Shown in pieces: positions 1 to 64,000 of a DNA stretch of 64,000 nucleotides. The stretch is from Rhodosorus marinus CCMP1338 (taxonomy: Eukaryota; Plantae; Rhodophyta): positions 2,666,001 through 2,730,000 of the forward strand of contig JAMWBK010000001.1 of NCBI GenBank assembly GCA_029953675.1, written 5' to 3'. Every line of letters starts with the position of its first letter. Positions within the stretch are counted from its first letter, which is position 1. The position numbers were made by a program, and so were the translations under genes. The notes beneath the pieces are model-generated. The model had not been told where the DNA came from. It was given only the letters and a program-made list of their open reading frames with translations, and did no database searches.

Positions 1-3000
1 AGGCGATCCAGGTACCTCCCAAGCCAGAGAGAGCTGCGAGATCAAACCAAAAAAAAGCGAAACGAGTAAGCACGCTGCGACTCTGTGACGTACGCGACCA
101 AGGGTTCGCTTTCACGTACCTGGATACCAGATATGGCAACGTTAAGCGCTCCGATGATCATGTTCAGCAGGTTTTCAAGAACATCGTTGAAAGGAGCCAG
201 CCACACAGCGAGCACGAACGAAAGCGTTTCCAGGGCCAGAATCAGCGACGCCTGGGCCACCGGGACCGACGGCATCGCTCCAATGACGATTCCTTCTAGC
301 GCAATGATGACCAACTCAATTAAAAAGTAGTAGAAAAACTGGCCTTTGTACGACATGAACAGGGTCCCGAACATGGATGGAGTGTCGTCACTGGGGCTCT
401 CCGGTTGCCATCGCCCAGAGAAGCGCCTATGCTTACGCTCTACATAGGCGTATCTAGTAATCTCTCCGTCCCGACCCCAGGTAGCATCCATACGTTCACG
501 TTCCTCCGACCACGGCCTGTTTTGAAAAGCGTAAACAATATCACATGGTAAGCACAGGCACATTCCCACTTGACCCCTACCCGAGTCAAACGGACGTGTC
601 GATTTCCGCTCACCCCTGAAACCATCTCCAACGGCCCGATCTCAACACGTGCCTCGAGAAGTAATGCCGGAGCCAGGAATGGTTAAGTCGAGGCCAAACT
701 CTCTTGCACAAGATGTAGAGGACGAAAGCGGGGTAGCCAATACCAAAGATGATGAGGATTAGAATCGCACAGACAACCAGGTAGGTAGCTGTCGTTGAAG
801 CATTGTTTAGAACCTCGGAAACACTGATGAAGATTCCCAAGTGTACCAGGTTCAGAAACATGAGCTCAACCTTGGTCATAATGCGCATGCACACGCTGTG
901 GGCCTGACATTGACACCACAGATAAGCGGTGACGTGGGTTAGCTAATCAACGTCGAGTAACGCGCGCACATCCAAGCTTTCTGCATGGTTTCACGGCAGG
1001 CTTACCTTTCTCTTTCTCTTACGCAGCCATAAGTGAAGCACAAGATGGAGGGAGACAGCGATGCAAACGCTCAGCGAAATGTAGAAGAGCTGTCCAATGA
1101 ACAGTTCCTGAAAGTCCTGGTAACCAATCGCATCGTAGAAATTCGACACGCTTAGGAGGTCACGACTCGCGTTCTCCGGCGAACTGGCTACCTCTGTGCC
1201 CCCTGTACTCCACGGTGGGGGTGCTCGAAGCAGGTACCCCGAGGTCTGTGCGGCCACGCTCTGGTCAAGGTTTGGATAATGAAGGTTTTCACGTGAGATA
1301 GGGGCAATCAACCGATATTAAGAGAAAACTCGGAGAATCCTCAGGGCCAGAATGTGCTCGGGTTGAACGTACAATGAACGGTTCCGTGGTTCCTACGTTG
1401 ACCAGTCCGCGAGCCGCCAGAAATTGAACTGGTGTCACAACCTTGTTCACCGTATTAACGGCTGATGTACTCGCTACCTTCAACGGTGCCATGAGGTCAG
1501 ATGCTTGTGTAGCAGTGTCCGCTCCCATGATGACAGTGGCCGTCTGGCCACTCAGCCCGAAGACCAGAGCAATTGCAACTGTGGTTGCAATAATTGCATT
1601 GGAAAGCACTGGGACGTCTTCAACGAGGGCAGATTCTTCTCGGCTTGACTCCAGAAATTCAAGGTTGAATCCTGTAATACCGTCGAACTCCTCACTTTCC
1701 AAGCTCTGCTGGATCGTGAACAGAAGCTCATCCTCAGACCCGGCGTCCACCCAGTACCCGAGTTCAACGACAGTCGACTCCTCTGCGGTGGATTCCACGT
1801 CCGGGGCCTCAGGCTCACTTTCCTGCCTCCCCGAAAACCATCCGGCGAGCATCTGTTGCCTCGTCTGTTCTGAAGGGGGTGCGTCCGCGTCTCCAACAAA
1901 CACTTGCGTGACGCTCTCTGGGTATGCATCAACGAACGCAGTTGAGTCGGCTTGCGCAGCCAGCTGCTCAAGGAAAAATTCTACTCTTTGGAAGTAAGCA
2001 GTCGTCGCTAAACCGGTGATTTGGTATTTGACCATCACTTGTTCCTTGTTGACGGGCGGAATAAAGTCGGGCCCAAAGTTTGTAAAGACTGCACCCTCGG
2101 GAAACTGAAACGGAATCACAGCATCCCCGACCGCTTTCCTAAGCTCTAGCTGAATATTGCTCCCAAGTCCCATACCAACGATAAAAGTGATAGAGTACTC
2201 AGAGCGCCTTCTATCTCTTTCCCGCCGATCCACTAGCTCGAAAGCTTCGTACCTAATTGGGCAAAACAGAGCACACACAGGATCAACCGCGAAAAGTTGA
2301 GTCCACAGAAACTTCCCGAAATATCGCGTCGCAGGTATTAGTAGTGGTTCCGGCAGAACATACACTTGAGTACTATTAACGTCACGCAAGAGGAGCTGAT
2401 AGTTGTAACGAGAAGCGATGGGCATATTAAACCCCGTTACAGTCACCAGGGCCCCTCCAAAAGCCGGAAACGGTTCATCAAATTGAGCTCTATCAACGAG
2501 CGCTGGCGCTTCCCTCCAATCCAATTCCGTCACCTCCAAAGTGTAACTCGCGTCAGCGGAGTTCCCGTCAATATTCAATCCCGGCAGAATCAAGTGCACC
2601 CTGAAGACTCCCGAATTCCCGACACGATTCTCGTTGAATAAAATAACGAATTGCGACCCGTCCGAGGTCAAGCCCAAACGGCAATCTGATTCCGTAAAAT
2701 CAAACGACCCATCCTCATTCGGAATGATCGTGTTCGGCGGACAGCTACTAGCGAACGTCACCTGACCCCAATCCGTTTCCTGGTCCACCTCTACTTGAAC
2801 GTCCTCAATTGTGGGATTGTTGAACGAAGAAGACGATTCCGTAAAAATACGCGCTCCAACTGCAGCTACAGGGTTCTCGTTGCGCTCTGCGAGAGATGCG
2901 TAAGTTAGAGTCTGATCAGTCAGGATAGCAGGCCCAGATGTAACACCTGTCAGGAGGATTCCCTGCACAAAAATACGGAATCTCATTGTGTAGGAGGTGC

Positions 3001-3715
3001 TTGGGCTTTCTCGGTCTTCAAACGTCACATCAACCTCCGCAATCCCCAGATTGTCAGGCTGGATTGGTATCTCCATGGTGACATTATAAAGGGTCACGGG
3101 AGGCGTAAGATCCCCAACAGAATCCAGCAAATCCACCAGCACCTCCTCAGGATCCACCAGACCACTGTCGTTCGAAACAACCTGTGGTGGAAAGAAGCTG
3201 TCGATATTCCTCCCTTCTGGAATTCGAAGAAATACCGTTGCGGTGACCTATGGAGGCAAGAGAAGTCATTCTTAGCCATTCGATTCGACCTTGACGCTTC
3301 TAGTGCTTCCAGTCATTGACCCTGACAATACGCGGGGACTCAACTTACGATATCAGCGCCATCGACGCCATCCTGCATCACGTCGCGGGTTGCAACGCCG
3401 TTTGTAACCGCAATCTTGCCAGCGTCGCAATACGGGGGCTGTTCGTCAACGCTCCCAGGGTCAGTCTGCAATTGACAGTAGGTGACCCCCAGCGGGACGG
3501 ACTCCGTGACATCTACTTCCTGTCTGTTTGCCTCCTGCGCAAAATCTACACCTCCCGGATACGCCTTCATCAGATCATCCGCTAGAATCTCCTGCACCTT
3601 CAGCGCCCACTCATGGTGATTCGCCCGCACGGCGCCAAACAGCAGCACCCAGACCACCAGGAACCGTACTCTGGAACCTCCTGGGCCTCTTCTCTTAAAT
3701 TTCCAACTCTCCATA
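1..3715 (-). CDS. Large secreted-ectodomain multi-pass membrane protein with TRP-like (PF06011/Flc-Pkd2-type) C-terminal TM region; 3' end runs off window
   Basis: Signal-peptide-like VRFLVVWVLLFGAVRA; GT-AG intron ~3348-3249 joins to the 622-aa beta-rich ORF 1289-3157; several hydrophobic exons follow (991-1311, 610-894, 42-569), including FGTLFMSYKGQFFYYFLIEL...AQASLILALE...LAPFNDVLENLLN, which resembles the TRP-like family pattern. Confidence 0.6.
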
Positions 3716-4079
3716 TTCAGAGCTTCAAAGTCCTCAGCAGTGGTCATCCGACCCAGACTGCCGAAGCCTCTTCAGTCTCAGAATGGAATACCACGAATTC
3801 CATCCATACACTCACAACCAAACGTTCGAATTCAACATCTCCAAAACCATTGCCGAGGCTCCTTCTCCCTCCGGATCCTTCTCGCTCGTCCAGCCGGAAT
3901 CTTTGACGAAACCCCACAAACAGAAAACACCACCAACCCAATTCCCCACGGATCACGTGCTTGCCCCAAAAAAAACGCTTTGAGGGCCTTCGACGTTTTC
4001 ATACCAACGCTCACCCTCATCCCCCTCCCCCCCTCTCCCACTCGCTCCTCCGTCCCAAGCTAGATCTCGCGTCCTCTCT

Positions 4080-6400
4080 CACGGATAACTCTCCCCAGTA
4101 TCCCTCCCTCCATATAAGTCTACATGTTCACCAAGTCTCCAGAACAAAACACCCCCACCCCCACCCCCTTTTCACGTGGTTCATAAACACAGATTCCTTA
4201 ATATCCAAAACAATTTCTTCTATCAGAAAACTATTCTACTCTTAACAATCTGGGGGTTAGATATTGACTCACACACCACTAGGATGAGGTGCAACGTGCG
4301 TTCTTGGCTTTGTTTTTTGCTCAATCCACACACACCCGAGAGACCCACTTCTGCCCACCAACTTCATCATATTGAACCGGAAAGGAAACACCAAAAAAAA
4401 ATTGTTATCCCCCCCTTGCGACTCTCACTCCTCTGTTCTTTATCAATATGCATCGGGGTCGATAAGATAGAAATATTAGAAGAAAAATCTGAGGTCGGGG
4501 GGTTTATGCCTAGCAAACCATTAATGTTCGGTAAATTTTAGCCCGTACATTTTTGCCGCGTCGATGGATCCTTGTTTAGATAAAATAAAAACATCGAATG
4601 CCGCCATATTTTCGGGTATTGGCTTGATTTTAGAATTTTTCATTATCCTTTTTCACGCTCAATTTCGTTTTCGGGTTTCCAGATCGAGCAAGGTCACGTT
4701 GGTAAAAGGGGGTGTCGAGTTGAAGCTTGTTTGTTTTATTTTGATATATTTAGGCTAATGTATTTTTATAAATCGATCGTTGATTTTGGGGGGTTGGAGG
4801 AGGGCCTAGCATATCTTGCAAATTTTTTTCTTGATTGAGGAGAGAAATACTTTCTGGAAGGCTATTCGTCCGTTTTGCATAATCGTGCGTTTTATCTTCC
4901 ATTAAAAGCGATCGATTCACAAACCTGAACTTGGTTTTTCATACATTTACGAGGTTTCCGCAAAATATATCAAAATATAACCCCAAAAGGAAATATTTTG
5001 CCCATCATCGGATGGTGGGGAAAAAACCAGAACTCGGATTTTTGTATAATTCAATTAATTTCGACCAACGAGCCCTTTTGACCGCTATGATAAGTCGGAT
5101 TCGATTGGACTAGAAGTCTCCTTTGCATTCCCCATTGGGTGATAATAATGATTGAATGATGTCGTACGAAAAAAGACAAAGTATGATCGGAGATTTTTTT
5201 TCGGTTCGATGGGGAACTCTTCTTCACTGACGAGCAACAAAACACTCTTGCCATTGAAAAAAAGAAAGCCACCGGTCTTTTTTGCTTAGTTCACAGAAAT
5301 ATTGGAGAAAGGGGAAATGGGGGATGTCGTACTGGATCGAAGAAACCCAAAACCAGTTTAGAGAATATAATTGAGCATATTTCCAGGTCACTTCCACTGG
5401 CAATCGAATATGAGCTTGTAGACTTAGTTAGCAAATAAATTGACAATTATTTTTGAGCGGTGTTTAGCATTCTGAGCCTCTTCGTTGGCCACTAATCACC
5501 AATCATATTCGTTCCCTCTTCAATGGAGCTTTCCGCGCAAGGCCCAAGGCCAACATTCCAAATCTTCCTATTTCTTCAAAACAACAAAAGAAACGCAATC
5601 ATCCTCTAAATAGAGCCAAATTAGACATGTGTACTGGCGTGAATGTGTGTAAGGCGTGCCTGCCTCATCCTGACCGAGAGAAACGACAAGAAAAAATGAG
5701 CAAAACTTTATCTACGAATAGAGCATCCCATAGCAGTAGGATTTTGGGCCAGCGCCTTTTGAAGTGCGATATTCGTCCTTCCTGCATAGTTACCACTTTT
5801 TTCTTATGAATTTTCCCATTTCCATATTCTCTTAGGGACTGTTAATGCTAATAGGGATAGTTCGACCGCTTCGGGGGCGACTTCTTCTTGATGGACATTC
5901 TCTGGTTGCATCAAAGTTAAACAACCAAAATTCAAGGAAATGAATCCTTCCCCTCTTTTTTTTTTCCTCACCCATGGTGATCGATCGTTTTAACTAGGGA
6001 TCTTCTTTAGATTTAGACTAATTGATCATATTTTGTGCAAGTATATAGCTCTTAATTTTCACTAGAACAAATAACCCATCAATGGAGTACATAATATAAA
6101 ATATTTTCACCTAGTTTGGGTCACTATCCAGACGTTCTCCTTTCAACCCCCTGGCTAAGCATTATTCCATTCCATAAAAAAAAGGATTCGTTTTCTTTGG
6201 ATTTGCAAAGAATAGACCTGCATAGCCACTTCAAGCAATTACGTACTGACACACTTCCGACGCGTATTTTCGTCCCAAGTCAACAGAATATTTACCCCTA
6301 CCCTAAAAAACTGACATGTTTATCCTCAAGGAAAATATAAAATACTAATTATTAATCCGGTTAGATGGCGGTTGTGTCTTGAGACGCTTTGCTTTACTTT
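4080..6400. promoter_or_regulatory. Long AT-rich intergenic/upstream region
   Basis: A/T homopolymer-rich, no credible ORF, upstream of the minus-strand membrane-protein gene. Confidence 0.4.
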
Positions 6401-7800
6401 TCGTTAAGAGGTCGATTGCGAGGATTGTGGGCAAAAAAAATGAAACCGCCGCCTGAGTGAATTCAGAACAAGTCAATATGCTTTGCCAATTCTTGCTCGA
6501 GGTGCGGGACGCTTTTAGTGAATGACGCCCTTTTGACTTTTTGGGGGACGGAGCTGATGTTTTCTGATAGTAGGCTCCCGCAGCACTGAGCCAGTTGCAA
6601 GATTTTGGCGGGCTACACGTTACTGGTTCGAAATTGGATTCGGTTCGTTGTTCGGGCTACTGTTTTGAGCGAGGTTTACTCAACGTGGACGTTTATACAC
6701 TCGAGCGTGGAGATTGGGTCCTTGGACCTTGAAGAGGCAAGCACAAGAGGGTGGGCTGCTTAGCGGAACGGCGCTTTGAGTTCTCACCCGAGGGAAGCTG
6801 TAAACAAGTCTGCACGCAGTGGCTGGGGAAGATGCGTTGGCTCGGTTACCCGACGCCTGGTCGTTTCTGCGCTCGGAGCGCGTGGAAGAGTCGTTCTTGC
6901 TCCCCTCAACGTGAGGCGCATACTTGTCGGTGTAGAGGTCGTCCACAGAGAATCGCAGAGCAGTAGGCATTGGTTGCCTACTTCCCATTGTACGTGGACA
7001 ACCTAACTTGACGGGAGACTCACAACGAAACCGCCCGCTCCGTCGCCAGCCTGTGGAGGAAATTCACTCTTTTCACCGTCGGCCCAAAGCTCCCCCATTT
7101 GGTACTGAAAAGGCCCGGCGACACAATGGGGAACAGTCTATTTGGGTGACTCGTATCTTTGCAAAGATCACGAACTCTGAAGCTCTCAATGACTACAAAT
7201 TACTTCGGACCGCGACCCGGACTGGGGTCTTACCTAGTTCGCGTAACACTTGACTTACGGTGGACCCTCTCATAGTGCCGGAAAAGTCCACTTGTCATAG
7301 CCTCTCCTCACAAGGCCAACGGAGACTGGCCCAGCTTTCCACCAAGTAGTGCAACTGAGTTAGCTGGTGTCCTTGACAGCCTGTCCATCCATGTCTTTGA
7401 ACGGCAAGTCATGTACTAAGCAACATGCCCGAAAACATTCAAAATTGAAGCCGTCGTTGGTTCCTACTGTCATTCCCGGTTATAGCGGTCACTCCCATGC
7501 CAATTTGCGCTGACATTGTTTGCAAGCGCGGAATACTAACAGAACTGTCAAGAAGCATTGCTCATGGAATTCTCACTGAACATCGAAGACGGATCGGCAA
7601 ACCAAAACAAGCAAATTTTATCACAGCGTATTCGAAACCCGTTCAATCGGCAGCAACCCGAGGAAGCATGGGACGGGTCTTGTCCCAACCCATGCTTCCC
7701 GCACCGACCGTCCCCATTCGAGAATATCACATTTCCCAGATATTTTTGAGATTTCTCAATGCCCTTAATTGAGTGGGAGGGCGTTTCACATCCGACGAAG
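6400..7800. pseudogene. Coding-like (~50% GC) segment without intact ORF
   Basis: Composition resembles neighbouring exons but frames are interrupted; no homology recognised. Confidence 0.3.
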
Positions 7801-7975
7801 ATGGAGGATTCCGTCGGGACGGAAGGGTTTTGAGTCGCACAGGAGTTATAAATAGCGACGGGGGACTCGGAGAAGTTCTACGTCAAACGTCTTACGTCAA
7901 GAGGCGGAGGGGAATGTGTTGGAAAGGGTGTGTGTGAGAGGGGGGTTATAGAGTGCGATGGCACTTGGGCGTTGA

Positions 7976-9734
<1,759 letters not shown>

Positions 9735-10010
9735 GCCCGACGTCTCCGCGCTTCGCTTTCTCCTGTTTTGTATTCGCATCCCCTCTCCAAAAGTCGCCAG
9801 TAATTGTACTCCTAGAAGAGGATATCCTTTCGTCCTGAGACGACTTCTGGCTCCATGATGGTTGTTGACGTGCAAGAGCAGTCCTCACCTAGTTTGAGTC
9901 TGCCTTGGTGACCAAGTCCAATTGAAATTGGTAAGTTAAATTTACTGGAAATTTGTATTATCTAGGTTGCGGACGTGATGCCTAAAAAAAAATGCCAGGA
10001 GGTGCTGCTG

Positions 10011-11300
10011 TTACATGGCAATGTGAGCGTTATACGCTGCCTCATCTTCCGGGAAGCTCGAATGAGACAATCGGGATTGTTTGCCGCGACCGGTCTCGCC
10101 TCTCCGTGAACACAGCTGCAAGCGCCGGACACTATTTAGGTCGCGCCATCTCGAGCAGCGCCCCTTGGCGCAAGCTGGAAGTGGTCCGAGTGCTCCTGAT
10201 CCCCGCACATCACGTCCGCAGGCTTTCAGGAGGCCATGCCCCAACAGCACGTATCCACGTTGTTTTTGGTCAACGCTGATGGCGAGTATAGTGCCCTCGA
10301 GCAAAACTCAGATGTCACCATACTGAAAAATGACATCGTCTGAAATTTCTCTACGGAGCCGTTGAATTTCGATTGAAAATGGAAGAAACTGCTCCGGGGT
10401 CGCAAGGTCACGGCGCCGACTTCTTACCCCAAGATGCAACTACTTCCCGTATCCCCTTCTGCGGTGAGGCCCTAGACTCTTTCCCAGCGGAGATCCAAGC
10501 GAACTTTTCGTTGTGCTCCTGAGCACTGGTTGACCACTCCTTTAGAGTTTCTCTGCTGACCGTAAACGCATTGAGGTACTCTTCACCCACCCCGTCCTGC
10601 TGTAGAGCAGTGGTAAAGTTGATTGGTAAGATACCCCCGAAAATCGAAAGCCGAATCCGTGTCCCTCGACGAGCGACAAGACACGCAATCCACCACCTAC
10701 TAGTACCCTGTGTGATAGATCGCCGTTTGCTTACCGCCTTACAATCCTCGTCATCGGAGCTCTTGAAGCTAGATTGAGTATCCTCATTTCCAAGAGAGGT
10801 TCCTAGAGAATGCTGCGAGATCTCAAGCGATCCGTTGTTCTGAAGAGGTCCGGCTGCAAGTCACGCAAGAGGATAATTTGGCACGAGACAAAATACACAC
10901 CGGTTAGCAAATACATATCTGATGAAAGCGTATCAAAAAAAAGCAATCATAGATGCAGCTGTGGCCCTAACGTACGGTTTTCGAGGCATTGGAGAACGTC
11001 ATCCCAGTTCTCCAGGGACTCGGAGTACTTGTGCAAAAGTCCTGCCGACTTGGCCGAGCGGGCACCGGACTTTTTCGAGTTACTTCTACCCGCAGAATTC
11101 TGTTCATCTCCACCGGGCGAGATTAATAAACTGTCCTTCGCAGTGCTTTGTACGGACTCGCTTTCCGTCGGGGCTGTATCCTGACCTGCCACCAGCTCCT
11201 CCCTGCGAGACTGGCCCTCGACGATCTCACGATCTGCCCCGAGAGCTTTGCCCCCCATCCAGGCACAGTGGGGTACGTCCTAGATGAAACCCCCAAACAA
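10011..11300 (-). CDS. Hypothetical multi-exon protein
   Basis: Consistent minus-strand ORF pieces (10947-11258, ~10410-10860, 10011-10304) with GT-AG junctions and a purine-rich leader; no family recognised. Confidence 0.45.
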
Positions 11301-11989
11301 CACCCCACGGGCACCCCAAAATCTCATCCTTTCCAGAAACTAAACATCACCCACTCAAACCCCCCCTTCCCCGGCCAAAAAAACTCACAAATATCCAAAA
11401 TCCAAACCACAAACGAGCACTTTCCCTTACCACACCTCTCTTACATCCATAGAAGAAGCAAAAAGCTCCTCCCCCCACCAAGAACCTCTCTAAACTCACT
11501 TCTCCCTCTCCCTCTTCCTCACTCACAAACCCAAACTCCCGAAGAAAGATGAAACTAAAACCACCAAAACCAAAAAATAAAAACCCAGTTCTCTAGACTC
11601 TCAAAGGATTGTACCATCTACAAAATCAAATCCAGAATGCCCTCCTCATCCAAACACTCCTCCCCCAACCCCAACTCACCAGTCTCCCACTCACCTTCAT
11701 ATATATCTATCACACCATCACAAACCCAAAACCTATTTTTTCGGGGCCTCGTCAAACACGTCTAAAAACAACGCAAAAAAAATTCCGACTTTCTCATCCC
11801 AAAACCCTTTCAAAACCATCAAAAATCGAACATTCCACTTAAAAAGTCCATTTTTAACCCGAAAATCCCCATTTCCAAACTAAACCAATAAAACAAAATA
11901 AATTAGGAACCCGCTCCGATCTTCAAGATTTTAGTCCTTTTGAATTTATAAATAAAACATGTTTTGGAAGTGAACAGTGGTGAGTTCAA

Positions 11990-13900
11990 GTAGGTGCGCT
12001 AGGGGATCGAAAATATGTGGACAGCTGTCCTCGGAATTTTCCTTTTAACGGAAATTGTGTGGAGGCGGTGTGGGGTTGGGTTTGATCTCTTTTGAGGCGG
12101 AGGCTGACGGTCATGGAAGGAGGTACACTCGGTCGCCTCCAGAGCTGGAGATCTAGAGCAAGAGAGTCCGGCTCGAAAGAAGTATGCAAGCGGGAAAAAG
12201 CACCACGGCGGTCGTGACCAAGCACCCCTCAGGCCTGTCAAGGAGTTCAACCCCCGCCTCACGTCTGCTACAAACGGTAGAGGAAGTGTCCTCTGGAACT
12301 GTAGGCGGGCATGCGCATAGGAATGACTTTATCTGTCTCCCCGTTGAAGAACGCTGCTACCCATGCTAATTTTTCTACTGTCTGATCTGTAAGAACTCAT
12401 TGAGCGACCATTTCTATCGTTCTTGTAGTATGAGGTCGAGCCTCAATTAAGCCCAACCCCTCTGTTTTGTGGGATAAATGGTCAAGAACGTACACTAGAT
12501 ACCCTCAAGTAGTTTGCCGCTAGATATCGCGTGTATCCAAGCCAAGCCTCCGACATTCTCAGAATCATCGGCGGGCCGTTGACCCTTTTCTTGTTGCTCC
12601 GACTCAAACCTCTGGAGTGGGCGGGGTTTGGCACCAGTCATTCCAGTTCTCCTAATGAACTGATGATGGCCCGGGGCAAGTCGACCTCATCTTTGGTATA
12701 CCGCAACTTCGAACAAATTCGAACACAGATATCGTACTGATTGAGGGAAGTACAGCTGACCTGTTCCTCTCGAATCGTCCCGCATCCTCCCCGTTTCCGG
12801 TCATTTCGACTCGTACTTCACCTGAACGCTAAGCAGTCGGTCTTGTTTTTTGGCTATGCTTTCCAAATATGAGGTCAACCCAGGGTTTCAGCTCTTTCGT
12901 CTAAGACAACCAGGCTATTTCAGCCTTTTTTTAGCAAAGAGATATGTCGTCTGTGCTTGTTTTTTGCGCTTTTCCGTTGCAATACGCAAATATCCCTAGA
13001 TTTGAGGCAGAGCTTAACCGGTAGCGGAAGGAAACAGCCTGACTCATCCGCAACGCTCCAATGGGAGTTGCAGGCATACGCCGGAACCTGACATTCCAGT
13101 CGTTGTTCTCTTAAGAGGCTGATGATGCCTGACGTCTACTCTTAGCGCTTAGCACGCGTACTTAGGGTCTGAATACGGAAGAGCACTTCCAGATGAAAGC
13201 CGCGGCTCTCACGGTGCGCGAGTCTTCTGCTCACCAATACAAATGGAAGTTTTTACATCTAGATCGATGGTATACCATGCGTAAAAGTTCTTGCCATAAC
13301 TGCAAGCCAACCGCGCAAGAGAACCGCGGTACGTAGCATAAAATGACTCCTTACCAAGGATCATCGTGGTTGGAAACTCGATGTTCAGCCGATCTCAGGT
13401 TCGACTAGCTCAGATCGTTCTGAGAAAAATCCTCGTGCAGTTCTCCGTGTTTTATATGAACACAGAACCCCAACGCAAACCAAACCCGTTACACAACATA
13501 CGAGTACAATACGAGTTACAATATGAGCTACAATACGAGTTACAATACGAGTTCTCCTCGTGATCCAGAAGGATCTACGGATAGCAGTGACAGAGTATGC
13601 GGAGGAGGTGCGTGGACCTAACGCTGCCTTGTCCCCTCGGTGCCCTCTAGCTGCCTCTGCAGCTCCCGTCGTAGGGGCTTCTCTTCACCCAGGGACGAAG
13701 TCTTTTCACACCGCATACACCATCGATCTGAGCATCAACAACCCATTCCACAGGCGCTAATGAGGAGATCGATTTGTACGCGTTGAAGCTGAGTGACCAA
13801 CCGCATCCGGATAGTACACTAATCCCCCCCCCCCTTTCAACCCACGTACTAAGCAATCTGCACTTCAGGGTGGGCGTCCCACAAATCTCAACGATCACAA
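11990..13900. pseudogene. Coding-like segment(s) with interrupted frames
   Basis: Minus-strand frame QYDICVRICSKLRYTKDEVDLPRAIISSLGELE*LVPN...RYLAANYLRYLVYVLDHL reads as protein but contains stops. Confidence 0.35.
13495..13553 (+). repeat. 12-bp minisatellite (TACGAGTTACAA) x~5
   Basis: Direct inspection: tacgagtacaa tacgagttacaa tatgagctacaa tacgagttacaa tacgagtt. Confidence 0.9.
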
Positions 13901-14049
13901 AACTCATCTCCTTCACTTTGAAAAAAAATCTTGACAATCCAATATTAAGCCAATCACGACACGTTATAATTAAGACAGCCTGTCTAACCCATCCAATTGA
14001 AAAATATCTCCACCGTTTCATCAAAAAAAATCCTACATTCAGCACGATG

Positions 14050-14700
14050 GGTTTTATAGAAAAAAACTTATTCCTACTCCTTCAAAACACGGGGGTTAAA
14101 TATATTCGATAAAATATAATTAGTACATGTCAAAAAAGACCTATAAGCAAGGCTTCCAGAAACCACGACAATGGATACCTCCTAAAATAACGACTATTAG
14201 AATTCTAGTTGATGTACTGCAATGGCAACCCAAGGGGTAGGGAAATAAGGGCAATCAAAAAGAAATCATAATTCATCCTCGGCCCGGCTTTACCTGCTAT
14301 AGACGTCATCAAGAAATTCAATCTATGAGAGGATATATAATGTAAAATTGAAATGTAATTGACTATTTTATGGTAAATGGATTGATTAGATAAGTGACAG
14401 TAAAAGAAAAATCTGGACGTTATGCCTGTGTTTACCTTTTCGTTGGGAGATGTTGTTTCACGTCATGGAGAGACGGGTGAAGGTTTTGTTGTTGTAGGAG
14501 ACGTCGACTTGACTTGTGAAGGAGTTCGGGAGGTGTTGGTGTGGGGAGGGAGGGACGGAGGGAAGGGAGGGAAGGGTGGATGTGAGTTGGTATAGTAGGA
14601 AAGCCTTTTTTATATTTCTTGCTTTTGAGGTTGTTTAGTAGATTGGGAAGGTTTCTTTCTCATTTTTTTTTTTTTTACACTTCTCTTTAAGAGGAGTTGG
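14050..14700. promoter_or_regulatory. AT-rich upstream region of PPR gene with G-rich leader
   Basis: AT-rich core followed by a purine/G-rich tract immediately before the coding start. Confidence 0.45.
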
Positions 14701-14812
14701 GAAAGGTCTTTTGATTTTGGGAGAGTTTTTCGTTTTCGAGTTGGGAGATGGGGACGTAGAGACTGGAGAAGACGACTTTTTTTTTGTTTTCTTTTGGTGG
14801 AAGGAATACACT

Positions 14813-17653
14813 ATGTGCTTAGGATTTGGAGTGTTGGTTGGAGGCGCTCCAGTCTCGAGGGGTCAGAGGGCTACGACATGGAGAACGAGACAGGTTGGTG
14901 GGACTGGGGCTTGTATGGCCTTGGCTCAGAGCACTCCCCCACCTCCGAATTCGGGTCAGGGTAGGTATCTAGGGCGGTTTTCTTTGAATCATTCTGGGGA
15001 GGTTCCTGTGGACCGTCTTCAGCCGGAGGACAGCATCGAGACTATGCTTGATCATGGGCTTGTCCAGAATGCGCTGGAGATGGTATGTTGGTGTTCAAAT
15101 GAGTGAAGGGTGGTTGCAGCTTCTCGACTTTTGAGTTCTAAGAAGTTTCTTTCCGGGGGGTTCGGTTTCTTGTTTGGAAAGGCGTTGGAAGCTCAGAATT
15201 CGGGTAGGCTTCGAACGAGGGAGTTTAACTCAATTTTGGACAGACTGGGGAAATGCGGTAGGCACGAGGACGCCACTCTGTTCTTTGAGACGCTGCCAGC
15301 AATGCATGATGTGGCGAGTTATTCCATAATGATATCTATGAATGCCAAGAACAATACGGCATTTGAAGCTGAGCAGTTTTTTAAGAGAATGGTCGACAAG
15401 GGTAGGAAGTTTTGATTTGACGAAGATGGGCTACCACGTCCCACCCTGAACTGGTACTGCTTTCGCAAACTGAACACATTCACCGGGGGGGGTTTGTGCT
15501 CCCTGCTTGTTTCGTACTCTAGGGGTCACGCCAAACGCGTTCACCTATTCGGCTTTGATTCAAGCCTTGGGTCGTCAACGTCGATTCTCCGACGCGAAAG
15601 CCGTTTTTCGTTCCATGCACAGTAACGGTGTCGTTCCGAACGTTGTCGCATACAATGCAATAATCAAGGCATATAGCTCGTCGAATGCTATTGAGGAAGC
15701 CTTCTCCGTCGCGAAGGAAATGAGCGAGGTCGGGCGTAGACCCGATGTTGTAACCTACGGAACGCTTATTGACGCGTGTGCTAAGGAACGGGACGTTCAG
15801 AGGTGAGAGAATTTCCACCCTACGAAAAGTTATTAGGCTGCTGCCCGAGCTATGAAGCTGACTCGGATATCCCCTTTTGCCGTATTGCAACAGAGCTTTT
15901 AAAGTGTATGAAGAAATGAGAGCTTGCCTGATTCTGCCAACTGCTGTATGCTATGTTTCGCTAATTGATGCCTGTGGGAGGTCCAACAGACCCAATCGAG
16001 CCTTTGACGTCATGGAATTGATGAAGGCTGACGGTGTGAAGCCGTACTCCGAGGTGTACAATGCTATGATATCAGTTTTTGCAAAGCACAAGATGGTGGA
16101 TGAGGCGTTTCAGATGTACGAAGAAATGCGTCGAAACGCTGTGCCACCCTGCCAGGTGAGCGTTATTTGCTGAAAATAAGGATTTGTGGAGATCTGGCCT
16201 TTTCTATTCCCTGACTTTTGTACTGCTCGCGAATTGGGTTTCCTAGATGACCTTCAACTCGTTGATTTCCGCCTCCACTAAAGTGCGGAACGTCAGGAGG
16301 GCATTTGCGGCGTTCAAAACCATGACGACACAGTTCCACTTGCTGCCGGACGCCAGTACTTTCAGCGTCCTCATCGATGCATGCGGAAAGGCGGGGCTCT
16401 TGGATCGTGCATTTGACCTTTTCCACCGTATGAGGGCTCAAGGGTTCACCCCCAGGCCGGTGACGTACAATGCACTTCTGGACGCACTGGGACGGGCGAA
16501 GATGTATGAAGAGGCGGAATCTCTGCTGGAAGCGATGTTGGCGGAAGAAGTTGCCCCGGACGTCTACACTTTGAACACCATGGTCGCGGTGTGTTGCCGG
16601 AGCGGGCGGCTCCATCAAGCTTTCGAAGTTCTGACCAAGATGAAGGAGCATAAAGTGAGACCAGATGAGGTCACATACAACACCTTGGTCGATGCCTTTG
16701 GGAAAACTGGGTCGGTATCGGCGGCGTTTGATCTCGTTGCACAGATGAGGAGAAATGGTAAGTGGGTCTGGACGACAAGAGCTGGTGCACATTGAACAAC
16801 GGCTCCTGACTGGAGCGATTGCCACTGTCCTATTCCTCGGCGGCAGGTATTGCTCCGAGCACAGTAACGTTCAACAGTCTCGCACTTTCTTGTCACAAAT
16901 TTGATGATGCCAAACACGCCGGAGCAGTTTTGGATGAAGTGGACAAGGTCACATCTCTCGACAGGAAGACTTGCAGGGCCTTGATGTCAGTTTTTCTATC
17001 CAACGATCGTACTGACCAGGTCATCAGGCTTTGTGAAATGGTAGGTTGATCAAAACCGACGTGACCGCTTCCTTTTCAGCTCTTTTGTTCTCTGACCAGC
17101 GACCTCTTCCGCTTCCAAACAGGCATCGGAGGCTCCACCATTCTTTCAGAACAAGTTGCTGGTAACAGTGATTGAACAGAGCGTGGAACACAAGCGTGTG
17201 GACCTCGCCAGACACGTGTACAAAAGTTTTAGCAATGTGGAAGTTATCAGCACTCTCCTCCGCCCTAAAGTCAGGTCGGCGATCACTGGCGATGGGCGAC
17301 AGCGAAGGTTCGATTCTTAGATTGCCCTGCCCTCCACGGGGATATCGTTGTAATTTTTTTGTATTCAGATGGGAGCGCTTTTCGCTTTTTTCGCTCTCAG
17401 AACGCTGCCATAGGCTAGTGACCATATTCGAATCTCGGCATGGCAGCTAGGAAGTCTTTTCACCATATATGTATAAAGGAAAAAACTATGCAACTCCAGA
17501 TTTTGCCCTGCCGGCTGGGAAGGAAGATTATAGAATGCGTTCCCACTAATTCTCCCACTCGGAGGCGTTCCGGGAGATTTTTCATCTGCCATCCTGGAGG
17601 TTGATGGTGACGTTGTGCAAAGGCTTGAGCTTGGACTTGAACGGCTGCTATAA
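14813..17653 (+). CDS. P-class pentatricopeptide repeat protein, probably organelle-targeted (3' end uncertain)
   Basis: Many canonical 35-aa PPR motifs (PNAFTYSALIQALGRQRRFSDAKAVFRSM, PDVVTYGTLIDACAK, PDEVTYNTLVDAFGKTG) over at least 7 exons. Confidence 0.92.
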
Positions 17654-17794
17654 GTTGTAAGAATAGGACTTCAGAACAATTTTATTTCTCGTATTCACTC
17701 TAAATAGGTTAAGGTAGCTATCTACAAAAATGGAGGGGAAAGCCTTCGCGAAGAAAAGCTGCAAATTAGAAACCAAACTCGGAAATATGAAAAG

Positions 17795-18441
17795 TTAAAA
17801 GCTCATTTCAGTGGAGACAGGGGCTGAGCTTGCCATGACAGGCGACTTCCTCTTGAAACTTACGACTTCGATCATTGGGCTGATCGCCACCTTCTTCTTA
17901 TCCAGCTTTGTTGTATCCTTGAAGGAACCTGATCTTCTCAAAACGCCCGAGGACGGTGAAGTGCTCAAACGGGGCGAAGTCGCACCGGGTTCTGAGCCAT
18001 CCGAGCTCTGCGTTACACTCGGTACGGTGATACTTCGAGTCATTTCTGCGGGGACGACTGGAGAGCCCTTCCCACTACCCTTTACATTCGCGTACTTCAG
18101 GAGCATGTAGTCCAACTCCGTCAGCGACTCGGGTGAAACCTCATATCCGGAGTTCGAGTCCGACTCTGAATCCAAGAGGTCCAAGCGCAGTGGTTCCCTT
18201 TGTTCCTTCGGTACCTTTACCTCCTTGTTCTTCTCCTTTACATCCTTGCTCTCGTCAATCTTGACAAACACCGGGCCCTTCAACCACGAGGTATATTCCA
18301 CCGGAGAAAACTCCGAGCGGTTGTTCAATGTGTTACAGCTCGTCACTCGTCGCAGCTCAGGATCACGCTCCTCCAAGTGAGAAGTAATCATGTTCGTCGG
18401 GGTCAGTTTCCCCACAGCACTCTTCACACGACTTATCGGCA
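17795..18441 (-). CDS. Hypothetical Ser-rich, probably disordered protein (~215 aa)
   Basis: Uninterrupted ORF from MPISRVKSAV with a purine-rich leader upstream; no family recognised. Confidence 0.6.
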
Positions 18442-18779
18442 TTCTTCCCTCCCAAACAGCAAACAAAAACAAAAAAAAACAGAACCTTCTCACTCATCCA
18501 AGAAGCCCTCTCCCCTCGTTACCCTCCTCGCCCTGCCCCCACACCCCAGTCCGCCTCCCCCAGAAAATCCCCACAATACCAAATCCTATATACTATGGAG
18601 AAACAAAAAAAACAAGCTCTCCAACCCAGCTCATCGTCATCCATCACCTCGAGCTGAGGGGAAACTCCTCCCCTCCTCCCAAAAGCCAATTAAATTATTC
18701 CCATAAATCAAACACTCCACCGGACTTCAAAATACTGAAATACACGCACCCCTTTTCTATCTTACTCAAAATCAAGAAT

Positions 18780-19740
18780 TTGTTTATAAAATTATATTAA
18801 CACAATATTATCACCTTTTCATTCCCCCACCCCCCCCCCCTTGTCTTTTGATTACAACGATGGAAGTGAAAACTCCTAATTGGATCTGGTTTTGTTTTGT
18901 GTTATATGATAAATGGGTTGCGGATGAGCGACAGTGGACGCTAAGACATACGCTCACGCGTAAGTGTTCGTGACCCGTCAAAGTCACCGATCAAGAAAGG
19001 TGTCACTCTTGTCTCTATTCATCATAAAACTTTCCAAAACTAATAAATGACGTATTCTTCTCGTAGAAGAAAAAAAGTGAGCACCTTCAAAAAAAACGTT
19101 AAACGATATTATAAATTCTTTAATTAAACGACTTAACCGGTTGATTGGTTGTTTTAGTAATAAAATTCATTCCTACTCGTTCAGAGTGGCCCTTTCGCAA
19201 TGGCGCAAAAGGTTCCATTTATCTAACTTTACTAATTTATTTCATGGTACCAGGGGCAACAAGCCCCCCGAAAAATTGGACAGATGAATATATTTTAAGG
19301 GGGGGTTCATACAAACACATAATTGCCAAATACAACCCTAAAGATACCAAAACAAGAGTATTTGAAATCAACTTTGACACAAACAACCCCCCCCACCCCG
19401 CTTCCTACCTACAGAGATAAATAGGAGAATCCTCAAAATCACGTTGTCAATACTTTATTGGATACTTCTTTCGTTGTAATCTACTCATTGGGTCCTTATA
19501 TTGATTGAATCCAGTCATTCTTTTGTCCAATCAATGCAGAGAACAAATTCCCCCCTTCAATGTATTGTAAGATTTATTTGTGATAGTTTTGATATCCACT
19601 TCATTTTGTTCTGTGGAGAACTCGAAGAAGAAAAAAAAGAAAAAGGCTGGGAACTTGTTCCAAAGCGGATGGATTGCACAGCCTAACATCGAAATTGAGC
19701 TTTATTGATATGGCGAAATTTTTGTTTTTTGGCTGATGAA
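18780..19740. promoter_or_regulatory. AT-rich intergenic region
   Basis: Composition; upstream of the minus-strand hypothetical gene. Confidence 0.4.
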
Positions 19741-19899
19741 TGGCTACAGGTTTGTATTGGGAGGAGAGGGGTTTGGGAGGAGGGTGAAGGCTAACATTCT
19801 CGTTCCCGACCCTCCTCGGGCCCCCCTTGCCCTGCCCTCCCCTTTCCGCTCCATCCTCATCGCCTCTTCCGCCTCTGGTGGAGGAGGGAGATACATGAA

Positions 19900-21130
19900 A
19901 AGGGTTTTCGCCATGGTGACATGATTAGCTGGTTAGCGTATATTTGTTGGGAGGGGCAAATAGGAAAAAAACTTTTGGGGCAAGGAGTAAGTGGTGAACA
20001 TGGTGGCGGATGTTGTGTTTTGTTGCATCGGGTGAATGAGGAATGGTGGAAGCAGTTTTGTAAAGGCTCTGTTGGTAGTCTAGCGTAATTCGAAATAGAT
20101 AGTAGGTTGATGACGCTGATTGTGCGTGTGATCTGTAGTTTTTCTCCGGTTGGGCGGACGATGAAGTAAGACCGGATCCTCCCCCCCTCCAAGGCTGAAA
20201 GCTCCGCCTCAAGCAACCAATATCTGCCTACCCCCAAAATCGAACGGTAGATGGCGTATTAGAAAGCGCCCGCAAACGGTGCTTCTAATATTCGCTTTAG
20301 TGCCTGTCAGAGGCTCAAAATTTTCTTACCCTTCCGGCAGCAGGCACAGCTCGGCGAGAAAATAGTCGTGTTTGGCCAACAGGCCACCTAGCGCGTTCAA
20401 AGTGAAGCCCGGGGTGCGGGAGGGGAAACCAAACAGAATGAACCCTGGAGGGATCTTTCGCCGTCCAGAAGGGCTCGGCCAGCTCGTTTTGCCTGTGCGG
20501 TTGGATGGGTTGGCCGTTGGGGCCTACCAGAGGATCCAACTCGCAGCTGCGGTCATTTCGTGGGCCAACGCTTTGACTGCTGGGCTCCGGCGGGTTTACT
20601 AGGAGGTCTTCGTGGGGGGCTCCTACCTGAGGCTCTCTCCTCGCAACTGGGCGACATTTTTGAGGAGCTGACGACGGCCATGCAGCAGTATACCTAATTT
20701 CACGCTTGCTAGCTGCCGTTCTCACGATCGCGGCATCCCCAACAATATCATCTCTTCTACACAGGAAGATCCCGATGCAGCTCCACCAGGAAGTGGGCAG
20801 TTAATGCTCCCCTTGAACCAAAGCAGCGTTTGAGCGCCTGGGAATCAAGCCCAAAGAAGAAAAAACGTGGGTAAGTGCATCAGCACGGCCACGTAAGCAA
20901 TCACTCCACCCCCAGCGCCATATACGAGTCCGAAAGACTTCTAAAGGAGATCATCAAACCGATGCATGAACTCTGGGTACAAAACGACAGCGTTGGTTAG
21001 CGCCTCCACGTACACCGTTTCCTGCTAACTCCAAATAGTCTTCGCCGCTACACCCCGGTGACTTCAACAAACAGACACGCAGCTCCGAAGAGGACATCGG
21101 AGACGCCAGGTCCACGAAGGTGTTGGTCCC
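19900..21130. pseudogene. Coding-like segment without intact gene
   Basis: GC-rich block between two AT-rich spacers; only short ORFs; isolated GTAAGT donor near 20871. Confidence 0.3.
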
Positions 21131-21776
21131 TCCGGACCGTCAGTCGGTCCGAAAAAAGCTTCTCCAAAGTTCATAATAAAATGAAATAAACTCCAAACCA
21201 TAATGATGCTCATTAATTGGATACAAAGTACCTGATTTCTATGCTATATCAAATAATATTAATATATATTAAATCTGTTCATGAATACAGTTTAACAAGC
21301 GAAATCCCATTATTTATTTCATATTTAATTAATAATCGATTGTAAATATAAACTATTATGAAGAATATTGATATACATATTTTTATTGGCTAAATTACAC
21401 CAATCAGCGGAGAATAAGTTTGGAATATTGGTAATTAAAAGTAAGATCCTATCAAATTTATCCTGCTTCCTTGGCTTTTGCGGGCGCATGTATAATTACG
21501 TAGATACACATGTAATTGCCGGTCTAAATTGTTCAAAAAGATGAAATATGTTCCGGCTATTTGTTAATTGCATGTAATTACAGTTTAATATACTCTTTTG
21601 TGATTGACAGGATTTTGTCCGGCCGCTCCGGTCGCTGAGTCATTGACTTATGAATGGGAGTGGGTGCTTGGGAGGGTTTGACTGTTGGTAGGTTGGAATT
21701 GGTAGTTGCGGTTGGAGTTAAAGTTTGAAAGGTAGGAATTTTTAGGAAATGTGGTATTGAACCGGTGTAGGAAGTC

Positions 21777-23020
21777 ATGGATCCTGCTTTTGTTGTGGGG
21801 TCTATTCGGTCTGGTTTTGGAGGTACGGAATGTGGAGCCAGCACATGCCAGAGGAGCAGGACTGGTGTCAAGTGGAGCATGGCGACTGAAGAGCCAGAAG
21901 CTTCGTCTGAGAAGGAAGGTATGTTGAGTTTGGGTCTCAACAGACCAGAACGCTATGTGTGTTGAGTCCTGGTTTTCAATTTGGCTTTCTGTGCAGAGTA
22001 CAAAATGGGAAAAGTGAGCGCTCCACGAACATCAAAGTATGGAAAGAGAAAGTTCCAAGTCGGAAACGTTAAACAGCAAGGGAAGAAGTACGTCGAATAC
22101 ACACCTGCTCCTCAGTTGAGAATCACTGGCGGAACTGCTAAAGGGAGAAAACTGACCTCCCCCGACGTGTACATGAGACCGATGATGGGAAAGGTCCGTG
22201 AAGCTGTATACTCTATGGTAAGCCTGTTATCCTTTCGTAACTAGAACGAAATTTTTGGTTTCCAGCTGGTCTTCTTATGTACTTATCCACTTGCCCGGAA
22301 ACACAGCTTTACCAGTTCGATGCGCTCGAAGGCGGTATGGCAGTTGATATGTTCTGTGGAAGCGGATCAGTTGGTCTTGAAGCACTTTCAAGAGGTCTGG
22401 ATAAGGCTTTATTTGTCGACTTATCACCAGTTTGCACAGAAACCTGCGAAAAGAATATCGTTCATTGCGGTTTTGAAGGTCGTGGGAGGGCCGTCAACTG
22501 TACCGCCGAGCAGGTACGGAGGGATAAGGTCCCGACCAAAACAAGCATTATTTTTTTTATGCTACTCGATGTTGAAAAAGAAGAACATGGTCGTTACGTT
22601 CGCGTTTCAGATGCTTCTTTACCCCGAACGCTATGGCGTAGAAGAGCATGCAAAGCTGATAACTTTGACTCCGCCGTACGAAGAAGTTGACTACGGAGAA
22701 CTGATGTACGCTGCCGCCGGCTCTGACCTCGTCGGGGAGGGCACTTTTCTCGTAGTTGAATACCCTGTTGAGCTCGGTAAGTCTAGATGATTCATGAGAC
22801 CGGCAGGAGGACAGCGCCACCCACCAATCTTCAGTTCAAGTCAGCCTGAAAAGCCCTAAAACGCTTTTCACTCTCAACAGGATCTTTGGAACCAGCTTAT
22901 AGACATAGATTGGTCGGGATTAGGAACAGGAAATACGGAAGAACAGTCATAGCGATCTACGCTTGTCAACCCCCGAGATTTGTTGATCCGAGACCGGACG
23001 AATTCGCAGCTCCAGTATAA
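21777..23020 (+). CDS. rsmD: RsmD-like 16S rRNA m2G966 methyltransferase, plastid type
   Basis: LRITGGTAKGRKLTSPDVYMRPMMGKVREAVYSM; SAM motif DMFCGSGSVGLEALSRG; TPPY variant of DPPY; RKYGRTVIAIY; 5 exons; N-terminus MDPAFVVG. Confidence 0.9.
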
Positions 23021-23379
23021 TGTATGCTAAAGAGTCCCCCCTTTGTTATGTAAAAGCCGGAGAATTGAAGTGGAAGAAACGAGAAATGACTTTCCCAGGT
23101 CTCCTCAGAGGCACACGAGTGGATGATGGGTCGATCCGGCTAGACCAAACACCGGCAAAGGCATCGCGCCCTGCAACGAGCCACGGACACAACGCACGTT
23201 GTTTGGGGGGGTCCTTTTTTGCAGAAGCAGTAGACTGTACTCACGTAGAGACCCAGGATTGACTCTGTGAATCTGTTCATAGAATAGAAGTAGTCTACCC
23301 AACTAGGTCGCTTCCCTGCCAGCGCGGCTCCCGTGTTTGTCCACCTGAAGCCGTAACCAGAAACTGCTTCGACACGCTC

Positions 23380-23790
23380 CGGCATTGGTAGCAAGCCAGG
23401 TTGACGTCGAGGACTTAGGCGGCAGTGAATCGAAACTAGAGGTGCCTTTGCTGTTCACTCTTCTAGCTCAGTCAAGCCTGGTCCTCGACAAGAAAACACA
23501 TCTCGACGAGCTAAGAGCTCGGGCAGGACAGAATTCCGCGTCGGACGTGCTTTCGAATAGCTGGACAGCTCTTCGATCCTTGATCGATAAGTCAAGGGCT
23601 CAGACTCCTTGAGCAGCTTGAAAAGTTATCGATCGCTGATCAACAAGCTAAGATCTCGGGCAAGACAGGACTCAGTCAGAGAAGCTCCCGAAACGCAAAG
23701 ACGGGACGATCGTCAGAGATAACAGGAACGGACTCCACTGGTCTAACAAGCATTCGAATAGCTGGAAACTTGTTCAGTAAACCGGCTAGG
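23380..23790 (+). repeat. Degenerate internal duplication in an interrupted coding-like segment
   Basis: gagctaagagctcgggcaggacag (23508) vs aagctaagatctcgggcaagacag (23645); ttcgaatagctgga at 23552 and 23753. Confidence 0.6.
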
Positions 23791-24015
23791 ACAATGACCT
23801 TTGAAAAGTTCCTTCCGCTCCAACTCGGGATTGGATTCAATCGGACCTGTCCACCAAATACGTTGAAATCCGCTATCAGCTTTTGATCGCCATTTGGGCT
23901 GGAGACTGGAGAAGCTTCGGCAGCACTAGAGCTTTGACTGTTATTTTTGTACCAAATCGTGCGGCTGAATAGTTTGTTTTTTGGATTTGTGTGAAAAATC
24001 TGGTCGTCGTCAAGT

Positions 24016-25049
24016 ATGGCTGAGGGTTCAGATGACGTTCACGATCTGACTGTATCCGCATCGACTCCGTTCAACCCGGAGATCGAAATTCAAGTGGATC
24101 TGGCTTCCGTGAAATGCTTGGATTCTCAGGTCGGGGGTCACCGTGGAATATTTCTTTCGAGCAAGGACGGAAAAGTGCTTAAGAGATGTATCGCTGAGGA
24201 GATTAACTTCTACCGCTACCTCGCGGAGAACGGTATATCGGAAAGCTTTTTCCCCGCTTCGCCCGGGACAATGGTGCTCAGTATGAAGATCGACGACGAG
24301 GTTATTACGAATGAAACTTACCTGGTCATGGAGGATCTCACCAAAGCGTTCAATCACCCGTCCGTCCTCGACATCAAGGTTGGCACTGTCCCATGGGGCT
24401 GGCCGATTACCGAGGAAAAGCTACAAAAACAAATCAGAAAACGTGAAGCCACAACAACAGGAAAGCTGGGATTTAGAATCACTGGTATGAAGGTAAGAAA
24501 AAGCCTCATCTATGCCCCGCAGCGTCCTGCTCATCAGCTTGGGAGCTTTGCTCCGTTGCTTTGGAGATTGTCTAAAACAAGATCAATGAGTATCAAAATT
24601 TAAGAACATATGCGATTGGTTTTTATCCTATTCAGATGTGGATGCCAAATCAAGGAAACTATGATATTTTAGATCGAACTTTTGGTCATCACCTTGCTCC
24701 AGAGGACGTTCCACCTGCCATCACAAGGTTTTCTGAGAGTGGCAAGGTGGACGTTTTGAAGTCATTCCTGGAGCAACTGATCAAGTTTGAAGCATGGGAA
24801 AAGTCGTATGGAACGAAGAACCTTGGACTTCACGGAGCTTCTCTGCTTTTCATCTATGAAGGGGAGCCGTCTGTTGCAGACCCAGCTGCCCCGAGGCTAT
24901 GCCTGATCGATTTCCCGCACACGGAGTACTTGAAGACCGGCGTGACGCCCAGACTGGAAGCGTGGAAGGAGGGGGACCACGACGGAATTCTGTTCGGAGT
25001 TTCGAATCTTGTGAAGATCTTTGAGGAGGTTGCGAGAGCGCGCTCTTGA
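24016..25049 (+). CDS. IPMK: Inositol polyphosphate multikinase (IPK superfamily)
   Basis: QVGGH, YLVMEDLT, PSVLDIKVG (PxxxDxKxG), GFRITGM, ASLLFIYE, LIDF motifs; intron ~24493-24635. Confidence 0.92.
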
Positions 25050-25124
25050 AAGCGCTCAATCCCCTCTGTAGCTAGCATCTGTCGCTTTGTCTCGTCGGCT
25101 TTTTTTTTTTTTTTTTTTGCTGAT

Positions 25125-26204
25125 TTAGAACCGTGCGTAGGGAGCGAAATCTGGCTTTCTTCGTTCTAAGAACGCATCCCGTCCTTCCTGTCCTTCTTTC
25201 GATTGATAGAAGAGCCGCGTAGCTTCTCCAGCGAGCTGGGACAGCCTGTGGGAGGAGAGACAGGAGTTTGTCGGCACCGGTTAGGTAAAGACGTATACGA
25301 GTTTCGTGACAGTAATCACTGTTGGGAGAGAACGCTGCATACCCTGCTTGACCATCGCAATCAGCATTCAGGGCCGCTTTTAGACAAGCGATTGCGGTTG
25401 GGCTCTTCTCCATAATTTCCCGGCACCATCGAACCGTTTCTGCCTCGAGCTCTTCCAATCGAACCACCTTGTTAACAAGCTGTATGCAAATCGGATCGGA
25501 GCACAAAAAGGGGGACGCTGAGAAGACCCTACGGGATTAAGGACAACCTGTTCGATTGGGCTTACCCCCATTTGAAACGCCTCTTCGGCATTGTACTGTC
25601 TGCACAGAAACCAGAATTCTCTTGCGCGTTTCTGACCGATGATTCGGCTCATATAGCTAGAGCCATATCCACCATCAAAGCTGCCGACTTTCGGGCCGGT
25701 CTGACCGAACCTGGCGTTCTCTGCTGCAATGGTAAGGTCGCACACCATGTGGAGAATATGGCCCCCGCCAATGGCATAGCCCGCGACCATTGCGATGACG
25801 GGTTTTGGGAGTCTCCTCATCAGAATATGGAGGTCCAAAACTTCCAATCTCGGAACGCCATCTTCTCCAACGTAACCACCATCACCCCGAATGGACTGAT
25901 CTCCTCCGGAACAGAACGCCTCTGTCCCCTCACCGGTCATGATCACCACGCGAGTATTCGGATCATCTCGAATGAAAAGAAACGCCTGCTCCAACTCCCT
26001 CAACGTCTTCGGCCGGAAGGCATTCCGTTTCCACGGCCGGCAAATCGTCAACTTCATAATCCCATCCCCGCTAAACTCCACCCGAACATCCTCAAATCCA
26101 CGACAGCGATCCACCAAAGCCCAATTCACCCCTCCTCCACAAGATTCCACCGCCTCAATCCCCATAGTTCTCCCTATTCCCAGAAAACTCCTACAGCGTC
26201 TCAA
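25125..26204 (-). CDS. menB: 1,4-dihydroxy-2-naphthoyl-CoA synthase (start uncertain)
   Basis: [56 protein letters not shown]; 3 exons; ends [10 protein letters not shown]. Confidence 0.95.
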
Positions 26205-26316
26205 AACCCCCCCCTCCTCCCAAAAAAAACATACACACCACCAACCTATCTCCTCTCCAATCCCTAAAGATACTCCTTCTCATACCAATTCAATTAATCC
26301 AAATATCCATCTAATC

Positions 26317-26375
26317 CATCCAGTCACATCCAGTTACATCCAGTCACATCCAGTCACATCCAGTCACATCCAGTC
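26317..26375 (+). repeat. 10-bp minisatellite (CATCCAGTCA) x6
   Basis: Direct inspection; lies in the menB upstream region. Confidence 0.95.
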
Positions 26376-26499
26376 TACTCCCACTCCAGTCCATCCCCCA
26401 TCGATCTATCGATCGATCGATCCACCTCTCGCTCTGCATCTCCCCAAATCCCAAATGACTTCCTCCCCAAACGCAAAAAAAGCAGTGCTTTTGTTTTGT

Positions 26500-27200
26500 G
26501 TGTTTTTTTTTTATATTCGACTGGCCCAAAAAAAAGAAAAAAGGTTCCGCTACAAAAATAGAATAAAATATATTTTTAATCCATATTCCTTTTTTATTCA
26601 TCAATTTCTAATACTGAAGTTATTAATTATAAAACTTATCTCAAGTATTTTAGTTTTATGCGAAATATTTTGATCTACACCCAATAATAATGAGGTAATA
26701 AATTGAATATACGATATGTTATGAAGTAGTAGTTTTTTAAATTTATTATGAATATATATAGATGCAAATATAAATATTTACGTTGTATACCAATATTTTA
26801 TATTTTATATTCTTCCATTGGGCAACAGCAATAGGATAATATTGAACTGAATAAATGATTTTTTTATATGTCGATATTTAATATTTAATACTAGTACTGT
26901 GTACAATAAATATAGGTCTTATACATATTATTTACATATATTGATTATGCTTAAATATTTAATTTTTCAAATATCTTGAGTATAAACTATTGATTGAAAA
27001 AAGCCTTTTTTTGCGAATTGAGATATCGGGCAAGCAGTTTTTCCTTGTTGTTTTAAACTTTTCTTGAGGGTAGTCCTTTGCGGAGATCATTTTAGCAGAA
27101 TTCGTCTCACGAAATTGTTAGATTAGAGTTTTAAATGAAAAACAGAACACAGTCTAAATGATTGGTTTCGGGCTGTTAATGATTGAACAGGAGCTTGGAG
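26500..27200. promoter_or_regulatory. Very AT-rich divergent promoter region (menB / RBR-Pol lambda locus)
   Basis: Most AT-rich stretch in this part of the window, between divergently oriented genes. Confidence 0.55.
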
Positions 27201-27359
27201 GTCTAGATGAATGTGAGGATGCTGAGGAGCCTTCTCGGACGCGCTACGGGTTGTCCAGCCTGTCCTTCTGACCTGTCTTGGCCTTTATGGAAATTTGTAT
27301 CCGCTTTTACAGACAGAATATGTGTTCCCCTAGTCATTTTTTTTGTTTTTTTTTCGAAG

Positions 27360-28127
27360 AACGCTTCTGTGGCTCCTTCGGTGTGAGCCCGTGCTGTTTT
27401 GGCAGTCAGGTCATTGCTTTCGGGGGGGGTTTTCTCGATCGCAAGAGATGTGACTTATCTGTGAACGTGCGTTCTGGTCGCCGCTGAGCAATCCCGTCTC
27501 ATATCAGAGCTTTCTTTCAGATAGTCTAGCCCTGGAACCCTGGGCTCGAAGCGGATCCATTCTCGTAGATGCCATCTCAAGGAACAAAACGGATACCAAC
27601 GGGGGCGTGTGCGGCGACATTCATATGATGTAGAATAGAAAACCCAGAGAGTTTTTATTAGATGAGAGAGCTCGTCAGTTTGCTCGAGGAAATCCCTTCG
27701 AACCTGCCCATTCCCTCAAAACCATGAGACCCCTCAAATACGCGAGTTGCTTATGAGGGTATCCTCATGTACTACATGGTTTTGGAGGTCGAGGGCGTTC
27801 GTTGCGAATGGAAGAGGACTGCTTGTTGCAGCGGAGAGCCCTGTCAGATCATCAGTACTGTGGTGTGCTTCTACTGTCGCGATTTATTCTTTTTACTAAA
27901 GGAATCTAGGTTTTCAAATTGGGGAGTTTGTTGAACGTCCGCCCCCGTATACGCTGGTCAAATTGTCGATGAAGTTCGAGAGGGTTTCTCCTCCACATCT
28001 GAGGAGCAAGCATGAGCATCTGACCAGGATGAGATCCCGGTCGAAGAGGCTGAAGAGCTAGATTCATAAGAAGCTGCGGTCGTCTGGTGGCACCTGGTTT
28101 GCTTCCTGTTGTTGAATTCTGTTTCAC
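27360..28127 (+). pseudogene. Disrupted retinoblastoma-related pocket-A relic
   Basis: AYEGILMYYMVLE (cf. RB/RBR LYYRVLE), RTACCSGE (cf. RCMLACSAE), LGSLLNVRP + YTLVKLSMKF across a frameshift (cf. ILNVLNLKAFDFYKVIESF); in-frame TGA 27725, extra C in run 27942-27946, TAG 28059, TGA 28113. Confidence 0.6.
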
Positions 28128-29146
28128 ATGGAGCTGTTGGAGGGAATCGGCGCCAAAGTGCTTGACGGGATGAGCGAGAACGCGCAGTTATCGGTTATGA
28201 AAACAGCATCAGAGTCGTTCCGACTCTCGCGTGGCTTTCCCGCGCTGCAAGGTGAAGAGGCTGAGGTTTTGGCCGCCTGCTCTGTCTACAGCGCTGCCCG
28301 GTTTCGCAGGCTTAAGGTGGACCTGGGCATGCCGAAGGTGACCTTTAAAAGCATTCTGGAAGCTGCGGATGAGTTCCACTTTGCCGGAAAGAGTGCCCAA
28401 GAGCTGGCCTCTTACTACAACGAACTATTTCTGCCCGCACTTCGAGGTAATTTCAGAAATACCTTCCAAACGAACCAGGACACGACTCCACAAGCTTTCT
28501 CTAACGATCAAGCACGGAAAGAGTCGGAATATGGCCCTTCTCATAAGAAAACGAGAGTGTCCGATGAGTTTTTCAGTACTCCGCAACGCCTTCGTATTGA
28601 ATCCGAGCGCTTCCTCGCAGCATCGAAGCCTTCAGTCGAGCTCGAGAACTCAACACAATCCGGAAAGGTGTCCCAAAGCAATCAATGCACCGCACCTGGC
28701 ATGAATGACCGCGTCCCAAGCGACAGTGCGTGCGATGGCCCGTTGGAGAAGGAGGAAACCAAACCAGAATCATCAGGTGAAACAATCGAAGCTGCTCCTG
28801 CCACCATCCTCGAGCCCGAGGCGGGGATTGGGAACCCGACAAGGCCTACAGGAGGAAGCGATTCAATAGCTGCTTCCTCACGCTCTGTTGTCCCGGGAAA
28901 CGCCAAGATCGAATCCGCGGAAACCATTGAGGCGGCTGTGGATTCAGAAGTGAGATCCGAGATGAAGAAAACTGCTTTAGGAGGGAGTGACCCGATAACT
29001 AATTCCACGAGGGCAGCTGATAAGAGAGAAAACAATAGTCAGGTGGTCACCCTGTTTGAGAACGCGACGAACACGGCGGCTGAGAGCATGCAACAACATG
29101 AACTGATTCGCGCCGCGAAGACGCTCCGAGATCTTGGCGTTGGTAC
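28128..29146 (+). CDS. RBR: Retinoblastoma-related pocket-B domain plus long S/E/T-rich linker; probably the first exon of the Pol lambda transcript
   Basis: KVLDGMSENAQLS (cf. plant RBR VRINGMVERLQLS), VLAACSVYSAAR (cf. IMMCSMYGICK), VTFKSIL (cf. LTFREII), ELASYYNELFLPAL (cf. DIITFYNEIFIPAV); stop-free for 382 codons. Confidence 0.8.
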
Positions 29147-29186
29147 GTATCTTGACTCAGGCACCTTCCCTATTTTTCATCTTAAG

Positions 29187-31799
29187 AGAGAGCGTGTGGG
29201 TTTGGCCTGTTCGAGCAGATCTTCGCGAGGGATCAGCGGAAGACGTGTTGGCTACGCAGAGCGAGAAGGTCGATGACTCTAAGCTATTTGCACGTAAGAA
29301 CCCTTTTCTCTCGTCTTGTGCGACTTGTTCAGGGCCTAATGAAGCCTAACTTGCTCACCGACAGGGCACAGTTTCTTCTTCGTCAGCGGCGGGAGTGGTA
29401 TGTCGGAGAAACGGAGGACGCTACTGGTGAAGATCGTGTTGGACAACGGCGGCGATGTCGAATCTGACCTATCCGTGCCAGAGGGTTCATGGACTCTGGT
29501 TGTGGTTGCAGAATCAGAGCTATTCCTCAAACAAGTCCCCGGAATGAGAGCCCTACTAGACATTCCGCTTGTGTTCTTCCACACTCCTGAGTGGATCATC
29601 GAGTGCAAGCGGTAAGGAGGTGTATGAGTATCTTCGCAGCCAGCGGGTCACTGCCTTAACTCAAATGAGCCTCGATCAACAGGAGTAAGTCGCTTTTGAG
29701 TCACGCAGAGTATACAATGAGCAATTTAGAGTCGAGTCTGGAGACTTCAGAATACGCGGATGTGAATCAAGAGGGAGGAAACGACACCAGAGGTATTTGT
29801 TTGGCTTCTCGAGCACGCCAGATTCCTGTCTAGAAGCCTGAACCCTTCACCTCGTGGCATTGACAGCACAAGGATGGGCGTGTGAAAGAACTCTAGAATC
29901 TAAAACGAAGATGCCGGAAGCTAACCGGAAGATCATGGAGATCCTAAAGTACCTTGTTGGCACCTACGATCTTCTCGGAGGAAGAGAGAACGAATTCCGG
30001 AAGCTGGGAACTCAGAAGGCAGTTTCTGCGATACAGAGCTTTCCGACGGAGATCAAAGAGTGAGCTCCTTACCATACCCGACCAGATCGCTGCCATCCAC
30101 CTTTTGTCCGGAGTGTCTCTGAAACTGGTTTACACTCTGCGGAAACTGGAATGGAAACACCTCTGTTAGGCTGAAGGACGTCCGTGGACTGCATGGCATT
30201 GGCTCAGAGACTCTTTCCAAGATCGAGGAGATCATCAATACGGGAACGTGTCGCAAGGCAGAAGCGTTCAAGGTAAGCATGCGATTGCTCTGCTTTAGTC
30301 GAGGTGTTTGATCCTTTACAGTTTGGGTGTGGTCACGCTGGTTTCGAGGACCTTTGACAACCGTTTTTCACACAGTCCTTCCTGGACCAGTTCGTCAATG
30401 TGAAGCAAACGAATCTGATGTTGTCGACTGTGCTTCGTTTCTGAACTCCAGGTCGATCCTCACGTCCACACGTTGCGGGTTTTTGAAGGGATTTGGGGTG
30501 CAGGTTCGTAATTCCAAGGTGATTCGGGTGAGAGCTTCTGAGCGGTTGCTTCGTTGCGCTGAAGGCTAGGCTATGAATGGAACAGGACCAACGACGGCGA
30601 ACAAGTGGTATGCTTGTGGTCTCAGGTCATTGGACGACTTTCAAGAAGGCACGAAGGGCTACTCGCTTCTTAGCAAACAGCAGAAGATCGGCCTGAGGTA
30701 TTATGACGAGTTCAACAAGAAGATTCCGCGACAGGAGGTCGAGGTACGTACTCACCAGTTCCGCGAACATTCTCTTCGGAATTGGGAACTGACACAGAAG
30801 AGGAAACAAAAATCCGAGGGTTTCGTAGGAAATCGAAAACGTCGTGAGAAGCTCTGTCGATCTCCTCGGGGAAGGCCGTTTCCAGTCAATCACCTGTGGA
30901 TCTTATAGAAGAGGAAGAAAGGCGTGTGGGGATGTGGATATGATTCTCACGGCCAACCGAGAATATATTCAAGGTGAACGACGTCCCAATCGTCCGGTCA
31001 TACTGGAACAAAGCACGGCCACCGCCGAGATTTATGGGGGAGGAAAACAATCTACGGAAACGTCGGCCTAGACCTGACCGCTGTGGTTGATTCCGTCGAG
31101 CTTCGACTCTTATATGGACTGTGCATGGACTAACAGTTCACGAACCGTCACTCTACGCGCCTAGGTTTTCTCGCGTTAGTTATTAAGGACTTGAGGGAGA
31201 AAGATTTCATAACCGATGACCTTGTGACGATCACTATGGAAGGCGAACAGAAATACATGGGTAAGGGTGAAGGTTGCCTCTTGTGTCCTGGACTCCTTGA
31301 ATCTGATAGCTGGTTGGTTTGCTCTCGACTCAGGAGTATGCCAACTCCCGGGAAAGCTACATCGGAGGTTGGATATTATCATCGTTCCCACTGATGAGCT
31401 GGCATGCTCGCTTATCTACTTCACGGGTTCCGCCTACTTCAACCGGTCCGTACCGCGACCTTCTCTACCTCACATTGCGGCCCTACTAAGGAAGACGAGC
31501 TTTTCTTATCTCCCTCTCAATTGTTCGATCAGATCGATGCGGAAAAAGGCAAGAAACATGAACTACTCTCTCTCACAGCACTTCATTGCTCCAATCCAGA
31601 CGCAGAAGAACAAGGTCACTTGGACGGTAAGGAGTCCAGGACATGCCAGACCTTTTCCTCATTTTCGCTTCTAGCCCGGGCTCTGAATCGTGTTGCTCTG
31701 GCCCCACAGGGTGAGCGGATCAAAGTCAACACTGAAAAGGACGTATTCGAGATACTGCAGATCCCTTACCGAACCCCGGAAGAGCGCGATCTTGGATAA
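29187..31799 (+). CDS. POLL: BRCT domain + family X DNA polymerase (Pol lambda type)
   Basis: BRCT (SKLFARHSFFFV...[15 protein letters not shown]...[10 protein letters not shown]); Hh[26 protein letters not shown]; [13 protein letters not shown]; [17 protein letters not shown]; [10 protein letters not shown]; [13 protein letters not shown]; [19 protein letters not shown]; about 11 exons reconstructable with canonical splice sites. Confidence 0.93.
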
Positions 31800-31972
31800 C
31801 CTTGAGTAACCAAGACCACCAGAAGGCAGCGGCGTCACCTAAGCAAAGTGAGCGACAGTTATCTCAAGTTCGGGTGAGGAGGGAATAGACAAAATTTCTC
31901 TTTAATATTAGATAACATCTGTTCTACATTCTACATTCTAGCTCACCGTATTGGCGATGGTGTCGACCAGGT

Positions 31973-34900
31973 TCACCCAATGCTGGCCAAGCGGCCAACC
32001 GCCCGCTGGCTTGCGACGCCTCGGAGCTGTTGCGTTGGGGGGGTTCTAAATCGCGGCTTCATAACGGTCGAGGCCAAAGGTCATACGTTTCTCAAGCCAG
32101 GCGAGATTGGCTTTCTGAACCAGTCTGTAGGAACTTCGAGATCCGGATGGCAGTGAACAAATATGGCGTCAGTAGCTGAAAGGGCTGTATAGGGCTCGGG
32201 CATCGTGTAGACATATGGCAGCGAGTTCTCTCCATCGTAGATTTCTCGATACTCCATTTCTGCCCCTGTGGTCGGACAGATGTAAGACTGGATCCCTATT
32301 GAGGAAAGAGTCGGAAACCCAAACGCGAAGGTGAAAAAAGCTGCGATCGCCTGAGGAGCTTCGATTTGGAGCATACCAACGGATTCTCCAAGCAGGGTGC
32401 TTATTTGTCCGTCAAGGATCCAACTTGAGCCAGTGTTTCTCGCACGCCGTTGGCTGCTATCAAGTCCGAAAAGCACATCGCCTCTTGACGACGCACGGGT
32501 CTCGTCATTGAAACGAGTGTCACGATTCCAATTGGGCTTATTGGTCGATTCCTCCCGTATTCTCACGGGCGCATCGCCAGAACGGTATAGCCCTACGGCG
32601 ACGCAGTTGATATTCGCAAGCCTAAATCCGTGTACCACGGGAGAGCGTTCACGCAGAGTTAAAAGAGTCGCTCCGGGTATTACCAGGAAATGGCACCACG
32701 GTCATACCGCATACCTGACAAACGCGTCTCGATAAATCACCGTACCAGTCGATCCAGAGATCCATTCTTCCGGTACGTCGATTAAACGCCACCATAAATT
32801 ATTCTCCGCGCGGATTTGTTGATCATCGACCACCATTCTACTGAAGAGGAAGTCAATGAAACCAGCCATGTTATAGTCACTGAACATTCCAGAGAGAAAG
32901 AGAGAGCACCACTGTTAGGTATCGACAAGCACTCTCCGAGTGAAGGACCGCTGATGAGAGTAGCCCCGCTCACCGAACCATCATGCTCACCACGTGAGTG
33001 CTGATAAAGATCTCGCCAGACGCGAATCGGATCCCTTCGAGCGTTCCTTCATGTCGTTTGTGATGGCTTCGGGCCCTTTCAGCTCGAGCCGCCGTTCTCC
33101 TTCGTACCGAACCTAGTCGCCCACGAAAAAGAAAATGTCGAATCAAAACCCGGCCGAAGAAATCACCTTCTTTCCTGAGGACTCACTCTTCGGCCCCGTT
33201 TCCTCTCTTAGATTCGTGGTGAACATGTGTTTCGCTCGGTGCAGGTTGTCGAAAATGCTAGTTCCGTTGAAGCTTCTCATCCACGAAGACTTTTGACCCA
33301 GGCCTGACATGCTCTCCGTGCTCTGAGAGGGCATTCCTTGTTCGAAGCGCGAAGGTCCTGCTGCAAAATCAACTCCACCGCGCTTGGGGAGCATCATCGG
33401 GTGGTGGATTTCTCCAAGTTGCACTCCTGTTAGGGTAGACGAGCAGCCTCGCGAGCTTAGCTCGATCTGAACGTAGAACCAGGATCATGTGTTCTTCTTC
33501 CGAAGTCCGCTACTATACCTTTTCGGCGCGCCTTCACCGGGGGTCGAAGAAGCTGAATAGAGTCCTCCGCATCTACGACCGAACATACGTAGGTAGAGCT
33601 GTTCTCAGGTAGAAGCTGATCCAGGGTCATGACAGTGAACAGTGCCTTTGCGTCCAAGTCTTCTTGGTTTTGCCACTCCTCCATCGCCAAAAGAACGATT
33701 GAAGACGCGCTTTTGAACTGTGCCTAGTGTTACAAACCATTCGTGCCGAATCGATCAGAAATCTGCTCCATGCATATTTGACTTGCGGAACGACCCAAAA
33801 TTACTTTTTGAAGAGTGTAAATGCTCTGACTGCTTCCTTCGAGCAGGTAGAGGCTCCCCCGATAGCGCGCCATCTGCTGTTCAAAGTCGTCCGGGAATTT
33901 TCTGTGCACAGCGACCACCGGAATGTTCCTCTTGTGGCCGCTCCGTCGTCTCCATAGCCTTGAGATAAACCTCTCAAGGTGAACCAACGATACGCTCCCA
34001 ATCAGGCACACGATAAGATGTCTCCTCAAATGAACGGGCAAATCAGTATTGCGATAGATCTTAAAGTCCGTCTCCTTCGGATTTAACGCGTTCTGCAGTC
34101 TTGTTGACCCACTAAGGAAACCCGATTACAAAGCGAATCAGTATAAGAGGGTTTGAGCGATGTCCTGATCCCTTCTGCGAACCTTGCCATAGGCGACTTA
34201 GTGTACAGGTTGTTCTCAACATCGATCGAAAGAGCCTAATAGATGCGATGTAAATTGCTTAAGTGGGAGCCGAAGGACGGGGCTCGTCTAGGGCTTTCTG
34301 GCGGGTTTTACCTTCGAACTTCTCCTCTTCTTCTGCTCCAAGCGAGACGCCAGTTGAAAGAGGACGATCGTTGAGAAGCTTTTCCCAGTCCGATTATATT
34401 CTACAGATCCTAACTTACCCGTGCCGACACTTTTCTGTTGGGTAGTCCAGGGAGCTCTCGGGGCGAAAGGCTGGGGCTGCCGAATGCATAACTTGGGCCG
34501 ATATCGATGCTGTTGTCCGAGGAATACCCAGAGCTATTTCCTTCCTCAAACACTGATTTCGTTGTCAGCGAATCTACAAGGTTTTCGAAGAAGAAACGTT
34601 TTAAGTCCCTCCCGCAACCAGAAAGTGGACCTTTTGTCGTTGAGAACACTCACTCGACTGTTCTGCATCCAGTGCTGGAGGCTGGGAGCTACCACCGCGC
34701 GAGGAACCCGCTTGGGGAAGCAGCGGCTTGCCTGGGTCCTCAGGCTCCAAGTGTTGGCCATCTTTCCTCAAACGATAAGACGCCATAGATCTGTTCCAAA
34801 ATGACCGGGCTGGAGTCTGTGAGGCTTCCATTGCCCCTCCTATCCTCACAATGGTACAGTTTAGGGCGCGCCTACCTGGCCAAAGTCCTCGCTATCGGCT

Positions 34901-37521
34901 TGAAGCCGGATGATACTCTTTCCAGAACATCCTGCAAAGCGTCAACCTCATGATACGTTAGGAACATGCCGTACATGCCAATGGAGAACTTTGTTCTGAG
35001 ATCACAGTTGTCCCAATCTCCATGCTCTGAAGGATGAACACAGAATTAAAACCGGACGTCAACTAACGATCAAAGGTGATTGAAACCACACACTGAACCC
35101 CATCTCTTCGCTCATACCAACTCTAACCGCCATCAGCACCGCGCCGCGGTCTTGCAGCGGCATGACCAATTCGATATAGGAGTGGCCATCAATGTTGTCC
35201 GGTAACGGCAACGCATGAAAGTCACACTCGGCACCAACTTTATACTCGTGTAGCCACGGTTTGTCGTCCTCCTTGAAGGCTGGATGAATCTAAAATATCA
35301 TGAACGAGTACTGCAGAGGTTAGAAACGAGGTGTGCTTGGGCCGTGTAACCGCAAGAATGCTTACCCTACTGATACCATTCACCATCAATGTGCTCAGCC
35401 CATTGCAGAAGACGTTCTCCGCGACGAACATGGTTTCAATGTTCTGCATGCAGAGGAGCCGCTTGCAGTTCGCGATCTTTTCAACGTCGTGTGCGGACTC
35501 TTCAATAAGATTGTCGATTCCCGATATCAATCCTTGAATATTATAGCTGCGCGCGTGCGGCGTTTCAGTGTGTTGAGGAACCTCGGGCTCGAGTACCTTG
35601 TTTTTGCAAGCGGAAGCAACCGGACATGCGGGTGGAATGGTCAGAGTCACGCATCCTTCGTCTAAGATCAGCAGCAGTTCACTCACGTCTTCAATCGCGC
35701 AGACAGTGTCCCTCAGTATGCACATTGCGTAGATCCGAATGCTGTGGTTGTGATTCCTTATCGCGAGAACGTGCTTTGTAACCTCAGAATCATCCTGTGC
35801 CGGGTTGCTGCTATGTGGTCTGGCGAGGACGAAAACTGCCTCTGCTGTTGCGACCTACCGATACACAAGTGTGTAATGACTAAGAGTCCAGTTTGGTCCG
35901 TCACAATGCACTCTTCATGCGTATAAGATTTTCTCTCACCTCTGCTCTTTTCAATCCTGCTAGAGTTTGCGTTGATCCATCCAGATACAGCAATTGCTTG
36001 GACTGAATGTTCAACCCCACTTGGAACTCCCTCCAGGCATCTTTCGTCCAATTCACATCTCTGCAGATCACCACAACCTAAGAGGATCCCGCATTTTCAC
36101 ACGTTGAGAAGTGCAGCTCTCGATACAGGTTTTTAGCAGGTGATTGGCCTACCCGATGGTCCCTATTCTTCTCTTCGCCGAAGAACTCGGCGAGAAAGTG
36201 CTTCAAGTACTCCCATTGTACACACCCGCAGACCACTATATGTCGTGCAGATTCGTTTCTGAAGTACCTCCCGGCTCCTCTTCTCGCAGCGGAGATTGCG
36301 TTAAGAGACTGGCCAACGCTAACGGAGATCAAGTAAGCACCGAGACTACGAGTCGATATAAACAAAAACAAAAAAAAACGGAGCGCGCGGGGGAGCGTCG
36401 CTACGGTTCAGCTGAACGCTCTCACGTATCTAAAAACGACATGCGTTCTTCTCTTCCGCGCTTACAATACGATCCCAACGACCCAAAAACGACCCAGTGT
36501 AGACCTCGGAACAAAGTCTCCGTAGCCGACAGTGAGCGCGGACACCGTAGAAAAGTACAGCGAGTTTACAAACGTCAAAGCGAACGTATCTGAAGATTGC
36601 AGATCAAGGACACCAGACATAGGATATCAGTAAACGAGATCATCGGGAGTTCTCGCCGGTGCTTTCTTTGCAAGACATAGCAGGGACCAGATCAGACTAG
36701 AGAAACACTTCGGTCTTGCTTGAGTGGGTAACGCTTGTGAAGAAGCGGTGAATCTAGGGGTCGGGAGTGGTGTGAGGCTGCTTACCAGGCCTAACGGACT
36801 CCGTTGGATCACCAATGAGCTCGAAAAGTTGCAATCCAGAGGCGACGATGTATAGAAACATGCAAGCCTGGGCGACAAGTTCGACTATTTGTCTGGAGAT
36901 GAAGAACTTGAACCTGCGCTGAACGTTGGGCGCTTTCAAGGTTTTCTCGAAGATGATCCACACGTGGTAGGCGCGGAAGAAGTTGAAGTTCAGCCACAGC
37001 GCCTGGTTGGACATGAGAAGCGAGGCAATCGTCAAGCACTCGAGCACGTTGGTGAGCGAAAACACCAAAAGCAACGGCGCATCATCGGTCCAGATCTTAA
37101 ACGCATGAAACGCAGCGAACATAAACCCCACCACCGTCTGGGTCCATACTATCATATCCGGGACACGCTTAAGGTATGTACAGTAAACGTAAAGCCCGCA
37201 TACCAGGGCCGATACTAGCGCCCTAACCACCGCCAGGTGCCAGAAAACCACATGTTGAACTTTCCTCAAGTACGCAACGTTTGCACGGAACACTCTAACC
37301 GCACTTCCAACACGGGTCATCAGGTTCCTTCTGCCCTGCTCCGACTGCGTAGCCAGTAGCGTCTGATTAACAATCCCCGAAACGCCGCCTAGCTTCACCA
37401 ACAAGTAATGCTCAAAGGTTATCAGAAGCGATATAAGAAAGCTCACTATTGCCCAGAAGGCTACATCCTCCACAGTATCCCAATGCGGAGGCGGATACTC
37501 CTTCACAGCTCCACTCGCCAT
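31973..37521 (-). CDS. Slo/BK-family voltage-gated K+ channel with RCK1/RCK2 domains
   Basis: TM N-terminus; pore SLYFSTVSALTVGYGDFVPRSTLGRFW; RCK1 start RHIVVCGCVQWEYLKHFLAEFF; RCK2 RFASGEIFIS; many short introns. Confidence 0.88.
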
Positions 37522-37869
37522 CTTACGTAATACCCCACCCAAAAGACTACCACAGCTCTTACTCAATGGTCGCCGATGCCGAGCTGAACTGCGTCATCTT
37601 CGAAATACCCCACCTCTTGCTCACAGGTCGTTGAAAGCGCAATCCCGTCATCCTCATCACCAACAACAAGACTCCCCCTTTCCTTCCCCCCTCCAGAGCA
37701 AAGGCTCTCCCCCCTCTCACAAAGACGACGCAGAATCTCTTTGCGAAAGGAGAAAAACTGAGATTAAGAACAAGAAGACCGACTGATCCTCCTCGCCGAA
37801 CCGCGGGCACTGGACTTCCAACTCCCGTCCGCCTTCTTGCTGAACGCAAAGATTTTTTCGTCTTTTCCG

Positions 37870-38900
37870 TGCGATCTATACAAAGTTAACCGACTTCCTG
37901 CCTGACGATTTACGTCAGCTTGGATGTGGTCCTACCCCTGTCTTAAAAATGGTGGCGAGAAAGACGAACAGACTGCGACAGGCTCATCAAATCAGCTTGT
38001 ATCTGATTCCCCCTTTTCCAGGCCAGTCGCTTCTCGAAACTGCAACCAGTATTTGAGGCCTAAGTCCGTCTTTTCCATGGGTTTTTCTATACCAAGTAAC
38101 TGGCTTCCTGCCTGACGATGAACATCAGCTTGGATGTGGTCCCAACTCCTAGTCTTAAAAATGATGGCGAGAAAGACGAACAGACTGCGAAAGGCTCATC
38201 AAATCAGCTTGTATCTGATGCCCCCTTTTCCAGCACCAGTCCTCGAAAACGGAAACGGAAACCAGTGTTTGTGACCGTACTCCGTTCGTGGGATCTATAC
38301 CAAGTTAACGGGGGGACTCCATGCCTGACGATGTACATCAGCTTGTATGTGGTCCTCCCCCCGTCTTAAAAATGGTGGTGAGAAAGACGAACAGACTGCG
38401 ACAGGCTCATTAAATCAGCTTGTATCTGATTCCCCCTTTTCCAGGACCAGTCGCTGCTCGATAACTGCAACCACGAAAAAGGTCCGTCTTTTCGTGGTTT
38501 CTATACCACGTTAACGGACTTCCTGCATGACGATGTACAGCAGCTTGGATGTGGTCCAGCTCCGTCTTAAAGATGGTGACGAGAAAGATGAACAGACTGC
38601 GACAGAACATCAGCTTGTATCAGATTCCCAATATCCACGACCAGTCTTTTCTCGAAAACTGCAAACCGGTGAGCGTAAAGGGCTAGTAAGTCAGTGACGT
38701 TGAAAGTCTGGTCTAATCCGCGGTTTCTATGGCAGGATAATAGACTTCCCGTCTGACTATGTGCATCAGCTTGGATGCGGTCCTCCTCAGTCCTCAAAGT
38801 GGTGGAGACAAAGACGAACAGACAGGTCCAGTAAAACAGATTGTAGCCGATCACCCCTTTCCACGACCAGTCCCTACTCGAAAAATGCAACCAGTGACCG
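37870..38900 (+). repeat. Tandem array of five ~200-230 bp units
   Basis: Core cctgacgat...cagcttggatgtggtcc...gtcttaaaaatggtggcgagaaagacgaacagactgcgacaggctcatcaaatcagcttgtatctgattcccc recurs near 37895, 38105, 38320, 38520 and 38745. Confidence 0.95.
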
Positions 38901-41900
38901 TCAAGGACCAGTCGTTCAACGATGAGGACGGAGCTGAGAAGAGGTATTTAAGATATCTAGGCGATGGGCATGACGTTCATAGAACATCTCCGCAGTGAAC
39001 TTGATTGGGGCTGAAAGCGACTTCATCAACTCGAAACCGGGCAACCACAGGTAAGACCTTCTCCAACGGCTCGATGAAACCTGTCGTCGCCACCAAAGAG
39101 GCTTTCTCGAATGAGCACGAGATTGTTTGCTCTTCTCCAAGCTCTGCTCGATGGAAAAACTGGAATGCAGCGCGGAACAAGTTGAAGATGAGCCTGCGCG
39201 CCTGCTTGGACATGACGTGTGAGGAAATCGTCACGTACTCAAACAATTTAGTGTCGAGAACACCAAAAGCAACGGAGCATCCACATGTCCAGATGTGTTC
39301 GTCATGCGGACCAGGGACAAGATGCCTTTATAACCCTGAGCCGTAAGTGCGAAGAAGACGCCTCGCTGCTATATGCTTCCTAACCTGAGGATAGTTGAAA
39401 AGGACAAGGTCGTGTGCAGAGTTCATCTATGCATTTTGAGATCTTATGTCCGTCCGCCAAATTCTCTTAAGAGCTGGACTTTGGATCTGAAGACAGTTTT
39501 GTTGACTTCTGGTTCGGCCATCTGGACGAATGGTTCTCTCTTCAAAGTATGGACGGCTACGCGTGTGGCGTTATTTTGATAATCAACTTTGAGAACTAGT
39601 TTAGTTTGGAGTTAGCATGTCGCCTCCCGTGGGATGCCACAGGGCTTGGCGGTGAGAACCTCGCGATAGTCACGTTCCCTATTTGGCGCGGTTCCTCATG
39701 CGGATGAGGTACGGACCCCGCGTCCGGCCCGCACAGTATCTAACAGTGACTCGCCGTAAACCCATGCCATCGACTCGTATGGCTCGCAGAGCACCGCAAG
39801 GACACTTCGTGAGGATGCGCCATTCCGCCGTGCGCGCTTTACAATCGTCATCCATTGAGGTTCACGAAAGGATTTTGCGCGGATCCTACACTTGAGAACC
39901 ATCTTAACTGGGTTACTTTCTGTACAGGTCGATGATGTCACGCAACAACAGGTCATCGCCTGTTTCGATGATCTTTTCCGGTCTAACGTCTCTCACCAAT
40001 CGTCTTTCCGGACCCACATTCTGTTCCTCACTCCGGCTCATACTGGAAACCAGACCCTCCAACGAAACCCTTCGAGACGACCGCAACACCCAAACAGCCA
40101 GAGCACTGAGAGCCACCTCAGCAACAGCAGCATCAGCTTAATCAATCGCAGCTCGTCCTCACCTAATATACGACACGCCGGACACCAAAGCCCAGACTGC
40201 TAGCAGTCCATCATCCCCGCCGATACCGAGCCCATACCACCATAAGCACAACCTGAACGGATCGATACGATTACCCATATTAAAATAGAAAATATCCAAC
40301 GGCTATGAGAAGATCCACCCACCACAACTCTTCCTGGTGGCAATCTCAACGGATATCTTCTCCCGCCTAAACAGCAATAAGGATGCATCCCAAAAGCCCA
40401 GAAGCCAACGGCGACCGCATGGCATCGATCCGTTAAGCAAAATGGATACCTCAATAAAATTCCCGCAAAACGGTTTATTTGAACCCCTGGATCTGTAACG
40501 GCACAAACGATCTCGAGTTCAACTTTATTCCGAAAAACATAATACAGTCATTATAGGATTGTTTTAGATTGAATAATGAAATTGATTGATTGATGGGATT
40601 CCGGAACGGCTTCCTGAAATGTATCATAGCGGAGAACCACAGAGGAATGAAGGGGAGCGGAGATCTATACCATGACCCCTTGAGGCGTATATGTATGAGG
40701 TTGAATGCTGACAATCATCGACACAGCTACACAACGAATGTAGCCAGCGGAAATAGTGGAATCTATGGACGCCCTTGGAAACCTCCGAAAATGGCTTGTC
40801 TGGTTACGTTCTGCCATTAGCAATACCTCAACTTGTGCTCGTCAACTCGACGAGTCTGTGTGGTAAGGAGCGCATTCTCCTTCCACTGAGGACGTTTCAA
40901 CGTCTCCCTGGCCTCGCTTACTCAGGTTGAACTGTTCTGGAGTTTTAGAGTAACCGCTAAGGATCCACTGACTTGCCTAGTCAGTCAAATGCTTCATCCA
41001 GAATATAAAGAAGACGTGGTCATTGTTGTCTCCAATGGCATCTCGATACTTTGACTCCTTGAACTTCCGGTCTCCAAGGACTCCTTATGTGAAAGGTCTC
41101 CGAAGAGGGAGTCATCTTCACTTCAATCGCATAGAGTTTCCCGTTGGTAGATGGCGAACGAGGAAGTCTACTCGTAAGCTGTTTGCATGGTAGTGCCCGG
41201 TAGGTTCGACGGTCGCTTACGGCCTCCTTTCATCACTGTCTCCGTTGGCGTAATTGGGTCGCCCAGGAGTCGTGGATAGTCTTGTGGCGTAGAGTCCAGC
41301 CTCCCGTGGAGCTGATACAATGATGAAGGCATTGAATCCCTTGAGGTTCATCGGCAGGCCTCTTTTTAAACAGGAGAACACGAATCTACTCGTACCAAGT
41401 ACAACAGCTACGATTTCCTTAGGCCGGAACTCACTCATCCATCTCCCATTTGACCAATCTGAAATCGGATTCTACAGCAGTATTGGCTGGAAAAATAGAA
41501 GCCAGACCTACGGCGAAATCACGGGGTCATGGGAAACCTCCTGCAGGCTCCATCAAATCCCTCGTCTTCCTGGATGCCATCCAGCAGCGCCTAAAAATGT
41601 GCTCCTCGGCATACGCAATTGGATGAAGCTCTGATGTTTTGCGCTTCGAGAGAACGCGTGGAAGTCAGTCGCTCCTTCTGGCCTTGAACAATCTGGGCAA
41701 CGACGCGACTCCAAAGGAATACCAAATGATTACGCAACAATTGGGGTACCTTGTCTCATCTTGCTGGTAGACTCAAGCAAGCATCGTCATATTCTTTGTT
41801 TCTGCTTGGATCTAGCTTGTGCCAGTCGCCACGTCCAACAGAAACGTCTTCAACTACCCTGTAGTCTCTAACACCGGTTTGCCAACCTCTTTCAATACTT

Positions 41901-42450
41901 GACGCAGTTGATAGAGGAGATGTATCAACTGCAGGAGGTCGATAAAACTGTCATTAGACTTCAGGGTACCCGTTAGCGCACGATAAGCAGAGATATTTCT
42001 ACGCTGAATGGGCTCGAACAGGTTCGTGTCGAGCAGTATTCGATTGGTAAGGTGCTACCACAATGCACCAACCCCTGGACTCGGTTGCCATGATGGTATC
42101 TTGCCGACCAAATACCGTCCATCCAGTGTAGAAGTCTGCTCATCGAGAGCCAGCGATTATTGGGAAAGCTATTTTCTTGTTTCCTCCCGGCTCCTGTATC
42201 CATCCCAAGCAACCTTCCGGAGTGGCAGAATGGTATCACTATGGACATACTGATAAGTTGGAGTCAATGCGACCCTAGACGAAGCACTGATGAAGTGGAC
42301 GACAGTCAGAGGGATGAGAGAGTGATCCTACCTGACTTCACTCTATGACTGGCTGTCAATTCATATATCGATGCATCGGTTGAGGTTTCAGAGAAGGAAT
42401 CTGGACGTAGGATGTGGAGCTGAAGCTCATCGAAGCTGAGCTCAGGGTTT
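38900..42450 (-). pseudogene. Extended decayed coding-like region (probably two or more relic genes)
   Basis: Long protein-like frames with scattered stops, e.g. RHLVPGPHDEHIWTCGCSVAFGVLDTKLFEYVTISSHVMSKQARRLIF and RNISAYRALTGTLKSNDSFIDLLQLIHLLYQLRQVLKEVGKPVLETTG*LKTFLL. Confidence 0.45.
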
Positions 42451-42574
42451 CCCGTTAGAAGAGCAAAGACGAGCATGAGATCTCAGACCGACTAGTTTTT
42501 GAAGTCCTAGTGGACGTGTTGGTTGAGGAGGAGGAGGAGGAGGCGGCGGCGGCGATGCGTGGAATGGATCGTGA

Positions 42575-45500
42575 ATGATGCGATGGCATCCTGAACGGCA
42601 CGCTAATCTTTTGATCAGTACGGCGGGCTGGAGCCCGTCGGTCTCTAAGATCGGTCAGCTGATCGGCAAACCTTTGAGACGTCGTCGATTCACCAAAAAT
42701 GAATCCCGGAGCTTGCTATTGCTCTACCTCCTCAGGACAAACCGTCCAGCGGCGGAGGGTGTGCTCAGAAGGCTAGATGCCTCTGAGCGGGCAAGTACGT
42801 CCAGATAGACCACCGACTAGGTCTTCTAAATCGCGTTTCTTCCAAAAGCTGAAGGTTTAGATCCCACTCTCATCGGATAGGGGTGGTTGGAAGTATCCTG
42901 GGAACGATTCCAAGAGACGATCTGCAGAGCACGATCGGAGCGATCTGGAAGGAGTTGAAGCCCTATGAGATTCAAAAGCATCCGGAGCTGTACGATTACT
43001 CAGTCCTCAACGTGATCTTCAGTGAAAAGTCTCTTGATGCTGGGATCGCATCATGCGAAGCACGTCATCTCGAGGTCACGCCGAACGCGCTGGTCAAGCT
43101 CCTAACCTCGTGCCCGGAGCAGGAACGCGTCGAGCAGTTGTACAAAATAGCGAAGCGATCTCGGAAACTCAGCCGGGAGTTTTTCAGCTCACTGATTCTC
43201 AACCGTCACAGAAGAGGTGATCATGCTGGAGTCCTCGACGCTTTCGCGGAGATGGTCAATTCCGGTATCAAGCCCACGACGGTAGTCTACAGCGCTTCCA
43301 TAAAAGCGCTCGCAGAGGAGTTCGATATCGTACGTTTCAGACTGGTGAGGGCGAAGCTGGTCTCAGCACTTGACCTAGAGCTGAAGCACGTTTTGCTTGA
43401 AGAACTTCTCCCCGACGATGCTACTGGTTTCAAGGTTTACGATAGTGTTCTACTCTCAAACACCGGATCTATTCCAAAGGTGAATTATCGGAAGCATGGA
43501 CAAGCTACGGCTCATCGATATGCAAAGACGATTGACCGCGATCACAAAACGCTTTTCGAATCAACCTTTCAGAATGATCAGAGACGACTCATCTTAGGAT
43601 TGTGTCGGAAGGTCGTCACTGCGCTGCTGAGGAAACGCGACGAGGAGAGCTTTCTCAGCTTTGCAGGCGGTCTGCTTCGCGTCGGCATCAAACCTCCGGT
43701 GGCCGTGTGCCACAGAATGCTTAAGATCAGGTTTCAGCAGTGCGCTTATGGACAGTGCAGTTGGATCTTTGCAAAGGCGTTATCTTCTCCAAGGAGAGTG
43801 AACGCAGTAAGATAGCCGCTGCAACGCTGCTGCACGCGCTGGAGCTTGACGCTGACCACCTCTCACCCTTCGCCCACAAGGACATAGTCGAGATAAACAT
43901 GAATGCTCTACTAAGGCGGAAGAAGTATGTAACCTTGCTAAAGCTCAACGAACGTCTCGCCGAGATCGGAGTGCAAAGGACAGATTCGATTCTGCTCTGT
44001 GTTCTTCAAGCTCACGGCGCGCTCGGTGACATTGTAGGTAAGGTTTGGGCTAGAAAGGCTGCTCTGGTTATACTTTCGTAACCCATCATGCGAATCCAGG
44101 AGTCAGGAACTGCTTAGAGCAACTGGAAAGCAGCGCGTACGTCTTCAAGGACTCCGAGCCGTTCAACCCAGCGTTGCGAACGCTCTCATTTCATAAGGAA
44201 AGTTCAATATATCGACACGAGCTGATCGATAAGATGGTTCGAATGAGCTCCAAGTACAGTGCGCAAACAGTGATCATCGTGGTTCGAGGGTTCGCTAGGA
44301 ACAGGTGCTTGACAGGTATGGCCTACCCGATACAGTCTCCGCTGTCAGCGTCCCAAGGGCCTGAAAGAGGCCGGTTCGTTCGGTTAGAAATGAGGTGGTG
44401 GTTTGCCAAGCTGGTGGTGCGGCCCAGATTGGCTGTCAAGGTGCTTCCGGATGTCATCAAAGCGTACGTTGATGAGGGATTGTCGAGCGACGTACCGGGC
44501 TTGATCGAGTCCCTCGGGCTTTTAGACCCAGAAAGAGTCCAATTCAGGGTCACGCTTGACGCCTACCGAGGAGACGTGGAGAGCGCCTTGGAGGCGGTGA
44601 AGTCGGAACCGAGAAAGCGGATACAGCTCGGTGTTCTTCTCAAGGGCCTCTGCGAACGGAACGACGTAGATTGTACGAGTACCGCAAAGTTCGCCCGAGG
44701 GTGACCGCTGCACGAGTTCTGATGGTCACACGCGTTTCTTACCGTTGATTAGCTATTAGGGCTGTTCTGAAGTACATGAACGACGAGAGGATGGCGTTGC
44801 ATGACAACCGCGTTGCTTCTCTGCTGACCACGATGAAACGGAACGACTGTCTAGAACCCGTTGAGGAGGTTGCAAAGTACAGCACGAATTGGAAAGCGGT
44901 GCAATTGACAGATAATGCCGTAATGAGCTCGACTATGATGAGCGAAGATTATCCCCACGTTGTTGAAATGTACAATCCGAGAACAGGGTCACGCGGTTGC
45001 TATACGATGGAGCAGTATGCTATGCTGATCATCGCGCTTTGCAAGGTGAGTCTTAAAGAGGCGGAAAGGCAACGAATGGAAGCGCTTACCACCGAGGAAC
45101 ACCAATATTCACCCAAAAAGGCCTCAAGTCAAAAGTCCCAATGGCCACCAAGTGCTGGGACTTTGGCTTGTGGGGGTCCTGATAAATATTGTGTTCCTCG
45201 TGTGCTTGATTTGGTCTGATCTGAGCGAGCGTTTTTGCTGATTTCATCAGAGGCGCCCATTCGTTTTCAGGTTTCCCGCACGAAGGAGGCAACTTGTATG
45301 TTCGATTCCTTTCGCGACGCAGGTCTGCGGCTGCCGGGTGTGGTCTGGAGGGCGTACGTGCACGCTCTGACCTTCGAAGAAAACGGCGCGGCAAGGATAA
45401 AGCAGGCTCTTGTGCGCACCGAAAGAAATGTCTTGGCGTTTGCGCGGATGTCTTCCTCGGCTCTAAAGTCGTTTGCACAGCAGGACAAGGTTGCAGAAGC

Positions 45501-45882
45501 GAAGCAGCTGCTGGGCTACGTCAAGGACACCGGCGTCCTGCTCTCAGCGGATTGTTTTCAGAGCTTGGTCCTCATGAACGTACGAAACGAGAGCATCAAC
45601 GAAATGAACATCGTCCTCAAGATGGTGGCCGGGTCTGGAATTCAGCTGACGTCGAGTACAATGGAGCAAGCTCTGGCTCAAATGGAGCGAGGTAACGCCA
45701 ACCCCACCACTGTTGCTAGAGTGTACGCTGCTCTACGCCAAAGAGGAGTCCTCCCGACCGAAGCCTGTGTCGATTCTCTAAAGCACCTATACAACCAAAC
45801 CGGCAAGTTCGAGGTGCTCGCTTGTGCTAGAGAAGCCGACAATCGCGTTCTAAGCCAATCCAGCTCGTCGCAAGCCCCTTGA
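42575..45882 (+). CDS. Degenerate PPR-like helical-repeat protein
   Basis: PPR-like units (DHAGVLDAFAEMVNSGIKPTTVVYSASIKAL; CMFDSFRDAGLRLPGVVWRAYVHAL; LLSADCFQSLV); about 7 exons; (GAG)n/(GCG)n leader. Confidence 0.7.
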
Positions 45883-46158
45883 GATCGTTCACCGCAACAC
45901 TTCTTTATGATATATGTTTTGTGAATGGTATTACAACCTCTTCCCCAAACTACTCCGGTGTTTCGCCAAGGAGCCGGCTTCGGCTTTTCTTTAGGGCTTT
46001 CAGTCCTACTCGTCCACCTAGCCCGCCGATTTTCTAATGCATTTACCGACCATTGAGCTCTGCTCAAGCGCTGCAGTGAGCCCGAGGCACACCATCTTCG
46101 CTTTCCCATCCTCAGCTTCCTTTTCTTCCGCTTGTTTTCATGTTGTAGCAGGCTAAGT

Positions 46159-47252
46159 CTATTTAAGCCTCTCCTTGATGATATTCGCACCAGAAACCAT
46201 GAAAAGCGTCTGCCAGATACCTAGAAGAAGCCTTGGAACTATCCCCTTGAAGAGTCCGGGCGTACCATAGTCCTTGTACACCATTCTAAATACGCCCATC
46301 ATGGAAAGAGCAGATTCGCCAGCTCGTGCTCGTGCCTGCATCTCGATTCTTGCCACTTCAAAGGGATGGTTCCAACACGCAAAGGACCCGCCGATGATAC
46401 CACACGCAGCCTTAGCAAGAAGAAGGATTCCCAGTCTTGTTTTAGTGCACCGCAGCAAAGCTGAGTTTACTTGTTGGGTATTTTCTTACCTCTTCCAATG
46501 GAGATAGTTTAGCGCTGGCATCGCCGTACTTCATCTTCTTCATCTGCGTGCGTACTCCTTCAGTGAATCCCTGACGAGAAGCCCAATTCGTCGCCTGACG
46601 GAACGCAACCGCTGATCCTCCCGGGTAGAAGCCTTTGACCCCGTTAGCTTTCCAGGTTTCCGACATAATCTGAGTCATCGTCTTGCTCTTATCGCCTGTC
46701 ACAGCGGCTGTTACGAGGTAGGTACATGGTCCCATCACCACAGTCTGACACACACCACCTCCAGCACCCCCCAAAATTCCTGCAACCAAAACAAGACCGG
46801 TGTTGCTTCTTGTCAGCAGAGACTTTGGGCCCATCAAGTTGCTTAGAGATACTTACCCGACAGCATTGGTGACATGCCTGCCCCCTGGCAGATTTCGATT
46901 ATTGATTCCTTTGAAACCATCAAAACGGCGCCTAAAAACAATGCGAGAAGACTAACCTAAGATACAACTTCAGGATTTTACAGGACGGAAGGGTCGTGAA
47001 AAACCGCTAACCTTTTGATGCGGATTCAAACATCTTAGGGCCCATGCCTGCCCAGAAGGCCGCAACTCCCCGAACACCACCTCCAGCGGTCGAGTACACG
47101 TTCCTAAACGCCACAACATTCCCCTCATTCCTGAACCTCCCCATTCGAGTCTTCCAAACCTCAAACGGCAGGCCCAAGCTCGCAGCCTCGACCATCTGTA
47201 GCACAGCTCCATTCCTAACGTCCTTGTATCCCTTTCCCGTCGGTGGTGCCAT
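46159..47252 (-). CDS. YHM2: Mitochondrial carrier, Yhm2-like citrate/oxoglutarate carrier
   Basis: Three carrier repeats: GLPFEVWKTRM, VMGPCTYLVTA, WNHPFEVARIEMQ; FRQATNWASRQG; 4 exons. Confidence 0.85.
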
Positions 47253-47584
47253 GACTTCTCACCCCCTCCCCCCACCCCAAAAAAACCAGCCTCCTTCCTC
47301 TCCGCCTCTCTCAACTCCACTCTCAAAATTTCCTACAATTCACCTCCTCCAGTCCTCTACCAATCTCCATACCCTAAACCTCTCTCCCTCCCACCCACCT
47401 CCACCCCACCATCCTCCCCTCACCCTCTACTTCCAATGCCATAACTCATCTCATCCACCACCAATGCCATTCACCGATTCCATTCCGATCCAAATAATGA
47501 ATAAAATAAAAACCTAACGGAAAAAAAAGAGGACATCCACAAAAATACTTATATAATATAAAAAAAGCACATTCATATCCATAA

Positions 47585-47853
47585 GACACGTGTACTTATA
47601 TATTTCGATATTAACGACACGCGGAAGTATCTGTTTCGATGAGTTTATTATTATATTGGGAAGTACTATAAGCTGGACATTATTGGAGAATCATAACGCG
47701 TGGTTGTAATTAATTGGATTCCTATACCACGCGGATATACTTTATTGGCTCTAATGCTATCTATATTTAGAGTTTTTTGAGGTGGTGGGTATTAATTTGT
47801 TATTAGCGACACGTGTGGATAGTTAATTAGATAAATAGGACACGCGGGAGTAT
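47585..47853. promoter_or_regulatory. Cluster of paired CACGTG/CACGCG modules in an AT-rich promoter
   Basis: GACACGTGT at 47585 and GACACGCGG at 47616; the same pair at 47808 and 47839; a further ACGCG pair at 47696 and 47729. Confidence 0.6.
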
Positions 47854-48180
47854 GTGATTTGGTCTCGATTTGTTCTGCATTGGGTGTTTTTGGGATGTGG
47901 TTTTTGTTAGTACACTAGTATTTGGTTAGTATTTGATTAGTATTGGAGTTGAGAGGCTGAAGGAGACGGGGCAGGTGCTGTTGCTTTGAAGTGGTGAATG
48001 GGTGGTTGATCGATATCGGATTACTTTAGCAACATGTGCAATAGTCACTACTACTTGGTTTTCCCACGCCCCTCTGCATTTGGTTTGCGAAGCGGTTATG
48101 GGCTTTTCCCTAGCGAAGGTTCTCTCACCCGCTTCCCAAGCACGGGGAAGAGGCTCAATGCCCCCGCTGGTACGCTTGCT

Positions 48181-48852
48181 TTACATGGCACCATGGCTGT
48201 TCCACTTCATTCCACCACCACCACCCTTTGCGTCCTCCGCGTTTTCTTTTCTGATGGTACGAGGACCCACTGCAGCGACCAGTAGGAGTTGACCTATCTT
48301 CTCGCGAACTTCATCGCGGAGTTCCTCTTGCTCATAGTCCACGTGTAGGAACGTCTCGAAATCTTCATTGATCAAAGCCGATAGGCCCTCTACAATCCCA
48401 ACCAGCTCATCCCAGACATGATGTTCCTCCGCAGTTTTCTTCGGCAATTCCAACGGCGTGTTTGCTTCCAACGAGTGCAGTAGCGTCTGCAGGCACTCAA
48501 AAAACATCGTCTTCAAGTCTACTTCTCGGTCAGTGAAGATTTCCTTGTAAGCAGACTGTTCAAACACGTTTTCAATGTTCCCTTCAATTTTCCTCGGCAC
48601 GTCCTTGGAACTATGATAAGCATCATATCTCCGCCAAAGGTCGATGAGGTATTCCCGGCTATCAGATTTCAGGGCACGATCCCGATCACCGACGTTGAAG
48701 TCAACCATGTCGCGGATGCGCAAGAATCGCGGATCTGTAACCCATGCGTCGATCTCATAAATATCTTCAACCGGGTCCGGATCCGTCTCAGCGAATACCC
48801 ACCGTGCGCATATCAACGCAAGTACGAAAAATAACCGACCCCAGCCACGCAT
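48181..48852 (-). CDS. Hypothetical acidic helical protein with signal peptide
   Basis: MRGWGRLFFVLALICARWVFA signal-like N-terminus; ~223-codon open frame. Confidence 0.65.
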   Translation of the reverse strand: MRGWGRLFFVLALICARWVFAETDPDPVEDIYEIDAWVTDPRFLRIRDMVDFNVGDRDRALKSDSREYLIDLWRRYDAYHSSKDVPRKIEGNIENVFEQSAYKEIFTDREVDLKTMFFECLQTLLHSLEANTPLELPKKTAEEHHVWDELVGIVEGLSALINEDFETFLHVDYEQEELRDEVREKIGQLLLVAAVGPRTIRKENAEDAKGGGGGMKWNSHGAM

Positions 48853-50129
48853 CCTATGAAAACGTAAAGTGTAGATGAAGCGGTCCCGACTAATCAAAAT
48901 ACACAGCAACCTACACAAGTCGAACTAAAGCGCTCTAGACAAAGCCGAGCCCTTCTTGATCCCCCCGTCGGGCAAATCTTCCCGCTCTTCACAGCACAGC
49001 GCAAAATCCGATTCTCCGCACAGCCCCACAGTCTGGTAAAATACTGAGACCACCTACGCCAGCCTTACGCCGCCAGCAAAACCCCCGTTCTGAGACACCC
49101 TGCCAACCTCTCCCGCTCTACCCAAGACCAGCACACGCAAACACTCCAGGCCCCTAGTTCCTTATCAAACCTCTCGCACCCAAGTTCGCAGCAACCAGCC
49201 GTATTAACAGCCCCTATTTGTCTCCTAAAACAAGAAAATACGGTAGTCTCTCTTAGATAACCGTCAAACAAGTCTTCGAACTTCCCCAGATGATACCTAC
49301 CCGCCCCCAATCCAATACAAACTCCAACAGCCCTCTTCCTCATACCGTCCTGACAATTCCATATATCTGTCCCAATCTGATCTTACCCCCTCCCTTTCCT
49401 TTACAAAATCAAACAATCTTCCCCCCCTCTTTCTACGAAACACAGCAATCCAATAAACGTTTATTATCTATTTATAAACAAATTACGTTCTTTTTTCTTC
49501 AATTTCGTCAACCCATATATATGACAATGTTAAAATTATCTGTGGGACGAAACTGTCCCACAAGAACTCGTTCCCCCCTTTTAATATGTGTCGACTTCTA
49601 TTTAGTCAATACCATGTAATATTTAAAACAAATTCGACGGATATCAGTCAATATACGACCGTTGGGGAGTACTGACAAAATAGAAGGGTTGTGCTTAGGG
49701 AAATGGGACTGTCCCGACATCTGAATAGGAAGGTTTGGGAAGCTGTATGGTGGTATGTGGGCTGAGCCTGGCCACACTGGCTTTTGGTGCTCGTACCTAG
49801 TTTTGTATTACACCTGTCACAGCGATTTTAAGGCTACTCCAGTGGAGCCATCAGTCCCCAGATGAGTTTTCTCCTGAGAGCACGTTGGGCGCATGTGCGA
49901 GAGGGTGTGACGGCTACTAGCGGCTGGTGATCAGGGCTAGAAAGGTCGTCATCTGGCCACTGAACTATCGATGTAGCCTTGTGAGAGCTGCCTCAGATAG
50001 AGCTTCTGAAAAGAGTCCGGCAGGATTGAAGGCTGGTTTTGCAGCGTCTCGGCTCAGCACCGTTGCTTCTCTGTATTAAAAAGAGTTCTTTCTGGTTTCG
50101 TGCGTATGCTTTTAAGAAAACCAGTTCAG

Positions 50130-51239
50130 TTAGTAGTCAATAGCCGGATTCTTGCCTGGCCCTGGCAGACATGCAAGCGATTTTCCGTCCTCAAAGTTAG
50201 TGATCTCATTCTCCTCGGGAGCGGCGTGAGCCTCTTCAATGTGGTAGCTCCTTCTCCCCCGCCAGAACGTGTACATCTTCAATGATTGTCGACTGGAGTA
50301 GAGCGAAAAGGGTGACGTATTCTTCAAGATTCTCACTATCCCAAGGTAATCTCCGAGTCCCAGAGACTTGGTACCCTGTCCGTTGTTCGTATCCAGACTC
50401 ACGACAACATCGGAGAGATGTTCTAGCTCCACATCAGGACCTGTAGGACAATTGCTGAGCACGTTAGCGAACAGAACTCCGGAAAAGGACGCAGGGAAGC
50501 GGTGCTTACAAGCAGCAGTTATGAGGCACACCGCGTTCGACTCGCGTACTAGACTCCGGAGCTTCCGAAGGAAAGTCCTGGGTTCTCCTTCCCATAGTGC
50601 TGATCCAAGCTGACGTACGGCAATCCTTGCGGCAACTTTTGCGCGGATTGACCCCTGCACGTGGACTCTTAGCTTCGAGGCGACATTGTCCAAGTCCACT
50701 TCGTTGCCGAATCCAAGTAGCGATAGTTTCTTCCCTTCCAAGGAACCAGAATCCACCTGGCTCAGGTCGAAGTTATGACAGAACTTCCGAGCATCTCCAG
50801 ATGGCTGACCACCTCCTCCCTGCGAGCCACCGGTCCCAGAGTATCCTTGCTGATTTCGATACCTCCAAGCAATCCTCAGGTCCGAGTCTTTACCCTCCTC
50901 TGTCCTACCCTGGAGCACTTCCCGCGGAGCCGCGTCCGTCCTCACAGGAAGGTTTTTGATCACATTCTCAGGCCTATCATCTGCACAAGCCACGGCCACC
51001 GCGTGGTCATGGGCAAACCCTTGCGCCAAGAAGCAGTTCAGAATGGCATTCGAATGCGCCGTCCCTCCGCGTTCGCCTAAAAGCACAATTGAACCCAGAG
51101 GATAACCACCTCCAAGGATCTCATCCAAGTCTCTGATTCCACTCGACGTGATTCGCCCACCGCCTCCACGGATACTGGCTCGAACACCTACGAGAGACGT
51201 TCCTCCACTCCGCCCTCCTTCATTCCTCACAAAACCCAT
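50130..51239 (-). CDS. ELP4: Elongator complex subunit 4 (PAXNEB)
   Basis: SSGIRDLDEILGGGYPLGSIVLLGE, CFLAQG, DLRIAWRY, FCHNFDLS, LEHLSDVVVSL; one intron ~50500-50440. Confidence 0.92.
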   Translation of the reverse strand: MGFVRNEGGRSGGTSLVGVRASIRGGGGRITSSGIRDLDEILGGGYPLGSIVLLGERGGTAHSNAILNCFLAQGFAHDHAVAVACADDRPENVIKNLPVRTDAAPREVLQGRTEEGKDSDLRIAWRYRNQQGYSGTGGSQGGGGQPSGDARKFCHNFDLSQVDSGSLEGKKLSLLGFGNEVDLDNVASKLRVHVQGSIRAKVAARIAVRQLGSALWEGEPRTFLRKLRSLVRESNAVCLITAACKHRFPASFSGVLFANVLSNCPTGPDVELEHLSDVVVSLDTNNGQGTKSLGLGDYLGIVRILKNTSPFSLYSSRQSLKMYTFWRGRRSYHIEEAHAAPEENEITNFEDGKSLACLPGPGKNPAIDY

Positions 51240-51499
51240 CGCAAAATACTTTCGAATCCTCTCAAAATCCCTGCATTCCTCGTCGTCCTTTTGCTCGTGG
51301 ACAACACATCCATTCGAGGACCTTGAAGAGGAAGACGACGACCCCAACCCGCCCCCCCACAAACCCCGACTCGCTCACCTCCTCCAAACTTTCATACACA
51401 CAAGGGAGGCCGAGAACACGACCAACATCACCCTCAACGATGCTACTCGTTGAAGAAGAAGACCAACCTCAGCATCGTCTTCATCACAGTCTGAAGAAT

Positions 51500-52700
51500 C
51501 CTTGATTTTATTATCTGAAGAGCTCATCTTCACGCTCGTTTACCTAAGCTAACGATATCTTCGCAGAGCGAGTCGGTTCCTTGCCCGTCACCGCCTCGGT
51601 CAACGGCTAGGTTTACTACACGAGGTTTGCAGTTCCTTTACAGGGTAGCTAGCCCTCTAGTGTTGCTCCGGTCCTGAGGTGCTAACGAGTTCCCTCGACC
51701 AGGAAAGGTACCCGATTTCAAGTGGGAGTAGCTCATCACGTTGCGGGAATATAATAGCAGAGCACGAAAGTTTTGTGGTCGCGAAGTGTCCTCGGGCTGC
51801 ACCTAGCTTCACGCTGGTATACTGCTAACTTTGCTAGACCGGAAGCGAGCGATTTTCCTGAAGGCGTTTGAAGGCGGCGTTCTGACCCGCTGACTCGACT
51901 GCCAGAGCTCGTAATTCTGTCGCTGAGGGATGAGAGAGCGGCGGTCAAGAGTCCGCAAAATTCATCGAGTCACGTGCAGATATCCGTCCTGTGCCGGAGA
52001 CCCTTGGTTGGCGCTCTCAGGCCTCAGTGACAGGCGAACTGCGCCGTTCGATATCGTATGAGAGACGGTTACGAGGTCTAGCAGTCGAGTCCGTCAGTCA
52101 GAACACCCCCATCAGGAAATCGCCCTGGGTCGTCGGCTTCGGTCCATCACCGTACAGCAGCGTGAACCTTGACAAGCCAGGTATCCTTTTAGCTAGAGCA
52201 GGACGAAGGTGGGGTTCACTGAGACGCTTGCATTCGCTTGCATTCTGAGTTTCTACTCCTCTCCATGACTATAAGGTTACACGATGTGCTTTCAGTCCTG
52301 GTCAACCCAAACCAGGTTCACCGGCCAGTTTGGCTGGCCTGTTCGTCGCGATGAGTCCCGTTCTTCGACGAGGGTCAGTCCCGGGCGGTTTGGTCAGTCA
52401 AACCCTTTCTTTTAAGTAGTAGCCATGTCTGGTCATCCGGTCCATCAGCAGTAGTGGCTAGCTCAAAAACCTCAGCTATAGGACTATGGCAGCTTGTTTG
52501 CCCAACAGGGTGGAACCTTCGGGTGCCAGGAGTCCAGCTCGAGTCGAAGAAAGCCAGGGTTGTACTTTGACCCGAGCACCTCAATAGGAGCTGAAGCAAT
52601 TTTGGTGTGCGTGGCAGGCCCAACCGACGGCAGTGACTTTCGTTTAAGAACGAACCCGATGCGTGTATGGCATTTGGCGGTACAGGTCAAATCTAAATAA
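51500..52700. pseudogene. Coding-like segment without intact ORF
   Basis: ~52% GC block between ELP4 and the kinase 3' end; only short ORFs. Confidence 0.3.
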
Positions 52701-52795
52701 GAATGGTGTGTTGAAGAAGAATACGCGAAAGGCCCTTGGAAGAGCTTTTCTCGTTTCGAGATCCCCCCATTGGGAAGTGTTGGGGTTCCGAGCAC

Positions 52796-54439
52796 TCAGT
52801 CCTCGACAATGACAAGATGTGCCGGCATTTGACCTGGTTCCGCTGGTTTTTCATCTTCGACGACGACGACATGCGGCGGCATTTCACCCGGCTGCATCGG
52901 TTTGTCACCTTCCACAGCGGCGGCAGGTTTCCTGGGCGAAGCAGGCCCGTCATCCATACCTTCCAGGTCGTCTCTGAGCTGATCAAGAACCTCATCGAGG
53001 TTGATGGTGTACTCCAGGTCGTCCTTATGCGCCTCGTGAACTTTCTCAGCGAGCATGTTGAACCCGTTGGATTTGAGGTCGAGGTAAAAGTTCTCAATTG
53101 TCGTAATCGTCGGGGCTGACATCTCCAGACCATCCGTTAGGCTCGAGGCGGACTTGGTCAGGGACTTGGTGAGTGGCTTGGTAAAGGACTTCGAAAACGA
53201 CTTTGTCTCCGCCTGGAAATCAATCATCCATGCTTCCAAAGCCACGATGTTATCCAGAAGATCCTCTTGCTCCTCCGCCGTCCGCAGACTCTCGACGAGG
53301 CGGTTCTGGACCTCCAGCCTCTTGCTCTTATCGTTCGTCGTCTTCGTAAGCTCCTTGTGCCGAGCGAGAATGGCATTCTTTGATGATGGATGGTCGGCAT
53401 CGAGCTTTAGGAAAGCCTGGCTCCTGCATTTCGCCGCTGTGAACCTCGCGTTTGGATTCGAGGTGATCATCTTCGAGATCAGCTTTGCCGAGTTATCGCA
53501 GAACGGAGGGTTCTTGCACTTGTAGTATTCTCCTTTCAAAAGCTTCTGATAGCCCTGCTCGGAGTACCTGAGAATCCAAGGTAGAACAAGGTTGGGACGC
53601 GTTTCAGACCCCTCGTAGGTTGGGATGGCATGATAGGGACAAGCGCTCCTCACCCAAACGGATAACCGCCAGATATTAACAGGTAGGACATCACCCCTAG
53701 ACTGAAGATATCCGCTTTGTGATCATATCGCTCGCCTCTTTCAATCTCAGGCGCCGCATTGAAAGTTGTACCAGCATATCCTTCAGTAGTTTTTCCCTTC
53801 CCAAGGAAGAGCGAGTTTCCAAAGTCTATGAGCTTCACTGGGGAGTCAGCAGAGCGAGTTGAGAACATGATATTCTCCTGCTTAATATCCCTGTGAATTA
53901 CGCCCCTGGCGTGGCAATGAGCGATCGCGTCTATTAGCTGCCGTAGAATCTCGGCTATTCTCTGCTGGGTTATGTGGTCCTTGTGCCGCTCCATGTAGTC
54001 GATTAGAGTTCCACCACCACAGTACTCTTGCACCACGTAGATCTTCCTATAAAGGCCCCGAGAACGCGAAGACGCCAAGAAAACCCTGAGTTTCATTCAA
54101 TTCAGCTGGAAGATCAGGAGCTGTGATCACATACGACTTGTCCTCCCAGACTTCATCAACGTAAACAATCCCTGGGTGCCGTCCCAGGATGTTCAACATC
54201 TCCACCTCATGTACAACATCGTCCAGCTGCTCCTTCGACTTAAACTTGCTGATCGACTTTATCGCGTACTTCTTGTCGCCTTTTTCCGCCATCCAAACAT
54301 CTCCTTCAACGCCATCCCCGAGCACCCGTTTGAAGTCGTACACCTGCTTGACATCCCCTTCAATCCTCCTCACATGCGCATGGCTCCCCAAATCAGCATG
54401 GGACAGCACATGCTCTGGCGCCGATGCACATAAACCCAT
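52796..54439 (-). CDS. CAMK-group Ser/Thr kinase, CDPK-related, N-myristoylation signal
   Basis: MGLCAS N-terminus; GDGVEGDV loop, YAIKSI, HRDIKQEN, DFG, GTTFNAAPE, DIFSLGV; two introns; C-terminal degenerate EF-hand-like region. Confidence 0.9.
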
Positions 54440-54999
54440 CTCTAAGCTTCACGCTAAACTTCCTCCCCTAAAACACTGTCCAAAAGCCCAGTCCTCCGTA
54501 CTCCATCCCCCCCCGGGCCAGAACTTCTCGAACTCCATTCACTATATAGTCAATATGATACCCGAAAGCCTTTCGCCATCCTCAATAAGCAATCCCACAG
54601 TCACCGGACCTTCAATTTACAATTAATCGTCACCTTCACAAACACAATTTCTAAATATATTTACAAACTTTTATTACCTTAATTAATATACTACGGAATT
54701 AATTTTTAAGCAATACAATATGACAATAAACGGTATTTTTATTCTCTCCGCGTGAGCAAAAGATGGTGGAAAGGAAATCCAACTGACGAATGAAAACGCT
54801 TGATGATGAATATATGTCAATATTGGTTTATTTTCTATTCATTATGAAAACTAATTAACGAATTATCAATTGCTAACCACAAGAATTAACCAATGGTAGG
54901 GAGCTAAAAGGGTTTGTGTATTATTTATTTGTTTTATTTTGGATTTTGGATCGGGATGGTTTCTCGGTTTTTAGAGGTACTGAGTCATTTTTGATGAGC

Positions 55000-56100
55000 G
55001 AGGAGTATTTTTAAAGTGTTTTTCAAGTGAGAAATCTGACATCATGTTGAGAAGTTTTGTGGAGCACTAGAGGTCGATGTGGACATTGGCTGACGACATA
55101 GCAGGAGGCAGCGGTTGTGGGATATTTTCAATGATGACAGAGTTAAGACGGGCTCTGGAATCGGATCTCTTCTGAGCACGTACGGGGGCTGTAGTTGGGA
55201 TGCGATTCGATAGAGTTGAATGGGTCGCGCTGTTTAGCACGGAGTTTTTCAGACTACAACGGATCCCTCCCCCCCTCCCCCCCCACAGCTAGCAAGGGCA
55301 GCAACACAGGCTAGAGTTGGCCGTGCTCGGGAGAGCAGTTAGACCCCCCTTAAGGTGACTAGGAGCCTCTATTGCAGCTGTATCTGGTGCCAAGATTTCA
55401 GTGGGGTTGGGATGGGTGGGGCTTCAGTTCTACGAAGGCGGCTGGTTCCGGTGGGAATTCAACTAGAGATATTGAGAATCTCTTTGAGCTCTAGCACTGC
55501 CTCCAAGTCTTACCAGACAATTATTCCTGTAAGAGAACAAAGTCTCCACTGTTGATCTCCTACGCCATATTTCTGGAGCTACGCCCAAGCCCGAATTTTC
55601 CGGGAGACGAATATGCTCTAAAATCTGATTGAAAGCTATGTATACGCTCAACGCAAGGGTCGTCATATCCTACGCGTGAAGATTAGTGGTTGACCCTGAG
55701 CTTGAGATCTCCAAGACAAATTGTTCCACCGTCCTCCCCACCATTCCGAGAGCAGAAGATCGGATAGGCACCAGCCTAGAAGCCAGGGAGGTCGATAGAC
55801 GATTTACAATTCTGGCAAGGAAGGACACTTTGAAGCAGTAGACAAGCGCCTGAGTTCCAGAGTCCAATAAGGGCAAATTGGGGTCGACGACAAGGCGGTG
55901 AGACTATTCCACGAAGGGAGATGTAAAAATGCAGCCACTAGGACGTGAAATCAGACGAGCGCGTAGAATTACCAACGGAACCTCCGAAAGCCTCATCGTT
56001 AGGTCCTAGTCGAGACATCGGAAACTGCCTCAACTCGCGCGTGGCGTTCCCCTCAACAGCCGTTAAATATCAGTATGACCTCATTGGTGCGTCACTGATT
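55000..56100. pseudogene. Coding-like segment without intact ORF
   Basis: Interrupted protein-like frames (e.g. LVVDPELEISKTNCSTVLPTIPRAEDRIGTSLEAREVDRRFTILARKDTLKQ*) between two AT-rich spacers. Confidence 0.3.
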
Positions 56101-56649
56101 AGGTGTTCAAATACCCAATAAATGATTCGTGCATTAAAGACGCGTGCTTCTATATAATTAGATAAAATATGAATCTAGACAGCTGGCACTTATTTATTAG
56201 CTTAAAGTTTATGTACATCTATATAAAAACTTGCTTTCCCTATGGATATCAATAATTACCATTTTTCATATCCCTTACGGTGACCCCAGTCCATTTCAGA
56301 ACAGAGGAACGGGTCACAACCCTTCCCCCCCCCCCTTTTGAAAATCTTCAACAAGGGCGATGATAGAACTACAGTCCCCCCCTTACACATGATGAATTTT
56401 ATATTCATTTTTGGCGGCCAATCCGCATCCCCGAGCACCCCACCAATGTTACGGAAGCACCCACCGCTTCCTCTCACCCCCCCTCTCCAATGGTGCGACT
56501 ATAACCTTCAAAAAAAAAAGCAACGGACGTATTCTTACTTTAGAATAGTTAAGCTCTAAATATATTCATAATCTTGAAGAAAAAACAGCCACCCCGTCAG
56601 GATCAGATTACCGTGTTCCGCATATTAATGAATAAGGAAATATATTTAG

Positions 56650-56681
56650 AATACAGCTGTCCTTATTGGGACAGCTGTATT
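56650..56681. promoter_or_regulatory. Perfect 13-bp inverted repeat with CAGCTG in each arm
   Basis: aatacagctgtcc-ttattg-ggacagctgtatt, about 400 bp upstream of cytochrome c1. Confidence 0.55.
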
Positions 56682-57079
56682 GGAAAAGAATGGCCTTTCA
56701 TTTTGGATCAATATTCTTGATTTGGAATAGTTCGATCGTTAATTTGTTTTTAATTGATAAAAATTATACATTTTAGAAAAAAAACCTTTTTTCTGGGAGG
56801 AGCTCCCTGTGGGGCCTTCCGATGAGGATGCCCATCCGTTTGGGGAGAGAGATTGGGACGGGAGGATAGAGGAGGAAGGATCGGAGAGTAGGGAGGGAGA
56901 AGGGGATGCTCAGGTGGACTATATGGGATGGGAGATAGTGTTTTTGAAATATTTATAAGAGGAAGTGAGAAAGGCCATTCTCAGCTCTTGTGAGAGCGGA
57001 AGATCTGGGATAGCGGTGGTGGGGTGGGGCGGGAGGAGGGGGAGGGGGAGGGGTTTGAGATTTTGGTTAGGGATCTGAA

Positions 57080-58171
57080 ATGTCTTCGCTGGGTAAGCTT
57101 GTGGGGAGAGGGTTGGCTGTCGCTGGTATTGGAGCTGCTGGTGTAGTTGGATACGGTGTTTATTCGCCTGTTTATGCGAACGATGAAGTCTTACACCCTC
57201 CGGCGTATGCTTGGGAGCACATTGGGCCGTTTCAAAAGTTCGATGCTCGTGCGATTCGCCGAGGGTACGAAGTTTACAAGAACGTGTGTTCTTCTTGTCA
57301 CTCTATGAAGTTCCTTCATTATCGTAATTTGGTTGGAGTAGCGTTCACTGAAGATGAGGCGAAGATTCTCGCCGCTGATACGGAGGTCGAGGACGGACCG
57401 AACGATGAGGGTGAAATGTTTACGAGACCTGGACGCTTGTCCGATAAGTTTCCCGACCCTTATGCTAACGAGGAGGCCGCCAGATACGCAAACAACGGTA
57501 GGCCAATGAACAAGTCTCCATAGCAACTTCGGGCGCTAAGCTCACTGATGGGCGCTTCTTTTCTCCTGTTGTTCTCAGGTGCTCTGCCTCCAGATCTTTC
57601 TTGCGTCGTCAAAGCGCGTGAAGCGAAGGAGGACTACATATTTGCCCTTCTCACAGGATACAGAGACCCTCCAGATGGTGTAGTTGTGAGGGAGGGTCTT
57701 CACTATAATCCTTATTTCACCGGCGGTGGTATTGCAATGGCTCGAGCATTGTACGACGGAGGTAATATTTTGGATTCCGAAGAGGTATAACCGCTTGTAG
57801 TTTGAATTTTTTTTGACGCGAAATCTGTGGCTTCCTAATTATTAGGTGTCGATTACGACGATGGAACGCCCGCTACGACGTCTCAGATGGCAAAGGACGT
57901 ATCCGTCTTCCTAACATGGGCATCCAACCCTGAGCACGACGTGAAGAAGCAGTGGGGTTCTCATGTATGTAGATAAAAACTCCTTCTCAGATGAGAATTT
58001 GGATTGGGGTGCTGAAGTTTTTCTCCTTGGTCGTTCTGTCTTTATTGCGTTTGCCCTTATTCCTAGATGCTTATGACGCTCGCAGTTTTCACGCCGTTCA
58101 TCATCTGGTTTAAGCGCTTCAGGTTCAGCCCGTACAAGTACAAGAGGCTCGTGTTCAGAGACCAGTGGTAG
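57080..58171 (+). CDS. CYC1: Mitochondrial cytochrome c1
   Basis: [18 protein letters not shown] (CxxCH), [56 protein letters not shown]-terminal TM then KRFRFSPYK; 4 exons. Confidence 0.97.
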
Positions 58172-58834
58172 AGCTGCGCCACGCGCTGGCGGATCTCTAA
58201 CTGTCGGGTGTAAAATCAGACGGATGTCGAGAGAAAGCACAAGAACAGGGCTGTGGAATTCGTAGGGTTCGAAGCGCACCTTGTCGGTTCTCAGTTTTCT
58301 GTTCCTCAGTCGTAGTAGATCCACGGACCATGCAAGCAATTTCACTTTCACAGGGCCTGGAGAGAATTGATATATCTTGTTTTTCTACCAAGTTAAACCG
58401 AACGCAAGTTTTGAACGTAAGTGGAAGAGTATCACAAGCGCTGGGCGAGTTCCCAATACAAACAATCGAGGAAAGCTGCTGAAAGCTGGTTGACCTCGAG
58501 CAGTAGCGAAGTGGAAAAGTTTTGCCATCACCGCACAGCTCAAGAGTTCGAAGATACGAAACGAAGAAGCAGCTCGTGAACGCAGGTGCTTGGTAAAGAT
58601 TTGTAGCTCGTACCTGTAGCACGAGTCCAGCAGAGCTTCCAACGACACGTAGCATCAGCAACCGGGTTGGCACATGGGTGCTTGATCAGATTCAAGGAAT
58701 CTATCTGTTGGAGACGTGTATTCTGCAAGCTTGATCTCCTTCCTGGTTAACTTCTAGAGACCCCCGCTGGCCAAGCGACTGGGCGTCGCAAAAGCTCAGC
58801 AGGGTTGGGCGGTGGTGCCATCAGCCGCACGCCG

Positions 58835-60531
58835 TTAGAGTCGTCGACGTTTTATAGGAGGATCACCACTCTTCGAATTGCCCTTCTTCTTCGAATTAGA
58901 TGAGATCCTGTTTGCCTGGATCTCGTAGGCTACTTTCATTTTTTGCATGTTCTGCTTGGACGCCACAGCGTGATCGACTATCGGCATTGGGTAGTCCTTC
59001 CCGATTACACACCCGGCTCTCATCTGGACTTCTTTGGGAGCGGTCCAAGGCTCGTAGATGTATTTGTGTGGCATGTTCTTCAAGACCGGTAGGTACTTCC
59101 TGATATAGTCCCCATTGGGATCGGTCTGTAGGTATGGTAAGCTGACGGTCAGAGAAGGATCTGACGTTCACAAGGCGCTTCTTGTGATCTCACCTTCTTC
59201 CCGAAGGAGATGGGGCTATACACTCTGAAGTACTGGTAGAAAAAAGCGCTAGAAGAGAGCCACAACCAGTTGGAGATGTTGAGGCTCCAATCTCCATCGA
59301 GAAGATACTTCTCGAAGACGCTTGCGCCCTGCTCCCAACTCTGCCATAGGTCGCCTCGGGTCAAAAAGCAAGCCACCGCATGTCGCGCAAGGTGGTGTAT
59401 CCAACCTTCCATCCTAAGCTGAGCCATGATCGCGTCAATGAAGGGATATCCAGTTCGAGAGTACTCCCAAGCATCTAGGAGCTCGTCATTTCTGTCCCAG
59501 GGGATCTGCTTGCAAATTGCGTTGCCCTCCATCCGCCCAAAGTTGTCCGTGGTGTAGCCTACCGCGTGAAAGTACTCACGAAAGAGAAGCTGACCGTGGA
59601 GCGAGACTGGCGGGACAGAGTGTTTGGGGTGTCTGGCGTAGATATCCGCGAGTCGATGCCAGAAGACTTTGGGCGATAAGCACCCCATCGCCAGGTAAGG
59701 GCTGAGCACGGTCGTCGATGGGTCCAAGGAGTTAGGCGATGTCTTAGGCTTTTCAAAGTTGGCTACCCATTTAGGATCAGAAAGCGATGTCTCGAGGCGC
59801 TTCAACGCCTCGGTCTCTCCGCCAGGAAACAGGAGAGGGGTGTTGGCCACGTACTCGTTCGTATCGATCCACTGTTTGTGCTCCTCGGAGATCAGATTCT
59901 CGTCGGGCCCAGGAATCGGACCTTCCGGCAGCGCAACAGGCTTGGCAACCCGCCCAGCTTGTGCTGTAAGTTTCTGAAATCCGTTGTAGGTGAGCGGAAT
60001 TCGTCCACCGCTCTTGTCCTTCAACATGTCCAGGTCGTAGAGGGTCTTCGAATGCTGCACATAAACTTCCACACCTTGCTCCATGGCAAACTTGTTTACT
60101 AGCGCATCCCTCTCCATACTATAGGGAGCGACATCCTTTTCGTAGGTGAGGACGCCGATCCTCCATTCCGTGAGCAGCTGAGGAATGACCTTGACTGGAT
60201 CACCGAGGGCGACAATCAGTCTAGATCCTCTCTGCCGCAGACTGTCATCCAAATCACGCAGACAATCATGAAGAAACCTATGCCTTGCTGCGCTCATCCG
60301 TACGTTGTGAGCTTCATCCCGCGGCAACTCAAACCTCGATCGATCCACCACGAACAGACAGAACAGCCTGCCGCTCGCGGACGACCCCTCCACGCACCGA
60401 CACACAGCATGGTTCAGCGCAGGGTTGTCATGAAGCCGAAGACCATGCCTAAACCAGTGTAAGGCATTGCCTTTAACAATATTTCCAGTACTAGGTGCAC
60501 AAAATCCAGTACTATCAACCATACCGCCCAT
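58835..60531 (-). CDS. UVR3: (6-4) photolyase / animal-type cryptochrome family
   Basis: HWFRHGLRLHDNPAL, TTVLSPYLAMGCLS, GWIHHLARHAVACFLTRGDLW, NWLWLS, YQYFRVYSPISFGKK, PHKYIYEPW; C-terminal basic KRRRL; intron ~59189-59125. Confidence 0.95.
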
Positions 60532-61199
60532 CCTCAATCCTCCCCACAAGCTCCTCTACGTCTGATGTAAGCAGATGGAAACCGGATGACCCAAAGCAAT
60601 ATCGATCTGTGCCAGTTCACCAAGGATGAACGTCAGCTGGTACTGATCCTGGTTATCCATGCACGACATACATATAGAAGGAAGCGCGACGACATTACGG
60701 AAACTGTAATTCAGTATTTCTCGACGTGATAGAATCAGGACGAGAGACATAAGTACCTCACAATGCTGGATGATATCACTGGACGATGGGGGACCGCAAA
60801 AATACCGAAAAAAAGGTCCCTAGATCGCCACCTTCCCTAGCAACATGAGTGAGCCAGGGCTCCACATACATATCTTGTCACCATATTGCTGCTCAGTTAC
60901 TGATCACAGTCATCTTCTTCCTATGACATAATAACAACGGATCAGCCCAAGTTTGCTAGTTCTCAAAAACCACCAATTTCGAAGGTTAAAACTGAAAACC
61001 CTTCAAATGACATCAAAATGGATGTTTCCGGAAACCGGTGAAGTAGACAACAAAACTGCAGGTCAGCAGGAATTTTATAAATTGTGGATAAGTGTCACTT
61101 TAGTGTCAGGAGCATTGGAATTATTTATGTTATATGAAATATCTGAAGGTAAGGATATTGCCCGTCCTTCAACGCCGTTGTGTCTCATGTTAGATCTTT

Positions 61200-61975
61200 G
61201 TCGTACCACTGTTGCTACTAGCTCATCACTGGATTCACCCTACCACCCAACTTATACATCCCATGAAAGTGTGTTGGCTGTGGTCATAAGTGGACTTATC
61301 CCCCGAAACGATGCTCATGTGAAAAAGGGTTAGCCCGGAATGTCGAGGATCCACTTCCTGTTGGTTCCCAGCAAACTCATCAGCCAGTTTAAAAGCTTCC
61401 TGACCTGTATGTATACCACTGCTGGTACTAGCTCATCTCGTGATTCACCTCCCTCCGAAGTCATACACCTCATGACAGTATGTTGGGCGCTCTGTGCTCA
61501 TAAGCGGACTTGAACAGAACGCTGCTCCATGTGAAAAAGTCGTAGTACTGAATGTCGAGGATCCACGATAGCAATTTTCCTGTTGGTTCCCCGCGAGCTC
61601 ATCAGACACTTCAAAGCTTCATGATCTGTTTCGGCCGTATGTGTTAGGAGACCAGCTGGAGGTCGTCAAAGATGGTTCAGCTTTGAAGTGGCTGATGGGT
61701 TTGCGGGGAGCCAGGAGGAAGAATGCTACTGTAGATGATGCTCGACATTCAGGAGTACGAATTTTCACATGGAGCATCGCTCTGGGGTAACTCTTCAGCT
61801 GCTCTCTTAGTACATAGGTAAGAAACAGGTCATCAGGCTTTGGAATGTGACTGATGAGTTTCGTCAGCCACTTTCCAAAGCCTGTTTGTGTATAACCGAC
61901 AGGAAGATTGTTAAGGTGGATGCTCGACTTTAGGAGTATGACTTCTCACAGGGAGCATCGTTCTGGGGTTAGTCC
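61200..61975. repeat. Two ~210-bp direct units followed by ~1.7 inverted units (long imperfect palindrome centred ~61650)
   Basis: Units start at 61203 and 61413; cacttcaaagct (61607-61618) is the exact reverse complement of agctttgaagtg (61679-61690); ctcgac...tcacatggagca inverted copies near 61741 and 61923. Confidence 0.85.
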
Positions 61976-62713
61976 GACTATGGCTACAGCCGATGCAACT
62001 TCAAGGGCATGTGATTTGGAGGTAGGGCGAATCGCTTGGTGAGCTGGTTGCAGCCCACCGTCACCGGTAACTATTTGATTCGGATAGTTTGTTGATGATG
62101 ATTTAGGATTTTTTTGGGGACGTTTGAAGGGTCGGAGTGGTGATTAACCAGGACAAGGGCTCAGCTGCAGCACGAGCTGTCTAGCAGTACATCCAAACTG
62201 GTAAAAAACCCCAGGCGCCAATATTGATCTCTACGTGTCCAAACGCTCGTCCCTTAATTCTCCTAGAGGGCTGCGTGTCGAAGTCTGAAACCCACTCCCG
62301 TGGATTCTCCGGAGGCGAAGTTCCAGCTTAGAGGAATTGTATAGCTCGATCAGTGTACAACGAGTGAACACCATGTTCGCAAGCTTCCCGATATTAAGAA
62401 TGAATGTCCAAGTCTCGCTACGCAGAGGGATCAATCAATCAGCCGACGCCTAATTTACGCATTGCGCAGCATTCCTTAGGGATTTATGATATTATACAAC
62501 TTGTCCAAGCGCCACACGACAGGACAAGCAGACTAAGGCTGATCTTTACTCGCGTTGGACCGCTTTCTCAACTCAGCGTTTCTCCGCTGCCTCTCAAGAG
62601 CTGCTTCCCTATGTAGGGCTATTCTCTTCAGCACATCTGGCGAGAGCCCGGGCCCTGCCTCCGATTTGTTGATCTGCGAAATTTTTTGAGGAGGAACGTC
62701 CAAAACGAATCGA

Positions 62714-64000
62714 TTAGTACAATCGCGCCCTGAAACGGGTGAGGCCGAGACGAATTTCTACCTGTTCATCCTCAACAGAAAGCGCGGGACCTTTGGGAGG
62801 CGCTCCGTCCCCAACAAGCTTGTCATCTTCTCTCACAGGCGATAACCGCTCGTGCCCAGGACCTGCTGCAGCCGCAACTTTCTGGTCGGTGTCTTCACAG
62901 ACGACGATCATATCCTCGTCCGTGATATCGATTAATTCAGTCTTTGGCACCTCAACAGGAGGATCTGGAAGTCCGCAATCTGGTTTCAACTCCTTAGAAT
63001 TCTGTGTGCCTGGACGTTTTTGAAAAGGAAACAACAGTATGAGACCGACCTCAACAGAACACTTTTCTTCGCCAAGATGAGTACCTTGTTCGGAGGTTGC
63101 AAAGTTAGAGCCCTGTGAAGCCGACCGAGGCCGTTTCCTTGACTTCTCCATGGTGGACCGTGCTCTATCAATCAAGGCTTGGAAAGAGTCGTCCGACGGG
63201 TTATCATTACCAGAGGCTTGCGACTGACTGCCCCTCAATAACGGCCCCAGTCGAGCCTCCGCCTTCTGTCCTCTGATGAAAGAATCCTCTTCTCGAACGA
63301 TTTCTCTTCTGATAACATCCTCCTTCTTGCAGTATCCTAGCTGCTTCCACATGTCTACAGTTGCGTTCCTCCTCACGGCTGTACCGAACCAAGCTTGGCG
63401 GTTTCAGATCGGTTTTCGTCGAGCAACGATCGGATAGATTCCTTCACGTACCGTATTCTCTGTAACGATCCTCCAAAACTTGACGACTTCCATGCGTCCG
63501 CAGTCCTAAATCATGAAGCTTCGACCGTACCTGCGTGTCCTTCATCCCCTTGAACCATATCGATTGCTAAGCGAACAACAAGAGATTCAGCTACGGAAGG
63601 AGACTGGAGAGAAAACTCTCTGGATGGTTCTTCTGTACCATTTCTGCTGGCTTTTCGAACGTATAAGATTCAGTTGGTTCCGGAATTCTCGGTGCTTCTC
63701 CAGAACAGTCACGGACATGCTCCTGAAAGTCGTCCACATGAAACGTTAGCCGGCGACTGCTTTCCTGTGAGAGAGCTCATTTACCTTTAGCTGTTCCTTG
63801 CCCGCGAACTGAATATTACAAAGTGGACAAACAGACTTCTCAGAGGTCGCTATACAACCCATGGCGGACAAAGACTTGACTTGCTGCCATCCTTGAAGGA
63901 AAGGAACCAACGGCTTGAGGTTGATGAAGCTGTTGGTGGACTTCACCCTCGTTGGACACGAGGGACACTTATCAGACTTTTGATACCATCGACGGATACA
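62714..64000 (-). CDS. RAD18: RAD18-like RING-UBZ-SAP E3 ubiquitin ligase (5' end outside window)
   Basis: RING end CIRRWYQKSDKCPSC; UBZ-like CPLCNIQF...EHVRDC; SAP QSIWFKGMKDTQVRSKLHDLGLRTHGSRQVLEDRYREY followed by NATVD...REIVREE. Confidence 0.85.

Follow-up and report, generated by a model that had tools for sequence, protein, structure and literature searches.

The Locus and Its Polymerase Gene

The window, by which is meant the whole 64,000-nt stretch of Rhodosorus marinus CCMP1338 DNA that was analyzed, carries on its forward strand a gene for a family X polymerase of the DNA polymerase lambda type, in which a BRCT domain, an 8-kDa HhH domain and lambda-type fingers, palm and thumb follow one another in that order (Table 1). 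The open reading frame (ORF) at its 5′ end, 28128-29276 (+), has three close homologues, all of them Rhodosorus marinus transcripts (MMETSP; proteins P0001, P0002, and P0003, transcripts L001, L002, and L003, from two samples), which are 72-79% identical to it. The cDNA evidence used throughout is that of related strains only, which differ from the sequenced strain in 17-23% of their DNA. One of the three proteins, P0002 (602 aa), runs on from the region of ORF homology into the BRCT and HHH_8 domains of family X polymerases, with Pfam scores of 42.6 bits for HHH_8 and of 21.3 bits (BRCT_2) and 18.3 bits (BRCT), the latter two both under their gathering cut-offs. Exons 2-7 are each 86-95% identical to cDNA L001 in blastn alignments, and the splice model that joins them has GT..AG introns of 71-179 nt. 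In the remaining part of the gene, three-frame translation yields the expected Pol X peptides, and the joined core pieces match Pfam DNA_pol_lambd_f (3.8e-18, 65.5 bits), DNA_pol_B_palm (8.8e-29, 100.5 bits), and DNA_pol_B_thumb (5.8e-21, 74.6 bits).

Table 1. Features of the Pol lambda-type locus and its upstream region (window coordinates).
Feature	Position	Strand	Content or basis
Transcribed, probably non-coding 5′ leader	27351-28127	+	Minimum extent; the real transcription start may be further upstream
Conserved 30-codon upstream ORF (uORF)	27969-28061	+	Sequence block conserved above its flanks
Pol lambda-type gene	28128-31799	+	N-terminal domain, linker, BRCT, 8-kDa domain, fingers, palm, thumb
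Exon 1, coding part	28128-29142	+	Mapping of cDNA L001
Predicted N-terminal cyclin-box domain, aa 1-110	28128-28457	+	AF2 fold, dN/dS, homologues
Ser/Thr/Glu-rich linker, remainder of coding exon 1	28458-29142	+	dN/dS; exon end from cDNA L001 and P0002
Intron 1, GTACGT...CAG, 76 nt	29143-29218	+	Junction inferred from cDNA L001 and P0002
Exons 2-7, BRCT and 8-kDa HhH	29219-30516	+	blastn of cDNA L001, splice model, Pfam on P0002
Limits of exons 2-7	29219-29293, 29365-29611, 29683-29792, 29867-30059, 30170-30272, 30452-~30516	+	
Pol X core exons (fingers, palm, thumb)	30517-31799	+	Exon limits approximate
Stop codon	31797-31799	+	End of the Pol X core

In the original prediction the frame opened by the ATG was credited with some 1.15 kb free of stops; the frame is indeed open over 382 codons, but its last 134 nt are read-through of intron 1, exon 1 ending at 29142 with GTACGT coming next. 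Behind the N-terminal domain, exon 1 encodes a linker that is fast-evolving and under relaxed constraint (dN/dS 0.45-0.79 between lineages) and in which no Pfam domain match was found. The region was also scanned for Rfam families, tRNAs, repeats, and minus-strand ORFs, which yielded nothing bearing on the finding, and nothing else of note was detected on either strand. A scan for bacterial promoters and terminators returned chance-level counts, the models not being meant for eukaryotes.

The 5′ Leader and Its Upstream ORF

The segment immediately upstream of the ATG at 28128 had been interpreted as the remains of a pocket A (RB_A) domain broken by stops and a frameshift. The cDNA contig L001 is colinear with this segment and with exon 1 (contig positions 117-1924, window positions 27351-29140) and contains no intron-sized gap, so that the mRNA of a relative contains the segment unspliced. 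An intron removing the stops was considered and is ruled out by this colinearity of the cDNA across the region. Transcripts L002 and L003 begin at approximately the equivalent of position 27783, and the full leader of 780 nt may be one of several 5′ ends. In all three transcripts the leader has stops in each of the three frames, and two of the stops listed in the original prediction, TAG 28059 and TGA 28113, are common to L001, L002, L003, and the window.

The leader is 0.69-0.74 identical to those of the relatives, with indels of non-triplet lengths (1, 5, 7, 8, 9, 25, and 26 nt) and with mismatches that display no codon periodicity (42/46/48 by codon position), whereas over its first 330 nt the ORF is aligned without gaps at an identity of 0.90-0.92, the mismatches being distributed 5/2/18 over the codon positions. 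The asymmetry of constraint on which the original prediction was built is thus genuine, in that the N-terminal domain is under purifying selection and the segment upstream is not, but it is merely that of coding sequence adjoining an untranslated region (UTR). We put at about 85% the probability that in 27351-28127 the Pol lambda-type gene has a long 5′ leader, transcribed and non-coding, in which the listed stops are ordinary and the listed motifs are chance strings. Translation of the main ORF is proposed to start at ATG 28128, after this leader.

The leader, at least 777 nt in length, contains 13 upstream ATGs. One of these opens a uORF of 30 codons, encoding the peptide MKFERVSPPHLRSKHEHLTRMRSRSKRLKS followed by a stop, that terminates 66 nt short of the main ATG and is contained in a block of 95 nt (27967-28061) that is 88% identical both to L001 and to L002, compared to 69-74% in the flanks (binomial P for the excess conservation 4e-4 and 4e-5). 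Its ATG and its TAG are both found in three of the four sequences (the window, L002, and L003); in L001 the ATG has been lost and a 10-codon uORF is left. Mismatches within the block are distributed over the codon positions as 3/2/6 and 7/1/3 in the two comparisons, a pattern that is ambiguous as to constraint at the level of the peptide. The uORF overlaps the string YTLVKLSMKF, one of the supposed pocket A motifs, and its end is the TAG at 28059, one of the supposed lesions, and a conserved uORF therefore explains the protein-like appearance of the sequence just upstream of the start better than a pocket relic does. Through uORF-mediated control of scanning and re-initiation, a leader so rich in uORFs would most likely throttle translation of the polymerase.

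Start Codon and Age of the Arrangement

The ATG at 28128 had been regarded as an internal Met recruited as a start codon. The three close relatives P0001, P0002, and P0003 all start with MELLE at this same Met. When 1.84 billion representative proteins were scanned exhaustively by HMMER with a profile of the N-terminal domain (hereafter N-domain), one more member of the family was detected, P0005 (E 1.5e-6), encoded on contig L004. Its N-domain is 33% identical to that of the window, and a Met, the first residue of MEALE, is aligned with the MELLE start; the start annotated further upstream in P0005 is a GTG picked by a prokaryote-style gene caller. The predicted cyclin box described below is complete from residue 2. 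Recruitment of an internal Met is not supported on any of these counts.

Gene order on contig L004 matches that of the window: genes for a Cons_hypoth95 methyltransferase, an IPK kinase, and MenB (on the opposite strand) are followed by the N-domain, and on L004 BRCT-coding sequence lies approximately 1.3 kb downstream of the N-domain on the same strand. Between the N-domain and MenB lie ∼650-780 nt. Synteny at 33% identity implies that the N-domain, and its position upstream of a BRCT coding sequence, are older than a deep split. The start codon, and with it the stops at 28059 and 28113, is already common to the close lineages, for which dS is 0.23-0.40. The suggestion that a new chimeric gene has here been caught in the act does not agree with stops held in common across such distances or with the presence on L004 of an N-domain with BRCT downstream; what stands of it is that the polymerase is chimeric, in the sense that a Pol lambda-type enzyme bears an extra N-terminal domain, while "new" and "caught in the act" do not apply.

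Fold and Relationships of the N-Terminal Domain

Among close relatives the N-domain (aa 1-110) is 84-94% identical, and dN/dS values of 0.10-0.31 indicate purifying selection. An AF2 model, built from an alignment that included the distant homologue, reached a pLDDT of 89.7 and a pTM of 0.85, with helices at residues 2-11, 17-34, 45-63, 73-79, and 90-107, and the domain was modelled confidently on its own, with no A-box partner. It is predicted to be a complete five-helix cyclin box that starts at residue 2; at the level of the model the fold class is secure and the family is not. The best matches of the N-domain in a Foldseek search of the PDB are TFIIB, cyclin K, Brf1, cyclin D, and Orc6 (TMq 0.6-0.73, rmsd 2.3-3 Å), and the best 50 are nearly all TFIIB, Brf, cyclins K, C, D, and H, and Orc6 (TMq 0.5-0.73, rmsd 2.3-3.8 Å). 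Although RB pocket structures are numerous in number, these best 50 PDB matches include no RB chain. Pfam searches with all members of the family returned no RB_A, RB_B, TFIIB, ORC6, or cyclin match. An origin from the N-terminal domain of ORC6, entertained for the resemblance of "FRLSR" to "LRLSR" and for a top match obtained with a weaker first model, was rejected, the hhalign P being 0.25 and the better model placing Orc6 only at rank 45.

A conserved N-terminal cyclin box on a Pol lambda-type polymerase is confined to this red-algal lineage, and a search of the open-access literature for a cyclin-like domain on Pol lambda found nothing. The cyclin box would serve in the binding of a partner.

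Similarity of the N-Terminal Domain to RB Pocket B

The original prediction also had pocket B (RB_B) intact. Profiles of RB_B were prepared from human RB and p107 (both verified), Sorghum P0007, an Arabidopsis sequence, and 11 environmental RB_B sequences; a search for homologues of the plant RBR B box had yielded only fragmentary plant gene calls, of which Sorghum P0007 alone was clean enough. Scanning of metagenomes with the RB_B alignment located 38 RB loci, none of them from the two Rhodosorus samples, and enrichment of the profile with these loci did not raise the scores.

Comparison of profiles points weakly toward RB_B. By hhalign, the N-domain family is aligned with RB_B at P 9e-4 over 56-58 colinear columns (H3-H5), compared to P values of 0.04-0.45 for ORC6-N, both TFIIB repeats, and RB_A and of 0.35 for a reversed control, although the hhalign probability for RB_B is only 23%. 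In the reciprocal, unfiltered search the best four of 1128 targets are all RB_B (14.7, 12.5, 8.3, and 7.2 bits), one of them matching on H3 alone. Unfiltered RB_B scores are 12.6 bits for P0005, a value reached by one of 5000 shuffles, and 6.2 bits for the window domain, reached by none of 5000; within the full-length ORF, however, the window domain ranks only third to fifth against the six-frame background. A low-confidence hhalign pairing places C706, Y709, K713, F721, K722, Y756, N757, and K765 of human RB opposite C51, Y/F54, R58, F73, K74, Y97, N98, and R106 of the N-domain, residues that are invariant or conservatively replaced within the family, and all of the RB residues in this set except C706 are included in a list of LxCxE contacts (PMC11720896).

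Searches of wider scope did not recover the relationship. Pfam RB_B has no match at E <= 10 in any member of the family (window domain, three close relatives, and P0005); RBR is absent from the HMMER matches among the 1.84 billion representatives scanned with the N-domain profile; phmmer and hmmsearch runs of the N-domain against PDB sequences gave nothing relevant; and a PDB-wide profile search gave only protein A repeats, a chance match to the helix-5 motif, and not RB. The RHxDQ motif, which is the most conserved motif of RB_B, is missing from the N-domain. Of the original claim of an intact pocket B there survives a weak, reciprocal, and colinear similarity of the cyclin-box domain to RB_B, one that is not significant in database-wide searches.

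This similarity could be accounted for if the N-domain had been derived from the B box of an RB-family protein, fused long ago to Pol lambda, and had kept an LxCxE-type groove, the leader being unrelated to it. Such an ancient capture agrees with the reading of 27351-28127 as a leader and differs from the account given above only on the origin of the N-domain. The hhalign P value, the four reciprocal RB_B targets, the score of P0005, and the pairing of LxCxE-contact residues with conserved residues of the N-domain argue for it, while the silence of Pfam RB_B and of the HMMER scan, the results of the PDB-wide and Foldseek searches, and the modest standing of the window domain against background argue against, as does the fact that the motif behind the score had itself prompted the hypothesis. 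On balance, capture is possible but improbable, and an RB-B ancestry for the N-domain, as judged from sequence comparison, is to be viewed as doubtful in about the same degree. The full form of the proposal, in which half of an RB pocket was captured in ancient times and persists on a red-algal Pol lambda as a stand-alone cyclin box derived from pocket B with a putative LxCxE-type groove, is slightly less probable again.

Were it true, a B box would here fold with no A box at its side, at odds with the established behavior of RB, in which the A box supports folding of the B box, and Pol lambda could be tethered to LxCxE-bearing partners. An N-domain that was an autonomous, RB-B-like reader of LxCxE would bear on the evolution of the RB pocket and on the recruitment of family X polymerases.

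Test for a Relic of Pocket A

A third account is that of the original prediction itself, in which a recently truncated RBR paralogue retains a decaying pocket A at 27360-28127 and a pocket B brought into use through an internal Met. The letters on which it was founded are all in place: YYMVLE (27770-27787), ACCSGE (27821-27838), LLNVRP (27928-27945), and YTLVKLSMKF (27948-27977) can be read as described, TGA 27725, the run of five Cs at 27942-27946, TAG 28059, and TGA 28113 are at the positions given, and ILFH is followed directly by the ATG (28116-28130). The four "pocket A motifs," however, occupy three frames (mod-3 classes 2, 2, 1, and 0), so that a single +1 change of frame does not suffice to join them and at least two are needed, and frame 2 contains an additional stop at 27932 that had been left off the list. 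Over 27360-28127 the stops number 8, 9, and 9 in the three frames (26 in total), against approximately 12 per frame expected from base composition, which is the stop density of non-coding sequence and not that of a gene with four lesions.

Pfam RB_A and RB_B had no match at E <= 10 on the ORF or on both of the motif-bearing frame pieces. A home-made RB_A profile of three sequences (human RB, verified position by position against 1gux_A, p107, and Arabidopsis RBR1) was run unfiltered against all frames of the leader, the leaders of the relatives, and a conceptual protein read along the frame path of the original prediction. On that path it scored -0.1 bits (E 0.44, with a profile of three sequences only). 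Its best local alignments, although negative-scoring, coincide with the strings that had been picked out (LYYRVLE with MYYMVLE, and LNLKAFDLYKVIESF with LNVRPYTLVKLSMKF), a coincidence that speaks for a truncated paralogue, as do the weak RB_B-like signal of the domain downstream and the contrast between an unconstrained upstream segment and a constrained domain. Against this, random segments in a six-frame background of 1108 segments from the window and L004 reach 5.5 bits, and no leader frame is among the best eight of the 1108 background RB_A scores. Taken as signs that an RB pocket A has decayed here, the strings, real as they are, are no better than chance.

The relatives do not preserve the motifs either. 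YYMVLE is aligned with VYAAVAVE in L001 and has not been kept, and around LLNVRP each relative has different indels and the C run is not conserved. No RBR paralogue is found within the 64-kb window, and no A box with which an RB_B-type domain might pack was detected upstream, elsewhere in the protein, or in the window. On L004, where the 33%-identical relative has both the N-domain and BRCT, the gap between MenB and the N-domain offers no room for a pocket A and gives no RB_A profile signal. Debris of a pocket A older than the deep split would have been erased, and debris younger than it would require an A box on L004, which is absent.

From these comparisons 27360-28127 does not appear to be a copy of RB_A, intact or decayed: the RB_A signal is not above background, the motifs are lost in relatives, and the segment corresponds to colinear, unspliced 5′ UTR in the cDNA of a relative. 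Nor does it qualify as a pseudogene or pseudo-exon, no parent having been detected and stops occurring at random density in all frames. With the two stops nearest the ATG and the start Met itself common to lineages at dS 0.23-0.40, and with the cyclin box complete from Met1, a recently truncated RBR paralogue is very improbable.

Least probable of all is that errors of sequencing or assembly, such as homopolymer miscalls, mask a real coding exon upstream; one claimed lesion does lie in the C5 run, and G8 and T-rich runs occur further upstream, but in each of three transcripts, assembled independently and drawn from two samples, stops interrupt all frames of the leader and TAG 28059 and TGA 28113 are shared, the relatives carry different indels at the C run, and with 26 stops in the region an open frame could not be recovered by correcting a few miscalls.

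The event that had been claimed, the passage of a half-decayed RB paralogue into a chimeric gene, would have offered a rare view of a gene being born, and it is absent here. What remains is an ordinary uORF-rich 5′ UTR in front of a Pol lambda gene, plus an extra conserved N-terminal cyclin box. The methodological point is that short motif strings spread across several frames of a UTR are no evidence of a pseudogene.

Comparison with Known Systems

Partial and unitary pseudogene relics resemble the present case in having a leader devoid of coding constraint beside a constrained ORF, but the Rhodosorus leader differs from them in lacking detectable homology to a parent, in its random density of stops, and in a state that is common to all relatives sampled. 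Long leaders of the GCN4/ATF4 type, and plant leaders with conserved-peptide uORFs, gate translation and are matched in Rhodosorus by a leader of at least 777 nt with its 13 upstream ATGs and a conserved 30-codon uORF; the differences are that the uORF is without its ATG in L001 and that constraint on the peptide is ambiguous, and its role is putative.

The N-domain and RB_B (PF01857) share a five-helix cyclin core and a weak colinear similarity over H3-H5, which includes CSxYxxx[KR] and [FY]YNx[LV][FY]xPx[LA][KR], and under the low-confidence alignment the positions of the LxCxE cleft would also be kept. Unlike RB_B, the N-domain fails Pfam RB_B, has no partner A box and no RHxDQ, and does not have RB among its nearest structures; it is also compact (∼110 aa), being without the H4-H5 loop of RB_B. 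Whereas RB pocket proteins bind E2F, the N-domain resides on a DNA polymerase. In structure it is comparable to TFIIB (1vol_A, TMq 0.65, rmsd 2.3 Å over 108 columns), cyclin K (TMq 0.68), cyclin D (0.73), and the N-terminal domain of Orc6 (0.64), but there is no sequence-profile similarity to TFIIB or ORC6-N (hhalign P 0.04-0.3), the Foldseek E values are only 0.1-1, and the N-domain is a single repeat and not the usual tandem pair. The polymerase proper conforms to DNA polymerase lambda, with the canonical order BRCT-HHH_8-DNA_pol_lambd_f-DNA_pol_B_palm-DNA_pol_B_thumb, to which the Rhodosorus gene adds, before the BRCT domain, a predicted cyclin box of 110 residues and a linker of approximately 230 residues.

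Domain architecture and transcripts of the Pol lambda-type gene

The Pol lambda-type gene carries an additional cyclin-box domain ahead of its BRCT domain, the two being separated by a linker of ~230 aa. A search of the open-access literature found no description of an architecture combining a cyclin box, linker and Pol lambda.

P0002, the 602-aa MMETSP protein derived from transcript L001 of a close Rhodosorus relative, is labelled 'complete', but terminates directly after GIWGAG and, because of this, lacks the fingers, palm and thumb, which are nevertheless encoded in the window. Its end point coincides with the position at which the coding frame shifts in the window (L001 2659-2828; window ~30517 onwards), and the early stop is likely due to a retained intron or to the contig running into an intron. 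In a similar way, intron 1 (window 29143-29218) is read through in L002 and L003, two transcripts of 1444 nt each that originate from the same sample.

The linker (window 28458-29142) is fast-evolving, with dN/dS values of 0.45-0.79. Between L002 and L003, dS is 0.013 in the cyclin-box domain and 0.076 in the linker, where dN/dS is ~1; the two transcripts are alleles or very recent paralogues.

Leader and upstream neighbourhood

The leader contains a uORF, the end of which lies 66 nt upstream of the start of the Pol lambda-type gene. The 95-nt block that holds it is 88% conserved among Rhodosorus lineages, well above the adjoining leader, and in one relative (L001) the uORF ATG has been lost.

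Features of the Pol lambda-type gene and its upstream region
Feature	Window position	Strand	Remarks
Cons_hypoth95 methyltransferase	within 22000-26204		first in shared order
Inositol polyphosphate kinase	24016-24603, plus subsequent exons		second in shared order
MenB-like naphthoate synthase	25380-26204	-	third in shared order
Tandem array	26307-26395		10-nt unit CATCCAGTCA, ~8 copies
uORF	27969-28061	+	30 codons; within conserved 95-nt block
Pol lambda-type gene	28128-31799	+	extra N-terminal cyclin-box domain

Elsewhere in the window, further long ORFs (8000-9388, 16247-16795, 42883-43815, 45235-45882 and 59149-60549) resemble, from by-eye reading of their translations alone, an Obg-type GTPase, several PPR-like repeat proteins and a cryptochrome/photolyase.

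The spacer between MenB and the Pol lambda-type gene is AT-rich and of low complexity, and the CATCCAGTCA array sits within it. Further upstream, the gene order of window 22000-26204 is shared with positions 1880-6590 of L004, a contig of a distant relative taken from the Logan assembly of SRR22824290.

Follow-up and report, generated by a model that had tools for sequence, protein, structure and literature searches.

The window, a 64,000-nucleotide stretch of contig JAMWBK010000001.1 of Rhodosorus marinus CCMP1338, carries on its forward strand a single gene (28128-31799) that, in our gene model, has 13 exons and encodes a protein of 829 aa. Exon 1 encodes an N-terminal cyclin-box domain (aa 1-110; 28128-28457), recognized as such by AF2 and Foldseek, that in hhalign analyses resembles pocket B of the retinoblastoma (RB) proteins, followed by most of a linker (28458-29142). 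Exon 2 (29219-29293) encodes the end of the linker and, by reading-frame check, gene model, and transcript, has no ATG in its frame. A BRCT-like domain, below threshold in Pfam, and a short linker are encoded by exons 3 and 4 (29365-29611 and 29683-29792), which a transcript contig (L003) from a sister strain also covers. The gene model and Pfam matches assign the DNA polymerase lambda (Pol lambda) core to exons 5 to 9 (29867-30059, 30170-30272, 30452-30503, 30586-30743, and 30829-30973) and exons 10 to 13 (31165-31260, 31334-31445, 31533-31626, and 31710-31799), the last of which ends with a stop codon at 31797-31799. All 12 introns in the model are of the GT-AG type and measure 71 to 191 nt.

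Read without splicing, the upstream part is an ORF of 382 codons (28128-29276) that starts with ATG and is preceded by an in-frame stop at 28113-28115. The four RB-like segments that a sequence-only reading had picked out in it are present: LDGMSENAQLS (aa 12-22), CSVYSAAR (aa 51-58), TFKSIL (aa 72-77), and YYNELFLPAL (aa 96-105). That reading had also proposed that this ORF is spliced to the BRCT-Pol X exons downstream, and the two are indeed one fusion gene. The call is based on two RNA-derived proteins (P0004 and P0126), the GenBank model KAJ8908925.1 (P0003), which already unites both parts, and an adjacency that is kept in a distant relative. The three proteins have the identical junction DLGV|[10 protein letters not shown]. 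P0126, a full-length, transcript-derived protein of 831 aa from the sister strain (MMETSP0011), is colinear with the entire window model, including the C terminus VF(E/D)[13 protein letters not shown](L/I)G. The GenBank model probably has an incorrect 3′ end. At the nucleotide level, L003 is colinear with 27351-29140 and resumes at 29218-29294, which sets the junction at 29142|29219.

Intron 1 is therefore a phase 1 intron of 76 nt (29143-29218, GTACGT...CAG), as L003 and all three proteins show. Of the two short introns suggested from sequence, 29147-29186 (40 nt) and 29143-29188 (46 nt), only the donor at 29143 held up; both are in phase, yet the acceptors at 29186 and 29188 and the corresponding lengths are contradicted by L003, P0003, P0004, and P0126. 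Introns of 40 to 46 nt would also have been atypical here, given that the other eleven are 71 to 191 nt long. Two further observations of the sequence-only reading were borne out. The frame of exon 2, which precedes the BRCT exon, contains no ATG back to the upstream stop at 29104-29106, and no AT-rich trough that might mark a promoter separates the two parts (GC of 0.49 to 0.53 across 29143-29364). The sole AT-rich trough, at 26601-27000 (GC of 0.20), lies upstream of the whole unit.

The downstream part proved to be a Pol lambda with a probable BRCT domain, in line with what had been proposed. Four Pfam profiles of the Pol X core matched above their gathering scores: HHH_8 (E = 7.7e-12), DNA_pol_lambd_f (9.7e-19), DNA_pol_B_palm (6.7e-28, spanning profile positions 1 to 112 of 113), and DNA_pol_B_thumb (1.3e-19). 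All named matches among the best 120 outside Rhodosorus were Pol lambda, the best at 40 to 44% identity, and the UniRef label of both Rhodosorus proteins is DNA polymerase lambda; the closest relatives are therefore Pol lambda and not Pol beta, Pol mu, or TdT. The palm contains GDVD (aa 685) and RRLD(I) (aa 742), and the thumb contains YFTGS (aa 760). From Pol beta and Pol lambda, we take GDVD and the third Asp in RRLD to be the catalytic aspartates and YFTGS to be the steric gate. Judged by these motifs and matches, the C-terminal 470 aa make up a complete Pol lambda, with a core that is apparently active. The BRCT-like domain (aa 359-456) scored below gathering thresholds (BRCT_2, E = 6.8e-4, 20.3 bits against a cutoff of 27.3; BRCT, E = 0.024). 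Many Pol lambda orthologs carry PF00533 or PF16589, and the position of the BRCT domain in them matches aa 359-456.

With human POLL, plant Pol lambda, and yeast Pol4, the window protein shares a putative BRCT-like domain, a linker, the 8-kDa/HhH and fingers regions, a palm with GDVD and RRLD, and a thumb with YFTGS..FNRSMR; animal Pol lambda sequences are 40 to 44% identical to it over about 70% of the query. It differs from them in its BRCT domain, which falls under the Pfam thresholds, and in 355 additional residues at the N terminus, consisting of the 110-aa folded domain and the linker. The Pol lambda orthologs listed are about 340 to 700 aa long, and none has an extra N-terminal Pfam domain. 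The linker, about 245 aa long, is of low complexity, presumably disordered, and without a Pfam match. Of full CDK consensus sites, which bear on the CDK regulation supposed in the sequence-only reading, only one is present, TPQR at aa 151 in the linker (28578-28589), which is also found in P0126. Compared with P0126, the linker is 73% identical, whereas the N-terminal domain is 94% and the polymerase core 93% identical (89 to 94% across the folded domains), a pattern that we read as a sign of selection on the domain.

The N-terminal domain is, in its predicted structure, a compact five-helix cyclin fold. A first AF2 run on four near-identical Rhodosorus sequences gave a pLDDT of 59, and we did not rely on that model; addition of a distant homolog (P0124) raised the pLDDT to 88.5 (pTM, 0.83), with predicted helices at residues 2-11, 17-35, 45-63, 73-79, and 90-112. 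Foldseek matched the AF2 model best to the core repeats of TFIIB and then to cyclins K, D1, H, and C and to Brf1/2 (probabilities of 0.96 to 1.0, TMq of 0.5 to 0.68, rmsd of 2.6 to 4). Most of the top 50 matches were cyclin-fold proteins, none of the 50 was an RB chain, and all E-values were about 0.1 or worse.

The claim that this domain is an RB pocket B stood in one respect and failed in others. The domain resembles box B specifically in profile-profile alignment (hhalign), but Pfam, HMMER, and Foldseek do not recover RB. Neither RB_B (PF01857) nor RB_A (PF01858) matched at E ≤ 10 in the ORF, in the 108-aa domain, or in any of the four members of the domain family (the window sequence and three relatives). 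The sequence-only reading had staked its claim on an RB_B match in the region 28128-28450, and by that measure the claim falls. Both profiles were likewise without a match in every forward frame of the 1.1 kb upstream of the ORF, a region that transcripts identify as unspliced leader. HMMER profile searches of 1.84 billion (1.84e9) representative proteins found no RB protein, nor did hmmsearch and phmmer searches of the domain against PDB sequences. A sub-threshold LXG match in the Pfam scans was treated as noise. The PDB search also returned engineered Protein A repeats (summed E of 5.8e-6), a chance match through a single unrelated helix, FYEILHLPNL, which illustrates how far one helix, here the one with the strongest motif (YYNELFLPAL), can mislead.

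Alignment of profiles gave a different picture. Against RB-family B boxes, which had been checked against the PDB or retrieved as real loci, hhalign returned probabilities of 63 to 86% and P values of 5e-6 to 7e-5 over 53 to 60 columns. The best single sequence reached 86% (P = 4.8e-6), the family profile reached 67% (P = 5e-5, 56 columns), and eight of ten B boxes had P ≤ 0.0013. None of 300 column shuffles and 300 residue shuffles came near the observed score (z of 8.4 and 11.8), and an HMM built from B boxes ranked the four real domains 1, 2, 3, and 5 among 1,004 sequences, 1,000 of which were shuffles. Taken alone, P0124, which is 33% identical, aligned to human RB box B with P = 2.7e-4 (40% identity, 35 columns). 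These directed P values are optimistic, since the RB hypothesis was picked after the sequence had been seen. The confident part of the alignment is limited to the last three helices (aa 46-108), with aa 6-112 collinear at low confidence. We consider this moderate evidence that the N-terminal domain is remotely homologous to box B, and its closest sequence relatives appear to be the B boxes of RB-family proteins, plant-type RBR being the closest.

At the level of motifs, CSVYSAAR corresponds to C(S/C)xYG(V/I)(A/C)K in RB-family box B, VTFKSIL to LTF(R/K)EII or LKFKIIV, and YYNELFLPALR to FYNE(V/I)FIP(A/S)VK or FYNSVFMQRLK. The cyclin fold is shared with the B boxes of RB, p107, p130, and RBR, and aa 46-108 align collinearly with them. 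The domain is shorter (about 110 aa versus about 130 to 150 aa), since the stretch of loop and helix that links the TFK motif to the FYN motif is reduced. Because box A is absent, the gene product is not an RB protein. The spacer and the N- and C-terminal RB domains are missing as well, and with them the E2F site; without pocket A, the protein is not expected to bind E2F, and repression of the E2F type cannot be inferred. In human RB, box B requires box A for stable folding, whereas the domain described here stands alone.

A possible but doubtful alternative is an orphan cyclin box at the N terminus, of the TFIIB, cyclin, or ORC6 kind, with no specific descent from RB and with motifs that are convergent or generic. 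The ligand of such a box might be DNA or a CDK-like protein rather than LxCxE peptides. The Foldseek ranking given above, with TFIIB in front of the cyclins and Brf1/2, speaks for this explanation, as do the silence of Pfam RB_B and the lack of any RB protein among the HMMER matches. An ORC6 chain also appeared, at rank 35 and with the first, low-confidence model only. Repeat 1 of TFIIB contains aCLYiAcR...RTFKEI, which means that RB is not alone in having the Y...R...FK pattern, and the Protein A match shows the level of noise expected from single motifs.

Set against these points, the profile controls (both repeats of TFIIB, both boxes of cyclin A2, and RB box A) gave short, off-register alignments with probabilities of at most 1.1%, versus 63 to 86% in a consistent register for the B boxes. 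For TFIIB/Brf repeats and cyclins K, C, and H, which matched the AF2 model best in structure, profile similarity was not significant (P of 0.05 to 0.5, off register); the two TFIIB cyclin repeats themselves gave P values of 0.048 and 0.35. The signal rose, moreover, as diverse real B boxes and plant-type sequences were included. By eye, TFIIB lacks the Y-N pair that the last helix carries, equivalent to RB Y756/N757, and the basic residue that follows it. TFIIB has two boxes and a zinc ribbon, whereas the model here predicts a single five-helix box, without a Pfam match to TFIIB or a zinc ribbon. Counted by eye, 13 basic and 14 acidic residues leave the domain about neutral, which is atypical of a DNA-binding cyclin repeat.

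The pocket-B reading also bears on the LxCxE cleft. In RB, the contacts with LxCxE peptides are made by Y709, K713, F721, K722, V725, Y756, N757, and K765 (PMC11720896, Table 1), of which N757 is essential (bioRxiv 10.1101/2022.06.10.495386; PMC1762320). In the hhalign register, the residues at these positions are Y, R, F, K, L, Y, N, and R, including Y54 (28287-28289), R58 (28299-28301), F73-K74 (28344-28349), Y97-N98 (28416-28421), and R106 (28443-28445). The equivalence of F73/K74 to F721/K722 is conditional on the choice between two alignment registers. P0124 has F, R, F, K, Y, and N at the positions of Y54, R58, F73, K74, Y97, and N98, and R58, F73, K74, Y97, and N98 are invariant in the alignment of the domain family (A3), which includes P0124. 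Overall, the residues aligned to the RB cleft are conserved.

Our preferred explanation, which we regard as probable, is that this single 13-exon gene encodes a Pol lambda with a lineage-specific, box-B-like N-terminal domain that would serve as a detached docking module. We postulate that partial duplication of an RBR gene, or exon shuffling, may have given rise to the pocket-B module, which would act as a docking site for LxCxE-type peptides, tethering the polymerase to, or regulating it through, a partner protein. The BRCT domain and core would do the usual work of Pol lambda, which fills gaps during end joining and base excision repair. Transcripts that retain intron 1 may, in addition, give a stand-alone protein consisting of domain and linker. 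More tentatively, and with less confidence than the general proposal, we speculate that the domain could be a true free-standing pocket-B box, copied from the alga's own RBR and with a working LxCxE cleft, that couples Pol lambda to LxCxE partners, and that intron 1 retention could yield a decoy that lacks the polymerase.

If it is a true free-standing box, it would be the first known case of a pocket-B module in anything other than an RB protein. Potential partners would include D-type cyclins, histone deacetylases, and other chromatin proteins, and repair synthesis would be docked to, or gated by, the cell cycle machinery. The accessory BRCT domain of Pol lambda decides where and when the enzyme acts, and an additional docking domain would amount to a natural experiment in recruitment. 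A detached B box with an intact cleft would also imply that box B does not need box A in order to fold or to come under selection, and structural and evolutionary studies of pocket proteins would gain a minimal LxCxE reader of 110 aa. The gene was already public, its N-terminal domain unannotated until now; the combination of an RB-box-B-like domain with Pol lambda has not been described before, and the function that we propose for it is inferred. Literature searches on the plant-type motif and on red algal Pol lambda returned nothing relevant.

So far, the architecture is confined to Rhodosorus and one other, probably related organism, so that its reach is narrow unless it is found in more lineages. 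Apart from Rhodosorus proteins, the only true match in the profile search of 1.84e9 representatives was P0124, which was also the sole match in a word-indexed search with profile A3; a metagenome scan with the same profile gave no matches. Two other proteins returned by the profile search, P0123 (HMA-like repeats) and P0125 (helical repeats), were repeat-driven false positives. P0124 keeps the N-terminal domain at 33 to 35% identity, in the same position and with a matching start (ME.LE). On the contig of this distant relative (L004), the order is ECH gene (reverse strand), domain, linker ORF, and BRCT exon, an arrangement in which domain, linker, and BRCT follow one another as they do in the window. 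The ECH housekeeping protein of this organism is 73% identical.

It is improbable, in our view, that the locus makes two separate products, with the upstream ORF expressed mainly as a stand-alone protein (363 to 382 aa, through intron retention or early termination) and the fusion a minor read-through or splice isoform. The unspliced window ORF does stay open for 382 codons, so that retention of intron 1 leads to the stop at 29276 and no polymerase. Both contigs of one R. marinus transcriptome from another strain (L001 and L002) read through intron 1 to a stop, L002 lacks the GT donor, and a closed ORF of 197 aa was called in L004. However, L001 and L002 both end 4 nt past the stop and 14 nt past the acceptor, a common end point suggesting that assembly broke off at a splice branch. 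The only difference at the start of exon 2 between the window and these contigs is CGC versus CGT, which is synonymous when spliced and creates the stop when unspliced. The full-length spliced product of 831 aa exists in MMETSP0011, and no start codon is available from which a separate Pol lambda could be translated with its BRCT domain intact.

Least probable is that the N-terminal extension is nonfunctional baggage or an annotation artifact and that translation starts downstream, for example at a Met inside the BRCT exon: the poorly conserved linker and a very long 5′ leader with 13 upstream ATGs, suggestive of unusual translation control, favor it, but the domain is conserved like the catalytic core, has a confidently predicted fold, and is kept with its start and position in a relative whose ECH protein is 73% identical, and an internal start would, by eye, remove the first BRCT strand, SFFFVSGG.

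That leader (27351-28127) is unspliced and at least 777 nt long, as judged from its colinearity with L003, and the three forward frames of 27000-28127 contain no Pfam domains. Within it lies a conserved uORF of 30 codons (27969-28061), its end 66 nt upstream of the main start codon. In an alignment with L001 and L002 (A1), the length of this uORF, its stop, and the 66-nt spacing were all identical to those in the window.

The upstream open reading frame (ORF) and the BRCT-Pol X exons at 28128-31799 (+) are one gene, as the sequence-only reading had proposed, and four lines of evidence agree on this: the deposited protein, transcript-derived proteins from a sister strain, a transcript splice junction, and the lack of any in-frame start codon or AT-rich gap between the parts. 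GenBank lists the window's Rhodosorus marinus protein as KAJ8908925.1 (856 aa, locus tag NDN08_005625; genome source publication PMC10250338, accession JAMWBK000000000.1), and it is named DNA polymerase lambda in UniRef. In this protein the upstream ORF meets the BRCT exons in a junction reading DLGV|, which also occurs in two proteins derived from transcripts of the sister strain MMETSP0011, the 602-aa P0004 and P0126 (UniRef A0A7S3E6Y6), which is full length at 831 aa; P0126 is colinear with the entire 829-aa window model. The sister-strain transcript contig L003 aligns to 27351-29140 and then to 29218-29294. Read at the nucleotide level, it ends exon 1 at 29142 and starts exon 2 at 29219, so intron 1 is 29143-29218, 76 nt; the 40- and 46-nt introns suggested from sequence alone are in phase but unused. 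Two further expectations of that reading were borne out, in that exon 2 offers the BRCT frame no in-frame ATG and GC stays at ~0.5 over the junction, with no AT-rich promoter there. The sole AT-rich trough (26601-27000, GC 0.20) lies upstream of the whole unit and separates it from a divergent enoyl-CoA hydratase (ECH) gene.

The window's DNA is eukaryotic, its introns being short and of the GT-AG type, and the 382-codon ORF claimed at 28128-29276 is present. The 12 exons downstream of exon 1 were assembled by eye and then verified by translation. In this manual model the coding sequence, exon 1 included, is 2,490 nt (829 codons, stop at 31797-99), and each of the 12 introns, which measure 71-191 nt, has GT-AG ends. 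The Pol X core is complete, with four Pfam domains (E 8e-12 to 7e-28): HHH_8 (aa 501-574), Pol lambda fingers (aa 591-642), palm (aa 644-750), and thumb (aa 758-826). The catalytic motifs GDVD, RRLD, and YFTGS are all found, and the best 120 database matches beyond Rhodosorus are Pol lambda proteins with 40-44% identity. The BRCT-like domain, at aa 359-456, is a sub-threshold Pfam match; with that proviso the downstream gene is what it had been taken for. The gene for Pol lambda is real, transcribed, and already deposited.

KAJ8908925.1 departs from the transcript-supported model at its 3' end, where an intron from 31743 to ~31814 deletes the conserved thumb C terminus together with the true stop (31797-99), the model then reaching 32049. 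Transcript-derived P0126 favors the stop at 31799, and the deposited 3' end (31743-32049) appears to be mispredicted. Close downstream of the Pol lambda stop is a minus-strand ORF of 185 codons (32081-32638) with no Pfam match.

Both RB pocket boxes are members of the cyclin-box superfamily. The N-terminal domain of the polymerase (aa 1-110, 28128-28457) is predicted to be a single cyclin box: with P0124, a distant relative's protein, in the alignment, AlphaFold2 gave a confident five-helix model (pLDDT 88.5, pTM 0.83). The Foldseek top 50 were mostly cyclin-fold proteins (TFIIB core, Brf1/2, and cyclins K, D1, H, and C), matched with probability 0.96-1.0 and TM up to 0.68 at E values of only ~0.1 or worse; no RB chain was in the top 50. 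Word-indexed and exhaustive HMMER searches with the domain returned only Rhodosorus proteins and one other relative, P0124 (197 aa, two Logan assemblies, E = 8e-7). Two repeat proteins in the list that yielded P0124 were rejected as false positives. PDB sequence searches with the domain gave no RB match.

The sequence-only reading had assigned this domain to RB pocket B and had named the Pfam RB profiles as the way to judge it. Because neither RB_B nor RB_A matched at E<=10 in the ORF, the 108-aa domain, three relatives, or 1.1 kb upstream, the assignment falls on those terms; what stands is a resemblance, in that hhalign finds the domain most like box B. We compared a domain profile that includes P0124 with target sequences verified letter by letter against PDB entries. 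Cyclin A2 boxes and TFIIB repeats (both of each) and RB box A gave short, off-register alignments (P 0.05-0.5), p107 box B gave P 0.036 in the same register as human RB box B, and human RB box B itself gave P 0.0014 over 57 columns in structural register, a score that 400 shuffled versions of this box never attained. Human RB box B was also matched by P0124 alone, with P = 2.7e-4 (40% identity, 35 columns).

A plant-type RBR fragment served as a probe for real B boxes and pulled 44 real loci with RB-family B boxes, including the near-full-length RBR transcripts L014 and L016. The signal was stronger against these than against the PDB-verified set: probability 86% and P 4.8e-6 for the best single sequence (L034s, 53 columns), 67% and 5e-5 for a ten-sequence RB-family profile (56 columns, aa 46-108), and 63% and 7e-5 for a plant B-box profile (53 columns). 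With a relaxed alignment threshold, the domain was collinear with the ten-sequence profile across aa 6-112. Observed scores of 28.4 and 35.4 (z 8.4 and 11.8) compare with a maximum of 18.3 among column-shuffled profiles and shuffled sequences, and a B-box HMM ranked the four real domains 1, 2, 3, and 5 among 1,004 sequences (4 real and 1,000 shuffles). The directed P-values are optimistic, because the RB hypothesis was chosen after the sequence had been seen. The confident hhalign alignment spans only three of the five helices, TFIIB repeat 1 likewise carries the Y...R...FK pattern, and the domain profile also matches an unrelated Protein A helix. On balance, these comparisons suggest that the domain is probably related to RB box B specifically. 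A metagenome scan for plant-type RBR also turned up two far more divergent eukaryotic RB-family B boxes (L045 and L046, 37% identity to the plant-type RBR probe), both of which retain a DIITFYNE(V/M)FI motif.

Thus far unannotated, the N-terminal cyclin-box domain of this Pol lambda is, by sequence, most like RB pocket box B. The protein is not an RB protein: it lacks box A, and the domain falls under curated thresholds. Our literature searches found no paper describing a Pol lambda with an RB-box-B-like domain.

In the family-profile register, Y54, R58, F73, K74, L77, Y97, N98, and R106 align to human RB Y709, K713, F721, K722, V725, Y756, N757, and K765, all listed contacts of LxCxE ligands (PMC11720896 Table 1); the F73/K74 equivalence hinges on the choice between two alignment registers. 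Mutation of RB N757 abolishes LxCxE binding (PMC1762320; bioRxiv 10.1101/2022.06.10.495386). R58, F73, K74, Y97, and N98 are identical in Rhodosorus and the 33%-identical P0124, which has F at the position of Y54. The 829-aa protein itself contains no LxCxE motif, and a full CDK consensus occurs in it once, as TPQR at aa 151. The domain may bind LxCxE-type peptides, which we consider less likely than not. We infer that it would most likely serve as a peptide-docking module through which the polymerase is recruited or regulated.

Identity between the window and P0126 is 94% in the domain, 73% in the linker, 89% in the BRCT, and 93% in the polymerase core. On the 9.2-kb contig that encodes P0124 (L004), an oppositely oriented ECH gene is followed by the domain, then by a low-complexity ORF of 262 codons and, at the contig end, by a BRCT exon 47% identical to that of the window. 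The ECH neighbor (window 25380-26204 [-], Pfam ECH_1 E=2.5e-52, divergent across a 20%-GC spacer) is conserved at L004 5964-6590 (-) in equal orientation with 73% protein identity. The domain-linker-BRCT architecture thus predates the genus, or at least these strains. A candidate 80-nt GTAAGG...CAG intron in L004 would fuse domain to linker in phase, a weak indication given many such combinations.

Two 1,444-nt variant contigs from one other Rhodosorus marinus transcriptome (L001 and L002, equivalent to 27813-29232, ~83% nucleotide identity) retain intron 1 and reach a TGA just past the acceptor, encoding 363 aa. The stop-creating base is CGT in both, versus CGC in the window, a change that is synonymous in the spliced frame. 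Both contigs end 4 bases beyond the TGA and 14 nt beyond the acceptor, which we take to mean that the assembly broke where splice forms branch. Retention of intron 1 may yield a stand-alone domain-plus-linker protein. L002 lacks the GT donor (GCTATGT in place of GGTACGT), and this variant may be unable to make the fusion via this donor. In the sister strain, the acceptor of exon 5 in L003 lies 9 nt further upstream than in the window (equivalent to 29857), adding the residues LTA. L003 also keeps the intron that corresponds to 30504-30585, so that its ORF ends early, after 602 aa (P0004); P0126, the isoform of full length, exists besides.

The L003-supported 5' leader (27351-28127) is at least 777 nt long and unspliced, with 13 upstream ATGs. 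Few leaders in a compact genome would be expected to reach this length, and it points to control at the level of translation or to a transcript that overlaps. One upstream ORF of 30 codons (27969-28061; MKFERVSPPHLRSKHEHLTRMRSRSKRLKS followed by the stop) terminates 66 nt short of the main ATG, and L001 and L002 keep its length, stop, and spacing while differing at 6 of 30 residues.
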